Assembly: GCA_054600435.1 (NCBI GenBank)
Contig: BAAIJX010000042.1
Coordinates: 62,001 to 126,000, forward strand
Length of the DNA: 64,000 nucleotides
Direction of reading: 5' to 3'
Source: Neophaeotheca triangularis
Taxonomy: Eukaryota
The position numbers and the translations under genes are program-made. Positions 1-64,000 of the stretch are shown piece after piece (position 1 is the first letter of the stretch; each line of letters opens with the position of its first letter). The notes under the pieces are model-generated. The model was not told the DNA's origin, searched no databases, and worked only from the letters and a program-made list of their open reading frames with translations.

Positions 1-340
1 TGAGCTGATGTTTGTATAGGAAAATAAAGTTAACCAAGCTTTTAAGCATAACTTCCTGGCTACTCGTTAGCATTCTTAGCTTCAAATTCTTTTCCAACCA
101 ATTATTTGCACGGCATAGAATGAGGATAAAAAATGGAACACTATCGATACTTGTTTGGAGAAGATGGACTTGGAATGCATACTGGTAAAAAAATGAGCGT
201 CAGATCGGGCCTTTGCAGCCTTCCCTCAAGGGACTGGCATCAACCGGGGACCGCCTAGCGAGGAGATGTTGATTGATCATAGCAAGCTGCCAGCAGCTTT
301 GCCCTCATCTGCCATATTGAGGCACTACACTACGTCTATC

Positions 341-610
341 TCATGGACGCGTATTCCACGCTTTCGTCAACGCTAGGTGGTCCTGATGCTCCTGCCAGTG
401 CCTGATGGCCTCCGCCTCAGACATGCCAGGAGGTAGATGCTGATTGTGCTTCACCTTGTTCGGCCCGGAGATCTTACTGTCGTTGGATCGGCGAGGGTCT
501 GATGCCTTTGCGGAAGCCTGACTTTTCGAGCTCGTAGCTTTCGGGATCAAAGGTTGAGTATCGAGGGGCTTGTTCTGGGTGCCCTGCTTAGCCTTGAATT
601 TTCCGAACAT
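341..610 (-). CDS. Small basic hypothetical protein (89 aa, MFGKFKAKQG...TKAWNTRP)
   Basis: ATG at 610 is preceded by a C/A-rich leader (caactcaacacactccatcgaaaatcATG) like the leaders of clear genes in this window; open to TGA at 341. No recognisable domain. Confidence 0.45.
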   Translation of the reverse strand: MFGKFKAKQGTQNKPLDTQPLIPKATSSKSQASAKASDPRRSNDSKISGPNKVKHNQHLPPGMSEAEAIRHWQEHQDHLALTKAWNTRP

Positions 611-1382
611 GATTTTCGATGGAGTGTGTTGAGTTGTGTTTTGGGATAGACGTACTGAAGTGGAAGAAGTTACTTGTTGAATGCGCGGTCGATATCGCTT
701 GATTGAATGGTATGAGGCTTCGAAGATGCAGATGTTGTGGTTTCTGGTCGAAGGAAAGGGCCCAAGCGGTTGGAAGTATAGAGATATACCATGCCAACAA
801 TGGGCCTTTGAGCACAACTTTACGAGCACAATGAAAGTACGTGATCTCAAAATAGTCATTGTGCTCCAACAAAGAATGTCCGCGTGTTTCTTTGACGCAA
901 TCTTGGGATGGATCATGAATTAAATCATCAGCCCCAACCATTCGGTCAAGGCCGTAGACTCTTCAAGAGTACTTCAGGCACTGGGTAAGTAAGATGACAA
1001 GACATTTGGGGAGACATGGTGGAATAGCGTCAACAATGCCGTCTCGAATTCCTGTTCCAGATACCTGATCTGACAGGAAAGAGAAAAGAGATACATGGAG
1101 TGAGGGACGATGGAACAATGAGATGGGAGAAGAGAGATGGAGGGAATGGAAAGTAGATATCGAGGCCGCCAGGGCCACATTACATTTCAATCGGGGTCAC
1201 GGATGATGCCCAGTATCATCTGGTTCCCAAAACAACGCCAATGTCTCCGAGAATCAAGTATCGCCCGCTCCGCTTTAAAGCCGCAACTTCTTGCATGACC
1301 GGGACAAAAGAAAGACATACAACTTACCTCTCATCAACGACCTACCTCGTCAGCCCAGTCTCTAACATGGTAGCAACAAACT

Positions 1383-2468
1383 TCAGACAGCCGCACTCCT
1401 CAAAGGGTGCGGATGCCCCTTATCATTCTCCCTCAAACTCGCAGCCCTGTGCCTCTTGACCGGCGTTCCCTTACCAGCGGTCGCGACCCAGCTTTCAGCA
1501 GAGACGGGTGTCTTGCGGGTGTCTCGGACAGCTGCAGCGAGCTCAGGGGCGCCGTCAACGATATCACGGACCGGTGCATCATCAATTCCAGTACCAAGGT
1601 AGACTTGCGCGGGAGCGGAGATGATGGGGCGAGTGGGCGTTTTGCGGCAGTGGAAGACCTTGCTAGTCATCTTACTTAGGAAGGGTGTTCGGGGAGACTT
1701 GGGGGATTTGTTTGCTGGCGGGGACGGGGCTAGGGGCAGAGGTGTGAGGGTTTTGGTGCTTGGCTCGAAAACTAGGGTCTCGAGACCTGAGACTTCGGTT
1801 ACGGGGCGAGGTCTGGGTCCGCGGGTCCTCTTAGGCAGAATTGGAGGGACTGGGCTATCAAGCTCCAGTGGAGACGGCGGAGGAGAGGGATACATGGGTT
1901 TCAAGATTGCTAGCGGTGCTGGTGGCGATGAGAGAGAGTGTGTCGTAGCATTGCGCGAAGGGTCCGTAGAAGCTGATGGCGAAGTAGTTCCTGCACAGGT
2001 GCTCATTACCAGCCTGCTGGAAGCGGTGGACGGGGAATTTGAGGGGCTAGAACCAGGGCTCTTGTTGTGGACAGCCTTCGCTTTGCCCTTCATCATCGGC
2101 ATCGATCGGGCTCTGGACAGGTTAATGAGATCGACGGGTTTGAAACCAGGTGCCGTGCCAGGTTTCCTCAACGTGATCAAGTTAGCAAAACCTTCGTGGA
2201 TGGAGACATCGTCATATTCGTGGTCGTCGTGTGAAGCGCCTTTGACTGTGTTGCCGAAGAGAACGTCTGAGGCTGCTTTGGCCTCGAGGCTTGAGGGAAG
2301 CGCTGGTACGTCTGGGATCGGTTCCGAAGAGCTTCTGGTCACGATGTCAGAACGGCGTTTGTTGAGTTTTGAAGAAAGAGAGGTCAAGCGAGCAGACTCT
2401 TTGCGGGTCTTCGAGCTAAACCTAAGGTTTTCGGGCGTCACCGTCTCCTGGGGAGTAGTGTCCTGCAT
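1383..2468 (-). CDS. Hypothetical Ser/Pro-rich, probably disordered protein (361 aa)
   Basis: Intronless ORF with a good start context (cagcacaccATG) and C/A-rich leader; low-complexity S/P/T composition; no catalytic motif recognised. Confidence 0.65.
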   Translation of the reverse strand: MQDTTPQETVTPENLRFSSKTRKESARLTSLSSKLNKRRSDIVTRSSSEPIPDVPALPSSLEAKAASDVLFGNTVKGASHDDHEYDDVSIHEGFANLITLRKPGTAPGFKPVDLINLSRARSMPMMKGKAKAVHNKSPGSSPSNSPSTASSRLVMSTCAGTTSPSASTDPSRNATTHSLSSPPAPLAILKPMYPSPPPSPLELDSPVPPILPKRTRGPRPRPVTEVSGLETLVFEPSTKTLTPLPLAPSPPANKSPKSPRTPFLSKMTSKVFHCRKTPTRPIISAPAQVYLGTGIDDAPVRDIVDGAPELAAAVRDTRKTPVSAESWVATAGKGTPVKRHRAASLRENDKGHPHPLRSAAV

Positions 2469-3010
2469 GGTGTGCTGGTGTGGGGATGTGTGCTGTTGAA
2501 TATAAGACCTGAACTGGATTAGATCGACACTCTGATGATAGCGGAAGTTTGTTGTAAAGAACGAGATCTCCGGACAGCCAGTGTCTGCGGATCGTGAGTT
2601 GTAGAAAAGAGGCTTTGTGAGTGCAATGGAGAACCCCGAATCCAGATCAACGCAACGGCGACACTATATGGGAGAACCTGTCGCCATTGTTCGCACGGCA
2701 GATTGACTAACATCTTTGTTCAGGTGGTGTAAAAGAACAATGTGGTCTTTGTGCACAGTCTTTGTCCCGATTATATGCTATGCCTGCCATTGTCAACTGT
2801 CACCGAAACAACTTTCGGTGCCAAAACGACGGATGGGCGTGGACTGTAGGTGAATCCACAAGTGACCGGAGTGGACCAGTCGTGAAAAACCTGCGATGTG
2901 CAGGCCTGACCCTGAAGCCACCTACAAACCTCAAGTATACGCACGAAGCGAGCGCCGGCCCCCAGATTCAAAGACCATTTTCAATTCAGCAAACTCCCAC
3001 ATTATCTATT

Positions 3011-4937
3011 CTAAGCGTCGGATCCGTCCGAGAATACCACATCATCCGCGGGAAGGGCAAACTTCCTCAGATCATTCTTCAGCAACGCATCAAGTCTCAA
3101 GCCGCCCTCCTCGATACTGACGCCAGTACCCGCTTGATCCTTGTTGAAGGCAGGATCCTGGACGTAGGTAAGAATCTCAGCGTAGAGATCATCGGCTCGT
3201 GGCCGCTCATTTGGGTTGGCATCCAGGCATTTGAGAACCAGAGACTTGAGCGCCTGGGAATATTTGGAGTGGGCCCAGGGCTGGAAAACGGGATATCCTG
3301 CCGGGTCTTGCAGCTCGTTTGGGAAAGGGTCGTTCAATCGGTACCGGAAACCCAAGTCAAATGGGGGAAACCTCTTAGTCCCGACGAGCGGGTTATCGAG
3401 GTTCATGAGGCCCATGATGGTGATGCCAATGCCCCAGATGTCGCTATAAGACTCGAGTCGATGGCCTTCGGGGCTTGCTGTGTCGATTGTAGGGTACATG
3501 TGCTCCTCGGGAGCACACCAGTCTGGCGTGCCCAATGGCGTCAAGGCGGTGGGATTAGCCGCCCCCTCAAGAAATTTGTCAACAATGTCCGCTGCATGTC
3601 CGAAATCGGCAAGCTACAGAGATCAGTGTGTTTCTTAGTGTCGTTTCGACGAAGATGACATACCTCGACGTTCGGGCAGTTCGGATACTTGCTGTCACTG
3701 CGAGGGACTGACAAGCACACTAGATCAAAGTCAATGTCAGCACATCTCTAGTCATCTCATTGGGAAAGAAAGCCAATGCCATGTGACACGTACCGTTTTC
3801 AGGCTTAATATCCAAGTGGGCGAGATGGCGATCCCAGCCGTCTCCCCATCCTGGCTTTCTGCCATGCCTCAAGACACATGCTGCAGTTACTAGTCCTTGA
3901 AACGCCGACCAGATGAAGTTCTCCGGTATCATTGCTGCCATCTGCTCCCCTGAAGGCTTTTTCAATCCTGCAGGGTCAGCCGCTCGTCCAAGTTGTTCAT
4001 GGTTTCTTATCAAGTCGTCCAGGTTCCCGTAAGGGCAAAAGGATAGATAAATCTTGAAGAACAGGTCGGTGTCAGCTTCTCCGTCGAGGCGATCTGTTTG
4101 CGTCCAGTTCCTGAAAGCAACGATGTTGTTGCGGCCTCGATGTCGCCTGGACGCCATACTGTGATGCCAAGCTTCCGCTAGACGCTTGCGGCCCACAGCA
4201 TCACCACCTTGCCATGTCGCTCCCAGTGGAGCTGCACCCGGACCAACCTTTTTCCTCTTGACAGCAAGACGATCCGTGATACGGCCGTTTTCATCCTTCC
4301 TAATGTACACGTATACACTTCCTTCGTTGCCTTCGCCAACCCAGTTGTCGCCAGTCCGCGGCCACTTTTTCATGCCGCTTAGTTCCTCCTTATCTGCAGT
4401 TGCTTTATCGAAAGACACCAGCATGTCGTCGTACGATGGCGGTGCCTCCAGATTGTAAGGAGCCTCGCGCCGAATTTCCTGCAATGCCGCCTGGCAAGTG
4501 TTGACCAGGGCACGCTCTTCTTCGATCAAGGAGATTTCACGGGCTGCTGATTGACCGGAACTCTGTAAGCCTTTCGGCGGGAAAGTCTTGTCAAGTTTCT
4601 CGAGTTGGTCAACCAGTGTTTGCCACGCATCTTGGTTTTGTTGAAATCTATTCGTGACATCGCTCAAGGCACGCCATTCAGCGATGGGCGTGGGATGTAA
4701 GTTTCGCCGGGTTTCCTGATCTGCCAAAGTAGCAAGGTCTTCGTAGTCCTGCAAGTTCCTGATAGAATCATCGACAGCCCTTCGCGCAGGATCATCCAAG
4801 GAGCTGAACTCGACCCTGAGCCTGGCGTCACGCTTCTGGGTTGAGATCCTTTTGGTTTTGTCGTTCGAGCGACGTTCGGCCAGCGCTCTCCCCCATGTTC
4901 GGTATCTCAGGTAGGCTGGATCTTTGGCGTTCGGCAT
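3011..4937 (-). CDS. Fungal Ser/Thr protein kinase, non-RD type, with helical N-terminal domain (paralogue 1, ~600 aa)
   Basis: Exons 4937-3794, 3719-3664, 3613-3011 joined by GT-AG introns. Motifs GEGNEG, LAVK, HLDIKPEN, LADFG, CAPE, SDIWGIG. Spliced length 1803 nt is in frame. Confidence 0.88.
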
Positions 4938-5326
4938 GCTGGGCCACGGGTGAGAGTTGGTGATTGCAACAGGGATAGATGTGATGGGCGTAGCAGCAGG
5001 CGAATCCGTATGGTTAAATCGCCTCCATTGTTCGGCGGAGCGACCTGGTCTTTCTTTGTGCAAGCCCGCATCCGGCCGTTTGCACGAACCGTCATGTCGA
5101 CAAAGATACATTCCAGGTATCATCGCTATTCGGAATAGATGCCCGATCGAAGCCGATAACCAGTCAAGAACCAACTTGTGAATATATCTATCACCAGATA
5201 ACACATGCCAAGACCAAAGTCTTAGCGTGTCTGACTTTCAGCATAGTAGCGGACCTGGCCGCGATTGCTTTGTATCAGTCTTCAGCACGGTGATAATTTC
5301 GAATAGTGTCCCTTCCCTGAAGCCTG

Positions 5327-7547
5327 TCAATCTTCTGCATCAGAAGCATCTTCGTCGACATCCATGCCATCGTAGTCCATGTCTTCTGAATCCTCCTCGT
5401 CACCTACCTCCTCGTCACCTTCTTCTCCCTCCTCGTCCTCTTCTACACCCTCATCAACGTCCATGGCCAAAAAATCCTCCTCAGCCAAGTCACCCTCATC
5501 CCCACCCTCAGCCAACTCTCCCAGAACCAACTCCTCATCCCAAATGGACCCGTCAACAAACTTGTTGTCTTGCCGATGCAACAAAGTCTCACCAGGCCCA
5601 CGTCCACCCTGCTCAATACTGAAACCCGGCATGGCAAGGTTCATTGCCTCATCCCGCACATGCGCTTGAATTTCCTCAAAAAGCTCATCGACGCGCGGCC
5701 GTGCTCTCGGATCGCCCTCAACGCACTTCAGCACCAGGACTCGGAGTTGCGGGCTGTATTTCGCTACGGCCAGGGGGGAGAATCCCAGCGGTGGATCGGT
5801 GCTTGCCAGCTCGAAGTCAGCCGGTTCCGGCCCGGTAGGATCGTCCGCTTGTACACGGTACGAGAAGCCTTCTTCGGGTGGGAAGGTGACAGGGGCAACG
5901 TAGATCCCGTCGCCTCGAGTGATGCAGTTCATCATGCTCATGATGGTCAGCCCTATGGCCCAAACGTCTGCCGAGGACTTGAGTTGCGCCGAGCCGTTCG
6001 GAACTTCGCTGCAGTATTCGTATGGCATCTGGTCGCCGGCGGCGTCCCGGTACGTGCGCTGCTCGGGGGCTTGCCAGTGGAGGCTGCCCGGTCCAATGAT
6101 GTCGAAATCTTCGGTGATCCAGTCTTCGGTTAGGTTGATCGCTAGACCGAAATCGGCGACCTGTGAGAGAGGATCGTTAGTCTACAATTGTTGGCAGTAG
6201 GTAGAGGGCTTGCGTACTTGAACATTAGCGTAGCCTGGAAACCTCCCGTCTCTGCGCGGGCCATCGAGCAAGACTATCGGATATGTTAGCAACGTCGGCA
6301 TGATGGTTTTTGAGTCGGTACTCACAATTGTCCGGTTTAAGGTCGAGATGTACCACTCGCTGCTCCCAGCTTTCACCCCAACCGGGATGTCGGCCATGCC
6401 TCATGATGCACGCAGCAGCGGTCATAGCTTGAAGAGAAGACCAGATGAAGTTTTCCGGGATCATTGCTTCAAGGATTTCTTCGTCCTTCGCACCCGAAAG
6501 CCTGCCCACCAGCTCCACGTGGGCATCGATCAAATCAGCCAGAGAGCCATGCGGACAAAAGCCCATGAATATTTTGACACTAGTATATTCGCGGGTCACT
6601 TCGTCCTCGGTCCTTTCGAAATCAGTAGTAGACCAGCCCCGGAAAGGTACTATGTTGTTGTTGTCGGGGTGGCATTGGCCTGTCAGGTAATGGAGCCAAG
6701 GTTCAGCCGGACGTTCATTGTTGACGGTGTCTCCGTTTTGCCAGAATCGGGGATCTGTCATCTCTTCGACACTATACTCAGAGTCCTTGAGGACAAGTCG
6801 ATCAACCAAATTGCCATTCGAATCGCTGCGCACGATCAGGTAAGCCGTGCCGTAACCGCCTTGTCCGAGCTTACTCGCGTCCATGCTTCCTTGCCAATAG
6901 TCTAATCCAGTAAGAGACAATGGCGTCCGGGGTGAGTCGAAGTCTGCTTCCAATTGATCGACCAATGGCAAGCCCTCGTCCGGTCTATCCCTGGGAGCAT
7001 CACGCTGCAAGACCTGCAGGATATCGAGACAAAGGTCGCCATTGAAACGCTTCGAGGCGACGATGTCGCGCTCGAGGTTTGCTAGATCTGCAGAACCCTG
7101 TAGTCCATCCGGGGGCACTTCCGCATCGATGGGGTTCAGGACATTGACAAACTCTTGCCAGACTCTCTGGCGCAATGGAAAACTTCTTGCACTGCCGGAG
7201 ATGGCGGTTAAAGCTTCCCACTCCTCGAGCGGAGTAGGGTACAGTAGTCGTCTTTCAGCGGTATTTGCCAACGCGGCGACATTATCTGGCAAATCGGGAA
7301 GACCTGCGTTCACCAGCCCCGATAAGTCCACGTTGTTAGGCAAAGGATCCGGAAGAATTCCTAAAGTGGTGAGAAGGGTGAGGATCTTCGTTCGCTCAGT
7401 GGGATTGAGAGCCGCCCACTCGTCTCTGAGTCTGTCGTCACGCTCCTTGCCTGATATGCCAGCGGCCTGATCTTCAGAGCGACGTTTGGCTAGTGCCCGA
7501 CCCCACGTCCGGTATCTGAGGAAATTGAGGTCTTTGGTATCGGACAT
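5327..7547 (-). CDS. Fungal Ser/Thr protein kinase, non-RD type, with helical N-terminal domain and acidic tail (paralogue 2, ~703 aa)
   Basis: Exons 7547-6326, 6273-6218, 6160-5327. Motifs GQGGYG, LVLK, HLDLKPDN, VADFG, QAPE, ADVWAIG; D/E-rich C-terminus. Same intron positions as paralogue 1. Confidence 0.9.
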
Positions 7548-8631
7548 GCTGGGCTGGCTTGTTCGTCCTATGGGTTCCGAGTCGAAAAGTGCTGGATTGC
7601 GTTATTCGAACAGTGATATGTGAGCACGACCAGTCTACTCTGACATGCCCAACAGCGCATTCGACATGCTGCATTGTCTTCATTGTTTCGAGGATCTAGA
7701 TTGGCTTTGTCAATCCGCTTCCGGTCATTAGGTGGTGTAGTCCGGACAAAGGTCGAGCGCCGAATCCGTGCCATAGTAGACCGCAGAGCGAGATAAGCGA
7801 TATTGGACACCGCGTGTTAGCCGCCAATCGCGAGACGACGGTCAAAAAATCTTTTCTGGTTCGGTCTTATCGCTCGACTTGAGAATCTCCCCTTGCCCCT
7901 GGTCTCGTGAGTTCGCCATCGTCCTCGCACCTCCGAGAGAAGAAGAACTGGGCGAGGCCTTTATACTCGAGCCTCAAGTCCCATGGCCTTCCTGATGCTC
8001 AGCTAACCCTTTGTGTGCCCTGAGGGTCCCATCGCCTCAAAAGCGCAATCCTAGCATTTTCCCACCTACAATTGCGTTTCTAACGTCGCGATCGTATTGG
8101 AAATGCACCGCCAGGCTCCATCATCCACGCCCTGCGCTACTCCTCCCGCTTCTCGCCCACCCGGTCCCTCAATCAGCAATGCAGTAACTCAGCAAACAAA
8201 TAGACGCCACCGCCTCGGACAAGAGAAACACCACCTACCGCAAAACAGGGCAGACTACCAACCGCCACAACGTGAAAGCCGAGAACCCACCATCGCCATC
8301 CCAATAGCAACAGGAAGTCTTTCCAGACACCCAAAATGAACACCGGCCAAGAGACAGTGGTGCGGTACCACGTAGGTACAGCCAATCCTCCTCTGTCCGG
8401 TCTCAATTCCAACTGTGCCATGACGTCCGTACGAGCAAGATCTGGCACGAGAAAGAGCGACTACTGTGGACTCGCGTAAGCGGGTGTTTGTATACCACCT
8501 GCAAGCATCGAGCGCGGTGAAGACCAACGAAGCAGAAGAGCTCGCCAAGCGGAGGCTACCGGTGACCCGACCATTCTTAATTGTCAACGGACCAGTTCCA
8601 CAACGGGCGCTAGTGCACAGACAAAAAAACC

Positions 8632-9246
8632 GTCACCGGACCGGTCTGATGACGAAAGTCGATAGGTCCGTTGCATTTATCTTCCGTAAAATATCTCCTA
8701 AGTTTTTTTTGTAGTATCTATATACGCGAGGGCTTCTAAACTAGTTCCTATACTAGATTCTATACTAGATACTATACCCTATTGAATTTAAAATCTAGTT
8801 AGTAAACTAGTTCTAAAACTAGTTTAAAATTACACGCTACTCCTAAGACGAGATACTAACACTATTGATAGCTAAACTAGTTTTTAAACTAGTTTTAAAA
8901 CTAGTTTTTTTAAGTAACTACTACTAGTGATTACGTAGTATTATTATACTAGGTAAACGCCTAGTACAGCTTTTCTAATATAGTAAAGGTAGGTAGGTAG
9001 GTAGTAGTAGTAGAGGAAGTAATTAGAAATCTAGTTTAAAACTAGTTTTGAAACTAGTTAGAACATGAAAACTAGTTATAAAACTAGTTTTTAAACTAGT
9101 TACTAATATATCTAACTTATCTAGTATAGGAACTGGTATAGGAACTAGTATAGCAAATAAGGCTTATATCTAGTATGGGAACTAGTCTAGGAAGTAATCT
9201 TACCTTTTAAGTAGTAAAAAAGAAGTCAACGGACCGGTCCGGTGAC
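8632..9246. mobile_element. Non-coding AT-rich fold-back (MITE-like) element with terminal inverted repeats and RIP-like composition
   Basis: GTCACCGGACCGGTCTGATGAC (8632-8653) matches the reverse complement of 9225-9246 at 20/22. The interior is very AT- and TpA-rich with 14 exact ACTAGT sites and internal inverted symmetry. No ORF and no clear target-site duplication. Confidence 0.65.
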
Positions 9247-9946
9247 AAAAGTGGGGTGGTGTGATGGATTTTTGCCAAGCCTTGGCAAACCTGGGGTATG
9301 GTCCGCTGACACTTTAGTTTGGTCACTTCAACTTCGGCCACCGCCAAGCGAGGATGCTGCCGGACAAAGCAACAGCGCTAAGGCGAGCCATCCCCCCACT
9401 AGCGCGATCTTTGTTCAGCCAATTAGAGACCGCAAACGGAAGTGGAAAACTCGGGCCCCGAGAGTGAATTGTGTAGTTTTGATTTTGGAACTGGGAAATC
9501 GTGATGATGGCTGGAGATAAAAGATTACTTTGAGGAGAATTTGCGGAAAAGGGGAGCGCGCGAAGAATGCGAGACGTAGGTTTATACGGCTGGCTTGTCA
9601 AGCTTTACCTCTGGCGCCCTTTCTTTCGAATCTTTTTTGATACGATTCATTGCTAGTCTACATTGCCATCAACCACGACCACGAGACCCGTTCGTGACGC
9701 CCAAAACACTGTTCCTTTACACGCAAACACCGGAGCAATGCATTCGTTCCCAGTGCCAAGTCCTTCTTCGCAACATCAGTTTCCCCCACCCGCATCTGTG
9801 TAGGTAGGTATCGCTGAAGCCGGACTCCATGACCTTTATGAAACAAATAAAACCCATGCAGACGGTGCCCAGCACTTGCGCGGGGCCCGAAAGAGAAACG
9901 CCTCTCGTCATCAAACCCAACAAGCTCCCACGGAGAAGTGAAATGA

Positions 9947-12328
9947 CTACGAAATCTCCATGCCCTCCTCACTACCCTCGCCCTCATCCCCATCAGCCCC
10001 ATCTCCATCTCCGTCCTCGACTTCCATCCTCACACCCTGGCCCTCGTCCCCGACACCTCTCCCCCTCTTCCTCCCCCACCCTCCCAGTCCAAGACCCATC
10101 GCACTCCCCAACCTCGCCCCGCCCAAGCCACCCACAGCCTCTAACTCCTCACCCCCAACAACACGCCCCTCGGCATCGACACCGACCTCACAAAGCTCGA
10201 GCATGGCGGAGCGTTTAAGCCGACGGAAAGAGTCAGTGCGGACCACGCGGCCCCAATGCGTCATGCAGAAGCTCGCGGCGCGGCGTTTGAGCCAGTCTTC
10301 TTGGGCGGTGGCCGCGCGGTCGAAAATAAGCGCCGCGTGTGGAATGTCTAAATCGCGGACGAGGCGGTGCAGGCAGAGGTGACGGAGGCGCGGCATGTCG
10401 TAAATATTGCTCATGACGAGCATGTTGGCGACGTCTTCGAGGGTTGGAGCGTTGTCTGGGGGAGAGATGGTTGCGCTATCGGACGGTGGGTTGGGTGGGG
10501 AGGTGATGCTGTCGGTGTAGAGGTAGTAGAGGAAGGCTTTGACGGCTGGGTAGGGTTCGGGGAGGTGCATCCGGCGGGTGTGGAATTCGGACATTTGCGT
10601 GTTCATCATGCGGGAGAAGTGCGGCCAGCGTGCTGCAAGTATCAGGCGGTGGACGTGGATGGGTTGGGAGGTATTGGTGGAGCTGGTGGCTGTTTCGCAT
10701 GTGCTTGCGGCGCCTGTGCCTGTTGGGGAAGTTATGGAGGCGTCGTCGCTGAGGGTTTCGAGGTCGTCGTAGGCGTCGTCACGGAGAGCGGTAATGGTGA
10801 AGTCGGTACCAGAGCCGGATTCTGGGGGTTGGTTGAAGGTGCGCGCAAGGTCTGCGCCGATTGCTGAAAGGTGAGAAGAGGCGTGGGTGTCTGATGCCGG
10901 TATTTTGGTATCGCTACGGGACTCGCCAGACATTTTGTTGCCTAGCAAGCCAAACTTGCGAAGATCTATAGGGAGAACGTCGCTCAGGTATTCTTCTGCA
11001 TCGCCATTTCCGCCCCCTCTTACTTCACGAGGACAGCCAAGGAGCCATGCATGGGTGCCATCTTGATCTAAGCAGCAATAGTGCCAGCGGTAGGTCGGTG
11101 AGAAGAGGTCTTTGCCGTCTGCGAGTTTCTGCCATCTTAGCGTATCAAGATCAAGCGCGGATAATGAAGTCTCAAGCGGCATGTTCGTGGCTGGAGTGAC
11201 GAAATCTAGCATGCAACCACTGCTGAAGACGTGGAAATGTGTACCAACATTCTGTATTGGTAGATTTGGGGATGAGATGAATTTGACGCTGGAGATAGCA
11301 CCTGGGGCGATGGGAGGTGAGCGTTGGATTTGCGTAGCGGAATTTGACTGAACAGAGCTGCTGTTCGCAGCATATCCCGTACCACCTATCACTGATGGCG
11401 AAGAGGCTCCGAATCCATAGTTGGCAAAGCGTGGGCTCAGTGGACGGGCATCATCAGATCCTGCCGTGCCGTAGCTAGGCCGGCCTTCAAATGCCGGAGT
11501 GCCTCTAAAGTCAAGCCACCAAATGTCGCTCGTTCTTTCCATCTCCTCACCCATTCCGCCAGAGACCCATATCTTCCCGCCCCAGACCCAGCTAGAGTGA
11601 TCGTAACGCGGAACAAAGCGCCATGTGCGGCTCCAGGTCCAGGTCTTGAGATCGAGGAAGCAGATGTCGTCCAGCACACCGTTGTCGTTCCCGCTCATTC
11701 CACCACATACGAACAATTTGTCGTCGTGGATGACTGCGCTATGTCTCGCCCGTCCTCTGGGTATTGGACCGTGTACATCCGGTTGTGTCCAATGTGCCGT
11801 CTTGATATCGAAAATAACAACATCTGATAGGTGTATTCTGTGCTCGTTCTCCCCGCCATATACCAATAGCTTGTCGCCCTGCCATAGACATGAGGTGTGA
11901 CCCATGCGAACGCCAGGGATATCGCCGTAGTTGTCCACCAAGCTCCATTGCCGAGCGGAGAGGTTCAGCTTGAGCACGTGGTTGTATACTTCGTCGGTGT
12001 ATTGATCGAAACCGCCGAAAGCGTAGATGAGGTCGTTGCCAACATATGTGACGGATGCGTTGACGAGACATGCTGGCCGTTGGCCTACTGTGGTAATGAT
12101 ACGAGGCATGTAGGGATCGTTGGAGGTTCGCCGGCGGCCGCTCTTCACGGGTGAGCCAGACATGACAAAGGTGTTGTTCGACATGATGGACGAGCGAGGA
12201 TGGTCACTGTCGAAGCCGTATTGAGACTGGTGGTGTTGGTGGTTGCCATTCAACCAAGCCAGCGAAGTATAAGGCGCTGGAGGTGAGGGGATACTAAGGT
12301 TGAGATTGCGGTGGAGGTTGCTGGCCAT
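9947..12328 (-). CDS. ral2: Kelch-repeat plus BTB/POZ regulatory protein (Ral2-like)
   Basis: 793-aa ORF with Kelch repeats (IYAFGG, LLVYGG, LFVCGG, IWVSGG) and a C-terminal BTB region (HVHRLILAARWPHF...FLYYLYTD). Confidence 0.8.
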   Translation of the reverse strand: MASNLHRNLNLSIPSPPAPYTSLAWLNGNHQHHQSQYGFDSDHPRSSIMSNNTFVMSGSPVKSGRRRTSNDPYMPRIITTVGQRPACLVNASVTYVGNDLIYAFGGFDQYTDEVYNHVLKLNLSARQWSLVDNYGDIPGVRMGHTSCLWQGDKLLVYGGENEHRIHLSDVVIFDIKTAHWTQPDVHGPIPRGRARHSAVIHDDKLFVCGGMSGNDNGVLDDICFLDLKTWTWSRTWRFVPRYDHSSWVWGGKIWVSGGMGEEMERTSDIWWLDFRGTPAFEGRPSYGTAGSDDARPLSPRFANYGFGASSPSVIGGTGYAANSSSVQSNSATQIQRSPPIAPGAISSVKFISSPNLPIQNVGTHFHVFSSGCMLDFVTPATNMPLETSLSALDLDTLRWQKLADGKDLFSPTYRWHYCCLDQDGTHAWLLGCPREVRGGGNGDAEEYLSDVLPIDLRKFGLLGNKMSGESRSDTKIPASDTHASSHLSAIGADLARTFNQPPESGSGTDFTITALRDDAYDDLETLSDDASITSPTGTGAASTCETATSSTNTSQPIHVHRLILAARWPHFSRMMNTQMSEFHTRRMHLPEPYPAVKAFLYYLYTDSITSPPNPPSDSATISPPDNAPTLEDVANMLVMSNIYDMPRLRHLCLHRLVRDLDIPHAALIFDRAATAQEDWLKRRAASFCMTHWGRVVRTDSFRRLKRSAMLELCEVGVDAEGRVVGGEELEAVGGLGGARLGSAMGLGLGGWGRKRGRGVGDEGQGVRMEVEDGDGDGADGDEGEGSEEGMEIS

Positions 12329-12937
12329 GAGACGGGGGTCAAGTCACTTCTTGAGTGGCGTGGAGGGAGTAGGAAGACATGGCAGCGACCATTCAAACAT
12401 ACCGTACAGTACCTCGACACAACGCAGCACAGCTCTCCTCTCTCTCAGTCACGACTTGGTACTCGCTAGACAATAGTAGGCAAGGCCGCCTCTGCTATGA
12501 AGTCCCTTCCTCTCTCGGCGATGCTCGCGGACGGGCCGGCGCGGGACGGTTAGCGCTACATGCTTGGCGCTGTCTGGCTCTCGGCCGACCTTCCACATGG
12601 GCACTATCGATAGTGGATGACAGTGTAGCGCCGTTGCTCCTCGCAACTGACACGCCCAAGCGCCCAAACATTCAGCTATAACAATGGCCCTCGAACCTGC
12701 ACTCATCTTCCTCCTCCTCCTGCTTCTCTCTCCCCGTCACACAAACCAAATCAAACCAAACTCACACATACTCTCTCGCACACTACTCAAGAACGCCTCC
12801 GGGCTTCTTTCCAAACCATCAACGGCTACTGCACGCATATACCGCAACCAATACTAACCGGATCCCTTCACTGGGCCATCTACAGCAACCAACAACACAA
12901 CAACGACAGCAACAACTAACCATAACAATACGCGGAT

Positions 12938-14800
12938 ATGGCAACCCCTTCAGTAATCACTCCCGCCAAGCGCCGTGATGGCATCTTCTCTACTCGCTTC
13001 GCCGGCGGTCGCGCTGCTCTCACCCCTTCTCCCCAGACCCCGCGCACTCAGGTCATCCAAGACGCGGGCGAGAGCATCCACCATGGCAACGTCAATCTCA
13101 TGTCTCGCTTTACGCGCTCCGTCTCGAAGACCAACGTCCGTGACTCGCCCAAGTCCAACATCGCCGCCAAGCACAGCCCTCGCAGGGTAGACCTCGGCGC
13201 TTCCGACTTCACCCTCACGGGCACTGGGCCCCGTCCTTCGACCACCTCGGCCAAGAACACTCCCTCCCGGACTCGTGGTGCTAGGGCTGGCTCGCAGCAC
13301 AGGACGCCCAAGCGTAGCCAAGGCAAGATCAACTACAACGCCGCCGACAGGTTCATCCCCAACCGTCAGGCCAGCGAAGCAATCTCTTCTTCCGGTGCTG
13401 CCGTCAAGCTCGACCACCACTCTGGCGAGCAGACGCCCGGCCGTCGTCCCAGGTCCAGCGCAAGCGAGGGCTCGTCGGTGCTCGCTCAGGGTGCCTCTTC
13501 CGCTTTTGACCTGGGTCGTCCTTCTTCCTCTGACAACGCCGCCGGCCTTTCCCTCGAAGGCCTCTCCCTCAACTCCTCTGCCGATGATGAAGATGAGGAG
13601 GACACACCCAAGCACAAGGCATCCCCCAACACCGTGGCTTACCAGCAAAGCGTCGCCGAGGCCTGTGGTGTGAACATCAAGCAGCGCATCCTCGCTTTCA
13701 AGCCCGCTGCGCCAGAGTCGTCCCGCCCGATCGACCTCCGCAGCCAGTACAACCGCCCTCTCAAGCCTGCGGCTGCTTCGGCTTCCCAATTCCGCCGTCG
13801 CGTCCTGACCGCTCCCGAGCGTGTCCTTGACGCCCCTGGTATCGCAGACGACTACTACCTCAACCTTCTCGACTGGTCGAGCGGCAACCAAGTCGCCATT
13901 GGCCTCGAGCGCAGCGTCTACGTCTGGTCCGCCGAATCCGGCCAGGTCAACTCCCTCCTTGAATGCCCCAGTGACACCTACATCGCTTCTGTCAAGTGGA
14001 GCGGTGACGGTGCCTACGTCGCCGCCGGTCTCGGCTCGGGCGAGGTCCAAATCTGGGACGTTGAGGAGGGCACCAAGCTCCGCAGCATGCACGGCCACGA
14101 CACTCGCGTCTCCGTCATGGGCTGGAACAAGCACATCCTCTCGACCGGCGCCCGTAGCGGCCTCGTCTACAACCACGACGTGCGCATTGCCGACCACAAG
14201 ATCGCCGAGCTCAACGGCCACTCCTCCGAAGTGTGCGGTCTCGAATGGCGCGGGGACGGCGCTCAGCTGGCCACGGGCGGCAACGACAACGTCGTCAGCA
14301 TTTGGGACGCACGCTCGCTCAACGCCCCCAAGTTTCAGAAGCACAACCACAAGGCCGCCATCAAGGCGCTAGCCTGGTGCCCATGGCAATCCAACCTCCT
14401 CGCCACCGGTGGCGGTTCCCACGACCGCAACATCCACTTTTGGAACACCACCTCGGGCGCCCGCGTCAACAGCATTGACACTGGCAGTCAAGTCACCTCC
14501 CTCCGCTGGTCTCTCGGCTACAAGGAACTCGTCTCATCATCGGGATTCCCAGATAACTCCCTCTCCATCTGGTCCTACCCGTCCCTTGTCAAGAACGTCG
14601 AAATCCCCGCTCACGAGTCTCGCGTTCTGCACTCTGCTCTCAGCCCCGACGGACAGATGCTCGCGACCGCGGCCGCTGACGAGAGTCTCAAGTTCTGGAA
14701 GGTCTTCGAGAAGAAGGCTGGTAGCGCTACGGGTGTTAGTGGTGCCGCTGCCACTGCGCAGGCCAAGGCTGGCTTGACTAAGGCTACGACTATTCGTTAA
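12938..14800 (+). CDS. CDC20: APC/C co-activator Cdc20/Slp1 (WD40)
   Basis: C-box DRFIPNR, RILAFKP (Mad2-binding-like motif), ERVLDAPGIADDYYLNLLDWS, WD40 repeats and C-terminal IR tail. Confidence 0.95.
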   Translation: MATPSVITPAKRRDGIFSTRFAGGRAALTPSPQTPRTQVIQDAGESIHHGNVNLMSRFTRSVSKTNVRDSPKSNIAAKHSPRRVDLGASDFTLTGTGPRPSTTSAKNTPSRTRGARAGSQHRTPKRSQGKINYNAADRFIPNRQASEAISSSGAAVKLDHHSGEQTPGRRPRSSASEGSSVLAQGASSAFDLGRPSSSDNAAGLSLEGLSLNSSADDEDEEDTPKHKASPNTVAYQQSVAEACGVNIKQRILAFKPAAPESSRPIDLRSQYNRPLKPAAASASQFRRRVLTAPERVLDAPGIADDYYLNLLDWSSGNQVAIGLERSVYVWSAESGQVNSLLECPSDTYIASVKWSGDGAYVAAGLGSGEVQIWDVEEGTKLRSMHGHDTRVSVMGWNKHILSTGARSGLVYNHDVRIADHKIAELNGHSSEVCGLEWRGDGAQLATGGNDNVVSIWDARSLNAPKFQKHNHKAAIKALAWCPWQSNLLATGGGSHDRNIHFWNTTSGARVNSIDTGSQVTSLRWSLGYKELVSSSGFPDNSLSIWSYPSLVKNVEIPAHESRVLHSALSPDGQMLATAAADESLKFWKVFEKKAGSATGVSGAAATAQAKAGLTKATTIR

Positions 14801-15660
14801 GTCAAGAGCTTGGTCTGCCATCGCGTGGTTTAGGATACTGGAATCCGTGCGTTTGTTCGGGGCATGAGCGAGGCTCTTTTCGTAGTTTTCGGCTTGGACT
14901 GGTTCTTGGGTTAATAACGGCAAAGGGGTCTCCAAACATGGGAAACCGGCAGGCGTTTGCATATTTCTTGCTTTTCGGGCTTTATTGCTCTACTGTTTAT
15001 AGCGTGCGTACACGATGCCCCTCGAGGGTCTACACATTCGTTTGGCTGCTCTCGTTCCTTTTCACGGGTGTGAAATTCTACTACATATCTGGTCTGGTTG
15101 TTGTTGATTAATAGCCTTTCTTCTGTCTTGGAGGACTGGTTGGTTGTGCGCTGGATCACACCTCTCAGTACCAAAGCAATATACCAACTCAACTCGCTCG
15201 CCGTTATTCGAGCCTTTAAGGTGTCCCAGCAGGAAGTGTAACAAATCCATCCAATGCTGCCATCCAAATCCCATCCAGACACTGGGACTCGGGAGTCTTG
15301 GGCGAGGACTACCTTACTAGTGACCTCGCTCTCGCATCACTCTACCCCGAACAACCGAGCCTTGTGCCCCGCCAGCCCACTTTCGTCTGAGCTGGCAGCG
15401 CGAACGACAACAAAGGTAGACCGACGGCGGCGTCACTGTACGGCTCCTAGGAGAATAATATCTGGACCTCTGTTCCAACATGTCTTGCCTTACACATTAC
15501 CTCACCGTCTGCAAAAAGACTGAAAGAACTGTTGCAATCAATCGACAACCACCCTGAATACCTACCTGGCCAACCTTACACTACCTATCACCCTTATCGT
15601 GACTATCGACAATCTCGAGAGCAGCAAACGACACACATTCCAGAGAACAACATTTTAACC

Positions 15661-16619
15661 ATGGCCCAGCTCCTCAAAGGCAATGTCACCGCCATCACCG
15701 GCGGCGTAACAGGTCCGTCCCCCCTCAAGCCCACCCTTCCAACAACACATCCCTAAAACCCCCACCCTCAACCCCAGGCATCGGCAAAGCCATCGCCCTC
15801 GACTACCTCCGCCATGGCGCTCTCGTCGGCGTGAACTACTTCCCCGACGACAAATCGGCTTCGCAATTCGAAGACATGAAGCGCGAAGCCGGCGACCAAG
15901 TCAACTCCAACCTCATCGGCGTGGCGGGGGACATCTCGAAACCCGAGACGGGCAAGGAATTCGTGCGGCAAGTAGTCTCAGGGTTCGGAAAAGGGAGACT
16001 AGACGTCTTTGTGAGCAATGCGGGCGTGTGCGAGTTTGCGGATTTCTTGACGTGAGAGCACGCACCCATCCACTCCCCCAACTCTCGAGACGTCGAGAGC
16101 GAGAGCGTGCTGCGCTTTGCAATCAGCGCTGACAACACCCGGCGGCACAGCATAACCCCAGACCTAGTCGACTTCACCATCCGCACGAACCTGCACGGCG
16201 CCTTCTACGCCGTGCAAGCGGCCGCGCAGCAAATGGCCCGCTCCCAGTCGCCCTCCGGCGGCAGCATCATCGGCATCTCCTCCATCTCGGCGCTCGTGGG
16301 CGGCGCGGGCCAGACGCACTACACGCCCACCAAAGCGGGCATTTTGTCGCTCATGCAGTCGACCGCGTGCGCGTTGGGGAAATACGGCATCAGGTGTAAT
16401 GCGCTGCTGCCGGGGACGATTAGGACGCAGCTCAATGATGAGGATATGGCGGATGAGGGGAAGAAGACGTACATGGAGGGACGGATTCCGTTGGGGAGGT
16501 TAGGCCAGACGCGGGATTTGGCCGGGCCGGCGGTGTTTTTGGGGTGTGAGGAGTTGAGTGGCTATGTTACTGGCAGTCAGTTGTTGGTCGATGGGGGGTT
16601 GTTTGTTAATTTGCAGTAG
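15661..16619 (+). CDS. LRA1: L-rhamnose 1-dehydrogenase (short-chain dehydrogenase/reductase), ~264 aa
   Basis: Exons 15661-15712, 15778-16051, 16151-16619. TGGVTGIG cofactor motif, SNAGVC, SSISALVGG-x2-QTHYTPTKAG (YxxxK) and the LLVDGGLFVNLQ ending typical of rhamnose dehydrogenases. Confidence 0.88.
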
Positions 16620-17484
16620 TGAGTGGAAAAGGACGCGAAGGGTTGGGGGTTTGTGGACGATGCCGTTGGGTGTTTTGTGGCTTCTTTTGTGGTTGAGTGG
16701 ATGCGTGTCGTGAGAGGTATTGGGAACCAGGGAGGCCGTATGGGAGACGTTTGGACCGGGAATGAGAGTGCTCGTCAGCTCGTGATATAGACATCAGACG
16801 ACCTTTTCGAACAGTCAATTTCGCATGACATCTACCTGAATGTCGAAAGTTAAACCACATCAACTTCCCAGCCGACTGACCCAGAAACTCCAATCTCCCC
16901 AAAAGGAATGTACTAAGCGCAAGACCGTCCAGTCCTAAAGACGAAGCCTACTTATCAACATAAAGAAGACGAAAACCTCTACGCTCGAAAGAAGGACCGA
17001 GTACCGGGGCATTTCCTCCACGAGCCCCTGACAACCTACCTACCACCAAAACAGGCCCAGTCACCCATAAACCAACACACACAATATCAAGCAACATGTC
17101 AAAAGTTCACAGACTAGCATTAAAGCCCATCTATGAACAAACCCGTAACCTCTGATTTGGAGTGGGAAGTCTACAAGTACAAATTTTGCTTCCCGCAACC
17201 GCTGCAAGCAGTCGTTTTCGAGTCATCTAAAGCGCTCTCGTGGAGAACGCTCGCTTCGATGGAGACATTTATGTCTGAAACCTCGCCGCCAACTGCCCTG
17301 CCCATCCATCGCGACAATTGAAAGAGATAAAAAAGCGCCTCAAAAAAAACGCCACATGCATGCTCATCATCAAGCACCATTACTAGCCGCCCATCCACCC
17401 ACCCATTGCGTATGTCCTCTCATTTCACCAGCTCGTCACAGTCCCCCTTATTCCCCCAGGCCGATCCGCTCGCAGCTCACTGGC

Positions 17485-20400
17485 TCAACGGATACTAACC
17501 CCACTCCGATCGGTAAACATCCTCGCGGCCACATTCATACTCGCCAACTCCTGGAACAGCAACTTGGCCGCATACGGCACGATGACCTGTGCGATGCGTG
17601 TCTTGTTGCGGCAGGGCCGGCACTCAAACTGCCCTTTACTCAACGAAGCAATGGGGGTCATCAGCCCGCATAACTCGCAGATGTGCACGCGGAAAGCGTC
17701 CGAGACGTCCAAGAGGCGTTCTTTGAGGAAGGCGGACGCGCCGTGGGAAATCATGCAATCGCGCTCCATTTCGCCGAAGCGCAAGCCGCCGTCGCGAGCG
17801 CGCCCTTCGACAGGCTGGCGGGTAAGGATTTGCGTGGGTCCTCGAGCGCGAGCGTGGATCTTGTCGTCGACCATATGGCGCAGGCGTTGGTAGTAGGTTG
17901 GGCCGAGGAAGACTTGCGCGGCGAGTTTCTTGCCTGTGTGGCCGTTGTACATGACTTCGAGACCGCGTTGCTGGAAACCAGCGTCTGCAAGATGGCCCGA
18001 GACTTCGGTGACAGTAAGGGAGGTGAAGGGGGTTGCGTCGCCTTCGACGCCGCCGACGGCACCGACTTTGGAGAGCAGGCATTCGATCAAATGGGCTATG
18101 GTCATGCGCGAGGGAATGGCGTGCGGGTTGATGATGATGTCAGGAACCATGCCGGAGGCGGTGAAGGGCATGTCTTCTTGGCGGTATGTGATGCCGATTG
18201 TACCCTTCTGACCGTGGCGGGAGGCGAACTTGTCGCCGATTTGCGGAACCTTGGTTGTGCGGGTGCGAACCTTGACGAACTTGAGGCCCTCCATGTTGGT
18301 GGTCAGAAGCACTTGGTCGACGATTCCGTTTTCCGTGCTGCGGAGGGGCGTCGAGACGTCGCGCTTGACGTGAAGTTTGGTGCGTTGGCCGAGCTCTTCG
18401 GCATCAGGAGCGATGGGCGCAGTTTTGCCTATGATGATGTCTTCACCACTGACGCGAGAGCCTGGCAAGATGATGCCATCGTCGTCGAGCTTCTCGTAAG
18501 TGCCGTGCTTCATACGGAGGGTGTCTGCGCGGACGGGCTTCTCGAACTGTTCGACGACGCTCATGCCGATGCGCTTTTCTTGATCGATGTAGGCGCGGTA
18601 GAAGAGGGAGCGGAAGAGACCACGGTCGATTGCCGATTGATTCATAATCACGGAATCCTCTTGATTGTAACCGCTGTAGCATGCGATAGCCACAATGGCG
18701 TTTTGGCCTGCGGGCAGTTCTCGGAACTTGAGGAACTCCATGGAGCGTGTAGTGGCGAGAGGCTTCTGTGGATAGTAGAGGACGTTCGCCATGGTGTCCA
18801 TGCGGACGTTGTAGTTGGTGAGCGTGACACCCATGGCTTGTTTACCCATAGCCGATTGGTAGGTGTTACGAGGACTCTGGTTGTGGTCGGGAAAGGGGAT
18901 GATGGACGCGCAAATACCAAGAATCATAGCAGGGTGAATCTCGCAGTGCGTGTACATGTGAATGGCAGGGTTGGGCGCAGGAGTGTAGCGTCTGTGGGGA
19001 TCCATGGTATTTTCGACGAACTCCTGGCCGGCACGAACCGTGCGCCATGCAGCCAGATCGTCTGGTGACATGACAATCATCGCCGTTTCCTCTTCTTCGG
19101 CATCAAGGTACTCGACGATACCCTGACTGACGAGGCCCTTCCAGCCGAAAACCTGCTCGTTGCGCTCTTCGTCGCTCAACCCGGTGGTCTCGATCATCTG
19201 ATCGCCTCGTAGCTTCTCCACATGCTCCGGCTTAAGCGCCAGTTTGCCGTTGTCCGGACTTTTTGGGTCGGTGTCGACGACGAAGAGAGGTCTGCACACA
19301 CGGCCTGCATCTGTGAAGAGCTTGATCTCCTTCGCACGCACGTCTCTGATAATGGTCACTTCAAAGGAGATGATGCCGTTGCGACGAATCTCACGCAGCA
19401 CTCTCACTAGCCAACCGGGGTTGTCATGCACACCAACCCATGTGCCGTTCACGAAGACCTTGGTAGCGCCGGGGTTGGTGACTGGATCGTATTCCTCGAG
19501 AAGATCCATCCCACGCTGCTGCATGAACTCCATGAGCGGCGGGCTTGGAGTACCGACAGAAACGTAACACATGAGTGCCAGGTTCTTGACGAGACCACAA
19601 GCCTGACCTTCTGGTGTCTCGGCAGGACATACGAGACCCCAGTGAGTGTTGTGCAGTTGGCGAGGTTTTGCGATTTTGCCATCACGACCGATGGGTGTGT
19701 TTGTGCGGCGCAAATGCGAAAGCGTGGAGGCGTAGGTATAGCGGTTGAGCACCTGAGAGACACCTGCTTTCGCACTGGCAGCCTTCTTCTGGTCACCCCA
19801 ATTCCCCGTAGCCAAGCAGTATCGTAGACCATTGGAGACGATGTTGCTCTTGACGGCCAAGGCTAAGTTAAACTCTCCCTTGCCCTCAACAGCTCGACCG
19901 AGATAGCCACGCATGTCTTTGACCATCTGCTGGAACTTCAGGCGGAAGACCTGCGCCATGAGAGGACCAGCAAGATCAAGACGCTTCTTGCCAAAGTGAT
20001 CACGGTCATCCTCTTCGACACGACCAAGAGCGCACTGAAGCAGCCTGTTGACCATGTAGCCCAAGAAGAAAGCCTTTCTGGTCTCACTGCCCTCGTCTTG
20101 GCTGATGTGTGGTAAGAATTCCTTTTGGAGAACGTCCCGGGCATACCGCATACGCTTGTCTCTTGTGCCGGATTGGTTGCCTCTTCTGCCAATCCAGTCC
20201 AGGGCGACGTCGCGATCCTGGATGACGAAAGCTTCCTCGATACAGGGCTTGAGCATCTCCAGCATTGCAGTGTCTTTGCTGTTGCAAATGTGGTTCAGGA
20301 TGTCCTGATCAGAGACGACACCCAGGGCTCTGAAGACAATTCCAATCGGCACATCGGTTTTGATGTAGGGCAGAGTGATCTTGACCGTCTTTCCCAGCTG

Positions 20401-21455
20401 GCTGTCCTTGTTCGATCCTCGCTCGTAGAGCTTGAGCTGCAAGCTGCTGATGAGTCTGGTGCCGCGTTCGACTGCCGAGCGAATCTCTGCAACGATTGGT
20501 GTGGGCGAGCCCTTCTTCTTAAACACCTGCACAATGTTGGCGGCACTGCGCTCTTGTGCGATCAAGACCTTCTCGCTACCGTTGATGATGAAATAGCCTC
20601 CCTGGTCGAACGGGCACTCCTGGTGGGCGTACAGAATGTGCTCGCTCTGGTTGCGCAGCAGACACAGCTTACTCTTCAGCATGATTGGCAAACGACCGAT
20701 GAAGACCTTTTCGGCCGTTTCCCTGCCAGTATCATTGGGATCGCGCTCCCAGTATGTCTCAACCTCTTCGCCGTCCCAATCGATCGGAGGGATCCATCGC
20801 ATCTGTTCGTCGTCCCACGCCGCTCCTACAGGCCTCTCACGCGCAATCATAATTCGCTTCGTCATGTCGAGGTAGATGGGTGCGCTGTACGTCAAGTTCC
20901 TCAAGCGTGCCTCATGCGGGGTTAAGACTCGTGTGCCTCCTCCATCACCCTCTGTTATGCTCGCACTGGAGAGACTGAGCTGTCCAAAGATGATCTCATG
21001 CCTTCTCTTGACGATGGGGGCGCCCATGTCATCCTCCTCACCCTGCTGCACTGCTGAGTCGACGACGATTTGGCCCGTCTCCTTCACAACCTCATTCATG
21101 GTAGTACCAGCGAATTCATCGAAGGAATCGAGCTGCTGTGACACAAGACCCTTGGACTCGAAGAAGGACTGGATGACGGTCCAGCAATCCTCGGCCGTAA
21201 TAGAGTCGGGTTTCACAGGCGCGTCCCCTTCCAGTACATCCATCCCACCGTTACCGTACAGGTCCATCTTCAATTGGTCGTCGGTCAACATCTTGGAGGT
21301 GTTGCAAACGTATGGGTGATTTTCAGGATCGCTCTCGGACAATTTGTCCTGCAACCACTGCGGGATTCTGGCCTGGATGTCCTACGGTTCGCGCGGATGA
21401 GTATTGAGTCGAGCAATCGAGCTGCTACCTTCCGCCTTTATTGGCTGTTTACCAT
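17485..21455 (-). CDS. RPB2: RNA polymerase II second-largest subunit
   Basis: [58 protein letters not shown] and C-terminal Zn ribbon. The 5' end is uncertain: modelled as an ATG-only exon (21455-21453), intron 21452-21382, then main exon 21381-17485. Confidence 0.97.
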
Positions 21456-21957
21456 GACACTTCTGATACTTCGCTGTTGGAGTGAAATGCAGAGGGACCG
21501 GTGAAGTGGCGCGTCGCTGCGCAAAGGGCGCGCCTTTGTCGGTGGTCGGCGAAGAACCGGTCGCAGGCGATAGCGCTGGATCACTGATGGAGTGAAAAGG
21601 GTATCGTAAGACTGGCGGAATAATATCGATGTCGGTGGTGGTGGTGGTGGTGAGACAAGGTCGGCGGGGTGGGAGTTGAGAGGGTGGTGTGGGAAAGGCG
21701 AGGTTGAAGGATTGCCCGTGAGGTTGCCAAAGATGCCTGGCAGCAAGTCGCGATGCGGAGGACGGGAGCGCCCGCATTGTGCATGCCAAGATCTCTTGCC
21801 TGAGGCAGGAACGAGGCAGTAGCTACTTCTTCACATGCGCGAAGCCAACTAATATTAACTTCGAACGTCAATATCAGGTCGATACCTTACCTACTACCTA
21901 GGTAGTACTGTATACAACTGTAGTGCAAACAACACTTACTCATAAGACTCAGCCAAC

Positions 21958-23468
21958 ATGTCAGTCCTGCTAGAGACCTCAGCAGGCGACATCACAATCG
22001 ACCTCTTCACCAAAGATGCGCCGTTGTGCTGTGAAAAGTGAGCTTCTCTCAATGCGCCTCACCACATCCCTCTCAAGCTGATCAGACTGCTAAGACCCGG
22101 CCTCGCGCCAACAGCTTCCTGAAGCTCTGCAAGATCAAATACTACAACTACTCCCCCGTCTATAATGTCCAGCGTAATTACTCCTTTCAGACCGGCGACC
22201 CCATCGGCCCTGAGAGCAAAGACAGCGATGGCGGCTCCTCCATCTGGGGTCTGCCGGACGGCACCAGTAAAAAGCCCTCCAAACCCTCCTCGACGACCTT
22301 CAAGCCAGATTTTCCCAAAAAGCGTCACCATACGGAGCACGGCACCGTCAGCATGGCAACAAACCCCTCGCCCACCAACCCTGACGACCGCTTCGCCGCC
22401 AGCCAATTTCTCATAACACTCGCCCCCTCCCTCTCACAACTCGATCCCCACGCCTCCGTCTTCGGTGAAATAGTCGAGGGCTTCGACGCCTTGGAGAAAA
22501 TCAACACCGCGTTTGTCGACCGCGCGGGCAGGCCCCTTCAAGACATCCGCATCTTGCACACCGTCATCCTCGACGACCCCTACAACGACCTCCCCGACCT
22601 CCAAATCCCACCCGCCTCCCCCCTCCCCTCTGCTGCCCAGAAAGCCACAGTCCGCATCGCGCACGACGAAATCCTCGCCGACGAAAACGATCCCGGAAAA
22701 CTCGAGCAACTGCGCCGGGAACGCGAAGCCCGCGCGCAAGCTCTAACACTTGAACTCATAGGCGATTTGCCCTTCGCCGAAGTCACCCCTCCCGAACAAA
22801 TCCTCTTCGTCTGCAAACTCAATCCCGTAACCCGCGACGAGGACCTCGAGCTCATCTTCTCGCGCTTTGGCAAAATTCTCTCGTGCGAAGTCATCCGAGA
22901 CAAGAAAACGGGCGATAGTTTGCAGTACGCTTTCATTGAATTCGCGGATAAGACTGAATGCGAGAGGGCGTATTTTAAGATGCAGGGCGTGCTTATTGAC
23001 GATCATCGCATTCATGTTGATTTCAGTCAGAGCGTTAGCAAGTTGACGGGGGATTGGAGGAATAATACCAAATCCAAGACAGCGAGGCACAAGGGTGGCT
23101 TTGGTGGTATCGAGCATTTGGAGAAGAGACGGCAGTTCCGGGGTGAGGGCGAGAGGGAGCAGGAGGTGGGCAGGGGGTACGGATTCGTGCATGGCAATGA
23201 GGGGAAGAGGGGCGACAGAGACGAGGTTAAGGGAAAGAGGCAATCGCGCAGTCGGAGCCCACCCCGCAGGAGAGATGAGCGTGGAGGACGGGAAAGGGGG
23301 TTTAGAGAGCGCAGTCGGAGTCCTAGAAGGCGCGATCGGTACGAGCGCGAGAGGGATGGGGATAGGGACCGGGATGGTAGAAGAGACGATCGGCACAGAG
23401 GTGAACGTCGGAGATCGAGGAGTCGAGACCGGTATAGGGATGATAGAGGTCATCGCTCGAGGCGGTAG
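21958..23468 (+). CDS. PPIL4: Cyclophilin-RRM protein with RS/RD-rich tail (PPIL4/Rct1 family), ~477 aa
   Basis: Exons 21958-22037 and 22115-23468 give [16 protein letters not shown]...[35 protein letters not shown]...YAFIEF; RS-rich C-terminus. Confidence 0.93.
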
Positions 23469-23979
23469 AGTGCTATTCAGCGTTCTTACCGAGCTTTGAA
23501 GGGAGAATCGAGATGAGAATGGCACGACGAGCCTCAGTGCGTGCGGCAGATAAAGTTCTCCAGGGGCACCGAATGGAAGCATCTTCCGGCGCAGCAAATG
23601 CTTCTACGACGGCCGCACAACACTGTATTCCTATCTCGCGCCCGCGGAAAGTGCTCGAATCTAGACGGCTCCGTTTCCACCGAGCTCATATCTCGGCAGA
23701 CGCTATGTTTATCGACGTACCGTTGAAGACTGGAAAGAGTCGAGTTCCCTGATTAAGGCTGCGAATGTTGCAGTTCGTCGACTCAGTTCACTTCGCTGGT
23801 ACTAGCGCGGGTTAGAGTTTGGGAGAGGTCCGAATCGTCGAGAATTGCACGCCAGTCGACTAGTATGCTTAGAGACTGGCCAGTTGGCCGGGGCCAATAG
23901 ATTCTGGGAATGCGCTTATTGCTGAAGCTAAATGTAATATCGCACCGCTGAAAGTTCTTTTAGTGCTGATGCGCCTCTC

Positions 23980-25035
23980 TCAAAGATGATATGCTTTCTT
24001 CGCCGTTCCCCTGCACACCATCTCCTTCTCTTCTTCACTCAGTGACAACTCCTTGTCACCGAGCAAAGCGACGACAACCTCCTTCCACGCACTCCACGAG
24101 CTCTCTCCAACAGGTCCTCCAACATTGCACACCGGCCAATCGCTCCCAAACATGACTCTTCCAGGACCAAAGCACTCAAAGACATGTTTCACCCATGGCA
24201 TCAAAGCCCCAGCAATACCCTGCGTATTCTTCTTCTGCTCGGTCGCGAGTTCAGAAAAAGCACCAGACAGCTTCATAAAAGTGCCAGGCCTCTCCGCCAT
24301 CCTAGCAACCGCCTTCGACCACCGCCGAAACTCCTCACCCTCACTAGACCCAAAATCCGGTTTACAAAAATGATTCAAAACAACCTCCACCCCCTTCTCA
24401 CGCCCCTGACTCACCCTCTCAAGCGACTCAGCCATCAACTCCAACTGCCAACTCCCCCCAGAATTCTGATCAACACCTACATCAAACACAAATCCCTCGC
24501 CCGCCAGCACCCGCAAATTCTCCATAAAAGCCTCACTCCCCACCAACCGCTCAAAAGCCGCTCGATCGGTAATAGCCTGCAGCAGGAACCTAAACCCCTT
24601 GACCCGCTTCCACGTTTCCTCTCCGGCAATACCTGCAGCAACTCTCAACCACTCCCGTAACACCCCCGGCGCGAGCTGCATAGGCGCCCATAGCACTATG
24701 CCCTTCAACAACTCTGGGGCTTCGGGGCCATGGACCCCTTCCACCAACTCTCGCCCGAAGCTGACCTCGGCTAGGGGTCCCGTCGCCCAAGAAGTGAAGT
24801 CGTTTTCCTTACCCGGCGCGGGCGTGCTGTAAGCGCGGTCGGTTTCCACGTAGACGACGCCTTCGAGGGACACGTCTGGGTGCGGGTTTTGTGAGGCGGA
24901 GAGGTAGTTGCTGAGGAGATGCTGTTTCGCTAGCGGCATGCCGGGGGTCATCCAGCTATGGCCCGTGGGACTTGTGTTCGCTGCGGAAGTTGGCCAGAGG
25001 TGGATGTGGGAGTCGAGGAGGGTTAGGCGTGCCAT
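23980..25035 (-). CDS. LRA2: L-rhamnono-gamma-lactonase-like amidohydrolase_2 protein (351 aa)
   Basis: DSHIHLW metal motif at the N-terminus, GVVYVETDR, VKGFRFLLQ, NHFCKP, MKLSG and RVMFGSDWPVC; genomic context includes LRA1. Confidence 0.82.
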   Translation of the reverse strand: MARLTLLDSHIHLWPTSAANTSPTGHSWMTPGMPLAKQHLLSNYLSASQNPHPDVSLEGVVYVETDRAYSTPAPGKENDFTSWATGPLAEVSFGRELVEGVHGPEAPELLKGIVLWAPMQLAPGVLREWLRVAAGIAGEETWKRVKGFRFLLQAITDRAAFERLVGSEAFMENLRVLAGEGFVFDVGVDQNSGGSWQLELMAESLERVSQGREKGVEVVLNHFCKPDFGSSEGEEFRRWSKAVARMAERPGTFMKLSGAFSELATEQKKNTQGIAGALMPWVKHVFECFGPGRVMFGSDWPVCNVGGPVGESSWSAWKEVVVALLGDKELSLSEEEKEMVCRGTAKKAYHL

Positions 25036-25738
25036 TTTGGCTGGGGTGGGTGCTGTGGTGATCGACGGCGGACTTGTTGAGATGATTTGTTTGAGTTGTG
25101 TGCTTTGGACCGGATGTTCTGGTCTCCCGAAGGAGTAGTCGGATTTGGAGGGCTCCTCGACGTTCAATGACTATGAAATCCTAACCTCAATCGAAGGTTC
25201 TGTTGACGGACGTCTTGTCTTCGGGTTCCAATCTCTAGCTTGTGGTAATAGACGTTCGCCAGATCTCAACGGAAGGATCAACTGCAATCAGGACAATCTC
25301 TAGCACCACCAATCGCTAACTGTGCCGTTTCGCCATCCAGGTGGTCACAACTGCTTCATCAGTAGCAGTGACGATGAAATGTTCGGTACAGAGACCACCG
25401 AGCCTTCGTCTCATCATTGTAGCGTCAAAGCTAATCCCACGCAAACCTCGTCCACCGACTCCCACTCAAACCCTTAAGCCTGACCCCACTGCCAACCCCA
25501 CCATACCGCGAGGTCGGCCTTCGGGGTGTCTCGACGAAGGTAGAGTAATATTTTCGGGTTGTTTGATTATTCCCCCATGCCTTCTGTTCGATTCACCAAG
25601 TATTCTCAGCATTCCCTCTCTCTTGCCGTTTCATACCAATCCTTTACAACTTGCCTTCAGACTATACACTTGGTCAACAAGAAAGAGCAGACATTCCCAT
25701 TTCAAAAGCCGATGTCATTGCCCGACCGAACCACAAAC

Positions 25739-26820
25739 ATGTCCAGCTCCAAGGCCTCACCACCACCTCAAGGCATCTACGTGCCAGTCCCGACGTTCTT
25801 CGTCGAGGAAGGTAGCTCATCGTACAATGCCACCTCGCCACCTCTGGACCTCGAAACCCAGTCCAAGCACTCCATCTTCCTCGTCAAGGGCGGCATCAAG
25901 GGTCTGGTGATCTTGGGCAGCACGGGCGAAGCTATCCATGTTACCAACAAGGAACGTACTGAGCTCCTCAAGAGCCAGAGGAAGACGCTTGATGATGCTG
26001 GGTACAAGGACCGTCCTATCATCGCGGGTACGGCGACGCAGAACATCGACGAGACCCTCGAGATGATCAAGCGGGACAAGGAGGCTGGTGCCGAGTACTC
26101 CATGGTCCTGGCACCTGGCTACTTCGCGAGCGCCGCTCAACAGACTGGCATCACAAAGTGGTTCCAAGCAGTGGCTGACAAGGCCGTCCTGCCCGTCATG
26201 ATGTATGTAGATCCCACACCTAAACCCTCAAAAGAAAAACCACCTAGACTAACCGTCCAACCCTCAGCTACCACTACCCGGGCGTGACTAACAACCTCTT
26301 CATCTCCCCCGCAACCTTTGAAAAGCTCGCCGCCCATCCCAACATTGTCGGCTGCAAGCTCTCCCACGGCATCATCGACGACCAAACCCTCATCGCCGCT
26401 TCCCCACGCATCGACCACGACCACTTCTACGTCTTCACCGGCCTAGGGCAAAACCTCCTCCCAGTCCTAGCCATCGGCGGCGTCGCCGCAATCGACGGCC
26501 TCGCAGCCATCTTCCCCCGCCTTGTTGTCCGCCTCTTCAACATCTTCAACGACAGCATCGCAAAGGGCACCTCCAAGCAAGATTTGCAGACGATGCGGGA
26601 TCTGCAATTCAGGATTTGCGAGGGCGAGAAGCTCGTTGCCAGGTGGGGGGCTATTGGTATCAAGGAGGCTTGTGCGCGTGTGTGGAGCTTTGGGGGTAGG
26701 GGCGGTGCGCGTTTGCCGCTCGCGGGGGGTTTTGAGGAGGGTGATGGCGAGTGGAAGAAGTGGGAGAAGGTTTACGCTGGTCTCAAGGAGTTGGAGCAGA
26801 AGTTTGAGGCTGAGGGTTAG
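25739..26820 (+). CDS. DHDPS/NAL-family aldolase; candidate L-2-keto-3-deoxyrhamnonate aldolase (LRA4-like), ~338 aa
   Basis: Exons 25739-26202 (alternative ATG at 25712) and 26268-26820. GIYVPVPTFF, LGSTGE, IYHYP and the Schiff-base lysine in IVGCKLSHG. Substrate inferred only from neighbouring genes. Confidence 0.8.
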
Positions 26821-27438
26821 GGTGTTGATAGAAATTGTGCGTTTGGACGATCGTATTCATTTTCTGTTAGTTTTTCAGTCCCAGCCCCCACCCATCGGTA
26901 CGGATTGAGCATGCAAGTGTTGTGTCGAGCACGTCGCCTAATATGGACGTGCCGCTTTTGGATGCAAGAGACCGGCCTCTATTGGTTTGCAAACCAAGTC
27001 AAACGAATGTCGCTCCCACAAGACTGCGGATGCAAGAGTGATATCTCGCAATTGCCTGTATTGCTGCTCTGTTCGCTTTATCGAGAACATCACTTGCACT
27101 ATGTCTTACAGACGTCCTTAGCGCTGGGTTTGCGGTATTCCGGCTATCTTATATCTCTGATGGGAAAATTGACGGAAGACGCAAAACAGACATTGAGTCC
27201 AAGGCAAACGACGAGTGGCACGCAGAGACTACTCGTTTGAGGAGGGTTAAGATCAGGGATGATATCAGAGCAGGGCAAGGGGGAAGGCTTCATTATAGTA
27301 CATGGATGAGTTCCCGGGTGCTCACTGCGGTATTGATAACCTTGGAAGCTTGGTTTACCGGATTGATTGATGATAAGGAGCGGGCAACCAGTCTCTAAGG
27401 TATACCGAAACCTGCAGAGTGATGAAGCCAGTCGCCTT

Positions 27439-29556
27439 TTAATCGAACCCTCCAAACTCACCATCCTCGGCACCATCATCACTGGCAACCTCTGCCTTCT
27501 GCCGCTGCCGACTGCCCTGAATAGCTCCCTTACGCTTGTTCTCCTGCTGCCGAACGAAGCCAGCCTTACTGCTGATCCTCGCCTTCTTGGCAGCCTTGGG
27601 ATCATCCTTCATGCCCTTCGCAGTCCTTGACTTAACGCCTCCCTGTTTTAGCTGCTGCTTATCGTTCTTGCTAACACTAGGCAGGGCGTCGAGAAGCCAT
27701 TGCTGCAAACCGCCACTTTTGCCGTCGTTTCCATTCTGCTTCTGCGCTGCTGCTATCACGTTCGCAATTGGTTTTAAGTATGCGATGTCCTCTTTGCTGT
27801 ACAGCGTTACCGCGACGCCGCCTTCGCGCCCTGCCCGCCCTGTCCGGCCCACTCGGTGCACGTAAGCTGCGCTGGAGGTGGGGATGTCGTAGTTGACGAC
27901 GCCATTGACGCCGCGGAAGTCCACGCCTCGGCTGAGCAAGTCCGTCGTGATCAGCACCCAGACCTCGCCTTTGCGTACTCGTGTCATGACGCTGTCGCGG
28001 GCGTTGTCGGTGAGGTCGGAGTGCAGAACTGCGATGCGGGAGATGCCGCCGGCTTCGGCGGGGATGTCGTAGAGGAGTTCGGCGTGCAGCGCTACTGCGC
28101 GTTCAATGGTTTGGGTGAAGACGAGGAAAGGGGGCCGGAGCGCTGGGCCGCTGTCTTCGGTGGGCGCCGAGGGGTGCAGGAGCTGCCGGAGACCCATGAG
28201 TTTGCCTTGCTCGGTTGCGGCGTAGGTGAGTTTGTGGGAGATATTGGGGACTGCGGAGTCTTTAAGGCCAACTACGAGGCGAACGAGCGGGGCTTGAGGG
28301 ATCGGCTCGCTGTCTGGCTTTGTGGAGAGTTGGGTGAGACGGTCGCTGAGAGCGGATCGCGCTAGCTCCTCGATGTTACTGCCCATGGTGGCTGACCATA
28401 GACTTACGCGCAGGTCGGTGTGCGGAAGGCCGTTCCATATGTCGAGAGTCTGGTGTCGGAAAAGGGGATCCAAGAGCACATCTGCTTCATCGAGGACCAA
28501 ATCTTGCACCGCCGCTAGCACCTCTCCTTTGTGGCCTTCCCCTTCAGCCTCCAGTATAGACTGTAATGTGCCCGGAGTAGAGACCAATATGTCACTTTTG
28601 GTCACAGTGCCGCTCTCGTTCGCTTCATCCTTATCCTCCGATTCCCGTAGCCTCATGCCCTTCTTGACTTGCGACACCCGCAACCCCGTTCCTTGCGCCA
28701 ATTTCCTTCCCTCGTTCGTGATCTGACCCGCAAGCTCTTTCGTAGGCGCAAGTACCACAGCAGAAGACGCACGGTTCTCGCTCTTCTTCTCACGCCTTCT
28801 CTGTGCTATTTGATGCAAAAGCGGTATCATGAAAGCCAAAGTCTTGCCACTTCCCGTCGGCGCCACGGTCAAAAGATCGACGCCACCAGGCGTACTTTTC
28901 TGCGGATCTTCTACATCTTCGGCTGAGGTTGGTACTCCGTCGAGAAGTACAGGCAGGGCACCCAGCTGAACTTCTGTTGGTGTCTCGTAGCCTTGCTCTA
29001 ATACATTCTTCACCAGCTGTGGTGGGACACCGTACCTACTATTCAAATGGCGAAAGGACAGTAATGGTTCCGGGAAAAGTTCATGACGGTCCTTTTTCGA
29101 TGCTTGCGCGGTTCCATGCTTCGACCCTTGCTTCTTGCGAGCAAGGTCTGGGTTTAGCCATGTGACCTTGAGCTTATGCTCTCGTAGAATGCGCTTCCTC
29201 TCAATGTCGTTCAGTCTTTCCGGTGCAACCGCATATTGTTCGGTGGGAACGCCCTTCTCGTCGTGCTCTTGTTTCTCACTCGATTTTGATGCTTTCTTTG
29301 CGATCTTTGCGCCTGATGCGCTGCTCTTGCTTTGCGCTCCACCACCAAAAAAGTCCGGAACAGTCTCTACATCCTCTGCTGTTGAATGGTTCGCTTCGCC
29401 TCTTTTCCGCTTTTTCGAACCGTCTTTCGAGTCGTTTTCTGTAGATGCGAAAAGCTGAGGCTTTGGAGCCTGGCCACTCGAAGGCAGCTGTTGCGATCCG
29501 TTGCTTTGATTTTTGGAGCGCTTGGTCGACCGTGACAGCAACTTGAGAGGATCCAT
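27439..29556 (-). CDS. ROK1: DEAD-box rRNA-processing helicase Rok1/DDX52 (705 aa)
   Basis: MDPLKLLSRST start, GYETPTEVQ, APTGSGKT, DEAD, SAT, HKLTYAATEQGKL, LRPPFLVFTQTIERA and HRVGRTGRAG. Confidence 0.92.
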   Translation of the reverse strand: MDPLKLLSRSTKRSKNQSNGSQQLPSSGQAPKPQLFASTENDSKDGSKKRKRGEANHSTAEDVETVPDFFGGGAQSKSSASGAKIAKKASKSSEKQEHDEKGVPTEQYAVAPERLNDIERKRILREHKLKVTWLNPDLARKKQGSKHGTAQASKKDRHELFPEPLLSFRHLNSRYGVPPQLVKNVLEQGYETPTEVQLGALPVLLDGVPTSAEDVEDPQKSTPGGVDLLTVAPTGSGKTLAFMIPLLHQIAQRRREKKSENRASSAVVLAPTKELAGQITNEGRKLAQGTGLRVSQVKKGMRLRESEDKDEANESGTVTKSDILVSTPGTLQSILEAEGEGHKGEVLAAVQDLVLDEADVLLDPLFRHQTLDIWNGLPHTDLRVSLWSATMGSNIEELARSALSDRLTQLSTKPDSEPIPQAPLVRLVVGLKDSAVPNISHKLTYAATEQGKLMGLRQLLHPSAPTEDSGPALRPPFLVFTQTIERAVALHAELLYDIPAEAGGISRIAVLHSDLTDNARDSVMTRVRKGEVWVLITTDLLSRGVDFRGVNGVVNYDIPTSSAAYVHRVGRTGRAGREGGVAVTLYSKEDIAYLKPIANVIAAAQKQNGNDGKSGGLQQWLLDALPSVSKNDKQQLKQGGVKSRTAKGMKDDPKAAKKARISSKAGFVRQQENKRKGAIQGSRQRQKAEVASDDGAEDGEFGGFD

Positions 29557-29790
29557 TGCTATTTTGTTCGCGTTCGTATGTCCGAATAGGTTAATCTTTA
29601 ACTTCGCCGCAACATTTGTACGGCAAAAGGCAGAAAGTCCAGGGCGGCCCGTGCGGTGTAGAAGTCCTGGTCGGGAGAAGACTGCGGCTCTTCCCGAATC
29701 CAGCTCCGAGATCAAAAATCCAGGGACAAGTGCAACATCACTCGTTACAACCCATTGAGCCTCTATCCTCCCTACATCACCTGTCCCGCA

Positions 29791-30561
29791 ATGTCTGCCG
29801 CAATCGCCCCTAGGCTGGCTCTCCGCCAATCCAGATGGATCATTCAGCGACGCGCCGCATCCACCACCTCCGAAGCCACCAGTGCTGCATCCAAGGGAGC
29901 TGAGAAGGCCAAGGAGAGCGCGTCTCAAACCGCCGGCAAGGCCCAGGAAGGTCTCAGCAAAGTTACGAGCAGTGCTGGCTCAAGTTTGAGCAAGGCCGGC
30001 TCTGCTGCCGCCAACACTTTGGGCAGCATCGGAGGCCGCACGGGCAGAGTTATCAGCTTCGCGCAAGGTACACTTGATACTGGGCACAAACGTGAGAGGA
30101 GTGTGCAAGAAGCTAACGGCTGAAGGTCTCGTTCCCCCGACAATTTACTATGCGCGCGTAGCTGGCGAGCTCGGCCGCATTGTCTTCCAAGGCCAAAAGA
30201 TGTCCCCACCGTACGGCCACCCAGTACCGAAACATCAAATACACCGGCTAACATCTTCAGTACCATGCAAACGGTCCAGTCGTACCTCACGCCTCTCCAA
30301 AACGCCCTGAAGAACCCATCTACCCTTCTCAACCAGTCCGTCAGGCAAGCCGGTAGCGCAGCCGAAAAGGGCGCGGAAACCGCCGTTCAGAACCCCGAGG
30401 GCATGCTCGCCCGCCTGCGCAACCTTGACACTGCTACTCTTGCTACTGTCGGCGTTGTGACTGCAGAGGTCGTTGGCTTCTTCTCGGTTGGGGAGATGCT
30501 TGGGAGGTTCAAGATCGTTGGCTACAGGACTGATCAGAGCACGCACGCTCACAGCGTGTAA
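29791..30561 (+). CDS. ATP20: Mitochondrial ATP synthase subunit g (~220 aa)
   Basis: Exons 29791-30067, 30126-30210, 30261-30561. Arg-rich presequence, PPTIYYARVAGEL...QKMSPP and C-terminal EVVGFFSVGEMLGRFKIVGY. Confidence 0.92.
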
Positions 30562-33500
30562 GTGATGGGACGAAGGAGGGAATGGAGTGGAGTGGGAAGC
30601 GGGGACAAGCTTGTGGTTGAACGGGCATGGAGTTGAGTACACTACTATATTGCCGCGAGTTGAAGCTTCAAGGCTAGAAGAAGACGGTGCGTCAAGGAGT
30701 CTCTCTTGGCGCGTGTACTATTGTGCATATTCCAGTGATCCGCGACAGTTTGACCATACCTAATGCAGAAACGTGCTTCCCGAGGTCTTCGCGACTTCAC
30801 CTTCAGTCCAATGCGTTCGCACAGCAGGTGCGTTGAGGGCAGTTGCACGTGTCCCGGTCGGGAGAAGCCGCACTCTTTTTCAACGTCACCTCTTCTTCTC
30901 CGCCACCGCCATAACATCTTCAGTATCATTGTCAATCGCTAATCTTCACATGCCTAGGCCGCAGAGCAGCACCAAGGCTGCTGTGGCCCAACGGAACTCC
31001 ATGCGGCTGCAATTTAAAAGCGAGACAAGTCCCTCATGGAGCTATGTGTACCGACTACTCAGGTACTCCCAACCATCAGCCAAATGCATTTATCCAAGGA
31101 GAGAGCAGGATGCAGAGCTCGTGATTGCCAAGTCTGGAGCGTGCTGGTAGCCCCCAGCATGCGTCGCTCATGTTGGCCAAGTCTACATTCACACAGCAGT
31201 TCCAAACGTCCGGAAGCGCGATGGAACGCGTGGGATCTGTACACCCGCCAGTGGCGATGGCATTTGACCATCGCGGCAACGGACCGAACCTCCTCCAAAT
31301 GGGCGAGCGCTTCCCATGAAATGTTGGCCAAGACATGATATGCCGGACGCCTCTTGCAGGCCCCTCAAGGAAAGTGGCTTGTACCTATGTATCGCTCTCA
31401 TGCAAACGGCCTCTGGGCTTACTATGCGTAGGGGAGACAGCGACGCAATTTCTCCAATAGGCATTGGCCCGAACGAGAAGCTCCAAATTCTGGGCCATTC
31501 AAGCGAGAATCTCCTCAATGGTACCTCCAATCGGTGCCGTTGTTACTTGTTGAGCGATTAGGCAGTCGTCTGAGAGTAACGGAAACGCCAGAGCATACTC
31601 ATGCGAGACTGTCGACCATTGGCCACAAATATGGCGGACTGAGGTCCGAATGCGCGACCCATTAAGTCGATTGTACCTGACGTTGTGTAACGACCGCGCA
31701 ACGGTGCGCTTGATGCAAGGCGTCGGTTCCCATGCGGACTAAGAGAGTGGCCATAGACATGGGTAAAACCTATTAGGTAGATTTCTCAGGCTCCCGCCTA
31801 GATGTTGGGGGAGACTGTCTTTCTTTCTTTCTGGCCTGACCGTCTGGATGATGAATGAGTAATCCGCCGGGAGCAAGAGCAATGGGAAGGAGTGGAGGGC
31901 GCCTTGGGACAGTCGTTCCGATGGCCCGTTGCAGCCGCGGTCTTTCTTCCCCTGCCGCAATGGTGGTTGGAGCCTCAGAGCAACATGTCTCAGGCTGACG
32001 ACTACGGCCAAAGGTCATACATGCCAGGCATTACGTCTACTTCCGTTCCGACTATCCTTAGGAGCAGTTCGTGCTATCACTGGTCCTTGGAAAGATCGTC
32101 ACAGTCGCAGTCAACCACGGAACATCGTGACTTGCCTCCAAGACACAATCTCTCTCTATTGCGCTGCAAATAAGCGACCCGTCCCTCCATCATGCTGCCA
32201 TGCATCGGTACGGGGGAATGCTTTCCACCCGGTCGATCAAGTAGACAGCTGCTTTGAAGCAGTAGGCTAGTGTCATCCAACCAACCCCAGATTACTCTCG
32301 AGCTATAGCTATGTGCAGGAGCGACTGCCAGGTATGCGCATTGTCGCTTCGACTGACAATCAGCGAAGCCTTGATCTCAAAGCGGACCCTGGCCGAAGGT
32401 TTCTCGTGGATGGCAGCGAGCGTATCAATAGGATAGTCAACGCTTCGGTCCTACGTTCTGCTCCCTCGGCGTGTTAGGGAGCGACATGCACATTCGGAAC
32501 GTCGTTGGTAAAACGACACGACGGCTGTATCGCTCGATCTGTGCTCGCCGACTCCGAGAGCACTCAGCCAAGGTAGAGTAGTAGAGCATGTACAAAGACA
32601 CTACCATATGCAACATGCAAGCCACTGCATCGCTTACTCCACCAAGGGTCTGGCTTGCCTGATATGGGTTATGGTCGGAATGCTCGCTGGAAGCGAACAG
32701 TTGTTTTTCACATGAGCAGTCACGATCATTTGCCGAGAAGCCGCGTGCCGCAGCGGAGTGGAGGGCACACGCTGGAAGCCGTAAAGTCCCGTGCTTTGCG
32801 CGTCCAGCGGGCAAACAACAATAATAATGATGATGAGGGCAGCGCTATGCGATATGCGTGATGGCTCAACGTTCTGTGTGTGTAATAATGGCTCGGTCGG
32901 ACTCGAAAGCTCATATGCTACTACTAGGCGTAGTAGATCTCACATGGCTGCTGATGACATTTGGCGGTACGTACTGTATCTCCGTACCCCCTCCAAAGGG
33001 CAAGCACGCAGCACGAGGGGTGAGCTGCAAAGTTGAAGCTTTCGCTCTTCAAAGCGTTCGCGACCCTAGGCGACGCTAGCAAGAGGCGTCATTTAAGCGT
33101 CTTTGACTCTGGATAGGACCCAGGCCTGTCTTTACCCCAGCTTGCGGCGAGCGGCGCATCGACGATAGTCAGGTTTAGCGTCCGGACGGGCTCGCAACTT
33201 GCAAGACATGTCTCACATAAACCATTCGTTATTACGAGCTCCCAACAATCAAGAGATTAGCACGCTCCAACTAGAGAAGGTGGTTTTGCGGAGGCAACGA
33301 GGCTTGACGCCACACCAGCCGATGCGTGCTCGGCGTCAGTGCGCGGCCAGTCTCACGAATCGTTCGCCTTGCCGCCGTTGTCGATGGCCAGTGGAGTGGA
33401 ATCATACCTAATTATCGAAAGGCCCCACCAAAGCTACCTAGCCTGGGTATGTACACTGTAGGGGGGAGAGGAGAATACCTAGGTACCTAGTAATAACAAC

Positions 33501-34171
33501 AATAATGATGCGTTCACGTCGACGGGCAGGACTCAGAAGAAGTCGCAGCCTCGCAGGACCCTGAGCATCGCTGCCAGGTGCGCACGAGCATTACAAGGCA
33601 GCGAGCGATTCGAGTCTCGCGCCGTGCCTTTCTCATGCTCCAAAGGGTGAAAGCGAAAGCAGCAAATTGCAAGCCGCGCCGCAGCGCACGGGACACTCAT
33701 CATCCCACTGCATATCCTTTTTAGCTCGCCGAGAAGGTGTTCACTGTTCAGTAGTTGAACTAGCACGACCCCACCACCGCTATCGTACATGTAGTCAACG
33801 ACCACAAGCGGGCGCCAGCCATAGCTTTCTGCAGAACGCCAGACCAGCTCCAATTTGAGAGTAGTACTGCTGTAACTAGGTCAAGGTAGAGAGTGGACCG
33901 GCCTTGCAACCCGCATCCATTCCACTTGCCAGTGATCTCATAATAAAGGTACAGTATGGAGCTCTGCACGCAAAAAGTGTGCTAACCAGTCTGGCAAGCA
34001 CGAGCGGACCCTAAGCGCTCGCATGACAACCGCGCACTCAATGGTTTAGACTTATATTCCCCATGGCGTTCCTCTGATCCCTTCCCTTTGCACCCTCCTG
34101 CTCACTGTCCAGTGCATCTTCTATGTACTCCTCGGGCTCGCCCTCCCCTTCCCTCGTTTGCACCTCTCAGC

Positions 34172-35744
34172 ATGGTTTCCTGGCTTTGCATCGCCGTCTT
34201 TGTATGGTACGTACACTCTCGCCATGCTTCTGTCACCGGAACCTTGTGCGCTGACCCCCTCCACCTGCTTCAGGTTGTTTCGTTACTTGCGTTTGATTGT
34301 GAACTGCATATCACACTGGACTTTCCGGCCAATCCCCATACCTGAGAACCCGACATACACATCGCAGGATGTCACAATCATACTGCCGACAATCTCGACC
34401 GGCGGCACCGAGCTGGAGGAAACGGTGCGGACTTGTCTGCGGGCAGAGCCTCTGGAGATGATCCTGGTGACTGTCGATGCCAACGTGGAAAATCTCGCAA
34501 AGGTCGCCGCCAGCATCAACGCAAAAAAGATCCGCGTCCTCAGCATCCGAGAAGCCAATAAGCGTAGGCAAATGTGTCGCGCCATTCCCGAGGTGAACTC
34601 GAAAATCACCATGTTCGTCGACGACGATGTCATCTGGCCGCCCAAAGTTCTGCAGTGGATACTCGCGCCTTTTGAAGATCCGAGAGTGGGTGGTGCTGGC
34701 ACTTCTCAGCGATTGAAGAGGTCGGAGAAGATGAGTATCTGGAGTTTCTTGGGAGCCGCCTACCTGGAACGAAGGAACTTTGACTGCTCGGCTTGTCTTC
34801 ACATCGATGGCGGGCTCCCATGTCTCTCTGGGCGAACTGTAGCCTACCGCACCGATATCCTGCAGGACGACGCTTTCACCCACGGCTTCACCAACGAGGA
34901 GTGGCGGACTTGCCAACTCAACGCCGACGATGACAATTTCATCACCCGGTGGATGTACGCCCACGACTGGAAGATTGCTATGCAATACCACAAAGAGGCC
35001 GAGGTGCAAACGACACTGGAGGATAGTGAAAAGTACCTGAGTCAATGTCTTCGTTGGGTCCGCAGCAACTGGCGAAGCAACCTGACCAGCATGTTTGTCG
35101 AGCGCCATTACTGGTGGTAAGTGTGGCTGCCTTTGTTCCCGTCACGCTCGGGCTTTTTCTAACGTAGTCTCCAGGACCCAACCTTGGAGCACGTACGCAG
35201 TTCTGCAGACGACTATTACAGCTTGGGCGCTGCCTTACGACGCTCTCATCTTCTACTCGGCCTACAAAGCAACCCTTGATTGGGACAGCGAGGCTCGCAC
35301 CGCCCTGATGATCAGCTTGGCAGCATGGACGTTTGTTTTCAGCAAAACCGTCAAGCTGTGGGGCCACTTCTTCCGTTATCCGGCAGATGTCATGTACATA
35401 CCCGTGTACATTGCTTTTGGGTACCTGCACGGGATCATCAAGGCATGGGGTCTCCTCACCCTGAGCGAGGTAAGACAGCCCAGCACCACACTCCTCAACG
35501 TGCAATGAAGATTGGCTTACGGTGATCAATGCAGACTACATGGGGTAGCAGAGAAGGTGCGGACACGGATGACCGGGTCCGTATGATCCGCCTGCCACGC
35601 TACGGCTCGGACCTGCCGGAAGGTCGCAAATCGCAGACGTTCGAGTACACAAACGAAGCCATGCGAGACCAACTACCCGCGTACGAAACACACCAGACAC
35701 GAGGAGCCCCTATAACCTTAATGACGCCCACTTATCACGATTAA
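34172..35744 (+). CDS. CPS1: GT2 processive polysaccharide synthase (Cps1/hyaluronan-synthase-like), ~460 aa
   Basis: Exons 34172-34206, 34274-35116, 35175-35469, 35535-35744. LFRYLRLIV, ANKRRQM, FVDDDV, CLSGRT, ADDDNFITRW, QCLRW (QxxRW) and TTWGSR. Confidence 0.88.
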
Positions 35745-36852
35745 CGACTCTCCTTGTTACAACTCTCGATACCCCGGCATCCGATTCTTCCTTTTTCGCT
35801 TACGCACACCGCTTATAGAGGTGGTCAGAGACCGCGAGGCACATCTGCTGCTTATGGGGGAGGCAAAGGCTTTTCTAGGTCAGGGAAAAGTTCTGGGTCC
35901 GACATGTTTGAGCGGACCGGATCGAAATTGCTGTTTTTATTTTATTTGGGGGCGTGGCGCGTTTGGTGATGCCAGCTAGCTGCCCAGGAGGACCCTTCTC
36001 CCTTCCGTGCTTGTTTCAGCACGATGGGAGCTGAGCAGGAGGCAGCGTGTGTGGGCGGGTGGCTCGGTGCTTGTTTGCGCCTTTTATGGATGAGCGTTCT
36101 TGTACCATAATGAGCTCTTCCGGCTCTTGCCAGCGGACAGCGCTGACATTTAATTGCTTTGTCCTTCACAAATCACGAATTGCACTGCGATGACTTTTTG
36201 GCCAGGGGACGAGATTCGTGCGGTGCCAAAGCCTCGTCGTTGATTGCGCCATCCCTGCTCTCCGCCAGATAGACGTCGTCTAGAATCGACCCGCGTGCAT
36301 GCCCGCTGCTGCTGTGCAACTCCTCCCACGATACCTATGCAGTACAACCGACAAGCTGCGCAGTATTAATGCCACGCACCTGCAGCCACGGTTCTGTGTA
36401 ACCAGACTTGTAGAAGTTCTGCAGGCCGATGCTCGTGCCAGAGGGTAGACTTGGGAGTCTGACGAAAGCCGACCTGAGGAAGCAGAGCTCTTGCAAGAAA
36501 AAATTCCTCGACTGCATGAAAACCATGCCCGAGCCATGACACTGGGCAGTACCTTAAGCGAGTGAGTGACTACTACTGGGCCGGACAGCTGGCAAGCTGC
36601 AACTCACTACTACTGCTGTCCTGTCAGGTCGGCGATGGAGCTGTCGCTACTACTACAGGCTCGCCACACTGCATGCCTACGTACGGTAACTACATGACTA
36701 CTCCATGCAGGCAATGCAGCCCTTTTCCCGCCTTGTGCGTGCAAGAGCCTGGCGCATCTTCCTGGCATTCTTGCAATACTAATGATGATTGCGTGCTGCT
36801 AAGTTGGCACTTGCATACACTAATGAGGTACTACGGTCACTACCTAAGGTAC

Positions 36853-36896
36853 CTACTACGACTACTACTACTACTACTACTACTACTCCTACTACG
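36853..36896. repeat. Imperfect (CTA)n microsatellite
   Basis: Direct reading: ctactacgactactactactactactactactactcctactac. Confidence 0.9.
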
Positions 36897-39757
36897 ACCT
36901 GCTCTCTTCAGGTCGGGTACCTCCCACGCATCGCATGTACATGCGGAGCACGGGCGGGTTTCTTGGCCTTCGCCTGAGTGCTTTGCCGTCCTCCGGGCCC
37001 AGTCAGGTCGGCTCCGCTTCACACCCTCGATATTATCTACGGATACATTATTATTATTATTATCATTTACGAGCTCGAGGACGGCAGAACGTCCAACGCC
37101 ATCTTGCGACGGCTTCCATTATCTTTATTAGTCGGCCCGCTGAAGCTTTCAGGGTGCAGTCCGCTCCCTCCTACTACTACTGCAACTCATAGCGAGCTGA
37201 AGCTTCCACCTCCCTAGTAGTGACTAGTCCCTCTCTCTGCCTCTGGACCCTAGTAGGTAGACGAGGTGAAGGTGTTCGCCTTGCGCGGACAGGGATCATG
37301 GGCCAACGGAAGATCTGTGGTTCCAATAACTTAATGCCCGTCATCTCTAGCTTGACGGCCAGCCTTTGCTCGAGCTCTGTTGCTGGTCGGCCCGCCGCTT
37401 GCTGCTTGCACGTCCGCTTGACTTTTCTTTTCGCTGCTGTGTTGTGTCGAGCGGCGGCGCGAACGTCGGGGTTTGGGTCACTTGGTTGGGTACTTTCACC
37501 TGTTGACTCGGTTGAAGGCTGAGCGTGTACTCAGTGGTTCAACTAGCGACATCCTCCGCTTTACGGAAGGTTTTCTTCAGCTACTTATTAGGTGTGTAGT
37601 GTGTACTTCCGAAATGGGTACGAAGGAGCTGCACGCCTGCTTCTTATCGCGCGAACCTTTTCTTTTGATCGACGTGTCTTACGATTAGCTTTCGTTCGAA
37701 TGGAGACAGTACTCCAGTAGCTAGTAGTATGCTCAGGTTTCCCGAGTCATGACCCACCACCATGGCAGTACTACGGTCGGAACAACTGCGACAAGTACAC
37801 GACTACTACTACTGTTGATTGTACCAAGTTGCGCCTCTTCAGTCGCAAGTGACATTCGGACTGCACCTGTCAGTCACTTGACCGAGATCAACGGCATTTC
37901 CACGGGTCGGAACCGCATACGCTTCTCCGTATAAGGTAGGTAGGTGATTTTGTATATCCTGTTGATTACTGTGTCCTCGATCGCATCTGACGACCATTGT
38001 CAAAGATTCCTAGAGAGTACTGTAATGCTTGGAAGCCCTAGGGCCGGCTTCCTATCTCCTCCACCTCTCGGCCTTGATTCACACATCATAGAGAGACTCG
38101 TTGCGGAGCGCCACCTTCTTAGTGCCATGACACTCTGCCCACTTAGCGCCGCCTGTCCAGCGTGGAGCTCGCCTGTCATCCCTCATCAGTTAGTTCAATC
38201 CACTACTCCCCACCAAGTCTACTATTATACCAAAGATGACTGAGGCCCTCAGTGACGAATCGACCACTAAAAGAGGGCGAAGTCGATTACAGTCCCACTG
38301 GCCACCCGTGTACTGTGCCCTCCCTTCTTGAAAAAGAATCAGAATGATTTCTGTCAAGAATGGTATCTTGTCCGTCAATTTTCGAGTAGGGGCTATCAAG
38401 TGATCGTCCCGAGCTCCAAAGCCTGGCTTAACAGGCTAGTTAACAGCTACATAGTAATATGTACCCACCCACCTCCTCTCCACTTCTGACATCTCCAGAG
38501 TCCCGGAGTCAATAATCATAATAATCCCAATCAACTACAGTGAGAACTATTGCTCCACTAGTGGAGTCTAGTCCTAGAGTTACGCCATCTGCTGACAGTT
38601 TGATGATTCGTGACAGCAGCTGACCTTCGACACTTCTTGCTCCTCTTCACTACTGCTACTTGTCCCCCCTCGTGTTTGCCCGACCTCCGTCGATACTCGA
38701 TACCTCTTGTGTACCTTCTTGCTCCATGTTTCTCCCAGCCCTACAGGCCAGGGCATCTTCAAACCGGTCGGGTTGCCAAAACTTGGGAGTTTCAAGCAAG
38801 CCTGAGGTACGCGGTAGAGGCTCTACACCGAGAGTATCATGGGTGTTGTGTTGTACGCAGTCGCGCTTGAAGTCCATGCACCTGATACCTTAAAGTTCTC
38901 CGCCAAGCGACTCGTCTGTTGACATTTATCTCCCTTATCGCTTTCTCCTCAACTCGCGCGGGACGAGCAATGCCACCGTGTCTCAACATGTTATCCTCAA
39001 CAAGCTGTCATCTATCGTGACGGCCATCGGAGGAAGAAAGCTGAACTACATTCACGTAGCCTCTAAAACCCTGTGCAGGACGAAATGCGAAGCCAACCCG
39101 TATCTGAACCATGTTCCGACACTGGCTCCCGCAGATGATACCCTTCTACATGCCACCTGATACTGGCCCTTCAGCGGATGTCAGTGGTGCAGCTCATAGC
39201 CGCAACTGGCAAATGAAGCGCTCGCCCATCAGACCACTGCGACCAGACGTCCCGCGAGTCAAGTAGCCAGACTAGACGAAAAGACCACAGACATCGCACT
39301 TCTTCCATGTCAGCTGCTTTACATAGTAGATCTTTACCAACGGACACCAGCTGGAGTCAACATCGGCATGGTGTCCGACGTCTACTCCAAGCGACTGATA
39401 CTGCTTCAAGTTGGCGGAAGGATCAAGCACACAGTGCTTTCCATCGGCGCCTGTATCGCTACTTGTGCTCTGCTGTTACAGTTGTCGGCCTGCGAGCCTG
39501 CCATCTCGAAGCCAGATATTGAATGGTTTCATTTCTGCCAACATTCGACACCAGTATGCTGCCTCCAGAGTACCGTGACGAAGACTTGGCTATCTATGGA
39601 TTGCCCCCCAAAGCGACTAGTTCTACCTCCTAAATCGCATCCACGGCTTAGCGCAGCTCAGTAAGACAAGGATCGACCAAGTGTCCGAGTCCGCTATTCA
39701 GGGGAAGGCAGCTGAAGCGGAAGCGGGCATTGACAACTGTGCGCTTGAGTGTGGTGG

Positions 39758-39946
39758 TCATATGCCAGCTGTTAGAGCATCAACAGATGGTAGCGATAAG
39801 GTGTCTTCGACTTGCACCACGAATAGACGCGAATGGTTTTGAGGGACCGCTCGTACGCTTTCTCGTTTGGCAGCGTCCCAAACGGTGCCGATGACTTTGT
39901 ATCCGGCTTCGAGAAGCCGCTGGGCGTTGCACTCTACGACTACCAA
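39758..39946 (-). pseudogene. Fragment of an NAD(P)-dependent epimerase/aldehyde reductase (Gre2-like)
   Basis: Translation QRLLEAGYKVIGTVWDAAKRESV resembles the family segment LLxxGYxVxGTVR. The upstream GxxGxxG and ATG are missing and the frame stops at 39758. Confidence 0.5.
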
Positions 39947-41595
39947 CTAATACACATACACGAAGGCTGGGTTAGTTCGATCAGTCAACTTCCTTCCCCT
40001 CGAGCTCTGCGCACTAGGTTGCTCTGTACCGACAGCATGCACTTCTATCTCGCGGTTCGCTGATCTGTTCCGGTTGCGGTACCCATAGAGCAACCTCAAA
40101 GCGACCGCCGCGATCATCGCTGCGCCGTTGACAGCAAATATCGTTATCTTGGCGGAGACATAGCCGGGTGCTTTATATGAGCGGAACGTCTGAGGGCCTA
40201 TGATATTTGCGATTGAGAAGCCTGGAGATAAGACTCAGCGTCCCATTCAGAATCCTTCGAAAGCACGGCCCTCGCTTACCGACTTGAGTCAGAGCATTCG
40301 CGGTGATTTTTGGGGTGTACGATTGCGTGTTCGCACCCGCAAGCGCGTATATGAGAGCCAATGGAGCGACGCAGAAGTTGATGAGGTAGATTCCACCGAG
40401 GGCGCCACCTTGAGAGGATTCGAAAGACATGAGCGCTGCGCCAGTGATTGTAGGGATGAGGAGGACCACGATGCCCAGCCATCGCGGAACGCGGTAAAGG
40501 ATGGCAAACGTCGATGCAAGTGTTGCGAATATCGACACTATGCCAGAGGGCATGTTCAGCAACGCGGCCGTCTTGGGGGTGTAGCCGAAACCCAAGATGA
40601 GTGTCGCGCTGAAAGTCGTAATCACGCCGCTCGGAACGACTATCAGGATGGTCAACAGCGTCAAAAGCCAGATTGCTGGATCGAGGAGCGTTTCGGGCAA
40701 AGCAGCTGCCTGGAACACTCGCTTTCCATTTCCCGCTTGATCCAGCGCCAAACTCTTCTCGATTTGTTCTTTTTGGCTTTTGGTAAGGAACGTCGCCGAC
40801 TCAACGTCGTTGGGCAAGAACACGATTACTGCGACGGCGACGAGGATGTTGAAAGCGCCGACGCAGACGAAGATGATCCGCCAACCTTCGAACGATGAGG
40901 TTCCAGAGCCGTGTTGGCCGGCAAAAGAAATGAGCCCTCCGATTCTGATCCCGTTAGCTTTCAGAGCGAACGCTGGTCTCTGCCGCCCTGAACTCACATC
41001 TGCCCTGCACCGAGACCACAATACCAGATGCCCGTTCTCGGGCAAGCTTGCCTCTTCGTATACCACTGGCTGGTGATCAGGACGAGCGCCGGTGTGATGA
41101 TGGCTTCCAAAGCTCCCAAAAGAGCCCGCAAGGCAAGCATGCCTGTATAGTCTTGCACCGCGCTCGAACAGCAAAGTGTAACGCCCCAGAGGAGGACGTT
41201 GTAACCGAGGAGCTTGCTGACGGGCAACTTCTGGAGCGAGAAGCCCTGTGGGAATTCCGCTAGAGCATAGGCGATGAAGAACCCCGTCGCCATCCAGCTG
41301 AAGTCCTGGCCTTCCATGTTGAGCGAGTCGGTCATTCCCATCTAGAAGAACATCAGATCAGTTTTGCAAACCGCTTACCGACACCGCTACACGGCTCGCT
41401 TACGATGTTTGCGAAGTTGATGAGCACTTTGTCCAAGAATTGCAAGAGATAGCAAAGGAACATCAACGGCATGATTCGCTAATCGATCTTTCGATACAAC
41501 GCCCGTCGGTCGACGGGCTCAGCTCGCGCGGCAACATTGTCCGGTCTTTGATCGGAACTTGCGGCAACGGGGGGTGATTTGATACCTTTCTCCAT
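39947..41595 (-). pseudogene. MFS allantoate-permease (Dal5/ACS family) gene with one in-frame premature stop
   Basis: Exons 41595-41404, 41341-40998, 40944-40280, 40221-39947 (492 codons, in frame). Reads RKID*RIMPLMFLCYLLQFLDK with TAG at 41481-41479; QWYTKRQ, WRIIF, ANIIGPQTF and terminal LTDRTNPAFVYVY are intact. Confidence 0.82.
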
Positions 41596-43093
41596 AGGTC
41601 CGAGGCTTAGTGATGGTAAGCGACCGAGGTGAGCGAACTGACTGTCTCACCCATTTTTCCGCTGCTCGGGGGATGCGCTTCCCTTTATGCTGTATGATGG
41701 GTTCCACAGCGTTGCCACAAGTAGCTGGGCGTAAGCTGCCGATCAGCTTGACGAGCAAGCCACCTTTTTCACATTACCACCAACCATGACGAGATAGGAA
41801 GTACGCTCCGCTAACAGAGGGGTTCTACGATAACGAATAGCTGGATGAGCTTGCCCTGCAGCATCACGTGTCGGTCGCCTCCAATGGCTCCCGTTTCCCG
41901 CAAGAATGGCGCATGGGCATTGCCAAGGCCAAACCGGTCATTCTCAAACCCCTAATCATGCGCGATATTGGACAAGCGGGAGCATACCCAACCAACACAG
42001 CCTTGCTGACTACCGAGAGAAAGTCCGACACCGACTATAATCAACTTCCCCCGTGATCGATGCACACAACCATCTGAAAGAGACCGCTCTGGACATGGGG
42101 GTTCGCAAGTCCGAGGTCCGGCACAAAGCCACCGCGTTGCATTCAAAACAGCGGCGCTGTAGACTTTTGAGAATGGCGCGAGCGTTCAGGCTGATCGTGG
42201 AAAGCACCCGATCCCAGATGCGCGAGCGACGCTCGGGGTAAACCCACGATAGCACGCTATGGAAATCATGCTGCTGCCGCCGCGTCCCCGGAGCCGACCG
42301 CTTGCGAGAGCTGGTCATCGAAGAGGTTGTGGGGAGTGAAGCCATTTGAGTTCTAGGATCGACAAAACCGTCATGTTCCAGTTGCGGCAACGGGCGAGCT
42401 GGTTTCGATGCCGTTTTTCCTACTCTGCCGCTTGCAGTGAGTTTCCAAAGCAAGATCGCTGGAGCGTTTCAACCACCTCCCGGGGACCTGGTGGGCAATT
42501 TTTTGGCAATGTAGATGGGCGCGCGCGCGGAAGCTTTTCTCCAACTCCGACGACGTCCAGATGTGGTGGAGGCTGTACGTCCATGACGAGGTTCCGTGCT
42601 GGGGTCAGGAGGCGCTGCGCTTTGTTGGGAGATGCTGCTCCCCCCTTGTTGCCGGACTAGAGCTAGAGTGCTTGCATGGATGATGGCTATCGCGGATGCG
42701 GGTGCTCTGTTGCTAACCTCCTCAGCGAGGATTCGAGGCGCTGTCGGTGTCTGAGAAGCTTCTGGTTGATGGCTAGGAGAGGAAGCCGAGAGCGACCAAT
42801 GTGGGTATTAGTGTTCAAAGGCCTTGTGGGTTTGAGTGACAGAGTCGGCTGGCCGATAGCATGGACAAGTCGGGCTGGTTGGCGATTGAGGGGGTTTGTG
42901 GGTGTGATGGACACTCACTTGCTCAGAGTCTCGTGGAGTCGAAGAGCAGGTGATTTCATCGAGAGCGTTGCTAGAGCGATTGTCCGAGTAGGCTGGTACC
43001 GGGTACAGGGTATTGACAACAGCGAGGATTCTTTTTTTCAATTTTGACCCAATTTCAGACGAAAGACGACTCAGAATTGGTGACCCATGCTAT

Positions 43094-44420
43094 TCAAGTA
43101 AATAGTGCCCTCTTCTTCAAAATCGCCGAGTTCTCATTCAGATTGCCAAAGTCGTGAGCGTCCAGACAAGCTTGCCGGCTGAGGAGTACAGCTGGCCTTG
43201 TTCGCTGGCGTAGCTCCGCCTCGTAGCCATCTAGAGCTTCGCGCTTTATTTTCAACCCGCGTTCCAATGCCTCCATGGCTTTGGCTAGATTGAATGCATC
43301 CAGGATACCGTGGTTGGCCGCCTCTCCCCGATACATGGTCATCGCGTGCGCAGCTAGGGAAATGTTAGCCGGGGTGGGAAACGCTGGGCTGTATCATAAG
43401 CAAAACCCACCATCGCCGACAAGCGTTACTCGTCCACCACAATTATCCCACATCTCGGACGGCCAATCTGTAAGTCTAATCTCAGTGACAAGAACGGTTT
43501 TGTCGATTCCGTCGATGACTTTCTTCAACTTTGGCGAAAACCCAATAGCCTTGTCTCTCATCTGCTCAAGCCGCTCTCCTTGCGAATCTAGAACCTCGTC
43601 AGATCCGGTCTTCAGCAGCCATGAGAGGTTGATCTGAACTTTATAGATCCCTTGGACATCGTCTCCCGAGATAGATGTGCGTTTCGTCTTCGGTACGTCC
43701 AACATCGATACCCACATGAAAGTCCCCGTTGTGGGATGGCTGCCTTGAAACAGCAGAGGGTCCAAGCTTCGCAGCGGTTGCACTTGTTCGCAAGTCATGT
43801 CGGCGGCAACGCCGACACAGCGTACCAGCAGCTGCTTCGCCTCGTGCGTTTCGGGTTTCAGAAACTTCCTCGTGCGAGAGTGGTTGCCTTCCGCTCCCAC
43901 GAGAAGCGAGCCCGAAACCGTGCTCCCGTCTTCGAAAGCGGCCGTCACCCCATCAGTGGATGGAAGGATGTCGACCAAGCGTTTGCCCCAGTGGACGCGG
44001 TCCTTGACTCCGGCCAATTGCGTTCGCCGCATTTTCTCCCTACCCGCGCGGCGACGGTGGTTCGGGGGGATCTTGAATTTCACCTCCTCCGTTTCCAGGT
44101 TCAGGAAGAGGAAATTGCCCGTGTCGTTCTGACCGACTTGGGGAGCGACTTGGATCTCGTCCAGGGCGGCGTAAACGGCCGGCTCCAACATCTGTTGTAG
44201 ATATGGGAGCACCCAGTGCAGCATTATGGCCCATTCCTGGCCTCGAGAGTCGATCTTCTCGTCTCGCTCGTAGATCTCGAATGCTATCCCGGCCTGAGTG
44301 CGGTTAGTCGGGAGTCGTACTAGCTTTGCGGAGGGCCTGCTTTACTTTTTTGAGTTCGTGAGCAAGTGTCAAACCACAGATGCCGGCGCCAATGATAAGG
44401 ATGGGAGCCTTTTGTTCCAT
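43094..44420 (-). CDS. FAD-dependent monooxygenase (FAD_binding_3 type), ~405 aa
   Basis: Exons 44420-44346, 44293-43411, 43353-43094. IIGAGICG, IYERD, LLVGAEG and VTLVGDAAHAMTMYRGEAANHG. Confidence 0.88.
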
Positions 44421-44970
44421 GCTGACTGATATGCGGTGTTCTTTCTCATCTTTGAAAAATTCATGTAGCCAGGCGAGTTGGTGGAGACGTGCTCTACTCA
44501 AGAAGACAGATGCTGAGTCCCTGTCAGCTCCAAAGTGACCGGCTTACGCCAAGTGGCCGACGCGGTCAGCATCTTCATCTCTTGGTGAAGATGACCTCGA
44601 TGGACCGTAGACTCTCCGTGCTGCGTCAAAACCACTCGGTCTTGTTATCTTTACGGCACAGCGCCAGCTCCAAAAGTTGGTCGCATGTACAATATGATTC
44701 CACTGTCGACACAGGGTAAGAGTTTGAGAAGACCCGGCCGGACCTCACCCCTGTCGCGCATCATCGTCAGCCGGCGAGGCCCGCTACAACATGCCCAGTT
44801 CCCAGTCCAGCGTGCCCCTCGCCACCCTGCTGAAACACTACTTGGGTATGGTCTGGGTCTCATGTCGTGTAACGACGCAACTTGCTGCGTACAGTAGTAG
44901 AGAAGCGGTGAGTGATCTTATTAATTACATATTCAAGAGCTTGACGATTCTTGCGACAAGAGGCACCCCC

Positions 44971-44995
44971 ATCGCATCGCATCGCATCGCATCGC
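44971..44995. repeat. (ATCGC)5 microsatellite
   Basis: Five perfect copies read directly. Confidence 0.95.
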
Positions 44996-47010
44996 GCCTG
45001 TCGCCATCCTTCCACCAAGAGAGGCACGCCCAGGAGCTGGTAAGACACTTGGCGACCGTATTACTGGTAAGAGCCGTATCGTCGCCGTCGACATGTCGCT
45101 GTCAGCTCCCAGAAGCAGGAATCGTGGCTTTGCGACAAATTCGATACCGCTGGAGAACTTGCCTGGACCTGCTGAGCTTTGCGACTGTAACGGACTCGGC
45201 CAGTATACCTGTTTTGCCCCACGGGACCTTTTCATCGCCATCTGTGAAGACGCTCTTTGCATCAGCCATCCTACCTACTTACCTAGCTGCCTACCTACCT
45301 ACCTACCTTCCTACTCAACCCCCCTCTCTCGCAGCGCAGAGCAGACACCCTTTCCTCGTGTTTGCTTCCTCTCAAACCTGTGCAATCACAGACCCGTTCT
45401 TGTGCGACAGCTGGGTGGCGGTGGAAGGCTCGGCTCCTGCCTCTACCCGTCTTGCCGAGGGGTGGACGGATGGAAGGGGGAGAAATCATGTCGCTGCTCA
45501 GCAGGTACTGTAGCTATGCGCGAGACTTTGCGACTTGAGGCATCTGCTCGCGGCTTCTGCAGCCAGACGAACGCATCGGACCGTGTGCAGCTTGTCGTGC
45601 GGTGTGTTGTGCAGTCCTGGCGTCAGGGGGTGGTTTTGTCGTCACGGGTTTTGTTGATTTGGGAGAGGGAATTGGTGGGTGGGACTTCGACATCAAAGCT
45701 GCGTGAATTGCGCTGTGCTGCTGTCTTCTTGGATCAAAGTGAGGCCATGTAAAATTGAGGTCCGTCTCGAAAACCCTGAGTATGATTGCTAACAAGATGC
45801 TGGCTTGTTCGCTGTGACGGTCCAGACAGCATGCCTCAAGGCCCTTTCTTGCTGCGCTAAGACCGTCCACGACCTGGTACTCACAAAACCCAGCGAGCAA
45901 CCCGGAGGAACCGTACCGGATGCGTGGGATTATTGCGCAATCAGTATCGGTTTTGCCGCGCTAAGCAGGAGCATCACTGCCACCGCTTTCTGATGTTGAT
46001 ACGTTTGCTCAGAAAGGATCAGAAGAAGCACGCATAGCTGAGCGTACTTCTCGCCATTAATGCTGTCTTAGCCTACGCTGGGCTTGTGAATAGGTTCGTG
46101 AACACTGCACGCGGCTACTGCGCCCTACTCCACACCTTTACAGGCTACTACGCTTGACAGCTAGTCCCTTGTCTTGCCCTTGTCTGGAGAACCCCCACCC
46201 ACATGGACCGCGAAGCACGAGCAACGTTTGCTGGTCGAACTTCCAAGACGCTAAGATGACAGTTCAACCACCACAATCGACCTGTCTTGCACCAGAAAGT
46301 TCTGGTCATCGTTCGACCCCGCCTAGCTCGTTCCAGATTCGACGTGTTTGGGAGGCTACTCTTGCAAACCAACTCAGCAGAGTCGGGACCTCTGGTAAGT
46401 GAGGACAGCACAGTGTTCAAGGCAAGCATACGGTACGACATCGGTAGTCATCGACAGGGGCAAACGACACCGCTCAACATTCAGATGACCAGTCTGCATG
46501 CTGTGCGTCAAGGCGCTGGCAGATCTTGACGGCTCGAGCACTTCCCGACCGTTAAGCTGCAAGGCTAACGCAGGTCTCCGTTCGATGAGAGACGAATGCT
46601 CGTAGGATCAACCCAAGTACAAGCTCGCCTTCACTGAATGCATTGGCCAGGATGCGTCCGATGAGGATAGTACTGCCAATCAGACCTGATTCCTACGTTA
46701 CTGGTCAAGTCGAGGAGTTGTCATATTGTGAAACGCAAACAAGATGTAATTTGTCTGGCGGTCTCATCATTGCGTCTGTGATTGCTTGCTCGCTCCTCAA
46801 CACTCGCCTCATGTCCACTTGCTTTTATCCTCTTTAGACTTTAGACTTTCCACATCGAACCAACCACAACCTACCAACTCCCTCCTCCGACCCCATATCG
46901 GGACGGAAGCACAGAATAACCCCCCGGCCTCTCTCTCTCGGACAGTCGTCGATCTCTCATGTGTCTGCAGGAATGGTCTTTTAAACTCTTGCCGGCAAAT
47001 ACCCTGCGCG

Positions 47011-48646
47011 ATGATGATGACCCAATCCTACTTCGCCAACGGAGAGTTCGACCCGTTCCATCAGGCCAACCACAGAGTTTTGCCGAACCATCATCACAGC
47101 AACTACGAACGCTCCCTTCCATACGACTACTACGACGGGCATCGCTCTTCTTACCCTGATCATGGCAGTCGACCCACTCGAATCCCCATTAATCACCCTC
47201 AGGGCAACAACGATAGTGCGCAGGAGAGGAAGCGTATCTCGGTTGCAGTGAGTCTCGATCTTTTAGTATGGGAGCATCAGCCGCTGATCTTGAACAGTGC
47301 TCACGATGCAGAAGGAGAAAGATCAAATGCAGTGGTGAACTCAAAGACGGGCCGGGATGCCAGGCTTGTAGGGCTTCAGGCGCCGATGTTTCCCAGTGCA
47401 GTTTTATTCGAGTGAGTTTGTCCGCTTCGGTTTTGGAAGTTGGCGGCTAACCTTTGATTAGGTCGGGAGTTTTACCCCTGCTGGCGCTGATGCCGTCCAC
47501 CCGATCCAGAGTAGAGAGGGCGCTGGCACTACCTACTCTTCCAGCTACCCAGACGCTTCTTCAGCTTCAAACTACAACCAGACCCTCTACCACAGGCCTT
47601 CAATACCCACGCTTCAAACTCGTTCCGCCTACGCCACCGACTATGACAGCCAGTACGAGAACTCTCCGGTCGACGGCTATTCTTACTCCACTGGTCGACA
47701 AGATTCCTTTACAGGCTCATACGGCCAGCCAGAGAACTACCGTTCCTGGACCGCAGCCGCTCCAGTACCTGCATCTGTGAGCAACGGCACCTACTATGAG
47801 CCGCACTATGTTTACAACTACGGCAACGTCAACATGCAAAGTCCAGCCTACTCGCAAAGCCGCAACAGCCGCCTGCCCAGCGTGACGAGCGACAATAACT
47901 ACTCTTCACTCAACATGTCCGTTTTACAATCTTGTCTGCCGCCAGCAGACCGTCAGCTCCCCAAACCATGTCCACAGTACCAAACCCAACCAACATACCC
48001 CGTCACCGAAGTTCCAGTCATCCCACCCATCGCAGCCCCTCGTCCTCACATCAACGGCATCCACAGCCGCACCGCCATCCCTTGGTCCACCGACAGCAAC
48101 CCGTCACTCGTCCGGCAATCTTCTCGAAACAGCCTCGCTGCTCTCGGCGGCATCATGACCACCACCAGTGCTCCCTCGACCACTAACCCCGTAACCGAAT
48201 CGGCTTTCGGCTACCAATTCGCCCCCAACACCCTCCTACCGCCTCAACCCAACAGCCCCGTCTCCCCTTCCAGCGGCCCAGGAGCCCCCAACAACTCGCC
48301 CCCCTACCACACTTCATCAGCCCCGGAAACCTTCGGCACACTCTCCATGCGTCCACCCACATGCTGCACGCCCCGCCTCCAACCCGACCTCATCGAAGAA
48401 CGTCCCCTTTCCTCCTCCCACGACCCGGCTGCCAGTCTCTACTCTTTCAGCACCGACAACACTCACGAGACCAGGGCTGCTCAGCAGACTCCCGCTGGCT
48501 CTAGAAGACCTTCGCAACAGCAGCCGCAGCATGTCAGTAGTCTGGACAGCTTGAGGCGACAGGCGAGCTTTGAGCAGCAGCAGCATCAGCAGCAGCGTGG
48601 TGCTGGTCACCGCATCTCCGTCTCGAATTTGAACAGTCAGTACTGA
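47011..48646 (+). CDS. Zn(II)2Cys6 transcription factor with low-complexity C-terminus (~511 aa)
   Basis: Exons 47011-47247, 47298-47411, 47462-48646 give RKRISVA-CSRCRRRKIKCSGELKDGPGCQACRASGADVSQC. Spliced length 1536 nt is in frame. Confidence 0.88.
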
Positions 48647-49000
48647 GATTATCTGCTGCATTGCTTTGAGATCTATTCGAGAAAGTCTCTTCGCCAGAGG
48701 TCAAAGCATGGTCTTGCTCCACACCTCGCCCGCTTTCATGGTCTCCCGACATTATGCGCTCTGAACCCCAACCGAGAAGCCACCAGGGCAGAGCGGACTC
48801 ATGGCTCCAACGGAACCCTCGTGGAGACAAGTGCTCCCGGCTGTTACAACAAGGAAACCTAAGAAAAACCAACTCCCCTTCACCATCCACGCGTACTTCT
48901 TTTTGATTCGTTACCCTTTTATCACGTGTTTCAGGCATTCCAGCAAGCGGCGGAGTTTCTTGTTAATCACTTTGGTTCCATCGAGCAAGTGTCTTTTGTA

Positions 49001-49111
49001 CCACTACCATCACCACCACCACCACCATCAACAACATCACCATCAACAACATAACCGTCAACAACGTCACCATCATCATCATCATCACCATCAATCATCA
49101 TCATCCCCACC
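49001..49111. repeat. Compound (CAC/CAT/CAA)n microsatellite
   Basis: Direct reading of caccaccaccaccatcaacaacatcaccatcaac... downstream of the transcription factor. Confidence 0.9.
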
Positions 49112-49549
49112 ACTAAAACCCCACCAGCCGTCACCAGCCATAAGCACACAAAGCCATCCCCAGCTCCGCGGTCTAAACCCGCCGGCCGCAATCGAATTCT
49201 CACGGGAAGAGAAAAAAAAAGGCTAACGATCAGCACGAAACCAGGACGGGGACGGCGCTTGGGGGGAACATAGGGAGGGGCTTGGGAGAGACTTGGTGGG
49301 TTTGGTTAAGAGAGGCTTAGGGGGTTAGGTTGGAGTTACAGAATTTTTTGCTACGGATCTCTCTGATGGCGGGTTTGTAACGCGGGAGTGTACGAGTTCG
49401 AGGGATTTGGTCTGGAGGAGTGGATTGGGAGAGGGGGGGTTCTTTTTTGGGGGATGGATGGAAGCGAGGTGCGGGAGGGTAGGGTAGGGAGGTACAGTAG
49501 ATAGAGGTGCGAAATCTCGGTTCTTTTTTTTTTTTTTTGCCTTTCTCAG

Positions 49550-49605
49550 TTTGATTTCGGTTTGATTTCGGTTTGATCTCAATTTGATTTCGTTCTGATT
49601 TTGGT
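49550..49605. repeat. Degenerate 11-bp tandem repeat (TTTGATTTCGG)
   Basis: Two perfect and about three degenerate units read directly. Confidence 0.75.
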
Positions 49606-50137
49606 AGTTAGATGTTACGTTTTGTCCTCCTTTTGGCTTTCGCAATTTTGTTCTCGTGGCGCTGGGAGCGTTGACTTGGCTCTCGCTGTGTCGTGTCGGA
49701 GCCAGTGGACGGGTGGAATTTCCCCGGCTATGAATGCTGGGGTTTTGGTGGTACTCGTGGGGTGATGACGGTTGAGAAAGAGCCCCCCGGTGGTGCGATG
49801 ATGAATAGTGCTTTTGGGAGATAGCTTGTATAACAGTGACTTCCACCTTGACCCGTCCCACTGATGAGAGTACCCGAACGCACGACAGCGTGGTCACGGC
49901 ACGTTGGAAGAAAGCATGATAATCATGGGTTCGATTCTCATCGTCTATCTCATCCGATCCCATTGCCAAAAGCACGCGGTACAAAAGCAAGAAACAAGAA
50001 ACAAGTAAACTTTTTTTTTCTCTTCCGCCTCGTCCTCTTGCCATACCATGCAATGCAACACTTTCTCAGCCTACGCACGCGAGCATTGCAAGACACCCAC
50101 CACCGTCACCACCCAACCCAACAACAACCCTCTTCCC

Positions 50138-53100
50138 CTAGGCCCACATAGCCCTAAACTTAACGTTAAACTCCTTATGCAAAAGCGTAAGCGCCTTGTA
50201 AACATTGCGCAAACCCTCCTTATCCTCCTTCTCCCAAGCGGGCGCCTCGGCAGCCTCGGCTTCGAACCGCTTCGCCCGCTCCTCCGCCTTCTCTCTGGCA
50301 CCAACAATGGCCTCCTCCTCATCAGCAACCTCCTCCCAAGAATCGACATTCTTTGCCTTTTTCTTGGGAACAATGGGTTTAGTCGTATCGGCACCGGACG
50401 GGTTAGTAAGCGGGTCCGAGACGGCCAGCTCGTTGGAAGCCGGCGATTCCGAAGCGGCTTGTTTGTCGTCTTCGGCTTCTTCGTGAGCGTCGAGGTTGCC
50501 CATGACTTCGAGCATGTCTAGGTCGGAAGAGCCGGGTTTGAGTTTCATGAAGTTGGCGAGCGAGGTGAGGATGGTGGCGAGGACGAGGGAGAAGTCGTTG
50601 AGTAAGAACCAGATGTCGGCGCGGCGGACGCCGTTGGCGCGCTCAATGGTGTGCACGTCGCCGTGTTTGTAGAAGTCGAGGAGCCAGGCGTTGAGGGGGC
50701 TGTCGGTTTCGGCTGGGTAGAGGCCGAGGTGTGGGATTACGGCTTCTTCTAAGAAGACGCCGCTGCGGGTTGTGCTGCAGAGGCTGTGAATGGAGTCGAA
50801 GGTGTCACCGGCGCCGGAGAGGGCGACAAATGGGGAGCGAGTCTTGACTGCGGGTAGGGAGTTGAGGGTGTTGGAGGCGGCTGTTTGGTCTTCGGAGCCC
50901 GCTCGCATGCCCGTCAAGGGGAGCTTGGTGTCAGGCTCTTTGATGTGTTGTTGGACGAAAGTTTCGACGTAGGTTCGGAAGACATCGAGGGTTTGTTGAT
51001 TGTGGTCTTGTAGGATCTTGGCCGCCTTCTCGGGGAGTGGTGGCAAGAAGACGATGGAGGAGCTTGGCTTGACGACCTTTTGTCTGTACTCTTCGTCTGC
51101 TTGACGGCAGTAGATGCGGTTAAAGAGATGAGCCATAACAAGCATGAGGTTCTCGAGGGTGTTCTTCTCATCCTTGTCGATATTGGCGCACAACTCATGG
51201 AGGTAGCCTTCCTTGAGCAGGGCGTGGAATGCAAAGGAGGAGTTCTCTGTGAAGTAGAGATGCGAGACCAGACCGGCAAAGTTCAAGGTCGCTCCTTCAG
51301 CGCTGAGCAGGTACTGACGACGCAGGTACTCAATCGAGAAACGCAAGTGGTGCATTGTCTGGTCCTTGAACGAGGGACCGCCCATGTACAACCTAGGCTG
51401 CGACAGCAAAGCATTGATGGCAGTCACGGCATACTTTGCGTTCTTCGATTCATGCAGTAGAGTGAACAACCGCAACACCAGCGTAGTCGTGATGGGGAAA
51501 TGACCGTTCAGATCAGGCAACCTCGAGCTCAATAGTCTGCAAACTTTCGGCCTCGACACACCCTGAAAGACGACATTGCCGAGCAAGTCAAATCCACGAC
51601 GACCGGCACGACCAGCGCATTGGCGGTAGTTGAGCGCGGTCAAGAAGACCGAATCGCCACTGAAGACGACAGTCTTACATGGCATGTTGATACCCAGGGC
51701 AAGAGTGCCGGTGGCAACAACGCAGCGGAGGAAACCCTTGCGGAACAGGATCTCAACAATCTGACGGTACTTGCGGTTCATACCAGCGTGGTGGACGCCC
51801 ACACCGCGCTTGATGGCGTCGATGAGCCACTGCTGGATGTTGCGGCGTCCGAGTTGGCGAGTGTACTCCTGCAGCTCCGACAATTGCAGTCGCTTGTGAT
51901 CGGCGAAGTGGTAGCCGTCTACGGGAGCCTCGGGGTCGAAGTTGTCCCAGAAGCTGCTGTCGGCGCCAGCATCGTCACGAGCTTGGTCTGATTTGGACAT
52001 TTTGTCACCCTCAGCTTCCTCGCGGTCCTCCTTGGACTTTTTGCCACTAGCCTTGGGAGCCTTGGACTTCTTCGAAGCCAGCTTCTCCTGGATCTTCTTC
52101 CATTCTTCCCAGCGTTGCAAAGTGCGCTGCCACTGGGGGCTGTTCTCCTTGTACGCCGCTTCCGTCTTTTGCAACTGGCCAACCACAGTCCTGCAGACCT
52201 TTTCACACATATGACGGTCGTAGTTGAACAAGATGGCGGGCAGAGCATCCTGCTCGTGCAATCTGCACAGCAAAGCGAGGGTGGTGTTTTGCAGTTTGTC
52301 CTCCCCGGACTCGCTGATAGCCATTTGCGTTTTCGGTTTCTTGCCGTCTTGCTCTTGCGTGACGTAGGAAGGCTCACGTTCAGTGCTTCGGAAGCTCGCT
52401 TCGAGCTCTTTGAGGACCTTGTCGTAAGGTGAGGCAGGGTCACTGATCCACGCGCGGAGAAGCTCCTTCAAACTCTTTTCCCAGCCCAGGATGTCTGCCT
52501 TGCGCGAGATGTCCGGAAGCAAAGGACCCGGGTCTAGCTCCTTGGGAACGGGAAACTTCTCAGTCTGATGCTTGGTCATTGCTTGCCACAAGAAGTAGCA
52601 GTCACGAGGCTCGAGACTGAAATCTTCCGGAATGCGGCGCGAACGATCGACAAGACCAGCCACAGGATGGATGTAGTTGAAGCCGACAGTACCATCCAGA
52701 CCAAGACTGCCAAAAGTAGCCCTCTCTGGCAAGCCGTTAAAAACAAATTTCTTCGGTGGGACGTAGTAGTATTTGCGAAGATCCGAGTAACGGTGGGGGT
52801 GCTGGACCATTGTCAAGTCTTGCCCGATAGCCTTTTGCGTAGAAGTGAGCCATCCGTTGAACTCTTGAGGGTTTCCGACGGTGGCGGAAAGAGCGATGAT
52901 CGGGCAGGGCGCAAGCAAAAGGAGCTGCTCCCAGACTACACCGTCCTCTGCTTGTCCGATAGAGTGTACTTCATCGAAAATGATGCGCTTCACGCGCGGA
53001 GCCCAAGAGCTGGCATGGGAGGGTGCGAGAAGCATGATTTGTAGAACATGGGGGACGGTGACAAGCACTTGACAACCGGTGGGGTTGTTAATGCGGTAGT

Positions 53101-55768
53101 CTCTTGTGTGGATAGCCCAAACGGACTTGCCACCATACTTGAACTTCTTCGAGTAACGAGCTTGAATTTCGGCAGCAATTTGGTTGACAAGTGCCTTTGT
53201 CGGGGCGACGTAAACAAGCACACCGTCGTCGTCGGACTCCAGAATCTTCCTCATGGCGTAAAAGGAGATGAAAGTTTTACCAGCTGAAGTTGGGGCAACG
53301 ACGAACAAGCTACGATTAGCATCAATACCGTCGAGCACCCGTCTTTGCCAACCGTCTGGTTGGAACTCAACGCGGTTGTCAGGAGCGGAGTCAAAGCTGC
53401 GATCCATGTAAGGGCCAGCGTGAAGCAACTGGAAGTCTTTCGAAGACTGGTTGATGGACAAGGTGTCGACCTTGGCGCGGGTAGGCAGGGCAAAAGCGAA
53501 TGGAAGCTTTCGATCGGTGGTGACCTGAGGGATAGGGAAGGACGGTAGGCCAAGGGTCTTGACGGTGAGCTCGATGCTCGACACGATTGTCTTTGTCAGG
53601 CTAGCATTTCCATTGGCGATATTGCGGGCTGAGCTCCAGATCAATGCAGCAACACCTGCTCGGCGTTTTTGCTCCTTGTTACGACAGATTTCGACCCAGG
53701 ACGTCAAAAGAACACTCAAGAGGTAGAGGTCTACTTCGGCGCCTATTTGCTCTTTCCATAGAGGTTGTAGGTTGGCAGCGTAATCTCTGGCTTTGAAGTA
53801 TCGCATGCGCAAATCACGCTCCGCCTCGAGGTTCTTGCAAGTGACGTGCCAGGAGTTGACAACTTTGTCGCCAGTTGCTTCCTCTTTCTTGGCTTTGTTG
53901 GCGGCGATCTGGTTCATCATAGCCTGCTTCCCAGCGTTTTGCTTTGCATTTTTGCCACCACCTCCCTTCTTTGGCTCCGGTTTATTCTTGGCAGGCTTCC
54001 CACTATCTGACTCCTCAGAGATGGCAGGCGAAGCTGATCTACTGGTCGGCTTCGAGGCACCGCCAACGACGATGGTCTCAGGATCCAGGCTCTTCCCGAC
54101 AGCATTTGTTAAACTGGCAGCGTAAGTCCTCATCTCAGCCATGAACCATTGGTTGCGCTTGTCAGCCCACTTTGCGTCCTTGGCTTGCTGAGGAGTCGGT
54201 GGCCCCTTGACGATGATGGGCTTCTTTGCGTTGTGCCAATGTGTGACTTCTTGGAAGATCTTTGACGACGACCTGCTGATGTCGGCTGTGGCGTGGTTAT
54301 CGACCTTGATCTGTACGGGGTCCAAATGCTTGTCGAAGACCGAGTTGGAGAATGGCAAAACTGCGATGCTCTTGTTCTCAAGCCCAGCTGTGACTGCCCC
54401 ATCTGTCTTCGCTGCTTCTTCCTCGCGCTTTGTTGGAGCTGCAGGAGAGATGCCACACAAGTTCTTGACCGATTTGGTAAGGTTGTCGAGAGTTTCGCGC
54501 ACAGGCGGAGCCAGCGAGTTTAGATCAAAGGCCCTCAGTGTCTGGTTGAAGAGGCGACCATCGACAAAGTCTGCCACGTCGCAGTCTTTGGTCGTCTTCG
54601 TGATCGTGCTCGCCCAAGCGGAGTTCCCCAGAACTGCTTCTGCGACACAGTTGAGTCGTTCCATGAAGCTCTCTGAGCCCGCAGCACCAGCCGACAAGCG
54701 ACGGGCCGACAGAGGCAAATGCGCAAGAAGGGCCTCGTGTACAAGGAAAGAAGCACATAGCTCTGGCCAGTTCTCGGAACCGGCATCAGACGGAGGGCTC
54801 TTAAGTAACCGACTGATGACAAGCGCAGCGAGGACCTGTCTCTCAGAAAGTGCCCTGGTACCGCCTAGCTTGGAGAGTTCCTCCTCAATGCTGAAGTCGA
54901 TAGCGGCGGGCTTTGATTGGCTGGGAGAACGTAGTGATGTTTCCATCTGCCTTCCTCTTCGCTCCAAGACCATGGTCATGACTTTGGTATCCCTCCACTC
55001 GAGTCCATTGACCAAGGCCACATTGTAGCCTGTCGTAGCAAACTTGAGAATCATCTGGCGCAGCCCGACACGTTGGGAGCTGTGGGAGTCCGGAGCTAGC
55101 GAATCCTGTTTTTTGTTGATAAACTTGCCCGTTCGCTGTGTTGCGTGGGCGCCATCGTGGCACATGATGAAGTAGACACCGGTTTCGTTGAGGTACTGTC
55201 CGAACTGCTCTCCGTCGTAGGAGTCAAAGTGGTGAACGGCAATATTCAGCTGTGATGTTTGGAGGTGGGCTTGTAGGTGACGGATGATGGCTGCTCGGGC
55301 TAGGTAGTATTTGGCCGCGTCTGTGTCGCTTGTTCCAGTTGGGACGCAATAGTCTCTGCTAGAGTCGAAGAATGCCAGGTGGAAGTTGCATTTGCGTTTG
55401 ACGAGTTGGTGGAGAAATTGCTCCACGTTCCACACGGCGTGTAGCAACTGGAAGCCATGGTGAAAATCAAGCTCGTTTTCCGTAAAGCATCGTAGTAGAA
55501 GCGAGTCTCCCTCGATGACGAAAAGCTCGTCGCCCGCGTAGTCGCCAACTAGGTCGACTCTTCTACAAAGCAGTTTCCTGTAGCTTAGTAGGACCTTTTC
55601 GTCGTAATCTTCATCGGTCTTTTCATTCAATTCGAGCTCTTCAAACTCTTCCTCAAGCTCGTCGGTGTCTGCGGTGCTGGAGGTGTCGGAAGTGGCGTCG
55701 GATTCATCTTCACTCGACTTCAGGTAGTCCTCCTCACTGCTCGAGGTGGTACTGCTGTTGTCTGCCAT
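50138..55768 (-). CDS. Large Ski2-like DExH RNA helicase, DDX60-like (1876 aa)
   Basis: Intronless. FQPDGWQ, APTSAGKT, YVAPTKALVNQ, IFDEVH, SAT, GVHHAGM, TLALGINMP and QCAGRAGRRGFD; N-terminal DYAGDELFVIEGDSLL and C-terminal LNAWLLDFYKHG segments recall DDX60. Confidence 0.9.
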   Translation of the reverse strand: MADNSSTTSSSEEDYLKSSEDESDATSDTSSTADTDELEEEFEELELNEKTDEDYDEKVLLSYRKLLCRRVDLVGDYAGDELFVIEGDSLLLRCFTENELDFHHGFQLLHAVWNVEQFLHQLVKRKCNFHLAFFDSSRDYCVPTGTSDTDAAKYYLARAAIIRHLQAHLQTSQLNIAVHHFDSYDGEQFGQYLNETGVYFIMCHDGAHATQRTGKFINKKQDSLAPDSHSSQRVGLRQMILKFATTGYNVALVNGLEWRDTKVMTMVLERRGRQMETSLRSPSQSKPAAIDFSIEEELSKLGGTRALSERQVLAALVISRLLKSPPSDAGSENWPELCASFLVHEALLAHLPLSARRLSAGAAGSESFMERLNCVAEAVLGNSAWASTITKTTKDCDVADFVDGRLFNQTLRAFDLNSLAPPVRETLDNLTKSVKNLCGISPAAPTKREEEAAKTDGAVTAGLENKSIAVLPFSNSVFDKHLDPVQIKVDNHATADISRSSSKIFQEVTHWHNAKKPIIVKGPPTPQQAKDAKWADKRNQWFMAEMRTYAASLTNAVGKSLDPETIVVGGASKPTSRSASPAISEESDSGKPAKNKPEPKKGGGGKNAKQNAGKQAMMNQIAANKAKKEEATGDKVVNSWHVTCKNLEAERDLRMRYFKARDYAANLQPLWKEQIGAEVDLYLLSVLLTSWVEICRNKEQKRRAGVAALIWSSARNIANGNASLTKTIVSSIELTVKTLGLPSFPIPQVTTDRKLPFAFALPTRAKVDTLSINQSSKDFQLLHAGPYMDRSFDSAPDNRVEFQPDGWQRRVLDGIDANRSLFVVAPTSAGKTFISFYAMRKILESDDDGVLVYVAPTKALVNQIAAEIQARYSKKFKYGGKSVWAIHTRDYRINNPTGCQVLVTVPHVLQIMLLAPSHASSWAPRVKRIIFDEVHSIGQAEDGVVWEQLLLLAPCPIIALSATVGNPQEFNGWLTSTQKAIGQDLTMVQHPHRYSDLRKYYYVPPKKFVFNGLPERATFGSLGLDGTVGFNYIHPVAGLVDRSRRIPEDFSLEPRDCYFLWQAMTKHQTEKFPVPKELDPGPLLPDISRKADILGWEKSLKELLRAWISDPASPYDKVLKELEASFRSTEREPSYVTQEQDGKKPKTQMAISESGEDKLQNTTLALLCRLHEQDALPAILFNYDRHMCEKVCRTVVGQLQKTEAAYKENSPQWQRTLQRWEEWKKIQEKLASKKSKAPKASGKKSKEDREEAEGDKMSKSDQARDDAGADSSFWDNFDPEAPVDGYHFADHKRLQLSELQEYTRQLGRRNIQQWLIDAIKRGVGVHHAGMNRKYRQIVEILFRKGFLRCVVATGTLALGINMPCKTVVFSGDSVFLTALNYRQCAGRAGRRGFDLLGNVVFQGVSRPKVCRLLSSRLPDLNGHFPITTTLVLRLFTLLHESKNAKYAVTAINALLSQPRLYMGGPSFKDQTMHHLRFSIEYLRRQYLLSAEGATLNFAGLVSHLYFTENSSFAFHALLKEGYLHELCANIDKDEKNTLENLMLVMAHLFNRIYCRQADEEYRQKVVKPSSSIVFLPPLPEKAAKILQDHNQQTLDVFRTYVETFVQQHIKEPDTKLPLTGMRAGSEDQTAASNTLNSLPAVKTRSPFVALSGAGDTFDSIHSLCSTTRSGVFLEEAVIPHLGLYPAETDSPLNAWLLDFYKHGDVHTIERANGVRRADIWFLLNDFSLVLATILTSLANFMKLKPGSSDLDMLEVMGNLDAHEEAEDDKQAASESPASNELAVSDPLTNPSGADTTKPIVPKKKAKNVDSWEEVADEEEAIVGAREKAEERAKRFEAEAAEAPAWEKEDKEGLRNVYKALTLLHKEFNVKFRAMWA

Positions 55769-56362
55769 GATTTGTACTAGCAGTTGTAGCGGAATTGGCA
55801 AAAAATCGGAAGTTGGTGTGGGAGGGATGTATGTAGTAGAGTTGTTTGATGCTTTCTCGCAGCTCAGCTTTACCTTGATTCGATAGATTGAGGTTGAGCG
55901 TCGTCCAGGCCAGGCAGGATAACGGGCTTAGCCGGAGCTAGTGTTTAGGTGAGAGTAACGCACCAAGTACCTATACTGGATGGTACTAGTATTCCCTTCT
56001 CTTCACTACCTCGGTACTGACAGGCAATATCATGGAAGAAATGACTGTCTGTCGATTGATTCGGTCGAATAACCACCATTCGAATAAGTATGCCTCAGGC
56101 GGGAATAGATAGAGACAACGCACACCGACGAAGCGAAGATAGCCAAGGCGGGCATACATACTTAAGTACCTTATCTACTACTTGGATAGAGGTAGTCGTT
56201 ATCGATAAAGAGATACCGCACCTTACGTGAGGTGGGGTGGGGTTGGAGAGCCCCGCCCCGCGCCATCCACTATTGCCAAGGACGCTCACCGCCACCACCG
56301 CCACCACTATCGACACGTGGGAAACGACGACTACATAAGGTACCTTCCAGATTATACCTACA

Positions 56363-56408
56363 TACCTACTAGTATACATACCTACTAGTAGGTATGTACT
56401 AGTAGGTA
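56363..56408. repeat. Near-perfect DNA palindrome in the divergent helicase/dehydrogenase intergenic region
   Basis: Perfect 24-bp palindrome TACATACCTACTAGTAGGTATGTA (56375-56398), extended by TACCTACTAG/CTAGTAGGTA arms with a 2-nt bulge. Confidence 0.9.
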
Positions 56409-56836
56409 CGGTACGGTAGGTTAGGTACCGGGAGGAGCAAGAAAGAAACCGTACGTATATGTAGGTAAGGTAGCTAAGGTACCGTGTTCAACACACAAAC
56501 AACAACTGCCGGCGTTCAGCGTAATGAGCAACCCTTGCTTCATCGCGCAGTGGGGAGCTTCATGTCGTCACAGTCGACGATTTCGAGCCTCGCCTATCGA
56601 CATATGACATCGATATTTGTATATCCCTGAGCTGGTGCTATACTAGACTACCTGCACTAGTACTGACTTCCAATACCTACCCAACATCCACGTGGGCCAA
56701 GTGAATAAAGAGGCCAATCCAAGTCGCCTTCCATTTCTTTCCTTCCCTATCTCTTCATCTTCCCTTTCGCACCACCCAAACCCAATCTTCCCCCTCTTCT
56801 ACCAACAAGAAGCCCCCCCTCAATAAACCCTTCAAC

Positions 56837-58242
56837 ATGGCAATGTCTCAGGCAGCAGCAAAGGCCGAGGAGAAGATTGGCCACGGTGACAATGCCCGCA
56901 CCGTACAAGACGTGACAAACCCAGCAAGGAATCGTGAGAAGTATGGCGACCCCAACGAGACGAGTAAGCCCAACCCAAGCCGCTTCCTCCTCTTCCGAAC
57001 CTTCCAACTAACACCCCACCCCCAGTGAAGGCGCTTGCCTGGATGGGCAAGAACGACGTCCAAGTCATCGAATGCCCCAAACCCAAAATCATCGAAGACC
57101 GCGACGTCATCCTCAAAATCACCGGCAGCACCGTCTGCGGCTCTGATCTGCACCTCCTCCACGGCAGCGTTGTGGAATTGGAAAAAGGCGATATTCTCGG
57201 CCACGAGTTCTGCGGTGTCATTGACGACATGGGCTCGGCGGTCAAGGGCTTCAACAAGGGCGACCGCGTCGTGGCTTCCTTCCAGATCGCTTGCGGTGAC
57301 TGCATGTACTGCCAGAAGAAGTTGTCCTCGCAGTGCTGCCGTACAAACTCCAACACCATCGAAAACGCCATGTACGGCGGCCGTACGGCTGGCATGTTCG
57401 GCTACTCGCACTTCACGGGCGGTTTCGCAGGCGGACAAGCCGAGTACACCCGGGTCCCCTTTGGCGACGTGAACCTGCTCAAACTCCCCGATGACGTCCC
57501 CGACGAAAAGGGCCTGTACCTCTCCGACGTCGTCTCGACCTCGTGGAACTGCGTCGTCGACACAGGCGTCAAGGAAGGCGACGTGGTAGCCATCTGGGGC
57601 GCCGGCCCGATTGGGCAAATGTGCGCCGACTTCGCCTTTATGAACGGCGCCGCGCGCGTCATCATGATCGACCAGAACTGGCGCCTCGACTTCGTCAAAT
57701 CCAAATACCCCCGCGTCGAGCTCGTCGACTACAGCCAGCTCTCGGGCACGAAAGCCGTCGTCAGCAAACTCAAAGAAATGTGCGACGGGCACGGCCCGGA
57801 CGTCGCTCTCGAGTGCGTCGCGGGCGAGTACCCAAAAGGCTGGCTGCACACGATCGAAATGGCGGCGGGTCTCGAAACAGACACTTCGGAGATCATCAAC
57901 GAGATGATCGAATCGGTCAAGAACTACGGCCGCTGCGGTGTCACGGGCGTCTACGTGGGCTACACCAACCACTTCAACATCGGCTCGCTCATGGAGCGCG
58001 GCATCCGGCTCATCGGCAACGGCCAAGCTCCTGTGCACTTGTACTGGAACGAGCTGCTCGAGCGGATTCAGAAGGGGGAAATCGACCCGCTCAAAATGGT
58101 CACGCACCGCGTCACCATGGAGGATTTGGCAAAGGTCTACTACAAGTTCGAGCAGAAGGAGGACGGGATGCAGAAGGTTTTTGTCGAGACGCGCTTCTCG
58201 CAGCCGGCTTGCGCGGGTAGTCCGGCTTTGACCAAGTACTAG
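56837..58242 (+). CDS. Zinc-dependent medium-chain dehydrogenase (formaldehyde/S-(hydroxymethyl)glutathione dehydrogenase-like), ~447 aa
   Basis: Exons 56837-56963 and 57026-58242. CGSDLH, GHE, structural Zn site CGDCMYC-x7-C and GAGPIG. Confidence 0.9.
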
Positions 58243-59010
58243 GTGGGTTCGCGCGTAGAGGGCAGGAGGGAGAGGCCCGGTTAGTTGGTGGGCGGGTGAG
58301 ATTGACGGAGAAGGAAGATAGATACCCGGAGGGATTGATAAACCACCAGAATGACACTTTTTTTTTCTTCTTTCTTCAAATTCAACTCCGTCCCCCCATT
58401 CCCAGTGTCGTGTTAGTTAAAAATCTCCCCCAGCTCTAATCTTCCAGTGACCATAAACACCCTCCCGTCTGAACCCTCACGCCGCTCTCTCGAAAGTTGA
58501 AACATCGGGCGACAACACCTCCCAGCTCGAGCTGGAGCATTGCAGGGGAAGAAGAAAAAAAAAAAAAAAGAACAACCCCCCCTTCTCAGAGCGGCAAAAT
58601 ATGGAACATGGCGTTGGGTTAGTGGGTAGCGACAGGATGGTACAGCGAAGTGAGAGAGTTTCGGCAAATCGCCAGTAAATGAGCAATCCGCTTACGGATG
58701 TCATAGATACCTGAGGTATCTATTCATATTTACCTAGCCTTTTGGCGCGGGCGTGGGTGCGGACGACTGGTGAGTTTCTTGCTTTCGTCAAGTCTTGCTT
58801 TCACGAAGTTGAGATGGGAAAGGAAAAGGCGAACGACACGAGAGAGCAGTGATAGTGGAAAAGAGCGTGGGGGATCTAGAATTTCTTAAAGCATACGATA
58901 CCGCCTTGCTTGAAAAAGCGTCGAAATTCCAAGAAAGGGGGGAAAAAAAAACTTGCTCACTCCTTTCCTTCCATCTATTCTAAATCCCCTTCCACCCTTG
59001 CCTCGGCGGC

Positions 59011-60604
59011 CTAATAAACCCTCGCCCACCCCCACCCAACTTTAGCAACCCTAACGGCAGCAAAACACACAAAAGCGCAGACGTAGCACAAGCCCGTCCA
59101 AGTCGCCACGCCCCAGTAATCGCCGCCGCAAGCCTCGATGATGGCGCCAGCAATGGGAACACCCGTCAGCGTTCCGAAACTGACGACCGTGTAACAAGTG
59201 GCGTAGTACCGGCCGTACTCTTCCGTGTCGCAGAGCATGGAGACGCAAACGGGGGTGAGGGAGATGTTGGAACCGCTTGCGAAACCCATGAGGATGGCGT
59301 AGGTGACTAGGAGGCCTTCGATTAGGGGGGAGTAGTTGGGGTAGTCGCTGGTGCCGGCGTTGTGGTTGGCGGAGATGACGGTGGCGGGGAGGAAGAGGGC
59401 GATGGAGCTGGACATGCAGAGGAAGATTGCGAGCAGCATGGTGTTGTAGCGGCCAATGCGGTCGGCGATGTAGCCCGGGAGCCAGCGGCCGAAGACGCTG
59501 CCGGCGTTGAAGATGGCGACGATTTGGTAGCTGAAGGCTGAGCTGAGGGCGTTGGTGCTGAGGGCGTAGGAGGTTAGGTAAGTGATGGGGATGAAGAGGC
59601 CCCATTCTAGGAAGTAGGTGCCCACAGTGCAGAGTAGGAAGGCTGGGTCGCGGAAGATTTTGAAGTTTGGGATCACGTTGCCGCCCGGTTTGGGGGGTAG
59701 GCGGGAGCGGATGGTTAAGTTGGCGACTATGAGAAGGACGAGGAAGATGAAACCCAGGATTCGGAGCGACCAGCCCCAGCCAACTTTGGGAAAGAGTTGT
59801 TGCAGCATTAGCGGGAAGATTACGCCGCCGAGGGAGCCACCGGCTGCAGCGATGCCCGTAGCGTTGGCGCGACGTGCATTGAACCAGTGTCCCAGAGCGG
59901 AAACGGCTGGCGTAAAGATGAGGGAAGTGCCCACGCCGCCCAGGATACCAAATGTGAGCATAAAGTGCCAGTATTCTAGATCTCTCGTTAGCAAAACCGG
60001 ATCCACCAGCGGGAAACTTCCAAGCAAACTCACGACTAGAACTGCCCATCAAAAACGCACTCAGCAGCAAACACACCGTCCCCGCCACAACAATCCACCT
60101 AGGCCCATATGCATCAAAAACCGGCCCAATCTGCACGCCACAAAAGAAGCTCAAAAAGATGTATACGCTGAACACCCAGCCGATCTCGCCTTCGCTAAAG
60201 TTGCTGAGCTGGTTGGAAGAGAGGTAGGCCTGGAAGATTCCTATCGTGTTCATGTAGCCGAAGCAAGCCGTCATGCCGGAGAAGGAGCCGAAGACGACGA
60301 GCCAGGCTTGCAGGCCGCCTTCGGGGTATGTGACTTCGGTTTTGTCGGTGGGGTCGGAGGGGGAGGAGAGGGTGGGTTTCTCGTTGGCTTCATCGTGGGA
60401 GGGATTGTCGGGTGGCAAGATGCCTCCCAAAGCGACAGCCTGGGAGTCGGAGGTGGGAGTTTGGTGTGGATTGCATGATTGATCCACGCCGGCGAGGGTG
60501 TTGGGGTTTGGGTTGGAGTTGGAGTTGGATATGGTGGTGGTGTTGGTGTTTGATGCTGGTTTGGGTTTTAGTCCTGGCGTGCTGCCTTTGTCGCTTTGGC
60601 TCAT
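59011..60604 (-). CDS. MFS monocarboxylate-transporter-family protein (Mch-like), ~511 aa
   Basis: Exons 60604-60034 and 59975-59011. [37 protein letters not shown] and [11 protein letters not shown]. Confidence 0.9.
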
Positions 60605-60774
60605 GCGGGGGGAGGATGTTGGATGCCCTGGTTGGGTACTAGTAACTACAGTACGATAGCCTTGATTATGATATTCTCGTCGAGATTCCGATGTACCTAG
60701 CGACAGGCCATGGGAAAGTGTTGTATGTAGTAGACGAATGGGAAAAGAAGGAGAGTCGCTTCCCCGGGGATGGA

Positions 60775-60798
60775 GTAGTAGTAGTAGTAGTAGTAGTA
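60775..60798. repeat. (GTA)8 microsatellite upstream of the transporter
   Basis: Direct reading; followed by complementary TACTACTA, which could form a hairpin. Confidence 0.9.
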
Positions 60799-61657
60799 CC
60801 TTACTACTATTGTGACTCTGCCAAAGAGAGATGCGGAGATGTTGGTTGCCCGTGTCAAGGTTCTCATCGCGTAATGCTGTGGAGTCGAAAAATGCTCGGC
60901 AAAGCCCTTCGGCCCTGTCGCATCCGCCTTCCGTCTTGGGCTTGTCGACTCTACATACTACATTACTATTACCTTGCCTTCCTCTTTGGTCGGGAATAAT
61001 ACAGCAAATGGGAATAAGGAAGTCATACTAGACTGAGCAGCTCACTTGTGATCACTCCGAAAGCACGCCGTTCTCGCACAAGCAAGACATACAACAACAT
61101 TCTTCGAGTGTTTCAACTTTTAGTTCAACCGCATACAAGCAGTACCTGATCTACCTAACTCATCTCCTCCAGCCCAACGCCAATTCAAGCACTCAAATCG
61201 CTAGACTGCAAAGGCCTCATGCCACGCCACATCACAAGTAAGGTGTCGTAGGCACATAGCATCGCTCGGGCATCGCAGTGCCGCTCGGGGGTATCGTGAA
61301 AAAACGCATCGAAACGTGGTAATTGGGAAAACCGCTTCCTGGGGGTCGTAACCGTCCAAGCGAGGTTGGAGGGAAAACGCCTTGGTGGTCAAGAGTCCTG
61401 GCTTCTGTCGCTCGGATACTGTGGTGACGAAAGGATGGAAAAGAATACCGCAAGGGGTGGTCGAGGCAAGAGTCGTGGTTGTAGCCAGATCAAGAGTCGA
61501 AGGGAAACGTGCCGCTATCGTGCTCGTTGTCGTGCCTCTCTACTGGGATCCGGTGGTAACAGTGGTCGTGGTAGCAGTGTCGCATTCCACAGTCGTAAAC
61601 CCCGCAAGCTCAATTGTTTGGTGTTGAAGAAGTGTGTCCGCTGGATTCCACAACTCT

Positions 61658-62365
61658 TCAGCTGCCAGTACCGCGGCCGTGAGTTTGGTAGGACAGCCCG
61701 TTCCCGCCGTTAGGCGCGGAGGGAAGATTGGCAGCGCCGAAACCATACTCGTCGTCCTCGAGGTGAGTATCCTCCATTCCCTGGTTGAGAGTCGGGTACG
61801 GGTTGGGTGGATTGATGCCCCAGGCGTTGGCCTCAGCATAGCTCGGAGCGTCGCGGTACTCTGCACTCCCATGACGACCATCCCCAGCACTCTCCATAGC
61901 CTCCTCTTCACCCTCCATCTCCGTGTCGCCCCCAGCAGCACCGCCGGCCCCATATCCACCCGCAGTCGAAGAAGGAGTGCCCTCTGACACGATCGTCCCG
62001 CCCTCCATCTTGAAATTGCCCTTGGGCCTGTTCTCAATGTCCTTCAAAGCCTGCTCGTAGTACGACTCGAACTCCTTCTCGCTCATGCCGCGCTCCATAG
62101 CCATATCCTTCAACCTCATTTTGCGGTCAATCTCCCGCTGCAAGAAATCCACAGTATCGGTGAGGACTGCGGCTTCCTTGCGACCTTCACCGGGACGACC
62201 TACGAGGACGGCGAGGCGCTCGTAGCCTTTGCGCATTTCTTGGCGGCGGTGGCGCTCGCTGCCGATGTGGTTTTGCTTCTTTTGTTCGTCGGTGAGGCGG
62301 GCCTTTTTGGTCGCGCGGGCTGAGGTGGCGGGCTTGCGCGCGTTACGTGGGGTGTTCTTGGTCAT
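61658..62365 (-). CDS. bHLH transcription factor, INO4-like (235 aa)
   Basis: RLTDEQKKQNHIGSERHRRQEMRKGYERL...GEGRKEAAVL: basic region with H-E-RR followed by helix-loop-helix; good ATG context (ctcaccATG). Confidence 0.8.
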   Translation of the reverse strand: MTKNTPRNARKPATSARATKKARLTDEQKKQNHIGSERHRRQEMRKGYERLAVLVGRPGEGRKEAAVLTDTVDFLQREIDRKMRLKDMAMERGMSEKEFESYYEQALKDIENRPKGNFKMEGGTIVSEGTPSSTAGGYGAGGAAGGDTEMEGEEEAMESAGDGRHGSAEYRDAPSYAEANAWGINPPNPYPTLNQGMEDTHLEDDEYGFGAANLPSAPNGGNGLSYQTHGRGTGS

Positions 62366-63306
62366 GGTGAGGGAGAGGCTCTGGTATCGAGTGGAATCGG
62401 TTATGTAGAGGGGAGTAAGAGTCGGAAGGGTTTGGTAAGACAAGTCGAGGTTTGGTTGTCGGGTTGTGTTTGTGTTCTAGGCTTTGAGAGAGTCGGAGAG
62501 TACAGTGTAGGTATGTATGTGTTCCTTCTTCAGGTCTTGATTTGGAGGGAGGAGGGTGAGAGGTTGGTGGAGGGGACAGAGAGGTGGCAGGAAGGTATAC
62601 CTGCTCGAAGCTCGCGGAAGAAGAGCACGTGGCCAACCAGATTGAGGTGAATGAATGCTTTCCGTGTTTGGCTAGCTCGTTACCAAGAATAGTTGAGTGC
62701 TTCAGTCGAGTATGTGTTCCAATGGGTCTGCGCGACGTGGAATGGGTGAACCAGGTCGAGTCGTGTTATGTTCTCAGGGTGGAAAGTGAACATTAAGTAT
62801 GTGATGAGTAATGGCAGCTGCGAGCATAGCTTCCACAATTCACTTCAGTCAGATTACCAGGAAAATGAGTCTTTGCGAGATGGTCGAATGTAGAGGAGAT
62901 TGTAGTAGGCGTAGTGAGGTAGAGAATGGCATTCTTGAGGTGTACGGTGTAATTGGATTTTGAGGTTGGCAGACTTCCCGGAAATAATGATATCGAAGCA
63001 CGTGAAAGTCGAGGGTGCGACAACTTGAACCTCCTAGCATCTCGGCCCGAAGATGCGACCAATGACGTCTGCGTATCCCTCGTCGAAAATCATCCCGAGA
63101 CTAGCGTGTGTCAAAGTCGGTGGTCGTGGGGCAACGGTAACTAAGGCTACCTACCTACTTACCTTAAGAGCACTGGGCTGTATTGCCCTCGCGCATCAAG
63201 ACGAGACGTGAAACACTTTCCTGCTTCAAAGACATGCCTGCCTATCTTGGACAAACGGAAGGTGGCCTCGTGAAATAATCAACGTCAAGACTTCCACTTC
63301 AGCACC

Positions 63307-63330
63307 CTACCTACCTACCTACCTACCTAC
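63307..63330. repeat. (CTAC)6 microsatellite in a divergent intergenic region
   Basis: Six perfect copies read directly. Confidence 0.9.
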
Positions 63331-63540
63331 AACACCACCTCGACCCTCCTCATTCGCTTCCCCGCTATCATCACCGGAAGTTAGCTCTCACACCACCCGC
63401 CTGCCACTCTACATACTCTACTCTACTTTCTTGCTCCATACCCATGGGATGAACAGTGTCCCCTCACGCTCGACACAAAGCCTCTGAGTGGCCAACAACC
63501 CTCTATCACTGCTACCACCACAACCACCGCCGCCGCAGAC

Positions 63541-64000
63541 ATGCCCTCCTCATCCGCCCGATCGAGCATCAACAGTAGGCGCGTTCCCAGCGCAGCAACC
63601 CAAAGCCGCATGCAACGCCATGTCTCCTACGCCAAACGTGCCCCTCCCAGCGACCACGACGCCTACATCTGGGCCCTGCGCTCTGCTTTCCTCGCCTACC
63701 TCCTTCAGCCGCGACAAAAGCGCATCCAGCACGTCGCCAACACCTCAAAGCCTATCCAACGCAGCAGTACCAGCATCAACGACCTCGTCAAAGACTTCTC
63801 CCTCATTCGCGACAGCAAGAGCACCAAATTTCCCCATGGATTCATGGCAGCACTGGATAAGCGCATTACTGGTGTTCTCGTGGGGCAGGAGCGCATGCCA
63901 GAGTACGCTGACAGCAACGTCAAGCGCACATTTGCGAATTTTTTGAATGAGTTCAAGAATCCAACTTTCCGCAAAAGTATGGAGAAGGACAGACGGGTGG
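63541..64000 (+). CDS. 5' part of a conserved fungal C2/MUN-domain protein (Git1-like); runs off the window
   Basis: Absent from the ORF track because it has no stop. My translation: MPSSSARSS...AYIWALRSAFLAYLLQPRQKR...KFPHGFMAALDKRITGVL...VKRTFANFLNEF...MEKDRRV, open to the window end. Family recognised from memory; the C2 domain itself lies outside the window. Confidence 0.7.
   Translation, partial: MPSSSARSSINSRRVPSAATQSRMQRHVSYAKRAPPSDHDAYIWALRSAFLAYLLQPRQKRIQHVANTSKPIQRSSTSINDLVKDFSLIRDSKSTKFPHGFMAALDKRITGVLVGQERMPEYADSNVKRTFANFLNEFKNPTFRKSMEKDRRV

Follow-up and report, generated by a model that had tools for sequence, protein, structure and literature searches.

The segment at positions 8552-9341 of the window (the whole 64,000-nucleotide stretch of DNA that was analyzed) is, with a probability of roughly 0.8, a non-autonomous fold-back transposon of class II (cut-and-paste type) with a length of 790 bp; that it is a mobile, non-autonomous DNA transposon can be stated with greater confidence still, and its assignment to the Mutator/Foldback superfamily, made by analogy, is a cautious preference. 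The segment qualifies as a transposable element since it is present or absent at exact bases, is bounded by a clean target-site duplication (TSD), and has a second copy with a different TSD. A first-pass annotation of this locus had proposed either a non-autonomous fold-back transposon with phased repeats or a protein-binding chromosomal element; two empty sites and the TSD of the second copy demonstrate mobility and bear out the former proposal. The internal repeats of the element are unusually regular, but it is ordinary selfish DNA and not an element of chromosome function; its description as a new MITE family is plausible.

The boundaries were obtained from Logan contigs (assembled contigs rather than raw reads) of four public runs, X1 to X4, that were mapped onto window positions 7000-11000. 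Run X3 is another sample of the window's organism, X4 represents a second organism, X2 is an estuary metagenome, and X1 is the probable source sample; as X1 probably is the sample behind the window's assembly, it lends that assembly no independent support. The 790 bp are missing at the same site in X3 and X4. A 337-nt contig of X3 spans 8381-8551, continues into the right flank, and holds the 9-mer CGCCAAGCG once; its junction is effectively 8551 to 9351, since the 10 letters placed "between" the two parts are those of window positions 9351-9360. The contig of X4, 151 nt in length, links 8542 to 9342 through 9 letters that are compatible with both sides. The empty site in both samples consists of one copy of the 9-mer and no footprint; the coverage gaps of X3 and X4 within 8552-9341 count only because contigs join across them. 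In the window, the same 9-mer occurs on both flanks of the non-coding, fold-back element, at 8543-8551 on the left and as a perfect match at 9342-9350 on the right (element and TSD copies carry no strand assignment); together with the X3 and X4 junctions, these flanking copies identify 8552-9341 as an insertion with a perfect 9-bp TSD. Run X2 contributed four contigs of 151 nt that match the window exactly; one lies within the element at 9119-9269, but since none bridges a junction, X2 is uninformative on presence or absence at the site.

The junctions and the TSD replace the ends at 8632-9246 that had been assigned in the first-pass annotation, where it was also stated that no clear TSD could be seen; the search for empty sites in other samples, suggested there as a check for a MITE, was successful in X3 and X4. 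The insertion appears to postdate the split from X3. With its exact ends, its TSD, and its presence/absence polymorphism, this recently mobile transposon can serve as a strain marker and as a starting point in the search for the active transposase.

The contigs of X1 that cover the flanks stop at 8581 and restart at 9312, 30 nt into the element, which fits a second copy, since at these points the 31-mers become common to another locus. One X1 contig carries foreign letters before 8552 and another carries foreign letters behind 9341 (one contig for each junction of the second copy), and both foreign flanks have the 9-mer AAGTTAGGT at the junctions. The same terminal bases with different flanks and with their own 9-bp duplication, AAGTTAGGT, indicate at least one more copy elsewhere in the X1 genome. 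Two further X1 records (3 and 5) are diverged interior copies that differ by 22 and 24 letters and by indels, among them the lack of one 12-bp unit. The copy count is at least two in X1 and one in the 64-kb window, where no other copies of the element were found; one further copy is documented beyond the window's own, and MITEs typically have high copy numbers. The TSD measures 9 bp in both documented insertions (2/2), which have no common target motif.

The flank of the second copy has approximately 12 letters (GGTACCTTCCAG) in common with the left arm of a small palindromic structure at 56339-56485 of the window; on the basis of this shared stretch, the second copy may sit inside another dispersed repeat. 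The structure is intergenic between a DDX60-like helicase ORF and an ADH-like ORF, and consists of GGTACC-ended inverted arms (26 nt, 73%) around 16-nt repeats TACATACCTACTAGTA and perfect ACTAGT-centred palindromes.

With a GC content of approximately 0.54, the window looks like gene-dense nuclear ascomycete DNA; its long ORFs include RPB2, CDC20/Fizzy, a cyclophilin-RRM protein, DEAD-box helicases, MFS transporters, and a Kelch-BTB protein whose nearest Atlas clusters are mostly from Ascomycota. According to the ORF coordinates, the insertion lies between two minus-strand genes, approximately 0.6 kb downstream of the Kelch-BTB ORF and approximately 1 kb upstream of a kinase-like gene (6228-7601; measured to its ATG), whose promoter region it may alter. 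A coding exon at the insertion site was considered and rejected; the frame that is open at 8424-8714 has no ATG and no support. The minus-strand region 3723-7601 contains a tandem pair of paralogs (39% identity over 415 aa, E 5e-85) that share the kinase-like motif HLD(I/L)KP(E/D)N, yet have no Pfam match at 1e-5; the element is located in the upstream region of the second of these paralogs.

An old local structure or chromosomal cis-element, lost in X3 and X4 by recombination between the 9-bp repeats, is highly improbable at this locus. It would account for the phased palindromic sites, for the CGG-N6-CCG-like cores held by the palindromes, and for the sole AT-rich island of the window, which the first-pass annotation had correctly recognized (no other stretch has a GC content below 0.42 in 500-bp windows). 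Yet two independent samples lack the segment at exactly the same bases, the position is not fixed, as the second copy in X1 with its different 9-bp duplication demonstrates, and presence/absence polymorphism is not to be expected of an essential element; the neighborhood with RPB2, CDC20, and helicases is gene-dense. The absence of the segment from the locus in X3 and X4, its other site in X1, and the gene-dense surroundings also remove the centromere core, origin, or boundary that had been offered as the alternative to a transposon.

The transposon is non-autonomous since it lacks coding capacity. Only two ATG-initiated ORFs of at least 30 aa, one of 37 aa and one of 30 aa, overlap 8552-9341; both lie at the left terminus, and the interior of the element has none, consistent with the earlier statement that there is no transposase inside. 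Transposases were also not found among 21 long ORFs of the window (chosen from 52 of at least 180 aa) that were scanned against Pfam. An Rfam scan of the element gave no family at gathering score, and only hairpin matches below it; for example, mir-303 reached 32.2 bits, where its gathering score is 77.

The terminal inverted repeats are imperfect and weak, with 29 of 43 positions matching when counted on the alignment. The left repeat (8552-8594, plus strand) starts with GAGGC, and the reverse complement of the right repeat (9299-9341, minus strand) starts with GTGGC. Both contain the box GTCAnCGGACC at the same offset, nt 32-42 from the respective end (8583-8593 on the plus strand, 9300-9310 on the minus strand), which makes the two boxes candidate transposase-binding sites; exact matches to GTCAnCGGACC in the window are confined to the element, where the box recurs within two subterminal 22-bp palindromes. 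These palindromes (8632-8653 on the left, imperfect, and 9225-9246 on the right; no strand assigned) are the sequences that the first-pass annotation had taken for the terminal repeats: the inverted repeat that they form is real, at 91% complementarity over 22 nt, and a 15-mer of it has four matches in the window vs. 0.14 expected, but they are self-palindromic subterminal boxes, set back from the true termini by 80 and 95 bp. Since each 22-mer is itself an imperfect palindrome, these ends can also be read as a 56-nt direct repeat (73%). The right terminal region additionally holds a 19-nt palindrome, TTGCCAAGCCTTGGCAA, at 9270-9290, which has no counterpart in the left terminus.

Inward from each end, the terminus with its box is followed by the 22-bp palindrome, a spacer, the TTCTATACTAGA/CTAGTATAGGAA arrays, the AAACTAGTTT arrays, and the center. 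In the interior, the palindrome AACTAGTT recurs in 12-bp tandem arrays that mirror each other. Tandem Repeats Finder detected period-12 arrays at 8734-8777, 8789-8829, 8873-8909, 9026-9101, and 9121-9193. The first of these, on the plus strand, contains 3.7 copies of the 12-bp unit TTCTATACTAGA and mirrors the last, which is located on the minus strand, contains six copies of the 12-bp unit CTAGTATAGGAA, and is inverted relative to its counterpart. The inner arrays consist of AAACTAGTTT units (no strand assigned); on the left (8789-8909) they are in 12-bp phase, with a 43-bp unique spacer between the two blocks, and on the right they occupy 9026-9101. The apex of the fold-back is a central (AGGT)n/(TAG)n microsatellite at 8987-9012 (no strand assigned), within a short unique stretch and including an (AGGT)4.5 tract at 8987-9004 found by Tandem Repeats Finder; this type of microsatellite is found elsewhere in the window too. 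All coordinates that had been listed for ACTAGT (8806/8818, 8876/8888/8900, 9041/9053, and 9071/9083/9095) were correct. The motif has 14 of its 27 window sites in 8740-9186, where the expectation for the whole window is 8.57; all 12 window matches to AAACTAGTTT with at most one mismatch fall within 8738-9102 (1.06 expected), and 11 of the 23 intervals between consecutive CTAG sites in the element are exactly 12 bp.

The two halves are inverted copies of each other, built from 12-bp tandem sub-repeats. The mirrored stretches at 8741-8758 and 9119-9136, already noticed in the first reading of the sequence, are part of a 36-nt inverted repeat (89%), and over approximately 370 nt the left arm can be aligned, with gaps, to the reverse-complemented right arm. 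Folded as DNA, the entire 790 nt fold back from the outermost bases at -131.2 kcal/mol, compared to -75.75 +/- 3.97 kcal/mol in 20 shuffles (z -13.97). Part of this signal is trivial, given that AAACTAGTTT is self-complementary, yet the non-palindromic arrays and the termini do lie in mirrored order. The matching termini, the equidistant boxes, and the alignment of the arms provide the terminal inverted repeats that characterize class II elements.

The composition of the interior raises the question of repeat-induced point mutation (RIP). Possibly, although this reading is held at less than even odds, the AT/TA-rich interior has arisen by RIP from arrays that were once richer in GC, for example by conversion of ACCGGT via ACCAGT or ACTGGT to ACTAGT; the termini would then have escaped, or would have been kept by selection for mobility. 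The interior (8701-9199) has a TpA/ApT ratio of 2.68 and a (CpA+TpG)/(ApC+GpT) ratio of 0.18, with 5 CpA observed vs. 23 expected, 8 TpG vs. 28, and 99 TpA vs. 63, counts that are not independent since two 12-mer families lacking CA and TG dominate this region; the indices of the element's ends and flanks are near normal. The 19 ACYRGT sites form a gradient from the GC-rich ends (ACCGGT at 8558, 8640, and 9233) via ACCAGT (8591) and ACTGGT (9132) to the 14 ACTAGT sites of the interior, as would fit a stepwise C-to-T decay. Conversely, the 52 mismatches between left and right arm comprise 17 transitions and 35 transversions, transitions account for 21 of the 42 changed places between the X1 copies and the window, and CpA and TpG are retained in the termini of the element itself. 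A further point against RIP is the preference for CpA over CpG in most fungi (PMC2621366, excerpts). With no excess of transitions, and with dinucleotide counts that largely reflect two 12-mers, ancestral RIP is no more than a possibility, visible as composition only. In Neurospora, RIP senses homology that is spaced at 11-12 bp (PMC4858203, excerpts). By analogy, arrays in 12-bp phase would be an ideal substrate for such sensing; this is a weaker point, offered as an idea only, which if true would explain why the RIP-like signature is limited to the arrays. Elsewhere in the window, raised TpA/ApT (1.6-1.9) and lowered (CpA+TpG)/(ApC+GpT) ratios (0.58-0.90) at normal GC content were found at 36601-37900, 47401-47900, and 56001-56700; these segments could be mildly RIP-like or could represent TA-rich promoter sequence.

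Relatives of the element were sought beyond the window. A metagenome scan with the pattern GTCANCGGACCN{30,60}GTCANCGGACC returned at least 120 loci; a blastn comparison of the element to the 120 loci listed gave no match at E <= 1e-3 and only words of 13-15 nt at E <= 10. Among these 120 listed matches, 46 belong to one unrelated repeat ending in (TTAC)n (24 of the 46 were aligned), which was retrieved only because it holds two GTCAnCGGACC words. This repeat (loci L003, L005, L008, and others) is abundant in a few metagenomes, has a GC content of approximately 0.45 and a conserved block of approximately 300 bp, and resembles the 3' terminus of a retroelement or SINE. A search for three AACTAGTT units at 12-bp phase gave seven loci in prokaryote genomes and two in viral contigs; all nine were rejected as short, perfect 12-bp minisatellites in unrelated DNA, whose likeness to the element is limited to the repeat. 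In the plasmid collection, blastn with the element gave no match.

A 9-bp duplication without a common target motif is a hallmark of Mutator-like elements; hAT and P elements generate TSDs of 8 or 7-8 bp, Tc1/mariner elements duplicate TA, PIF elements 3 bp, and piggyBac elements TTAA. The element combines a TSD of this length, within the Mutator/MULE range of 8-11 bp, with composite terminal inverted repeats that are built from mirrored period-12 arrays. Since no transposase partner was seen among the ORFs scanned, the superfamily call is drawn from TSD length and architecture. That the element belongs to a superfamily other than Mutator/Foldback (hAT, Merlin, P, or one not yet classified) is improbable: no transposase was seen, the TSD length is the only superfamily character, and the termini fit no testable motif, but the duplication is exactly 9 bp in both documented insertions, with no target motif in common, and MULE transposases are documented together with fold-back terminal repeats of tandem sub-repeats and 9-bp TSDs (PMC3169594, excerpts).

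For the preferred Mutator/Foldback reading, the motif-free 9-bp TSD and the precedents of Tm1 and Epichloe elements point to a MULE-type transposase acting in trans. Such an enzyme, encoded elsewhere, would move the element and make 9-bp staggered cuts in the target; most likely it would be Mutator-like (MULE, Mutator/Foldback group) and would recognize the termini and boxes, the equidistant GTCAnCGGACC boxes being the likeliest candidate binding sites. The 12-bp AACTAGTT arrays would have grown by slippage or unequal exchange, and may act as extra binding sites.

As a family label, kinship with the MATE elements of Aspergillus nidulans, of which the element would be a miniature form, is conceivable but doubtful; a Mutator-type enzyme would still be compatible with it. 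MATE elements, as Clutterbuck is said to have described them in 2004, have TSDs of 9-10 bp, paired palindromes close to both ends, and clusters of numerous "Spe-motifs" of the form RWCTAGWY; they are reportedly 6.1 kb in length, with 40-bp palindromes, and form a low-copy dispersed repeat with RIP-like mutation. Compared by description only, the element resembles MATE/AMA1 in its low copy number, its 9-bp TSD, the palindrome located 80-95 bp from each end, the clustering of RWCTAGWY (14 of the 21 window matches fall in the element), and the RIP-like composition. In contrast to the reported 6.1 kb and 40-bp palindromes, the element measures 790 bp and its palindromes 22 bp; as a motif, RWCTAGWY is short and degenerate, and the ascomycete host is not necessarily near Aspergillus. 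Replicator activity, a further difference, belongs to AMA1, the A. nidulans plasmid replicator, which is an inverted duplication of a MATE element (Aleksenko and Clutterbuck, 1996, 1997, excerpts). It would be a long shot, argued by analogy, that a still-mobile miniature MATE relative in a distant ascomycete, with a phased AACTAGTT inverted duplication mimicking AMA1, could promote plasmid replication; if so, it would provide a portable replicator of approximately 0.8 kb, with high-frequency transformation, for fungi that lack one, and would connect the MATE family, which is unclassified, with the Mutator/Foldback group. Kinship with MATE/AMA1, if it held, would also bear on the origin of fungal plasmid replicators.

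The Tm1 family of root-knot nematodes (Meloidogyne) has composite terminal inverted repeats of approximately 14-bp tandem repeats and 9-bp TSDs without target consensus, and includes MITE-like members as well as a MULE (Phantom-type) transposase (PMC3169594, excerpts). The element shares with Tm1, as far as the excerpted account goes, the 9-bp TSDs without consensus, the inverted arms of short tandem repeats (approximately 14 bp in Tm1, 12 bp in the element), the slightly asymmetric outermost termini, and the non-coding organization of MITE-like members of approximately 1 kb; it differs in that Tm1 has a nematode host, no sequence relation to the element, and a known transposase, whereas the repeat unit of the element is a palindrome with a CTAG core. 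Drosophila FB as well as FARE and Tnr8 of plants are further fold-back elements (named in PMC3169594, excerpts). They resemble the window's element in that inverted arms of tandem sub-repeats make up most of their length; they differ, compared by description only, in kingdom, repeat unit, and size. Among fungi, the Epichloe MITEs EFT-24m and EFT-26m have 9-bp TSDs and terminal inverted repeats of 115-116 bp, and have been placed in Mutator; EFT-26 is similar to the Hop transposase and appears as a Hop-like autonomous relic (PMC3227409, excerpts). The Epichloe festucae elements share with the window's element an ascomycete host, the 9-bp TSD, long terminal inverted repeats, and the lack of coding sequence; compared by description only, they differ in their length of 364-380 bp, in their tens of copies, and in their high degeneracy, and phased 12-bp palindrome arrays are not reported in the excerpts. 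Fold-back transposons with phased sub-repeats have seldom been described in ascomycetes, and a full-text literature search found none there. By analogy, the element would be closest in architecture to Tm1 and other fold-back elements, and closest in host and TSD to the Mutator-type MITEs of Epichloe.
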